Below, one piece after another: positions 1 to 26,914 of a stretch of DNA of 26,914 nucleotides. Origin of the DNA: Gemmatimonadales bacterium. GTDB taxonomy: Bacteria; Gemmatimonadota; Gemmatimonadetes; Gemmatimonadales; GWC2-71-9. The notes below the pieces were generated by a model. It was not told where the DNA came from and searched no databases. It worked only from the letters and a program-made list of their open reading frames with translations. The number at the start of each line of letters is the position of its first letter. The stretch's first letter is position 1. The position numbers and the translations under genes are program-made. The DNA lies in assembly GCA_035934835.1 (NCBI GenBank), contig DASYXP010000037.1, forward strand, positions 1 to 26,914, in the 5' to 3' direction.

Positions 1-1
1 C

Positions 2-103
2 GCCCGCTTCGTTCCCGACCGCTCCGCCGCCGAGCGCGAGCTGGCCCGTGCCGGCTGGCGACGCGCCGTGGAGGCGAGCCTGGCCTGGGCCCGGGGGCGC
101 TGA
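2..103 (+). CDS. glpK: 3' end of probable glycerol kinase (truncated by window start)
   Basis: Frame from base 2 reads ARFVPDRSAAERELARAGWRRAVEASLAWARGR* (TGA 101-103), resembling the GlpK C-terminal 'F-x-P...GW-(K/R)-x-AV...W' tail. Only 33 codons are visible. Confidence 0.65.
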   Translation, partial: ARFVPDRSAAERELARAGWRRAVEASLAWARGR

Positions 104-104
104 C

Positions 105-1523
105 CTAGTTCGACGGGATGTTGGTCCCGTGGCAGGCCACGCACATCGTCGGGTTCTTCTTCCGGAGTTGCGCGGCATCGAAGCCCGGACCGTGTGGGTC
201 GAAGCCGCGCCCGCCGGTGGCCGAGTGGCAGGTGAGGCAATCCCGCTCGGCGTGACAGCTCACGCACGTCTCCAGCCCCTGCCGCGCCGCCTGCCCGTGC
301 GACAGCAGGAACGCCCCCTGCGCGTCGTGGAATCCGGGCTTGAGCGGCCCCGCCGCAGTGACCCCCGCCATCCGATGGCAGTCCTGGCAGAACCCCCGCG
401 TGTTGTGGCACTCGGCGCAGGAACTCTCGCGCGCGTATGCCTCGGCCGGGTGGCGGGTCAGGAAGCCGGCGGGGTGGTAGCCGGTGGCGGCGCCCGCATC
501 GGGTCGGTGGCACTCGAGGCACTGGGAGCGTGCGTGACACGCGGAGCAGGACTGCGGACGCGCGGCGGCGTCGGCGCCGTGGGAGCGCTTCCACGCAGGA
601 TCCTGGTGCGTTGGCGGCGGCCGGCGCACCAGGATCGCTCCGGAGGGACGTCCCGGCACGGCGGTCGCGAGTCGACGGACCTGGTCCGGCACCCTGCCCT
701 GGTGACAGGTGGTACAGCTCTCCTGTGAGTGGCAGGTGGAGCAGGTGGCACCTGAGCGCCGCGCCAGCGCCCCGTGCTTCCGGTCGAACCGGGGATCCGA
801 ATGCGAGGATGGCTTGGCGGTCGGCGCCTTGAGCGCCAGCGATCGCGGGTCGGCCGCCAGCGTCAGGATGGCCGGGACCTTCGCGGCGTTGGCGTGGCAG
901 GTGGCGCAGAAGTCCTGCGCATGGCACAGGGCGCAGGACGTGTTCGACGCCTTGGCCGCGCGTCCGTGCCCGCCGCCGAGCGTGAAGGCGCTGTCCCGGT
1001 GGGAAGGCGGGGCGGGGAACTTCGCCACCTCGGTCGCGGACAACCGTGATGCAGCGAGCGTCACGTGACACTGCGTGCACGCGCTGTCGGTCTGGGTCAG
1101 GTGGGCGCCACCCGGCGCGTGGCAACCGACGCAGCTCTCCGGCACCGGGAACCGCACCGACGTCATCCACCGCGCCCCGCTCTGCGCGTGACAGGTGACG
1201 CACGTCGCCGAGTCCTTGCCCTGGCGGGCGAGCGCGGCGCGATGGGCATCGTGGGCGAACCGGAGGTTCGATGCCGGAGCCGCCGCCGGAGGCGTCCACA
1301 GGACCTTCGACCGCAGCGTGCCGTCGTGACAGGTGGCACAGACCGTGGCCGCCGGGTACAGCGCCAGCCCCGGATCCTGCGCCCCGGCGTGGCAGGAGAC
1401 GCACGACGGAAAGAGCTTGGCGTGCCGGGCGTGGTCGAATCGCCCGGTGTCGGCCTGTTGCTGCGCACGCAGCGGAGCGCCGGCCGCGAGCGTGAGCAGC
1501 GCCGCAAGGAGGACGGACCGCAT
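105..1523 (-). CDS. Secreted 16-heme c-type cytochrome (c3/c7-like N-terminus plus five tandem di-heme modules), 472 aa
   Basis: ATG at 1523 overlaps the upstream TGA by 1 bp. Sec-type signal MRSVLLAALLTLAAGAPLRA|QQQ. 16 CXXCH motifs counted. The ORF-track start at 2453 is a shadow extension. Confidence 0.92.
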   Translation of the reverse strand: MRSVLLAALLTLAAGAPLRAQQQADTGRFDHARHAKLFPSCVSCHAGAQDPGLALYPAATVCATCHDGTLRSKVLWTPPAAAPASNLRFAHDAHRAALARQGKDSATCVTCHAQSGARWMTSVRFPVPESCVGCHAPGGAHLTQTDSACTQCHVTLAASRLSATEVAKFPAPPSHRDSAFTLGGGHGRAAKASNTSCALCHAQDFCATCHANAAKVPAILTLAADPRSLALKAPTAKPSSHSDPRFDRKHGALARRSGATCSTCHSQESCTTCHQGRVPDQVRRLATAVPGRPSGAILVRRPPPTHQDPAWKRSHGADAAARPQSCSACHARSQCLECHRPDAGAATGYHPAGFLTRHPAEAYARESSCAECHNTRGFCQDCHRMAGVTAAGPLKPGFHDAQGAFLLSHGQAARQGLETCVSCHAERDCLTCHSATGGRGFDPHGPGFDAAQLRKKNPTMCVACHGTNIPSN

Positions 1524-3007
1524 CACGGCACCCTCGCCGGCGGCAGGGGAAGGCGGTCGGCATCCGAGACGAGGATCCAGTTCGCCGAGACCGAGAATCG
1601 GGTCTGGTCCCAGGAGATCCCGGCTGCGTCCGGGCGGCTGCGGTCCTCGTTCCATCGGTCGAGGTTGGCGCCGAGTCGCAGGCGCTCGTTCAGGCGCAGG
1701 TCGGCCGAGGCGCCGTACCACGCGAGGGACGCCACGTCGTAGCGGTACTCGAGCGGCCGGTCGAGCGTGCCGCCGTGCGCGGAGAGCGAGATCCGGGAGC
1801 CGGTCCGCCAGGTCAATGCGCCGTTCCAGCCCTGCGATCCGGCACCGGGGCCCAGCTCGGCGTTCCACCCCGCCGACGTGGTCACGCGGTCGCTCGCCAG
1901 CCAGGACACGGCCACCGACGAGCGCCACCCGTGGTCCGTGAAGCTGGTGAGCGGCGTGTTCACCCCGGCCGGCGGGTACCAGTAGCGCTCTCCCTGCCAT
2001 TGGATCGACAGGCGCGGGACCACCGTCCAACTCACGGCGCCGTCGACCGCGTGGTACGGAAGCGGGCTGAAGGCCTGCCAGATGCTCCACAGGTCGAAGA
2101 TCGGCCGGTACTGGCGCACCGTCGCGGACACCGTCACCGGGCGCGCGAGCCAGCGCGCTCCGAGGTCCCAGCTCCCCCAGAGGCCGGCCGCGAGGTCGTA
2201 CTGCACGTCGGCGGTGAGCGCGAGCGAGGTCCGGGGGATCCGTGCGTCGCCGCTCATCCCGACCCGCTCCTGGTCGATGCCGTAGTGGAGCGCGTCGGTC
2301 AGGCGCAGGTACTCTGCGGCGATGTCGCCGGCGGTGCCCGAGTATCGCGCTGCACCACCCACGAAGAGCTGGCTGCGCGACGGCTGGAAATCGTTGAGCG
2401 GGTCGAGGGCGCCGCTCGTCACGGGCACGTTGGCGGCGCGTCCGAGTCCCCACCCGCCGTACACCTCGGCGGTCAGCCTACGGGAGCGGTCCCGCGCGGT
2501 GGCGGCGAGCCCATCGAAGCCGTAGCGGCCGAGCCTGCCGTCGGTGATCTGGCGGCCAAGGCGCAGGCCCCAGCCGCCGTGGTCGTAGTCGGCGTAGCCC
2601 TCGACGAGCTCGAACGTCCGGTCGGGTCCGGGCCAGGCGCCGCCGCTGCCGAGGTCGCCGCCGACGCGGGCGTGGCCGTGGAGGCTCAGCCCGGCCACGC
2701 CGAGCCCCCACATCGTGGCGTCGGCGTCGACCACGCCGGGGGTGCTGGCCTGCCGGCCCCCGGGGCGGAAGAACACGCAATAGGCGCCGCCATCGCAGGC
2801 GACGGCGTAGCCGTCGGGGGTGGTCGGTCCGCCGCCGGGGCCGCTCACCACCGAGCCGGAGGGGATGCTGTCCATCTGCCAGCCACGATAGCTCACCGAC
2901 TGGGCGTTGGCATCGAGCCGGACGCGCCACCCCTGCGCCGCCGCAGCCACGGGCGCCAGGAGCGCGGCGGCGCAGAGGATGGCGCTCCGGGCGCGTGCGG
3001 CGGTCAC
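1523..3007 (-). CDS. Predicted outer-membrane beta-barrel (porin of a porin-cytochrome unit), 494 aa
   Basis: GTG at 3007 overlaps the upstream stop (GTGA). Signal peptide ...LLAPVAAAA|QGW. Many alternating-hydrophobic, Trp/Tyr-rich strands (e.g. WRVRLDANAQ, WRSSVAVSW, TRFSVSANW). No heme motifs. Coupled to a cytochrome gene on each side. Confidence 0.78.
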   Translation of the reverse strand: MTAARARSAILCAAALLAPVAAAAQGWRVRLDANAQSVSYRGWQMDSIPSGSVVSGPGGGPTTPDGYAVACDGGAYCVFFRPGGRQASTPGVVDADATMWGLGVAGLSLHGHARVGGDLGSGGAWPGPDRTFELVEGYADYDHGGWGLRLGRQITDGRLGRYGFDGLAATARDRSRRLTAEVYGGWGLGRAANVPVTSGALDPLNDFQPSRSQLFVGGAARYSGTAGDIAAEYLRLTDALHYGIDQERVGMSGDARIPRTSLALTADVQYDLAAGLWGSWDLGARWLARPVTVSATVRQYRPIFDLWSIWQAFSPLPYHAVDGAVSWTVVPRLSIQWQGERYWYPPAGVNTPLTSFTDHGWRSSVAVSWLASDRVTTSAGWNAELGPGAGSQGWNGALTWRTGSRISLSAHGGTLDRPLEYRYDVASLAWYGASADLRLNERLRLGANLDRWNEDRSRPDAAGISWDQTRFSVSANWILVSDADRLPLPPARVP

Positions 3008-4971
3008 GGTCGACCCCCGTCCGCCCACCGCTCCTGGATGCCGGTCAGGTGGCAGGTGGCGCATTCACGGCCCGGCTCGTGGGTCCGCTGGGCGGCGTGG
3101 CAGAGCAGGCACAGGTTGCGGGTCGGCGTGAGCGTCGCGGCCGCCACGTCCGTGTGGCACGCGCTGCAGCGGCGATGTGCGTCGATGGGCGGGGCGTGGG
3201 CGGTCTGCAACCCGGTGCCGACGTGGCAATCGGTGCAGTCGGTGGCGGGGCCGGCGTGGCGGTCGTGGCACGAGGCGCAGCGCACCGCCGGATCGGCCGC
3301 CAGCGTCACCGGGGTCGTGTGGCACGACAGGCAGTCGATCGAGTCGTGCCGTGCGTGCGGGAAGGCCACCGGACGCGTGATCGGCCCGCGCCCCGGCGCG
3401 CCCACCGGCACGGCGACCGTCACCGCCGCGGTGCGTGTGCTCGGGTCGTGACAGGTGCTGCACGTGCGGCGTTCCGGCGCCTGGTGGTGGCAGATCTGGC
3501 ATCCGCGTGGCGGATCGAAGGTGAGCTTCCGCTGGGAGCCGGGATCGTGGCAGGTCAGGCAGGCGAGCTTCTTGTGGATCGCGTGCGAGAACGAGTCCGC
3601 CGCCGACGGTGTGGCGTGCGGCGGCGGATCATTCGGCGGCGGTGCGTCCCCTTTTCCTCGGGGTTCCGGGTCGGCCCCGGGTGGCGCCGGACTCGCGCCC
3701 AGCGCCTTGACCGTGTCGAACGGGACCGGCGGGAGGAGACGCTCCTTGCCCTTGTGGGGGGTCCGGACCTCGCGATGGCACCCGGTGCAGTCGCTGGCGT
3801 CCACCCGCGCGGTGTGGGGCTGGTGGCAGTTGATGCAGGTCGTGGGACCGACGGCCTTCCGGTGGGCCGCCCCGCTGTGGAACGGGATCTTCTTCCATTC
3901 CGTGTGGCACTGGGCGCAGCGCGCCGCGGCATCCGCCGGCTTGGTCTGCTTGTGCGGGTCGTGACAGTCGCCGCAGCGGGCGCGGTGCGGGTCGCGGGTA
4001 AAGTCGAAGGCGGAGATCAGCCCTCGCATCTGGTGGCACGCGGTGCATTCCCGCCCGCTCGGGATGAGGAGCTTCGACGCCGAGTCGCGCTCGGCCAATG
4101 CCGGCACGCCCACGTCGAACTGGTGGCACAGCGTGCAGTGCATCTGGGTCTGGGCGGCCTGCATGGTGCCCAGGCGGATCCTGGTGCCGATGTGGCACCC
4201 GGCATCGAGGCAAGTGGTGTCCGCCGGGATGAACCGGTGGGCCGAGCGCGCGTGGCAGGTCAGGCATTCGACCTTGCCCTTGAGGACGGCCGAATCGGAT
4301 GAGAGGTGGATGCGGTGCCCGGCGGTGGCACTGACCTGCTCCCAGCTCTTCTTGGCGTCGCCGCGTTCGTGGCATTGTTCGCAGACCGCGCGCGGCACCT
4401 TCCCGTGCGGCGGGACGACCTCGGGCCGCGCCAGGATCCAGCCGATCATCTCCTTGGTCTGGGCCTCGAGGTTGAACGGGTGGCACGAGTGGCAGGAGAG
4501 CTTCGCGTGCTTTCCCTCGAGCGCGTTCACGAGCAGGTACGTGCCGGTGTCGGGACGCACGAACGGCTGGCCGCTCGGGATGAAGATGTGGCACCCGCGG
4601 CAGAAGTTGTTGTCGTGCATCACATAGTCGAACGACTTGTGCGCCCCGAGGCCGGCCAGGGCCACCACGAGCACCACGCCGCCGATCATCGCCCCCTGCA
4701 CCCATCCCTGCCGCACCACGATCCAGGCCCACATCGCGCGCCGCCGCCGCCAGAGCCACACCAGGGCCACCACGCCGACGATCGCACCCAGGACCGCGCC
4801 CCCGGCCATCAGCCACGGCGGCTGCTGGAACAGGAACTGGGCGACCTTGACGATCGGGTCGGGCAGGGGGGAATGGATGACGACGGAATCCACCGCCTCG
4901 TGGATCCGCTCGGCCTGTTGACCGGTGGGCACGCCAGCGGCGCCTTGAAGCAGGTGGACGACCCCGCGCAA
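3004..4971 (-). CDS. Membrane-anchored multiheme cytochrome with NapC/NirT-like N-terminus (19 CXXCH + 1 CX4CH)
   Basis: Two N-terminal hydrophobic helices (AVLGAIVGVVALVWLW; GAMIGGVVLVVALAGLG) followed by 'SFDYVMHDNNFCRGCH', as in NapC/NirT heme 1. 19 CXXCH plus CLDAGCH. Start uncertain: TTG at 4971, or upstream non-canonical codons. Confidence 0.88.
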   Translation of the reverse strand: MRGVVHLLQGAAGVPTGQQAERIHEAVDSVVIHSPLPDPIVKVAQFLFQQPPWLMAGGAVLGAIVGVVALVWLWRRRRAMWAWIVVRQGWVQGAMIGGVVLVVALAGLGAHKSFDYVMHDNNFCRGCHIFIPSGQPFVRPDTGTYLLVNALEGKHAKLSCHSCHPFNLEAQTKEMIGWILARPEVVPPHGKVPRAVCEQCHERGDAKKSWEQVSATAGHRIHLSSDSAVLKGKVECLTCHARSAHRFIPADTTCLDAGCHIGTRIRLGTMQAAQTQMHCTLCHQFDVGVPALAERDSASKLLIPSGRECTACHQMRGLISAFDFTRDPHRARCGDCHDPHKQTKPADAAARCAQCHTEWKKIPFHSGAAHRKAVGPTTCINCHQPHTARVDASDCTGCHREVRTPHKGKERLLPPVPFDTVKALGASPAPPGADPEPRGKGDAPPPNDPPPHATPSAADSFSHAIHKKLACLTCHDPGSQRKLTFDPPRGCQICHHQAPERRTCSTCHDPSTRTAAVTVAVPVGAPGRGPITRPVAFPHARHDSIDCLSCHTTPVTLAADPAVRCASCHDRHAGPATDCTDCHVGTGLQTAHAPPIDAHRRCSACHTDVAAATLTPTRNLCLLCHAAQRTHEPGRECATCHLTGIQERWADGGRP

Positions 4972-5020
4972 GGCGCCGATGGAACGGATCAGGAGAATCG
5001 TGGCCTCCCCGGCCGCTGCG

Positions 5021-6577
5021 TCATCGCGTGGAGGCCAGGCCGCCGGTGCGCGGAGGCACGTAGTGCACCGCCGGGCGCGCGAGGGCCCGGTCGATCAGCT
5101 CCTGCACAGCGGGCGGCGGCGGCGCCAGCCCGTACTGCGTCTTCACCGCGTTGATCGTGGCCGCCAGCATCCCTTCGTAGTAGAAGGGGTTGTGCACGCC
5201 ATACGAGCCATCGGAGTGGCTGTACTGGGTCGCCTCGGCGAACATCTGGGCGTTGAAGAGGCCACCCTCGGCCGTGGTGACGGCGTTGGCCGCGTTGAAT
5301 TCGGACGGCGTGGTGGCATAGATCTGGGCCAGGTAGCCGCTGTCGGTCGGGAATGCGTCCAGCGTCCCGTTGTGGTTCACGTCGTTCCACAGCTGGTTGA
5401 CAAGGCCGGCGACCGTGGCCCGCTCGTTGTTGAAGAGGTTGGTCACGACCGTGGCGTCGGCGTGGCAGCCGCTCTGGGTGCAGCTCCCCCAGTTGCGCGC
5501 CGTGGAGGTGTAGGCGCAGCTGTTGTCCGCCACCGGCACCCCGGCGCCATTGACGCACGGTGCCGGCCGGAACAGGTGGCCCACCGACTGGAAGACGAAC
5601 CCGTTGCTGTCGGTGACGGTGAACGGGTGAACGTGGCAGCCGGCGCACAGCAGCGGGTTCGACGCCGAGCCGTGCGTGGTGTAAGCGCCGGACGAATCGT
5701 AGGTGAAGCCCGGCGGCACCCAGCCCGCGCCCTCGCCGATCAGGATGGCGCCCTGCACCGCGTGGGCGCCGCGCGAGCCGCGGGTGAAGTTCGAGGCCGG
5801 CGTGGTGTTCCGCCAGTGGCACTGCATGCAGAGATTGACCGACGGGTCGGGCGAGGTGATCGGCAGCCGGAGGCTCGCGGTGTTGGGCGAGCCGTGCGGA
5901 TCGTGGCAGACGACGCAGGTGATCGTCTGGGTGTTGCCGCTTGACGCTTCGGCGTAGACGTTCGACCCGCCGAACCGCGCCAGCGCGGCCTTCCCCTCGT
6001 GGCACCCCTGGCACCCGGCGGTGGTGGCCGGATGGTCGTTGGCCGCCGAGTCGCCGTGGCCGGACGCCGCCCACTGCTCGACGAACGGCTCGTGCGCGCC
6101 GCTGTGGCAGGCGCCACAGCTCGCGAGCGTGTCGTGCAGGCTCATGTGGGCCAACGGGGCGGTCCCGCCGTCGGGGTTGCTCACGTGGGTCTGGCCCGGG
6201 CCGTGGCAGGACTCGCACTGGACGTCCTGGTAGACCGTGGACGGCACCTTGTCGTAGCCGGCGCTGTCCCGGCCGTTGCCGTTGCCGGAGACCGTGTGGC
6301 AGGTCTTGCAGTAGCCCGCCGCGTTGGCCGGCAACGCCGACCACGCCTTGGCGTGGGGGCTGTTGCTGAGCCACTGCCCCTGCGTGGTGGCGTGGCAGTT
6401 GCCGCAGGTGGTCTGCTTGGTGGCGGTGTTGTAGTACCCGAGGAATCCGTTCGTCTGGTCGGGCGGCGGGTTGAACGGCGCGCGATCGCGATAGACGATC
6501 TGGTCGCAGCCGGCGAGGGTGAAGACGAGCACCGCCGAGGCGGTGAGGAGCAAGGTCATCCGTGACGTGCGACGCAT
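5021..6577 (-). CDS. Lipoprotein multiheme cytochrome (8 CXXCH + 1 CX4CH), c554/NrfA-superfamily-like
   Basis: GGAG RBS upstream. Lipobox LAGC. CGNCH, CKTCH, CESCH, CGACH, CQGCH, CVVCH, CMQCH and CAGCH plus CTQSGCH. 'VQCESCHGPG' and the C-terminal 'DGSYGVHNPFY' are typical of this superfamily. No CXXCK. Confidence 0.88.
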   Translation of the reverse strand: MRRTSRMTLLLTASAVLVFTLAGCDQIVYRDRAPFNPPPDQTNGFLGYYNTATKQTTCGNCHATTQGQWLSNSPHAKAWSALPANAAGYCKTCHTVSGNGNGRDSAGYDKVPSTVYQDVQCESCHGPGQTHVSNPDGGTAPLAHMSLHDTLASCGACHSGAHEPFVEQWAASGHGDSAANDHPATTAGCQGCHEGKAALARFGGSNVYAEASSGNTQTITCVVCHDPHGSPNTASLRLPITSPDPSVNLCMQCHWRNTTPASNFTRGSRGAHAVQGAILIGEGAGWVPPGFTYDSSGAYTTHGSASNPLLCAGCHVHPFTVTDSNGFVFQSVGHLFRPAPCVNGAGVPVADNSCAYTSTARNWGSCTQSGCHADATVVTNLFNNERATVAGLVNQLWNDVNHNGTLDAFPTDSGYLAQIYATTPSEFNAANAVTTAEGGLFNAQMFAEATQYSHSDGSYGVHNPFYYEGMLAATINAVKTQYGLAPPPPAVQELIDRALARPAVHYVPPRTGGLASTR

Positions 6578-6657
6578 CGGGGGACTCCGTGGTTTCCCGG
6601 ATGGCGTATATTCAAGTCTCTCCCGGTTTGGCGCAAGCCGAAAAAGGTGAAACGACT

Positions 6658-7341
6658 ATGAAACCAGCTTCAGGTAGCCATTGCCCCAGCTGCGGCCAGC
6701 TGACCGGCGAAAGTGCCCGATTTTGCGCGAGTTGCGGAGCCACGTTGCAAACCGCACCGCGCAAGGGACCTAGCTCCTTAATGCTTGCGGCTGGCGGGGT
6801 CGTGATCTTCGCCTTGGGCCTCGGGCTCGGCTATCTCGCGGCCGGCGATCGCGGGCGGGCGCCTCAGCCGGTCGCCGCGGACGCCGGTGGCGCCGAGGCG
6901 GCGCCGCCCGACATCAGCAACATGTCGCCACGGGAGCGGTTCGACCGGCTGTACGACCGGGTCATGCGCGCCGCCAGTTCGGGGGACGAGGCCACGGTCC
7001 AGCGCTTCGGGCCGATGGCCGTCGCCGCATACGGGATGCTCGACAGCGTCGACGACGATGCCCGCTACGACGCCGCGCTCCTGAAGATCCACCTGGGCGA
7101 TGTGGCCGGCGCCAAGGCCCTGGCCGACACCATCCTCAGGCGCACGCCGACGCACCTCTTCGGCCTCATGATCCGGGGCACGCTCGCCCGCGCCGCCAAG
7201 GACAGCGTCGGCGCCCGGCGGAATGAGCGGGCCTTCCTCGCGGCCTATGACAAGGAGATGACCAGGGCCCGGCCCGAGTACGCCGAGCATAAGTCCGCCC
7301 TCGACGCATTCCGCGCCCAGGCCCAGGGCGACGTGAAGTAG
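6658..7341 (+). CDS. Zinc-ribbon / single-TM / TPR-like helical protein, 227 aa
   Basis: ATG at 6658 after AAAGGTG. CPSC..CASC zinc ribbon, TM helix (LMLAAGGVVIFALGLGLGYLAAG), then a helical-repeat-like domain (ARYDAALLKIHLGDVAGAKALADTIL). Confidence 0.75.
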   Translation: MKPASGSHCPSCGQLTGESARFCASCGATLQTAPRKGPSSLMLAAGGVVIFALGLGLGYLAAGDRGRAPQPVAADAGGAEAAPPDISNMSPRERFDRLYDRVMRAASSGDEATVQRFGPMAVAAYGMLDSVDDDARYDAALLKIHLGDVAGAKALADTILRRTPTHLFGLMIRGTLARAAKDSVGARRNERAFLAAYDKEMTRARPEYAEHKSALDAFRAQAQGDVK

Positions 7342-7420
7342 CGGCGGGCTTCCCCTTGGGGCATGCTGTGTATATTGGAATCCGGAGCTGATCGCAGCAC
7401 CGGACCCAAGGGAGGGCTCC

Positions 7421-7831
7421 ATGAAAGCGGGCACCAAGTTCCTGCTCGGCGCGGCGGTGATCGTTGCCAGCGTGAGCGTCCTGATGGTGGAAGGGGTCAA
7501 GGAGACGGGGACGTACTTCCTGACCCCGACCGAATTGAAGGGCAAGGTCGCGGCCGACCCGACGTTCGTGAATGTCGGCCTCAAGGTGGGCGCCAAGGTG
7601 GTCAAGGGCTCGCTCACCCGCAACACCGCCGCCCACGAGATCGACTTCAAGGTCTCCGACGGCACCACCGTCTATCCCGTCACCTATCGCGGCACCATCC
7701 CCGACACCTTCACCGACGCGGACGACATCGACGTCGTGGTCGAGGGCCGGCTCCAGGCCGATGGCGTGATCCACGCCACCGACGTCCTGGCCAAGTGCGG
7801 CTCCCGCTACGACGCCGTGCCCAAGGCCTGA
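7421..7831 (+). CDS. ccmE: Cytochrome c maturation heme chaperone CcmE, CxxxY variant
   Basis: N-terminal TM, 'YFLTPTEL', 'VTYRGTIPDTF', 'VVVEG' and terminal 'VLAKCGSRY'. GGAGGG RBS. Confidence 0.93.
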   Translation: MKAGTKFLLGAAVIVASVSVLMVEGVKETGTYFLTPTELKGKVAADPTFVNVGLKVGAKVVKGSLTRNTAAHEIDFKVSDGTTVYPVTYRGTIPDTFTDADDIDVVVEGRLQADGVIHATDVLAKCGSRYDAVPKA

Positions 7832-7838
7832 GCCGACC

Positions 7839-9881
7839 GTGACCCTCCTCGGTACGTTCTGTCTCTGGGCCACCATCCTGGTGAGCACGTGGGGGGCGGT
7901 CCTCGCGTTCAGCGGACGCTGGCGCGGGCGGCCGGAGCTGGTCGGCAGCATCCGCGGCGCGGTGTTCGCGGGGTTCGGCCTCCTGGTGGTGGCCGCGGCC
8001 TGCCTCTGGCAGGTGCTCGCCGCGCACGACTTCAACGTCGAGTACGTCGCCGCCTACACCTCGCGCAACCTCCCGACCTACTTCCTCGTCTCCGCGTTCT
8101 GGGCCGGCCAGAAGGGCTCGCTTCTCTTGTGGGCCATCGTGCTGTCGCTCTTCGCGGCGCTGGCCCAGTGGCTCACCGCGCGGCGCTACGCCGACCTGCT
8201 GCCGTACGTGGCGGGCGTCACCTGCACGGTGCTCGTCTTCTTCGTGCTGGTAATGGTCACGAGCGCCAACCCGTTCGAGCGCCTGGCGTACACCCCGGCC
8301 GACGGACGCGGGCTCAATCCGCAATTGCAGCACCCGGCGATGATCATCCATCCGCCGATGCTCTACCTCGGCTACATCAGCGCGGTCATCCCCTTCGCCT
8401 TCGCCGTGGCGGCGCTCCTCTCCCGGCGGCTCGACACCGGATGGATCCACGCCATCCGCAAGTGGACGCTGGTCTCGTGGCTCTTCCTGTCGGTGGGCAT
8501 CACGCTCGGGATGTGGTGGGCCTATACCGAGCTGGGGTGGGGCGGGTACTGGTCGTGGGACCCGGTCGAGAACGCGAGCTTCCTCCCCTGGCTCACGATG
8601 ACCGCGTTCCTCCACTCGGTGATGATCCAGGAAAAGCGCGGGATGCTCAAGCGCTGGAACCTGAGCCTCATCATCGGGACGTTCCTCCTGACCATCTTCG
8701 GGACGTTCCTGACCCGCTCGGGCGTCATCGCGAGCGTGCACAGCTTCACCCAGTCGGCGGTCGGGTACTGGTTCCTCGGGTTCCTGCTGCTGGCCGGCGT
8801 GGCGTCGTACACGCTGCTCTACACCCGCTGGCCCCAGCTCGAGGCGGAGGTGCAGTTGGAGTCGATGGCCAGCCGCGAGGCGGCCTTCCTCTTCAACAAC
8901 CTGCTGCTCGTCGGGATCGCGTTCTCGGTGCTCTGGGGCACGCTCTTCCCGATCCTGTCGGAGCTGGTGCGGGGCACCAAGATCACCGTGGGCCCGCCCT
9001 TCTTCAACCGGGTCAACGGGCCGCTCGGGCTGCTGCTCCTGGCGCTCACCGGCATCGGGCCGCTCATCGCCTGGCGGCGCGCATCGACGGCCAACCTGCG
9101 GCGGCAGTTCGTCTGGCCGCTTGCGGCCTTCGGCGTCACGTTCGCCGGGCTCCTGCTGGTCGGCGTCCGCCAGCTCTCGCCGCTGATGGCGTGGTCGCTC
9201 GCCGGGTTCGTCCTCGGCACCGTGCTGCAGGAGTTCGCCCGCGGCGTCCGCGCCCGGCACCGTATGTACCACGAATCGCCGGTCGTGGCGTTCGTGCACC
9301 TCGTCGCCCGCAACCGCCGGCGCTACGGCGGCTACCTGGTCCACGTGGCCATCCTCATCTACTTCGTGGCCTTCGCGGGCACGGCGTTCCGTGAGGACCT
9401 GCAGGTCTCGCTCAAGCCGGGGCAGTCGGTCACGATGCGGAGCCCCTTCGGCCACAACTACAAGTTCACCCACCTCGGGATCAGCCAGTACGACGCGCTC
9501 AATCGCTCGGTGTCGGCGGCGACGGTCGAGGTGTCCGAGGATGGCCGTTCCCTCGGCGTGCTCAAGTCCGAGAAGCGCCAGTACGTCGACGGGCTCGGGC
9601 GCCCCACGTTCAACCCGTCGACCGAGATCGCGCTCCGCAGCACGCCGCAGGAAGACCTCTACCTCGTCTTCGAGAGCTCGGTGGACGGCACCGAGGAGGC
9701 CAACTACCGGTTCACCATCACGCCGCTGGTCTGGTGGGTCTGGTACGGCGGACTGATGCTGGTCATCGGCGGGCTGGTCACGATGTGGCCCGCTGCGACC
9801 GGGGGCGGCACCGGGTCGAAGTCGCCGGTCGAGCCCGGGTATGCCGCGGCGCTGGCCGCGCCGGGCGGGAGCGCCGCATGA
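7839..9881 (+). CDS. ccmF: Heme lyase CcmF/NrfE family
   Basis: WWD motif WGGYWSWDPVENAS, 'GLNPQLQHP..IIHPP' and 'SVHSF'. Polytopic membrane protein, 680 aa. Confidence 0.96.
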   Translation: MTLLGTFCLWATILVSTWGAVLAFSGRWRGRPELVGSIRGAVFAGFGLLVVAAACLWQVLAAHDFNVEYVAAYTSRNLPTYFLVSAFWAGQKGSLLLWAIVLSLFAALAQWLTARRYADLLPYVAGVTCTVLVFFVLVMVTSANPFERLAYTPADGRGLNPQLQHPAMIIHPPMLYLGYISAVIPFAFAVAALLSRRLDTGWIHAIRKWTLVSWLFLSVGITLGMWWAYTELGWGGYWSWDPVENASFLPWLTMTAFLHSVMIQEKRGMLKRWNLSLIIGTFLLTIFGTFLTRSGVIASVHSFTQSAVGYWFLGFLLLAGVASYTLLYTRWPQLEAEVQLESMASREAAFLFNNLLLVGIAFSVLWGTLFPILSELVRGTKITVGPPFFNRVNGPLGLLLLALTGIGPLIAWRRASTANLRRQFVWPLAAFGVTFAGLLLVGVRQLSPLMAWSLAGFVLGTVLQEFARGVRARHRMYHESPVVAFVHLVARNRRRYGGYLVHVAILIYFVAFAGTAFREDLQVSLKPGQSVTMRSPFGHNYKFTHLGISQYDALNRSVSAATVEVSEDGRSLGVLKSEKRQYVDGLGRPTFNPSTEIALRSTPQEDLYLVFESSVDGTEEANYRFTITPLVWWVWYGGLMLVIGGLVTMWPAATGGGTGSKSPVEPGYAAALAAPGGSAA

Positions 9882-10492
9882 GCGGGATGGATCGCCGCGG
9901 CTTCTTCGGCGCCCTGGTGCTCGGCGCAGTGCCGCTCGTGCTGCACGCATCGCAGCAGCAACAGCCGGGGGACACGACGCGGGCCCAGATCCCGCAGGGC
10001 GACGCGGGATTCCTGCCCAACCCGGCGCTGGCCGGCGTCTCCCGTCCGCCGGTGACCGCCCAGGACAACGATCCCCTCATCGTCGGCATCGAGCACCGGG
10101 TGCGCTGTCCCTGCCCCTGCGGGCTCGACGTATACACCTGCCGCACGACCGACTTCACTTGCAGCTATTCACCGGAGCGCCACCGGGAGATCATGGGCCT
10201 GGTGCAGCAGGGGATGACGCCGGACCAGGTGGTGGCGGCGCTGGTGGCCAAGTACGGAGAGTCGACACTGATGGCGCCCAAGCCCCGCGGCTTCAACCTG
10301 GTGGGCTACCTCCTTCCGGGGTCGCTGGTGCTCCTCCTCGGTGCGGCGCTCACGTCGGTGATCCTCTCCCGCCGGCGGGGCGCCGCCCAGGTGGCCGGGT
10401 TCGTCCCCGCCATGGCGGGCGATCGAACGGTCGACGCATCGCCCGACGAATTGGCCAAGCTCGCCCAGGCGATGCGGGACCTGGACCAGTGA
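9878..10492 (+). CDS. ccmH: CcmH/NrfF-like protein with twin-arginine-like signal and five-Cys cluster, 204 aa
   Basis: ATG at 9878 overlaps the ccmF stop (ATGA). MDRRGFFG followed by an h-region. 'VRCPCPCGLDVYTCRTTDFTC' sits at the CcmH LRCxxC position, followed by a CcmH-like 'G.TPDQVVAALVAKYGE..L.AP' segment and a C-terminal TM. Confidence 0.75.
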   Translation: MSGMDRRGFFGALVLGAVPLVLHASQQQQPGDTTRAQIPQGDAGFLPNPALAGVSRPPVTAQDNDPLIVGIEHRVRCPCPCGLDVYTCRTTDFTCSYSPERHREIMGLVQQGMTPDQVVAALVAKYGESTLMAPKPRGFNLVGYLLPGSLVLLLGAALTSVILSRRRGAAQVAGFVPAMAGDRTVDASPDELAKLAQAMRDLDQ

Positions 10493-11022
10493 ACGCACTG
10501 GAAGTGGTGCTCGGCGTTGTGGTCGCGGCCGCCGCGGTGACGCTGGTGGCGTGGCCGCTCTGGCATCCGCCCGCGCCGGGCTTCGCGGCGCTCGATGATG
10601 CGCCGTCGCTCGAGGAGACCCGCAAGGGCGTGGCGCTCCTGGCCCTCCGCGAGATCGAGTTCGACCGCGAGACCGGCAAGCTCTCCGACCAGGACTACGA
10701 GCGCCTCAAGTCGGCATACACCGCCGAGGCCGTGTCGGCGCTCCGGGTGGAGGAGGGTCGGGCGGCCCGAGCCTCCGCGCCGGCTGAGGCGCTCATCGCC
10801 GAGCGGGTCCGGGCGCTCGGCGGTCGGGCCGTCGCCCAGTCGGCCGTTGGCCGCGGCCCCAGCTGCAGCAACTGCGGCCCGCGGCCCGAATCCGACGCCA
10901 TCTACTGCTCGGGTTGCGGGCGGATGCTGGCGGGTCACGGCTGCGGCCGCTGCGGTGCCGCGCTCCCGCCGGGGGCACGGTTCTGCGAGTCGTGCGGGTC
11001 GCCGGTGGCGGGCGCCGCCTGA
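10489..11022 (+). CDS. TM protein with CcmI-N-terminal-like segment and double zinc ribbon, 177 aa
   Basis: GTG at 10489 overlaps the ccmH stop (GTGA). N-terminal TM, then 'LALREIEFDRETGKLSDQDYERLK', then four CxxC pairs (CSNC, CSGC, CGRC, CESC). Confidence 0.75.
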   Translation: MNALEVVLGVVVAAAAVTLVAWPLWHPPAPGFAALDDAPSLEETRKGVALLALREIEFDRETGKLSDQDYERLKSAYTAEAVSALRVEEGRAARASAPAEALIAERVRALGGRAVAQSAVGRGPSCSNCGPRPESDAIYCSGCGRMLAGHGCGRCGAALPPGARFCESCGSPVAGAA

Positions 11023-11048
11023 TCGGAGGCCGGTGAGGGCAGGGGCGA

Positions 11049-11084
11049 GCAGACCCCCGGGCGACGTCTCGTCCGGGGGTCTGC
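11049..11084. terminator. 16-bp GC stem-loop between convergent genes (possible bidirectional terminator)
   Basis: GCAGACCCCCGGGCGA-cgtc-TCGTCCGGGGGTCTGC, with one G-U pair. No clear U-tract on either strand. Confidence 0.55.
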
Positions 11085-11228
11085 GCATTCCGTACCGTGG
11101 TGCTTCGCTGCTGCTGGCCGCTTCGCTCGTGCTGCATTGCTGCCTTCGGCCGCCGCGCCCTTGGCTCACAGCTGGCGACCGTCCTGCCACCTTCCGTCCG
11201 GCTCAGGGGCCCTGGACCGCCCCGCGGT

Positions 11229-11819
11229 TCAGAGCCGGTAACCCGCGCCGATCCCCACCCGTGTGCGCCACATCGTGTGCTGGCTCAGGTCGGGCGTGAG
11301 GTCGGCATCGGCCAGCTGAGAGCCCGTGACCGCCGCATCGCCCCGGAGCGATAGTCCCAGGCGTCCGGTGATGGGAAGCTCCAGCGAGGCGCCGGCGTGG
11401 GCGCCCGCACGGGCCACCGAGCTGCCACCATTCTGCTTCCACAGGTCGAGGAGTGGGCCGGCGTGGATGACCAGCCGGCCCCCGGCCGGCGTCGTCGCGA
11501 CGGAGTGCCTGACCTCCGGCGCCAGCTCGATCAGCGTGAGGTCGCCGCCCTGGGTCAGCGCGATGGCGCCCTGGGAATACCCGGTGGCCGAGCCCGCGAT
11601 CGTGAGCGCCACCCCGAAGCGCGCGCCCGTAAGGCGGAGCGTCATGAGGGTCGGCCGCGACGGGCGGATGTAGACGGGTATCGCCGACGTGTCGCGGACG
11701 CCGCCGTGGAAGCGGGCGGCGCCGAATTCGAGGGTCAGTCGGGTGCCGGTCTCCTGCTGCGCCCGGAGGGTGGCCGGGGCCAGGAGGAGCAGGGTGCCGC
11801 AAAGGATCAGTCGTCGCAT
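11229..11819 (-). CDS. Small outer-membrane beta-barrel protein, 196 aa
   Basis: ATG at 11819 after GGAG. Signal MRRLILCGTLLLLAPATLRA|QQ. Amphipathic strands. C-terminal 'VGIGAGYRL' beta-signal-like end. Confidence 0.75.
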   Translation of the reverse strand: MRRLILCGTLLLLAPATLRAQQETGTRLTLEFGAARFHGGVRDTSAIPVYIRPSRPTLMTLRLTGARFGVALTIAGSATGYSQGAIALTQGGDLTLIELAPEVRHSVATTPAGGRLVIHAGPLLDLWKQNGGSSVARAGAHAGASLELPITGRLGLSLRGDAAVTGSQLADADLTPDLSQHTMWRTRVGIGAGYRL

Positions 11820-11878
11820 CGAGGGTCTCCAGGGTCGGGGCCATCCGGGAGGCGCACGCGCCTCCCGGATAGTCGGTG

Positions 11879-13135
11879 TCACTTCATGTCGAGCCGGATC
11901 CAGCCCTGCCGGCTCTGGTCGTAGCCGATGAACGACCAGTTGGCGATCGGGTGGGTGTAGCCGGTGATGCTGTTGGCGATGGCCACGCCAACGAGGTCGT
12001 CGTTGGACTTGATCCAGTTGACGGCCTCGGCGATCAGCGACCAGAGCGCCTTGACCGCACTGATCGTGGCGCCGTTGAGGCCGATGTTGTCCTTGGCGCC
12101 CTTGTACTGGCTCGAGAAGTTGTTCACGGCGCCGACGAACGCCGCCATGTTCGTGTTGTCCACCTTGACCTGGCAGGCGGTGTCGTCATCCTCCAGGGCC
12201 AGGATCGAGAAGTTCTGGTCGGGGTACTTTGTGTGATACTCATTGAGCTGGGTCTGGCTGAAGAGCATGAGGTCGCCGCTCCAGGAGGTGCCGTTGAGGT
12301 CCCAGTAGGTGTTCCCGTGCTCGCCGACGCACCAGAGCGTGTGGTAGGTGGCGTTGTCCCCGGCCGCATTGGGGCCGAGGATGTGGAGTTCAAACTCGGG
12401 GTCCCCCTTCAACCAACCCTCAAACGTGCCCGAGAACTGCACATAGCTCATGTAGAGCCCGTGGATCACGACGGTGCCGCCGCCGGTGCCGCCCGAGGTC
12501 CCGCCGGTGGTGCCCCCGCCCGGCGAGCCGCACGCCTCGATCGTGCAGGTGGTGAGCTGGGGTGCCGATTCGGGGTGGTCCAGGTCGGTTTCCTGGGGCT
12601 CGACGGCCAGGACCGGCACAGCCGGTGGCCGATCGGGGGACAGGACGTGGCGGCGGCCCTTGGTGTCATACGCCACCGGGGCGTCGTGGTCGTTGATGGC
12701 CGTGGCCACGAGGATGTTCTCGTCGCCCTGCCACGCCTCCCGCTGGCCGTGGACCGGGAAGTAGAACTCGAGGGGGCGGGCCTCGGCAGCGTCCGCCGCG
12801 ATGCTCGTCTGGGGCTCGCCGCTGGCGGACGCCATCGCCCGCATCGGGGCGGTGCCCGGCCGGCCGAGGAACCGCTGGAACTGCAGCTTGTGCTCCCGGA
12901 ACGGCGAGGCGCCGAGTTCCGACCGGACCAGCGCCCGGAAGGACGGGTCGCCGAGCGCCAGGGCGGTGCGCTTGGCCAGGCGCTCGAGGCGGCCCTGTTC
13001 GCCATCGATGGGGGCGGGTTCGCTGATGACGACGTCGGCGCCGGAAGCGCTGGTCCCGGTCGGGCCCCGATCGTCGGCGCACGCCGATGCGACCGAGAGC
13101 AGCGCCGGCACCAGCCAGAGCGTGGAATACCGCAT
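11879..13135 (-). CDS. Lipoprotein of unknown function (tentatively DUF3103-like), 418 aa
   Basis: AAGGAGG RBS. Lipobox ASAC. Gly/Thr linker between two domains. 'FEGWLKGDPEF' and 'NDDLVG' recall DUF3103 proteins (from memory, unverified). Confidence 0.75.
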   Translation of the reverse strand: MRYSTLWLVPALLSVASACADDRGPTGTSASGADVVISEPAPIDGEQGRLERLAKRTALALGDPSFRALVRSELGASPFREHKLQFQRFLGRPGTAPMRAMASASGEPQTSIAADAAEARPLEFYFPVHGQREAWQGDENILVATAINDHDAPVAYDTKGRRHVLSPDRPPAVPVLAVEPQETDLDHPESAPQLTTCTIEACGSPGGGTTGGTSGGTGGGTVVIHGLYMSYVQFSGTFEGWLKGDPEFELHILGPNAAGDNATYHTLWCVGEHGNTYWDLNGTSWSGDLMLFSQTQLNEYHTKYPDQNFSILALEDDDTACQVKVDNTNMAAFVGAVNNFSSQYKGAKDNIGLNGATISAVKALWSLIAEAVNWIKSNDDLVGVAIANSITGYTHPIANWSFIGYDQSRQGWIRLDMK

Positions 13136-13239
13136 ATCTCCTCCTTGGGTGGGGGCGCCATCGCGCCCGTGACTGAAGCGCGCCCAAGGTAGGGATCGGG
13201 GGCAAGCGGGCCGTCACCCCGCCGCCGCGGGATGGCACG

Positions 13240-13270
13240 AAAAAACGGGACGACCGACCGCGTCGCCCCG
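13240..13270 (-). terminator. Rho-independent terminator
   Basis: Minus strand CGGGGCGAC-gcggtcg-GTCGTCCCG-TTTTTT, about 22 bp after the stop of the 13293-13889 gene. Confidence 0.8.
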
Positions 13271-13292
13271 CTCTTGGAGCACCGCTTGTCGG

Positions 13293-13889
13293 TCAGTGGA
13301 AGGTGACTTCCATCCCGACGGCGATCACGTCGAACCTGGTCCCCGTGAGCGCCGTCGTTCTGCCCTGCTTGATGTCGCCGGGCCGGCCGGCGAACCAGGT
13401 GACCTCGGGGGCGATGGTCACGCGGCGGCCGAGCGGGAGCTCATACGCCACTCCGGCGAGGCCGCCCAACCCGAACCCGCTCGCGGGGACGAAACTCGCC
13501 GGCTCGACCGACATCCCGCTCAGCCCGGCGCCAAGCTTGAGGCGGAGGCCGCTGGCGCCACGCGGGTAGTAGATCGCCACGGCGGTGAGGGTGCCAGCGT
13601 ACTGGTCGCCCACGCCCTGTAGCGTCCTGGACCACGCGGTCAAGTCGAGGCCGATCCGGAGGTCGGGGGTGAGTGTCGTGCCCGCGGCCAGGTGGACGAC
13701 GGTCCCGGTCTGGCGTCCCGAGGCCGCGCAGCCGTTGCACTGTTCGGCCTCCCGACCGGCGCCGAGCCCGGTGGCGACCCAGAACTCGTGCCGCGGCCCT
13801 GGTCCGTCGGTCCCCGGGCGCTGGGCGGAGAGGGGGAATGCCGCTGCGAGGAGCAGGGCCATCAGGGTGAGTTCGTGGCGCGCGCGCAT
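13293..13889 (-). CDS. Small outer-membrane beta-barrel protein with CxxC loop, 198 aa
   Basis: GGAGG RBS. Signal ...AAAFPLSA|Q. Amphipathic strands, CNGC after strand 1, C-terminal 'VGMEVTFH'. Confidence 0.78.
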   Translation of the reverse strand: MRARHELTLMALLLAAAFPLSAQRPGTDGPGPRHEFWVATGLGAGREAEQCNGCAASGRQTGTVVHLAAGTTLTPDLRIGLDLTAWSRTLQGVGDQYAGTLTAVAIYYPRGASGLRLKLGAGLSGMSVEPASFVPASGFGLGGLAGVAYELPLGRRVTIAPEVTWFAGRPGDIKQGRTTALTGTRFDVIAVGMEVTFH

Positions 13890-13928
13890 CTCGCCTCCGT
13901 GGGGGTCGGGTGAGGACCCGGTGGGGCG

Positions 13929-13943
13929 GCAATCGGCGTGCCG
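13929..13943 (-). promoter_or_regulatory. Sigma54 (-24/-12) promoter
   Basis: Minus strand CGGCACG-CCGA-TTGC has the exact GG-N10-GC spacing and lies 40 bp upstream of the ATG at 13889. Confidence 0.6.
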
Positions 13944-14030
13944 ATGTTGGCAGGCGGGAGGGTCGGGGCAGCGGAGCTGGTGTGGCGCCGGCTGCGGCGG
14001 AGGAGCGTCGGTGCGTGTGGCGCGGGGCCG

Positions 14031-15752
14031 TCAGTCGATCTCGGTGTCGAACCGGACCAGCGTACGGAGCGCCACCCGGAGCGCCGCCCAGGCGATCGTG
14101 AGGCATCCGGCCACGACCGCGCCGGTGGCGATGACGATGCCCGCCACGCCGGGGTGCCCGTCGAGCTGCGTGTCCCGGAGGAACTCCGCCACCGGCCCCG
14201 CCTCGACGACGATGACCAGCACCAGGAGCCCGGTGATGGTCATCATGCACACGAGCCCGCCGAAGCTGGTCGGGATCTGGGCCGCGTTCTCGCTGTCGAA
14301 CTGCGGATACACGGCGCCGAACGCCAGCGCCAGCGCGGCGATGGCGAAGGTGAGCGCCGCCACCGTGCCGACGTTCATCAGCAGGATGACCGGCGCCGAC
14401 TTGAGCGACACGTTGGTGATGATGGTCAGGCCGAGCGACAGGACCAGGAGCGGCGCCGTGCCGGTCCAGTACTTGCTCCGGAGCAGCGCCCGCAGGTCGA
14501 GTGGGCTCGAGCGCAGGAGCCAGAATTGGCGCCCTTCGAGCGACACCGCCGGGAAGATGAACCGCACCGCGATGGCCGCCAGCACGAACCCGCTGAGCCC
14601 CTGGTTGAGGAAGATGACCAGCGTGGTCACGAAGAGCGGCACCCGCTCCCCGGTGTTGATGGGCAGGGCGGAGATGTTGAAGAGGTACACCACGAGCAGC
14701 ACGCCGATGAGGATGAGCTGGCCCCACTGGGTGGAATCGCGGAAGAAGACCCGCACGTCCTTCAGCAGCATCTCCCGCTGCATCGCGCCGAGAGGCCGGA
14801 GCAGGGCCGTGACCCAGCGCGCCTGGCGCCGTCCGGCGTCCCGCGTGTCGCCGCCTTCCTGGGCCCGGGAAAAGCCGGAGGCGTAGAGTCGATGGTGCAG
14901 GAGGGCGCCCAGGACGACGAACGCGCCGGCCGTGCTCCAGAGGAGGAGTATCGGGAGCGGGTCGGCCACCCGGTCGAGCCAGTTCATCACGGTATCAGCG
15001 GCCCACTGGCTCGGCAGTAGCGGGCTGGTCGGTGCCTGCAGGAGCGTCAGGAAGTCGATGAGGTTCCGGAACCCCTCCGGCCGGGCGAGCTGCTCGGGCT
15101 TGGCCAGACGGAGCCAGAGGACGAAGCCCGCCGCCGCCGCCACCGCCAGGAGGGTCAGGAGGTCGCGGAGCCGCCGGGCCGGAAAGACGTTCACCAGGAG
15201 CAGGGTCAGCACCGCGCCGACCGCCGCAGGGATGATGAGCAGCGGGATGAGCGCGGCCGCGGCCACGAGCGGGAAGAGCGGCCCCCCGCCGAACACGGCG
15301 CCGTACGCCGCGAAGATCGGCACTGCCATCACCACCACCATCCACGACGAATGCAGCAGGTTCTCCGCCAGCTTGGCCAGGTAGAACCAGAGCCAGTCGA
15401 CCGGCGCCGAGATGAGCAGGTCGAGGTCGCGGGCCAGGAAGAACGACGAGAGCGCCGTGATCAGGTTCGAGAGCAGCAGGAGGGACAGGAACGCGAGGAA
15501 CCCCACCGCCAGGATCTTGCTCGCGATGAGCGGGCCCACTTCCGGCGTGTCCTTGAGGTAGCGGAGCACCTTGTGCAGCAGGCCGTACGTCCCGCCCCAG
15601 AACACCGTGCCCACGAAGAGCAGGAGGAGGACCTTGGTGCCGGCCCCCTTCCGCTCCTGGCGCAGGCGCGCCCGTGCGCTCTGCCACTTGGGCCGGAGGA
15701 GGTCCGGCATCCACGGCTCTCGGCCTCCGGCGGCGGCCTCGATCGCGCTCAC
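14031..15752 (-). CDS. Putative ABC exporter permease, 573 aa
   Basis: About a dozen hydrophobic segments in two halves. 'DLDLLISAP' and 'EGRQFWLLRSSPL' ABC-2-type loops. GTGA overlap with the ATPase gene. Confidence 0.8.
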   Translation of the reverse strand: MSAIEAAAGGREPWMPDLLRPKWQSARARLRQERKGAGTKVLLLLFVGTVFWGGTYGLLHKVLRYLKDTPEVGPLIASKILAVGFLAFLSLLLLSNLITALSSFFLARDLDLLISAPVDWLWFYLAKLAENLLHSSWMVVVMAVPIFAAYGAVFGGGPLFPLVAAAALIPLLIIPAAVGAVLTLLLVNVFPARRLRDLLTLLAVAAAAGFVLWLRLAKPEQLARPEGFRNLIDFLTLLQAPTSPLLPSQWAADTVMNWLDRVADPLPILLLWSTAGAFVVLGALLHHRLYASGFSRAQEGGDTRDAGRRQARWVTALLRPLGAMQREMLLKDVRVFFRDSTQWGQLILIGVLLVVYLFNISALPINTGERVPLFVTTLVIFLNQGLSGFVLAAIAVRFIFPAVSLEGRQFWLLRSSPLDLRALLRSKYWTGTAPLLVLSLGLTIITNVSLKSAPVILLMNVGTVAALTFAIAALALAFGAVYPQFDSENAAQIPTSFGGLVCMMTITGLLVLVIVVEAGPVAEFLRDTQLDGHPGVAGIVIATGAVVAGCLTIAWAALRVALRTLVRFDTEID

Positions 15753-16507
15753 TTGCCGAACACCGCCTCGAGCGCGCCGACCTCGCCGGTGCCCGTCACC
15801 TTGAGGAACACCTCCTGCAGCGACATCCCGTGGGACGCGGTCTGCTCCCGGAGCTCCTGCATCGTCCCCACGCCCGCGATCTTGCCGCGGTGGATGATCG
15901 CGATCCGGTCGCAGACGGCCTCGGCCACCTCGAGGGTGTGGGTGCTCATCAGCACCGTGCCGCCGCGATCCACGAAGCGTCGGAAGAGGTCCTTGAGGAA
16001 CGACTGGCCCTTGGGATCGAGCCCCACCATCGGCTCGTCCACCACGATCACCTCGGGGCGGTGGATCAGGGCGCTCGAGATGATGAGCTTCTGGCGCATC
16101 CCGTGGCTGTACTTCTCGACCAGCTGGTCCTTCCAGTCGGTGAGCTCGAAGAGGTCGAGCAACTCGGTCATCCGCGCCTCGACCTCCCCGCCTTCCTGCC
16201 GATAGAGCCCCGCCACGAAGCGCAGGAACTCCGTCCCGGTCAGCTTGTCATAGACGTACGGGCGGTCGGGGATGAATCCCAGCGTCTGCTTCGCCGCCAC
16301 CGGGTCGACCGCGATGTCGTGCCCCGCGATGGTGACGGTGCCGGTGGTGGGCTGCAGGATCCCGGCGATCATCCGGAGCGTGGTGGTCTTCCCGGCGCCG
16401 TTCGGGCCCAGGAAGCCGAAGAGCTCACCCCGGGGCACGTGGAGCGAGATGTGGTCCACGGCGGTGAACGAGCCGTAGCGCTTGGTCAGGTCGGTGAGGC
16501 GGATCAT
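15749..16507 (-). CDS. ABC transporter ATP-binding protein, 252 aa
   Basis: ATG at 16507 (ATGA overlap). Walker A GPNGAGKT, signature YSHGMRQK, Walker B IVVDEP, H-loop STH. Confidence 0.95.
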   Translation of the reverse strand: MIRLTDLTKRYGSFTAVDHISLHVPRGELFGFLGPNGAGKTTTLRMIAGILQPTTGTVTIAGHDIAVDPVAAKQTLGFIPDRPYVYDKLTGTEFLRFVAGLYRQEGGEVEARMTELLDLFELTDWKDQLVEKYSHGMRQKLIISSALIHRPEVIVVDEPMVGLDPKGQSFLKDLFRRFVDRGGTVLMSTHTLEVAEAVCDRIAIIHRGKIAGVGTMQELREQTASHGMSLQEVFLKVTGTGEVGALEAVFGK

Positions 16508-18063
16508 TCGCCGTCCAGGAACGCGGTGGGACGCAGGGCGCCGGCGAGCGGCAGGTACTCGGCCCAGTGGGAGGTGGCGCCGACCACCAGCCGGGCGTGC
16601 GCCGGCGACGCGGGGAACTGCCCGAAGGCGGGGTCGACCGGCACCCAGTCGCCGATGAACGCCTCGGCCCAGGTGTGGCGCCGCACGCCGCCCCGGCCGA
16701 CCAGGAGCCCGGCCACGGGGCGCGCCGGCAGCCCCACCCGCCGGGCCAGCGCGGTGAAGAGGATGGCCATCCCCGCCGCATTCGCGCGCCGGCGTGCCAG
16801 CACCTGGGCCGCGGTGGGCCAGGGCCCGCCGGCGCTGTCGTCGACGAACACGATGTTCCGGTGGATCCACCGGACCAGGCTTGCGGTGGCGAAGCGCGCG
16901 CTGGTCTCCGTGCCGACCACGCGCCGGGCCAGCGCGGTGACGGCGGAGTCGTCCGGCGACAACCGTGGCTCGCCGCGGAGCGCGCGGATGAAGCGGATGT
17001 CGGTCATCGGGATCGGCTGGAGCGGCCGCATCGGGTCGCGGAGCGGCGCGAACGGGATCCGGGTGAGCGCCAATGTGTCGCCGGTGAACGACTGCATCGG
17101 TCCCGCGCCCTGCAGGTCGGAATACTCCGCCCCGGGGAGGATCACCCGCCACCCGACGTTCCCCGCCGCCAGCGCCGAATCGGCCGGGCCGGCAGTGACC
17201 GGGAGCGTCGGCAACCCGGCCGGCGGGTGAGCCGAGTCGCTGAGGGCCTTGAGTCCGTCGTTGGCGAACTCGAAGGCGGTGCGCTCGAAGGTGAGGCCGC
17301 CGCCGGTCCAGATCCGCACCGGGAACCCGTTGACGTCGTACCAGGCGTGGGTCGGCACCCCGTGCTGCACGAGGGCCACGCGCCACGCCCGGAGCGTGTC
17401 GGTGCGCGCCACCTGGTAGCCGGTGTCGGTCTTCACCACGCTGTCGGGGATCACGAAGGTCGAGTCGCCGGTGACGGTGACGCCGATGGCGTAGTACTCG
17501 AGCGTGGCCGGATCGAACACCGGATGGCTCACGGTGGCGCCGACGGCCGGGCGCTCCCGGTACGCCATCTGGATCGGGAAGGCCCCCAGCGGCAGGAGCG
17601 GTCCGTCGATCCGCTGCACCGACCGCCACGGCCCACCGGTCGAGTCGATCGTGCCCGTGAGCAGCGAGTCACCGCGCGTGGTGATGGTGGCCCCGGCCTT
17701 CCCTTCGGGGCCCGACAGCTGGACGTCCATCCAGCGCAGGCCGAGCCGGGTGGTGAGGAATGCGTTGCTGGAGAATTCGTGGCGCTCCGGCCCGTGCGGC
17801 CCGGCGAGCACCACGACCAGCCGCTCCGAGAGCCGCACTTCCGCCGGTGTCGAATCGGTGGGCGGGAGCGTGTCCACGGTGATCGACGCCAGGCCCACCT
17901 GGCGCGTGCCCCACGAGACCCGGTAATACGCCGCCCCCGGCGGTACCCGCTGCGCCGAGGCCGCCGACCGACCGGCAGGCGCGCCGTAGCGCCGTTCCGC
18001 CAGCCACGCCAGCGACGCGACCCACACCACCAGGATCACCGCCGCGACGGATCCCCGGCTCAC
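16504..18063 (-). CDS. Membrane-anchored transglutaminase-like domain protein lacking the catalytic Cys, 519 aa
   Basis: GTG at 18063 (GTGA overlap). N-terminal TM. C-terminal 'LFTALARRVGLPAR...HTWAE...WVPVDP' transglutaminase core. The protein has no Cys. Confidence 0.8.
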   Translation of the reverse strand: MSRGSVAAVILVVWVASLAWLAERRYGAPAGRSAASAQRVPPGAAYYRVSWGTRQVGLASITVDTLPPTDSTPAEVRLSERLVVVLAGPHGPERHEFSSNAFLTTRLGLRWMDVQLSGPEGKAGATITTRGDSLLTGTIDSTGGPWRSVQRIDGPLLPLGAFPIQMAYRERPAVGATVSHPVFDPATLEYYAIGVTVTGDSTFVIPDSVVKTDTGYQVARTDTLRAWRVALVQHGVPTHAWYDVNGFPVRIWTGGGLTFERTAFEFANDGLKALSDSAHPPAGLPTLPVTAGPADSALAAGNVGWRVILPGAEYSDLQGAGPMQSFTGDTLALTRIPFAPLRDPMRPLQPIPMTDIRFIRALRGEPRLSPDDSAVTALARRVVGTETSARFATASLVRWIHRNIVFVDDSAGGPWPTAAQVLARRRANAAGMAILFTALARRVGLPARPVAGLLVGRGGVRRHTWAEAFIGDWVPVDPAFGQFPASPAHARLVVGATSHWAEYLPLAGALRPTAFLDGE

Positions 18064-18566
18064 GGCGTCCGCCGCCGGCCCAGCGCCGCCTCGATCTCGG
18101 CGCGATCCCCTTCGCGCTCCACCATCACCACCACCGACGCAGGGTACTCCGTCGGCCGGAGCGGGTCGTCGAGGGTGTCGCGGAGGAGTCGGGCCGCCTC
18201 GTCGATCGGGAGCTGCCCCGCGCCCGCGCCCACGAGCGGCATCGCAATGGACACGAGCTGCCACTGCGCCACCCGCTGCCATGCCGAGACCAGCGCGCGG
18301 CGGACGGAGTCGGCGGTCGCGGGCTGCTCCGCCGACTGGATCACTGCGTGGACCACGAACTTGGCCGGAAGGTCGCCGGCGCCCGTCACCACCGCCGCCC
18401 CCGGCACCAGCGCCTGCTGCGTCCGCCGCTGCTCGCGGAAGCGGGGGCCGGCCTGCCGGTCGAGCCGCGCGGCGGCGGTCGTCACCGGGTCGAGCGTTGC
18501 GTCCGCCGGCCGGATGACGGCGTCGACCTCCGCGAATGCGATATCGTCCACCTTGACCTCGATCAC
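18060..18566 (-). CDS. Macro (Appr-1-p processing) domain protein, degenerate motifs
   Basis: 'IEVKVDDIA..VDAVI', 'PGAAVVTGAGDLPAKFVVHAV' and 'SIAMPLVGAG' match the macro fold pattern. Confidence 0.8.
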   Translation of the reverse strand: MIEVKVDDIAFAEVDAVIRPADATLDPVTTAAARLDRQAGPRFREQRRTQQALVPGAAVVTGAGDLPAKFVVHAVIQSAEQPATADSVRRALVSAWQRVAQWQLVSIAMPLVGAGAGQLPIDEAARLLRDTLDDPLRPTEYPASVVVMVEREGDRAEIEAALGRRRTP

Positions 18567-19387
18567 CGCGCGGCCTCCCGGGCCCGCCGGTACATCTCGC
18601 GGGCTTCCTCGCTCCGGCCCTGCCGGTCGAGGATGCGTCCCAGGAGGTGGTACGCTCGCCCCTGCCGGAGGTCGAGCTCGGCGGCGCGGCGGAGCGCGGC
18701 CTCCGCCCCAGCCAGGTCGCCCTGGTGGTGGAGCGCTTCGCCGAGGTAGAAATGCGCCGGCGCGTTGGCCGGGGCGACGTGGATCGCGTGCTGCAGCGTC
18801 TCCACCGCCTCGGCCGGGAGGCCCTTGCGGTGCAGCAGGAGGCCAAGCTGGAAGAGCGACGCGGGATGCTCCGGCGACTCCCGCAACGCCCGGCGGAGGT
18901 CGGCTTCGGCCTCAGCATAGCGCTTGAGGAGGCCCAGCACGGCGCCACGCTGGCAGAGCAGGCCGGCGTCCGTGGGGCGGTCCGCAAGGGCCAGGGTCAA
19001 CTGGTCCACCGCGCCCTCCAGATCCTCCTGCGCCTCGAGGATCGTCGCGAGCGCCGCGCGGGCCTCGACGTGATGTTCATCCAGCTCAAGGAGCGAACGG
19101 TAGGTGATCACCGCCTCCGACGGACGCTGGCGCGCCACCTGCTCGGCGGCCCGCCGGAAGAGGAGGTCGCTCTCGGACCCCTCGGCCAGCGGGTCGGTGA
19201 CCACGATGTCATCGCTGGGAAGGCCGGCGGCGAGCGGACGGAGCGGGAAACGGACGTCCGCGCGGGAGGGGTACGGTTCGCCCTCCATGCCGTCGGGGGT
19301 GAAGAGGTCGTGGAGCGCCGGGTCGCGATCGGCGCTGCGGCTCTGGCGGAAGCGGCGCATGGATGGGATGTATGGTAATCGGGCCAT
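18563..19387 (-). CDS. Tetratricopeptide repeat protein
   Basis: About five TPR-like units (e.g. AHFYLGEALHHQGDLAGAEAAL). Start could be the ATG at 19387 or at 19360. Confidence 0.85.
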   Translation of the reverse strand: MARLPYIPSMRRFRQSRSADRDPALHDLFTPDGMEGEPYPSRADVRFPLRPLAAGLPSDDIVVTDPLAEGSESDLLFRRAAEQVARQRPSEAVITYRSLLELDEHHVEARAALATILEAQEDLEGAVDQLTLALADRPTDAGLLCQRGAVLGLLKRYAEAEADLRRALRESPEHPASLFQLGLLLHRKGLPAEAVETLQHAIHVAPANAPAHFYLGEALHHQGDLAGAEAALRRAAELDLRQGRAYHLLGRILDRQGRSEEAREMYRRAREAAR

Positions 19388-19405
19388 CAGCTATCAGCTA
19401 TCAGC
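19384..19405. repeat. Heptamer tandem repeat (CTATCAG type)
   Basis: CCATCAG CTATCAG CTATCAG C. Confidence 0.75.
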
Positions 19406-19432
19406 GTTGGTGAGAGATCCTGCCGTCCCGTG

Positions 19433-19487
19433 CCACGCGCCACCCGCATGCACCACCCGTGACCCGCCCCTCGCCACGTACCACCCC
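19433..19487. repeat. Degenerate heptamer tandem repeat (CCACCCG type)
   Basis: CCACGCG CCACCCG CATGCA CCACCCG TGACCCG CCCCTCG CCACGTA CCACCCC. Confidence 0.6.
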
Positions 19488-19525
19488 TTGAATGCGCCCC
19501 ACCATCCCGGGTACCCTACAAGGCT

Positions 19526-22444
19526 ATGGCCCAGGACTCCCTCGTCGTACGCGGCGCCCGCGAACACAACCTCCAGAACGTCTCGGTCACCATCCCCCGC
19601 GACAAGCTGACGGTCATCACCGGGCTGTCGGGGTCGGGGAAGTCCTCGCTCGCCTTCGATACGATCTACGCCGAGGGCCAGCGCCGCTACGTGGAGTCGC
19701 TCTCCGCGTATGCCCGCCAGTTCCTCGGGCTGATGGAAAAGCCCGACGTCGACGCGATCGAGGGACTGTCGCCGGCCATCTCGATCGAGCAGAAGTCCGC
19801 GTCGCAGAACCCGCGTTCGACCGTCGGCACCGTCACCGAGATCTACGACTACCTGCGGCTCCTCTGGGCCCGGACCGGCGTCCCGCACTGTCCCAACGAC
19901 GGCACGCCGATCACCCGCCAGAGTGCCTCCCAGATCACCGACACCATCCTCGGCTGGCCCGAGGGGACGCGGATCGAGGTCCTGGCGCCGCTGGTGCGGG
20001 GCCGCAAGGGGGAATTCCGCGACCTCTTCGAGGACGCCCGCCGTCAGGGCTTCGCGCGCGTCCGGGTCAACGGCACCACCTACGAGCTCGACCAGGTGCC
20101 GACCCTCGAACGCCGGAAGAACCACGACATCGCCGTCGTGGTGGACCGGCTCGTCGTGCGCGAGTCCGACCGCGGGCGGCTCAATGATTCGGTCGAGACC
20201 GCGCTCCGCGCCGCCGACGGTGTGGTCGAGGTCGTGCAGCATGGTGAACGGGGAACAGTGACCAGTGAACGGGGCCCGTCAGGCAAGTCCCGTTCCCCGT
20301 TGACCGTTGACCGTTCACACATTTTTTCGGAGAGGTTCGGCTGCCCCGTCTGCGGATTGTCGCTGCCGGAGCTCGAGCCGCGCCAGTTCTCCTTCAACTC
20401 CCCCTTCGGCGCCTGCCCCGACTGCCACGGCGTAGGCACCCGACGCGAGGTGAACGCCGACCTGGTCCTGGGCGACGCGAGCATCTCGATCCTCGAAGGC
20501 GTGATCCTCCCCTGGGGCGAGCCGAGCGGCTACCTGCGGAAGGTCGTGCTTCCCACCCTCGCCAAGGCGTTCAAGTTCGACCTCAACGCCCCGTGGCGCG
20601 ACCACAGCGCCGCCGCCAAGCACGCCATCCTGCACGGCGAGCCGGGGCGGGTGCTCAAGTTCGCCGCCGAGGGATCCAAGAAGTCCGAGTACGAAAGCGA
20701 CTGGGAGGGCGTCCTCCGGAACGTCGAGCGCCGGTACCGCGAGACCACCAGCGACTCGATCCGGGTCGAGCTCGAGGACTTCATGGTGGAGCAGCCCTGC
20801 CAGACCTGCCACGGACGGCGGCTCAAGCCGGAGAGCCTCTCGGTCACCGTGGGCGGGAAGGGGATCGGCGAGGTGGTCGAGATGCCGGTCGACCTGGCGC
20901 TGGAGTTCTTCGGCGGGCTCGGTGCGAAGGCGGACGGGAAGCGTGATAAAGGAAAGTGGAACGGCGGCCTCGACGCCGAAGTGTCCGGGCCGATCCTCAA
21001 GGAGGTCGTCGACCGGCTCCGCTTCCTGCGCGACGTGGGGCTCGCCTACCTGACCCTCGGGCGGGGGGCGGCGTCGCTCTCCGGCGGCGAGGTCCAGCGC
21101 ATCCGCCTCGCGACCCAGATCGGTTCCCGGTTGGTGGGCGTGCTCTACATCCTGGACGAGCCGAGCATCGGGCTGCACCAGCGCGACAACGAGCGGCTCC
21201 TCTCCACGTTGCGCGAGCTCCGCGACCTCGGCAACACGGTCATCGTGGTGGAACACGATGAGGATACCATCCGCGCCGCCGACCACGTCATCGACCTGGG
21301 CCCCGGGGCCGGGAAGCTCGGCGGCAAGGTGGTGGCCGAGGGGACCGTCCAGGAGATCATCAGGCATCCGACCTCGCTCACCGCGCGCTACCTCCGGCGC
21401 GAGCTCCGCGTCCGCGTGCCGCCCAAGCGGCGCCCCGGCAACGGCGAGCGGCTCAAGATCGTCGGCGCCTCGGGGAACAACCTCAAGGACCTGACGGTCG
21501 ACGTGCCGCTCGGCAAGTTCGTCGCCGTCACCGGCGTGTCCGGGTCGGGGAAGTCGACGCTCGTCACCGACATCCTGTACCAGGCGCTGGCGCGGCATTT
21601 CTATCGCGCCAAGGTGGTGCCGGGGCAGCACAAGCGCATCGAAGGGCTCGACAAGATCGACAAGGTCATCGACATCGACCAGAGCCCCATCGGGCGGACG
21701 CCGCGCTCCAATCCGGCCACCTACACCGGGCTCTTCACGCCGATCCGGGAGGTGTTCACCCAGCTGCCGGAGGCCAAGATCCGCGGCTACGGCCCGGGAC
21801 GGTTCTCGTTCAACGTCAAGGGCGGGCGGTGCGAGGCCTGCCAGGGTGACGGCCTCGTCAAGATCGAGATGCACTTCCTGCCGGACGTCTACGTGCCGTG
21901 CGAGGTGTGCAAGGGGCGGCGCTACAATCGAGAGACCCTCGAGGTGCGCTTCAAGGGCCGGAGCATCGCCGACGTGCTCGACCTCACCGTGGCGGACGCC
22001 AGGGAGTTCTTCGAGGCGCAGCCCCGCATCGCCGAGAAGCTCGAACTCCTGAACGATGTGGGGCTGGGCTACATCCACCTGGGCCAGGCGGCCACCACGC
22101 TCTCCGGCGGCGAGGCACAGCGGGTCAAGCTCGCCACCGAACTCTCGAAGCGCGACACCGGCCGGACCCTCTACATCCTCGACGAGCCGACCACCGGGCT
22201 CCACTTCGAGGACGTCCGGCTCCTGCTCGAGGTGCTGCATCGGCTGGTGGACAAGGGGAACAGCGTCGTCGTCATCGAACACAACCTCGACGTCCTCAAG
22301 ACCGCCGACTGGATCATCGACCTCGGCCCGGAAGGGGGCGAGGGCGGCGGCCGGATCGTCGCCGAGGGGGCGCCGGAGCAGGTGGCCGCCACGAAGGGGA
22401 GCTTCACCGGCGAGTTCCTCAAGCGGACGCTGGCGGAAGTGTAG
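19526..22444 (+). CDS. uvrA: Excinuclease ABC subunit A
   Basis: Two Walker A motifs ([16 protein letters not shown]), two LSGGE signatures, LDEP Walker B motifs, zinc-finger Cys and 'TPRSNPATY'. Confidence 0.98.
20244..20318. repeat. 75-bp imperfect inverted repeat of heptamer units, in frame inside uvrA
   Basis: Left arm G-TGAACGG-GGAACAG-TGACCAG-TGAACGG. Reverse complement of the right arm G-TGAACGG-TCAACGG-TCAACGG-GGAACGG. Confidence 0.8.
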
Positions 22445-22455
22445 GCGAGGCCTCG

Positions 22456-22671
22456 ATGAAGTACGAAAGCATCCTCGGTGCCCTCAGCTACGCCAACGGC
22501 CACGACGTGGCGGTGCGGATCATCACCACCGATGGCACCGAGGTCGTCGGGATCCCCACCTCGGTCGACGTCCATATCACCGCCCACGAGGTCTACCTCA
22601 AGCCGCTGGGCGATGACGAGACCGAGATCGCGCTGTCGCTCGGCGAGATCGTGGCGGTGGAGTTGGTCTGA
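22456..22671 (+). CDS. Small hypothetical protein, possible Sm/SH3-like beta-barrel, 71 aa
   Basis: ATG at 22456 after GAGG, GC3-rich codon usage. Reads MKYESILGALSYANGHDVAVRIITTDGTEVVGIPTSVD...IALSLGEIVAVELV. Confidence 0.72.
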   Translation: MKYESILGALSYANGHDVAVRIITTDGTEVVGIPTSVDVHITAHEVYLKPLGDDETEIALSLGEIVAVELV

Positions 22672-22672
22672 C

Positions 22673-22744
22673 GGCGGGGTAGCGGGTGGCGCGTCCCGGC
22701 CCGCTTACCGCTTGCCGCTTACCTCTCACCGCTCACCGCTTACC
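22673..22744. repeat. Heptamer repeat element with inverted arms (CCGCTTA type)
   Basis: Six units CCGCTTA CCGCTTG CCGCTTA CCTCTCA CCGCTCA CCGCTTA (22701-22742), preceded by opposite-sense GGCGGGG TAGCGGG TGGCGCG. Confidence 0.8.
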
Positions 22745-22753
22745 TTTCCCCCC

Positions 22754-23419
22754 ATGGTCTCCCTCCTCGACATCATCGGTCCCGTGATGGTCGGTCCGTC
22801 CTCCTCGCATACCGCGGGGGCGTGCCGGATCGGGCTCATCGCGCGCGGGATGGTGGGTGGCACGCCTGAGACCGCCAAGGTCGAGCTCCACGGCTCGTTC
22901 GCCCGCACCGGCGTGGGGCACGGGACCGACCGGGCCATTGCGGGCGGGCTGATGGGCTTCGCCCCGGACGACGAGCGGCTCCGGGAGTCGCTGGAGCTGG
23001 CCAAGAAGGCGGGACTCGCGATCGAGTTCGCCAACGTCAAGCTCCGCGGCGACCACCATCCCAACACCACCCGCATCGCCCTGACCCACGGCGCCGTCAC
23101 GGCCACCGTCATCGGGTCCTCGCTCGGCGCCGGCCGGATCCTCATCACCGAGATCGACGGCTATCCGGTCGAGATCACCGGCAGTTATCCGGTGCTCGTC
23201 ATCGTCGCGCACGACGAACCGGGGATCGTGGCGAAGGTCTCGGGCGTCCTGGCGGCGGAGCAGAACAACATCTCCACGATGCGCGTCTCCCGCCGCCAGA
23301 AGGGCGGCGATGCGATCCACATCTACGAGCTCGACGCCCCGGCGTCCCCGGCCGCGGTCGAACGCATCAAGGCGCTGCCCGCGATCAAGGTGCTGCGCTC
23401 CATCGACCGGGTGGCCTGA
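22754..23419 (+). CDS. sdaAB: L-serine dehydratase (Fe-S dependent) beta subunit with C-terminal ACT domain
   Basis: 'DIIGPVMVGPSSSHTAGA', 'GHGTDRAI' and 'HHPNT'. ATG at 22754. Confidence 0.95.
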   Translation: MVSLLDIIGPVMVGPSSSHTAGACRIGLIARGMVGGTPETAKVELHGSFARTGVGHGTDRAIAGGLMGFAPDDERLRESLELAKKAGLAIEFANVKLRGDHHPNTTRIALTHGAVTATVIGSSLGAGRILITEIDGYPVEITGSYPVLVIVAHDEPGIVAKVSGVLAAEQNNISTMRVSRRQKGGDAIHIYELDAPASPAAVERIKALPAIKVLRSIDRVA

Positions 23420-24297
23420 TGTTCGACTCCCTTGCCGATGCGGTCGCGCGCGCCGAGTCCGAGCGGGTCTCACTCGGCGAACTGGCGCTCCGGGTGGAGG
23501 CCGAAGCGGGGCTCAAGACCCGCGCGGAGATCGAGCGGAGCCTGCAGCGCGCGCTCGACGTGATGCGGAGCGCCATCGCCCGGGGCGACCAGGGCGACCT
23601 CAAGAGCGTGAGCGGACTCGTCGGCGGCGACGCGGCCCGGCTCCGCGCCCCCAAGGGCCCGCTCGGCGGGACGCTCTTCACCGACGTCCTGGCCGGGGCG
23701 CTGGCGGTGCAGGAGGTGAACGCCGCGATGGGCGTCATCGTCGCTGCCCCGACCGCCGGCGGCGCCGGCGTGCTCCCGGGGGTCCTGCTCGGGATCGCCG
23801 CCCGGAAGGGCCTCGACGACGCCACCCTGGTCCGTGGGCTGGCCATCGCGGGGTTGGTCGGGGCGGTCGTGGCGGTGCGTGCATCCCTGAGCGGCGCGGA
23901 GGGTGGGTGCCAGGCGGAGACCGGCGCGGCGGCCGGCATGGCCGCGGCGGCGGGGATCGAGGTCCTCGGCGGCACGCCCCGTCAGGCGGCCCACGCCGTC
24001 GCGCTGACGATGCAGGGCACCCTCGGGCTCGTCTGCGATCCGCTCGGCGGGCTGGTCGAGGTCCCCTGCGTCTACCGGAACGCCACCGGCGGGGCGATGG
24101 CCCTGGCAGGGATCGAGATGGCGCTGGCCGGGGTGGAGTTCCCCATACCGGTGGACGAGGTCATCGACACCATGGGGGAGATCGGCCGATCGATGGACGT
24201 CCGCTACCGGGAGACCGCGGGTGGCGGGCTGGCGGCCACTCCCACCGGCCGGAAGCTCGCCAAGGAGCGGCTGGTACAATTGAAGAAAGGGCGGTAG
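23419..24297 (+). CDS. sdaAA: L-serine dehydratase (Fe-S dependent) alpha subunit
   Basis: 'IVAAPTAGGAGVLPG', 'GGCQAE' and 'LGLVCDP..GLVEVPC..RN' (three Fe-S Cys). TGATG overlap with sdaAB. Confidence 0.95.
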   Translation: MFDSLADAVARAESERVSLGELALRVEAEAGLKTRAEIERSLQRALDVMRSAIARGDQGDLKSVSGLVGGDAARLRAPKGPLGGTLFTDVLAGALAVQEVNAAMGVIVAAPTAGGAGVLPGVLLGIAARKGLDDATLVRGLAIAGLVGAVVAVRASLSGAEGGCQAETGAAAGMAAAAGIEVLGGTPRQAAHAVALTMQGTLGLVCDPLGGLVEVPCVYRNATGGAMALAGIEMALAGVEFPIPVDEVIDTMGEIGRSMDVRYRETAGGGLAATPTGRKLAKERLVQLKKGR

Positions 24298-24309
24298 GTG
24301 GGGGGGCGT

Positions 24310-24399
24310 GGTGCTAGGTGCCGGGTGCGATCAGGACCTGATTTGCACCGCGGTGGCCGCCAAAGTTCCGGTCACCTCCAGCCCCTAGCACCTCACACC
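24310..24399. repeat. Degenerate heptamer arms in inverted orientation around an inner palindrome
   Basis: GGTGCTAGG (24310-24318) and CCTAGCACC (24384-24392) are perfect inverted copies within GTGCTAG/CTAGCAC-type heptamer runs. Inner palindrome ATCAGG-A-CCTGAT (24330-24342). Confidence 0.6.
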
Positions 24400-24407
24400 T
24401 TCCAATC

Positions 24408-24434
24408 TGAAACATCCTGAAACGTCCCCCCGTA
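24408..24434 (+). promoter_or_regulatory. ECF-sigma-type promoter TGAAAC-N17-CGTA
   Basis: TGAAAC 24408-24413 and CGTA 24431-24434, 9 bp before the ATG at 24444. A second TGAAAC lies at 24418-24423. Confidence 0.5.
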
Positions 24435-24443
24435 GGTGCACCC

Positions 24444-24830
24444 ATGATCGAACATCAGATGGCCGGGCGACCGGGTGATCCCGGCCTCAAGTGGGTGATC
24501 CTTGGCGGAGTGGCGGGGGTCGGCACGTTCCTGGTCTTTCTGGCCGCGTTGGCGGATCAGCTCCGGTTCACCGACCCCGGGGCAGTTCCGGCCGTGGCGA
24601 TCATGGGGCTGGCGGGGGCTGCGGGGTTCGCGGCCCTGGCACTCGGCCCCGTCGGCCGGGCGATGGCCAAGCGGATCGTCGGATCCGACCAGTCGGTCAC
24701 CGCCCAGGTCGACGGCGAATTGCAGGACATGCGCCTCCAGGTCGAGGACCTGCGGCAGGCGCTCACTGAGACGCACGACCGGCTCGACTTCACCGAGCGC
24801 CTCCTCGCGGGCAGCGAGAAGCGGAGCTGA
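24444..24830 (+). CDS. Paralog 1/7: small membrane protein (2 TM + coiled coil, ERLDF-type motif)
   Basis: GPVGRAMAKRI ... ETHDRLDFTERLL. Confidence 0.85.
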   Translation: MIEHQMAGRPGDPGLKWVILGGVAGVGTFLVFLAALADQLRFTDPGAVPAVAIMGLAGAAGFAALALGPVGRAMAKRIVGSDQSVTAQVDGELQDMRLQVEDLRQALTETHDRLDFTERLLAGSEKRS

Positions 24831-24831
24831 C

Positions 24832-25101
24832 ATGGACGGATTCGTGGGGAGCCTGACGGGGCTGGTCGCGGTGCTTGCGATCTTCGGCGTGCCGGGCGTC
24901 TGGCTCCTCGGCAAGTCGGATATCGGCAAGGCCATCGTGGAACGCATCCGGCACGGCACCCACGGACTTCCGGACCCGCAGTTGTTGGCGGAACTCGACG
25001 AGATGAAGGACCAGCTGGCCGAGGTCCAGGACCGGCTCGAGTTCGCGGAGCGGACCATGGCCGCGCTCAAGCCGGGTGCTGCCCGCGCGAGCAGCACGTA
25101 G
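24832..25101 (+). CDS. Paralog 2/7: small membrane protein (1 TM + coiled coil), 89 aa
   Basis: ATG at 24832, 1 bp after the previous stop. SDIGKAIVERI ... EVQDRLEFAERTM. Confidence 0.85.
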   Translation: MDGFVGSLTGLVAVLAIFGVPGVWLLGKSDIGKAIVERIRHGTHGLPDPQLLAELDEMKDQLAEVQDRLEFAERTMAALKPGAARASST

Positions 25102-25161
25102 CCGGTCGCTGATGGCCGGTAGCTGATAGCTCTCCCAACGCCCAACGACTGGCGACCAACG
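25099..25161. repeat. Two adjacent heptamer arrays (TAGCTGA type and CCCAACG type)
   Basis: TAGCCGG TCGCTGA TGGCCGG TAGCTGA TAGCT, then CCCAACG CCCAACG ACTGGCG ACCAACG. Confidence 0.75.
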
Positions 25162-25166
25162 ACCCC

Positions 25167-25424
25167 ATGGAAGACATCCTCGCCATCATCCTGATCTTCG
25201 GCGGCGGCACCGCCATCGCGATCTCGTTCAGCCCCATCGGGCGGGCGATCGCCGAGCGGATCCGCGGCAAGGCGGCGTTCGCCGATCCCGACCCGCAGGT
25301 CCTGGCCGAGCTGGATGATCTTCGGGGGCAGCTGGCGGAACTCCAGGAGCGGATGGACTTCTCGGAGCGGCTCCTCGGCCAGGCCCGGCCGGAGCGGGCC
25401 ATCGATGCCGGGGGGACGCACTGA
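25167..25424 (+). CDS. Paralog 3/7: small membrane protein (1 TM + coiled coil)
   Basis: SPIGRAIAERI ... ELQERMDFSERLL. Confidence 0.88.
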   Translation: MEDILAIILIFGGGTAIAISFSPIGRAIAERIRGKAAFADPDPQVLAELDDLRGQLAELQERMDFSERLLGQARPERAIDAGGTH

Positions 25425-25780
25425 TGGCGCGCCGGGAGCGGGGCACCGGGTTCGAGCGCCTGCTGCCCATCGTGGGCCTCACGGTGATCGGGTACGTCGT
25501 GGTGGCGCTCAACGTGGGGGTGCCGTTCGCGGTGCCGGGGTTCTTCTTCCTCCTCGCTGGTGGCGTGGGATTCCTCTTCTCGCCGATGGGACGGGCCCTG
25601 ACGCGGCGCTTCGAGGCCGATGCCGGGCATCTGGCACCCGAGATCCCCGGCGAACTGCTCACCGAAGTCGACGAACTTCGTGGCCGGGTGGCCGAGCTGG
25701 AGGAGCGGCTCGATTTTGCGGAGCGGATGCTGGCGCATCACGGCGACCGGCCCGAATTGCCGGCGCCAGGGAGGAACTGA
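25424..25780 (+). CDS. Paralog 4/7: small membrane protein (2 TM + coiled coil)
   Basis: TGATG overlap. SPMGRALTRRF ... ELEERLDFAERML. Confidence 0.88.
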   Translation: MARRERGTGFERLLPIVGLTVIGYVVVALNVGVPFAVPGFFFLLAGGVGFLFSPMGRALTRRFEADAGHLAPEIPGELLTEVDELRGRVAELEERLDFAERMLAHHGDRPELPAPGRN

Positions 25781-25781
25781 G

Positions 25782-26075
25782 GTGGGCCCGGTAAGTTCGC
25801 AGGGGGATCTGATCCAGGTCGTCGTGATCGTCGGCTCGCTGATCCTCTTCGGCCGCGTCGTGCGGTACATCGGCCCGGCGCTCGCCCGGAGGCTCGGCGG
25901 CGAAGCAGACAGTGGCCGGCGGGCCGACGCGCTCCAGGCCGACGTCGACGACCTCAAGGCCCGGCTGGCCGACCTGGAGCACGATCGCGACCGGCTGATC
26001 GAGCTCGAGGAGCGCCTCGACTTCACCGAGCGGATGCTCGCCAAGCCGTCCGACCCGCGGCGCACGGGGCACTGA
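25782..26075 (+). CDS. Paralog 5/7: small membrane protein (1 TM + coiled coil), 97 aa
   Basis: GTG at 25782, GGGAGG 7 nt upstream. IGPALARRL ... ELEERLDFTERML. Confidence 0.85.
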   Translation: MGPVSSQGDLIQVVVIVGSLILFGRVVRYIGPALARRLGGEADSGRRADALQADVDDLKARLADLEHDRDRLIELEERLDFTERMLAKPSDPRRTGH

Positions 26076-26351
26076 GTGGACTTCGAGACTGGCCTCAAGG
26101 TGCTGCTGTACATCGCGGCGGCGGTCGCCATCCCGGTCGGGGCGTATGCGGTGATCGCGGCCATCCGGGCCATCTGGGGCAAGGATGAACCGGGGAAGCT
26201 CGGCGCCGAGGATGCCGCGGCGTTGCGGGAGCGGGTGGAGGAGCTCGAGACCCAGGTGGCGCGGCTGGGCGAGCTCGAAGGCCGGCTGGAATTCACCGAG
26301 CGGTTACTGGCGCAGGGGAAGGCGAGCGACGCACTGCGTGGGGAGGACTGA
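26076..26351 (+). CDS. Paralog 6/7: small membrane protein (1 TM + coiled coil)
   Basis: GTG directly after the previous stop. ELEGRLEFTERLL. Confidence 0.85.
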   Translation: MDFETGLKVLLYIAAAVAIPVGAYAVIAAIRAIWGKDEPGKLGAEDAAALRERVEELETQVARLGELEGRLEFTERLLAQGKASDALRGED

Positions 26352-26352
26352 G

Positions 26353-26670
26353 ATGCTGCAGGCCATTCCGCCGGTCCCGCCGCCGCCCGCCGCGGTCCTC
26401 TTCCCGGGCGGCCAGCCGGCGGCCGCGATGCTGGTGTTCGCCCTCGCGGCCATCGCGGCGATGACGCTGATCCTCTTCCCGCTGGTCCGCGCGTGGGCCC
26501 GGCGGCTGGAGGGGGGTGCCCCCCGCGACGACAGCGACCTGCAGGTCGGTGCGCGGGTGGAGCACCTGGAGCAGCGGCTGGCCGATGCCGAGGAGCGGCT
26601 CGATTTCGCCGAGCGGATGCTGGCGCGCGGCGCGGAAGCACCCGCGCTGCCTCGGGAGAAGGCGGACTGA
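26353..26670 (+). CDS. Paralog 7/7: small membrane protein (1 TM + coiled coil), 105 aa
   Basis: ATG at 26353 after GGGAGG. FPLVRAWARRL ... DAEERLDFAERML. Confidence 0.85.
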   Translation: MLQAIPPVPPPPAAVLFPGGQPAAAMLVFALAAIAAMTLILFPLVRAWARRLEGGAPRDDSDLQVGARVEHLEQRLADAEERLDFAERMLARGAEAPALPREKAD

Positions 26671-26720
26671 CGGCCCGGGCCTGTCCCGGCGGAGTTACAT
26701 TCTTGGCGGGAGGGAAAGCG

Positions 26721-26914
26721 ATGATCACGGTGGACGACGTCGAGGGATTCCTCGACCGGCTGGACGGCGGCACCCTGCAGTCCCGCGCCGCGGGCGAGGG
26801 GCTCTGGCTGGTCCGCACCCCGGACGGGCTGGAGGTGGCGGTCAATGCGGTGGCGCCGCTCCTGGTGCTCCGGATCAACGTGATGCGGCTCCCCAAGGAC
26901 GCGAAGAAACTGGC
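26721..26914 (+). CDS. 5' part of a CesT/YbjN (T3SS-chaperone-like fold) protein, truncated by window end
   Basis: GGGAGGG RBS, ATG at 26721, frame open to the window end: MITVDDVEGFLDRLDGGTLQSRAAGEGLWLVRTPDGLEVAVNAVAPLLVLRINVMRLPKDAKKL. The helix-plus-strands pattern fits this fold. Not in the ORF track because there is no stop. Confidence 0.6.
   Translation, partial: MITVDDVEGFLDRLDGGTLQSRAAGEGLWLVRTPDGLEVAVNAVAPLLVLRINVMRLPKDAKKL

Follow-up and report, generated by a model that had tools for sequence, protein, structure and literature searches.

A seven-gene array of small membrane coiled-coil proteins in Gemmatimonadales: candidate membrane partners of PspA

Organization of the locus

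The window, that is the whole stretch of DNA analyzed here (26,914 nt), is an entire contig from a Gemmatimonadales bacterium and ends inside a CesT/YbjN-like gene. Upstream of it, the list of open reading frames and inspection of start codons delineate seven genes on the same strand (+), spanning positions 24444-26670 and encoding proteins of 85-128 residues, named here g1 to g7. The features of the locus are:

24408..24434, + strand: ECF (sigma-W-type) promoter-like motif TGAAAC-N17-CGTA, with its 3' end 9 nt from the g1 ATG; putative promoter
24444-24830, + strand: g1, 128 residues; two predicted transmembrane (TM) helices, GPVGRAMAKR segment, coiled coil, RLDFTERLL
24832-25101, + strand: g2, 89 residues; one TM helix, RLEFAERTM
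25167-25424, + strand: g3, 85 residues; one TM helix, SPIGRAIAER segment, RMDFSERLL
25424-25780, + strand: g4, 118 residues; two hydrophobic segments, RLDFAERML; start codon and g3 stop overlapping in ATGA
25782-26075, + strand: g5, 97 residues, GTG start; one TM helix, longer coiled coil, RLDFTERML
26076-26351, + strand: g6, 91 residues, GTG start; one TM helix, GRA segment absent, RLEFTERLL
26353-26670, + strand: g7, 105 residues; Pro-rich N-terminus, one TM helix, RLDFAERML
26721..26914, + strand: 5' part of a CesT_Tir_1/YbjN-like gene, 64 codons, cut by the contig end; pspA expected next

The intergenic gaps from g1 to g7 are 1, 65, -1, 1, 0, and 1 nt. An earlier note on this DNA had six of the seven genes spaced by 1 bp or less; the tight packing applies to five of the six junctions (1 nt at most), the remaining one, g2/g3, being 65 nt wide. 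The description in that note of tandem paralogs uniting a small TM protein, a coiled coil, and a shared motif is borne out by the open reading frame list, the alignment, and a hydropathy scan. In each protein, one or two TM helices near the N-terminus are followed by a basic juxtamembrane helix and then by a coiled coil bearing R-[LM]-[DE]-F-x-E-R. The hydropathy scan returns a single TM core for g2, g3, g5, g6, and g7, two for g1, and one for g4, whose second hydrophobic stretch was judged by eye. The last TM segment is followed by 3-4 Lys/Arg residues, a positive-inside distribution that predicts a cytoplasmic C-terminus. Of the GRAxAxR segment, which the earlier note gave as usual among the paralogs, g1, g3, and g4 have a clear copy and g2, g5, and g7 a degenerate one, while g6 lacks it; the 'PDPQ.LAELD' stretch is indeed common to g2 and g3. 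The AF2 model of g3 (mean pLDDT 84.6) consists of three helices (residues 2-21, 23-36, and 43-73), for which a Foldseek search of AlphaFold/Swiss-Prot reports weak matches to the SEY1 tail only (E ~1, TM 0.3), uninformative for such a three-helix model.

An unnamed protein family with a near-invariant box

The motif R-[LM]-[DE]-F-[ATS]-E-R-[LMT]-[LM] is found in all seven array proteins, and its R, F, E, and R residues are invariant in their alignment. Across the wider family, represented by 460 members, the R, E, and R residues are conserved at 100%, F at 99%, and D at 93%. Six-frame translation of the 1.96-Mb source assembly yields nine occurrences of the pattern, corresponding to the seven array genes and two solitary family members. 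All seven proteins match the family profile (E 1e-21 to 1e-32), which gathers more than 3,448 members in databases, almost all of them of Gemmatimonadota origin and labelled 'hypothetical' or with loose COG-type names only. None of the Pfam and NCBIfam models claims the seven proteins, the Pfam search returning only scattered coiled-coil noise. The family is unnamed and has so far been found only in Gemmatimonadota, and the absence of a named system with such an organization holds for Pfam, NCBIfam, and the literature searched; queries combining Gemmatimonadota or Gemmatimonas with Psp found nothing relevant. PADLOC analysis of the region reports no match, hence no link to known defence systems. 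Besides the two solitary members of the source genome, distant from pspA, others occur in other families of the class, and one member is a TM2-domain fusion, also away from pspA. An association with PspA is therefore not a strict rule for the family.

Conservation of the arrays across Gemmatimonadales

A profile-based survey of copy number and neighbors identifies tandem arrays of 3 to at least 14 copies at ~80 Gemmatimonadales loci, with a recurrent PspA/CesT_Tir_1 neighborhood. Phylum-wide, all 125 genomes of the taxonomic family of the source carry the protein family, with 2 to at least 16 copies each. In the paralog tree, g1 and g7 cluster respectively with the first and the last array genes of four related genomes (support 100/99 in both cases), and g2 with the second array gene of G002, L023, and L024 (100/98, 4 rows), that of L022 joining one fork further out (88/93). 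The g4 gene pairs as an ortholog with a gene of G002 (100/100), g3 is 79% identical to its G002 ortholog, and g5 forms a long branch. Relative to the same-genus orthologs of G002, and with dS near saturation, dN/dS ranges from 0.11 to 0.53 over the array (g1, 0.36; g2, 0.11; g3, 0.22; g4, 0.14; g5, 0.53 over 67 aligned residues; g6, 0.44 against the nearest G002 gene; g7, 0.20). Sequence comparison thus indicates an ancient origin of the paralogs, a rank order conserved between genomes, and purifying selection.

A putative ECF-type promoter and, in orthologous loci, a downstream CesT-PspA pair

The motif preceding g1 matches the sigma-W consensus, which has TGAAAC as its -35 and CGTA as its -10 element, 16-17 nt apart (PMC5758882); at the sequence level, such elements lie with this spacing 5' of the first array gene. 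Of 79 array loci, 57 have TGAAAC-N17-CGTA ahead of the array, as compared with 2.25% of random 280-nt windows, and the motif occurs only four times in the whole source assembly. Relatives carry it at further sites: 123 nt 5' of a gene for an ECF sigma factor; in the interval separating a second sigma gene from a putative anti-sigma ORF, which has an HxxxCxxC motif and no Pfam match; and ahead of an outer-membrane efflux gene and of an ABC ATPase gene. Scanning positions 24200-26914 for sigma-70 promoters found none, and the intrinsic-terminator scan of the same interval reports two terminator-like sites, both within coding sequence and at chance level. Soil metatranscriptome libraries hold contigs of close relatives, which, being contigs rather than reads and possibly containing DNA, are not counted as proof of transcription.

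Downstream of the array, the 63-residue CesT-like fragment of the window does not return any Pfam match by itself. It is the ortholog of a same-genus gene (L104:7034-7426) that matches CesT_Tir_1 (1.1e-19) and also YbjN, and which is followed 5 nt further by a PspA_IM30 gene (5.6e-47), the order of this locus being array, CesT-like, PspA, and DUF1611. The source assembly, which is 71% complete, returned neither pspA nor pspC, and the link between array and pspA rests on orthologous loci. PspA/IM30 lies on the 3' side of the array in 55 loci, as do CesT_Tir_1 genes in 31. A survey of 41 relatives shows that, with few exceptions, the genomes of two taxonomic families have their sole PspA gene within ~0.4-1.5 kb of the array. 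The earlier note had named the lack of a genomic link to Psp as grounds for refutation; such a link is present, as gene context only, since both the same-genus ortholog and the taxonomic family at large have the array ahead of a CesT/YbjN-like gene and the only pspA of the genome. In one entire taxonomic family, the promoter motif, CesT, and PspA are retained and the array is missing, indicating that PspA can work without it. PspC was found in only 5 of the 41 relatives, unlinked to the array, so PspA there is without its usual membrane partner.

Comparison with PspB and other PspA-associated systems

The array proteins had been called 'PspB-like'. The layout fits: PspB is a small bitopic protein of ~75 residues encoded beside pspA, with an N-terminal TM helix and a cytoplasmic helix whose end resembles L-E-x-x-L-D/E, and hydropathy and the AF2 model of g3 predict the same arrangement, with two hydrophobic segments in g1 and g4. 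PspB is also the nearest named family by three methods, although every score is below threshold. TIGR02976 (PspB) matches g3 with 18.2 bits (E 0.0023; cut-off 51.7 bits) and is the commonest NCBIfam match in the family (13 of 59 members, best E 5.6e-4, all below the cut-off), whereas the Pfam PspB model PF06667 matches none of the 59. In the profile-profile comparison, hhalign of the family against 119 diverse PspB sequences, collected by a representative-protein search, reports a probability of 86.5% (P 4.6e-6, 29 columns, score 33.7), above the maximum of heptad-preserving shuffles (18.0 +/- 3.9, maximum 30.5) and the score of reversed PspB (22.4). With the family HMM, real PspB sequences reach a median of 9.4 bits (maximum 20.5) versus 1.4 (maximum 7.5) for reversed PspB, some alignments being collinear from the TM helix to the motif. 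The language-model search likewise has PspB as the closest named cluster in the ESM-Atlas (0.80). However, the KcsA TM2 and C-terminal bundle scores about the same (E 3.8e-4), so a TM helix followed by a charged coiled coil can give such signals, and homology to PspB, though suggested by these comparisons, is not established. The array family further differs by its own invariant R-x-D-F-x-E-R box and by its 3 to at least 14 diverged tandem copies, where PspB has one or two. Finally, PspB belongs to the proteobacterial pspFABC operon with its sigma-54 promoter, while the arrays lie upstream of pspA behind an ECF-type motif and without pspC or PspF.

Other systems share parts of this organization. 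Dyads in which a CesT_Tir-type gene directly precedes pspA have been published as the E. coli YjfI-YjfJ type (Ravi et al. 2024, PMC11237479), and the same core is found in the same-genus ortholog, in dozens of related loci, and in array-less relatives, the window itself holding only the 64 CesT-like codons. The partners of the published dyads are of the Band-7/flotillin, AAA+, and YqiJ types, and that study makes no mention of Gemmatimonadota or of a small bitopic paralog array (PMC11237479). In the YdjG/YdjH/YdjI system, pspA is likewise transcribed from a TGAAAC/CGTA-type ECF promoter in one operon with genes for membrane proteins, and PspA depends on these proteins to reach the membrane. 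In contrast, YdjG, YdjH, and YdjI follow pspA and are unrelated in sequence, whereas the array is one expanded family that precedes pspA and whose role is putative. LiaI of B. subtilis and PspM of M. tuberculosis are lineage-specific membrane partners of PspA homologs (PMC11237479), and, like the array proteins, they are small membrane proteins confined to particular lineages and encoded together with a PspA homolog. They are single genes as compared with the arrays of Gemmatimonadota, and no sequence relation to either was seen, one family member giving a PspM match (E 0.0039).

Proposed function of the array

From this organization, we consider it probable that the locus is an ECF-driven envelope-stress operon whose diversified bitopic proteins serve as membrane partners or anchors of PspA. 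The operon would run from the ECF-type (sigma-W-like) promoter through the seven bitopic paralogs and the CesT/YbjN-like gene to pspA, which would lie just past the contig end in the source genome. Each paralog would be anchored in the inner membrane by its one or two variable TM helices. On the cytoplasmic side it would expose two helices, one basic and amphipathic, the other a coiled coil of ~30 residues with the almost invariant E-R-x-D-F-x-E-R-x-L box. The shared box may bind a common partner, either PspA, its CesT-like chaperone, or the sister paralogs, and the divergent membrane parts may diversify where or when this binding happens. We infer the binding of PspA by the array proteins, their topology, and the co-transcription of array and pspA in the source genome. 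Co-folding of PspA, the CesT-like protein, and g3 residues 23-85 gives a score of 0.00 with partner pLDDT below 50, which is evidence neither way.

Alternatively, the paralogs could form a self-contained hetero-oligomeric membrane complex, held together by the coiled-coil box, that stabilizes or organizes the stressed membrane with PspA as a co-regulated neighbor only. Read as heptads along the helix spanned by the AF2 model, the g3 sequence places the L/M and F of the motif at core a/d positions flanked by the invariant charged residues, which suits a shared oligomerization interface; the conserved rank order is what subunits of a defined complex would show, and the solitary members and the TM2-domain fusion occur away from pspA. 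Yet co-regulation alone leaves unexplained the tight, widespread placement of the array directly 5' of CesT-PspA behind one motif, and copy numbers varying between genomes argue against a fixed stoichiometric machine, so we regard this reading as unlikely. It is rather improbable that the array proteins are highly diverged true PspB homologs which do not anchor PspA but signal membrane stress to the operon regulator through an ECF sigma/anti-sigma pair instead of PspF. The TIGR02976 matches, the hhalign probability, the forward over reversed HMM scores, and the ESM-Atlas neighbor are consistent with it, as is the putative anti-sigma ORF sharing the promoter-motif set after an ECF sigma gene; against it stand scores under all curated cut-offs, PF06667 never being matched, the similar KcsA score, the failure to find PspC, the obligate PspB partner, in most of the 41 relatives, and the lack of any link between the array proteins and the sigma/anti-sigma pair. 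It is scarcely credible that the frames are spurious or that they arose by a recent amplification, selfish or degenerate, that serves no function: spurious long ORFs are common in high-GC DNA and g1 has no evident Shine-Dalgarno sequence, but thousands of homologs, positional orthologs across genera, the dN/dS values, and a near-invariant motif confined in the genome to family members contradict it.

A further possibility, which we think unlikely, is that the ordered paralogs are subunits of a defined, combinatorial membrane platform nucleating or shaping PspA polymers, the bacterial ESCRT-III, each TM segment reading a different membrane state.

Significance

The PspA/Vipp1 proteins make up the ESCRT-III machinery with which bacteria repair their membranes. 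Their targeting to damaged membranes is understood mainly from a few model organisms. Here, a mostly uncultured soil lineage pairs a single pspA with 3 to at least 14 diverged, rank-conserved small membrane proteins that bear one invariant, predicted cytoplasmic box. The array is thus a specific and testable candidate for a new family of adaptors, and a natural experiment in which one output motif is coupled to many membrane inputs. If the platform reading were true, these proteins would represent a novel class of membrane adaptor for ESCRT-III, with no relation to PspB or only a distant one. The findings also give thousands of 'hypothetical proteins' an annotation.

Architecture of the array

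The genes and sites on which the analysis rests are as follows, the array genes being named g1 to g7 in their order along the window:

24408-24434: TGAAAC-N17-CGTA motif, ending 9 nt 5' of the g1 ATG
24444-26670, + strand: seven array genes encoding proteins of 85-128 aa, with successive gaps of 1, 65, -1, 1, 0 and 1 nt
26721 onwards, 3' of g7: first 64 codons of a CesT_Tir_1/YbjN-like (CesT-like) gene, ending with the contig

The sequence R-[LM]-[DE]-F-[ATS]-E-R-[LMT]-[LM], the core of which is hereafter called the box, closes the main helix in all seven proteins. The window comprises the full 26,914 bp of contig C67. The source assembly is a metagenome-assembled genome of 1.96 Mb (71% complete), and six-frame translation of its whole length yields nine occurrences of the box pattern, seven in the array and two in solitary relatives. 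A hydropathy scan reports one transmembrane (TM) core each in g2, g3, g5, g6 and g7, two in g1, and a single scored one in g4, where a second hydrophobic stretch was judged by eye. Three to four Lys/Arg residues directly follow the last TM segment, and the C-terminus is thus predicted to be cytoplasmic. The AlphaFold2 model of g3, built from a 59-member alignment (mean pLDDT 84.6), comprises a TM helix (residues 2-21), a basic amphipathic helix (23-36) and a coiled coil carrying the box (43-73). Gene calls, motif, hydropathy and the g3 model together bear out, in nearly every detail, the earlier note's description of seven tandem paralogs with one or two TM helices, a coiled coil and a shared terminal motif. 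The 65-nt g2/g3 gap (25102-25166), the only long one in the array, contains short repeated units (GTAGC.G / CCCAACG-like); neither a promoter motif nor a terminator was found in it. A scan within the array as a whole returned no sigma-70 promoter and no convincing terminator.

Age and distribution of the family

The array genes are real and old. Each of g1-g7 matches the family profile (E 1e-21 to 1e-32), and comparison with a same-genus genome, G002, gives identities of 41-79% and dN/dS of 0.11-0.53, with dS near saturation. A tree built from 81 array members of eight genomes groups g1, g2, g3, g4 and g7 with equally ranked genes of other arrays (support mostly at least 100/92), indicating that the duplications predate these lineages and that gene order was retained. 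Gains and losses fall in the middle of the array.

The array proteins fall under no Pfam, NCBIfam or PADLOC model. A profile search returned more than 3,448 family members, which their sources name "hypothetical" or give loose COG-type labels, and when one genome per species was scanned, the matches fell almost exclusively in Gemmatimonadota. The window's DNA recurs in soil metagenomes, and close relatives carry the label Gemmatimonadales or Gemmatimonadota. Tandem arrays, examined in about 80 fetched loci, hold 3-14 copies, and about two thirds of their junctions measure 4 nt or less. Across 460 members the R, E and R of the box are 100% conserved, F 99% and D 93%, while the TM and N-terminal regions are highly variable.

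Occurrence across the phylum, by taxonomic family (genomes carrying family members, out of those surveyed; copy number per genome)
Window's own family: 125/125; 2 to at least 16
Sister family: 3/3; 1-7
Third family of the order: 33/70; 1-3, matches weak
Other families of the class: most genomes; 1-5
Four more distant families: 0/20; none

Beyond the array, the window's assembly contains three solitary relatives, on contigs C56 (L008:488-985), C29 (L009:1483-1809) and C317 (L010:614-892). One fuses a TM2 domain (PF05154) to the coiled-coil box, another has two TM helices and the box, and one, directly 3' of a BshC-like gene, combines a TM helix and the GRA segment with the C-terminus ENQFLQRL instead of the box. 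G078, a genome belonging to a further family of the class, has a mini-array of three genes (C72:9261-10254) and, on another contig, pspA with one weak family member just upstream of it.

Genomic neighbourhood and PspA

Clustering of array-flanking genes reports a conserved order: UvrA, serine dehydratase beta and alpha subunits, the array, the CesT-like protein, PspA/IM30, and DUF1611 or an AI-2E transporter. The CesT-like gene (131 aa) is found downstream of the array in 31 loci and PspA/IM30 in 55, and the upstream genes of the window (UvrA, serine dehydratase) match this order. In the same-genus genome, pspA starts 5 nt after the ortholog of the window's CesT-like gene, and in a set of 41 relatives almost every genome from the two families that carry arrays has its single pspA beside the array. 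No pspA was found in the window's assembly; given its 71% completeness and a contig that breaks inside the CesT-like gene, this is no evidence of absence. PspC was found in only five of the 41 relatives and is linked to the array in none.

One taxonomic family of the order possesses UvrA, serine dehydratase, the CesT-like protein and PspA without the array (loci L101, L102, L103 and L105, from genomes G027, G033, G025 and G039, respectively). The CesT-PspA dyad would thus be the older core and the array an addition, and PspA has no strict need for the array proteins. In three of these four loci (L101, L103 and L105) the TGAAAC-N17-CGTA motif directly precedes CesT-PspA, which suggests that the array was inserted later, between the promoter and the dyad.

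A candidate ECF regulon

TGAAAC-N17-CGTA is the sigma-W-type ECF consensus, as known from Bacillus (PMC5758882). Of 79 loci, 57 carry it 5' of the array, compared with 2.25% of random 280-nt windows. The window's assembly contains four copies and each of three relatives 5-8, while the reversed pattern, used as a control in these three, occurs 0-3 times; several sites are near-identical between two or three of the relatives' genomes. Motif sites at ECF sigma genes are found in the window's assembly (G000:C151, about 5936-6999, - strand) and in G002 (L118 and L121): in G002 the motif lies 123 nt upstream of such a gene, and it also sits between a different ECF sigma gene and an ORF for a putative anti-sigma factor (HxxxCxxC motif, TM segment, no Pfam match). 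Other copies in the relatives precede genes for a small PAS and Fis-HTH regulator, an outer-membrane efflux protein (OEP/TolC-like) and an ABC ATPase. From sequence, these sites look like a small conserved ECF envelope-stress regulon that includes the array-pspA operon under a predicted promoter. Soil metatranscriptome contigs from two libraries, about 96% identical and hence from close relatives, cover 25135-25662 (g3-g4) and 26361-26770 (the g7/CesT-like junction); such contigs, which may include DNA, are compatible with expression.

Relationship to PspB

The earlier note called the array PspB-like, which holds for the layout: by every method tried PspB is the nearest named family, each time below threshold. 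Of 59 members, 13 match TIGR02976 (best E 5.6e-4; g3 reaches 18.2 bits, the cut-off being 51.7 bits) and none matches PF06667. In a profile-profile comparison, the family and 119 diverse PspB sequences align with 86.5% probability and a score of 33.7 over 29 columns, against 18.0 +/- 3.9 for heptad-preserving column shuffles (maximum 30.5, n=60) and 22.4 for reversed PspB. With the family HMM, real PspB sequences reach a median of 9.4 bits (maximum 20.5) and reversed ones a median of 1.4 (maximum 7.5), some alignments being collinear from TM through box. The nearest named ESM-Atlas cluster is also PspB (0.80), which serves as a lead. However, full-length KcsA (PDB 3pjs/3eff/1f6g), with its TM2 and C-terminal helical bundle, matches the family profile as well (E 3.8e-4 to 2e-3), probably through composition and layout, not ancestry. 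PspB-type signals can evidently arise from a charged coiled coil placed after a TM helix, and, with all scores below threshold, we term the layout PspB-like and put the chances of homology, from sequence comparison, at roughly even.

Proposed role of the array

The best-supported reading is that of an operon under ECF control, the diversified bitopic proteins of which would partner PspA at the membrane or anchor it there. The variable membrane parts would provide diversified input, and the shared box may bind a common partner, be it PspA, the CesT-like protein or sister paralogs. Taking the g3 helix as a heptad, our reading of sequence and model puts the L/M and F of the box at core positions with the invariant charges alongside, which fits a conserved helix-helix interface. 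A precedent is the ECF-driven pspA operon encoding YdjG, YdjH and YdjI, membrane proteins that PspA requires for its recruitment to the membrane (PMC8581546). Against a partnership with PspA stand the solitary members that occur apart from pspA, including the TM2 fusion and the box-less one beside bshC, and the array-less family that keeps PspA.

The CesT/Tir-PspA dyad has already been published in a survey that mentions PspB duplicates and neither Gemmatimonadota nor such arrays (PMC11237479); a second survey is equally silent on both (PMC9239133). Neither the family nor the array layout appears in Pfam, NCBIfam or the literature searched. We read the locus as a Psp-type envelope-stress module, the novel part of which is its expanded membrane component.
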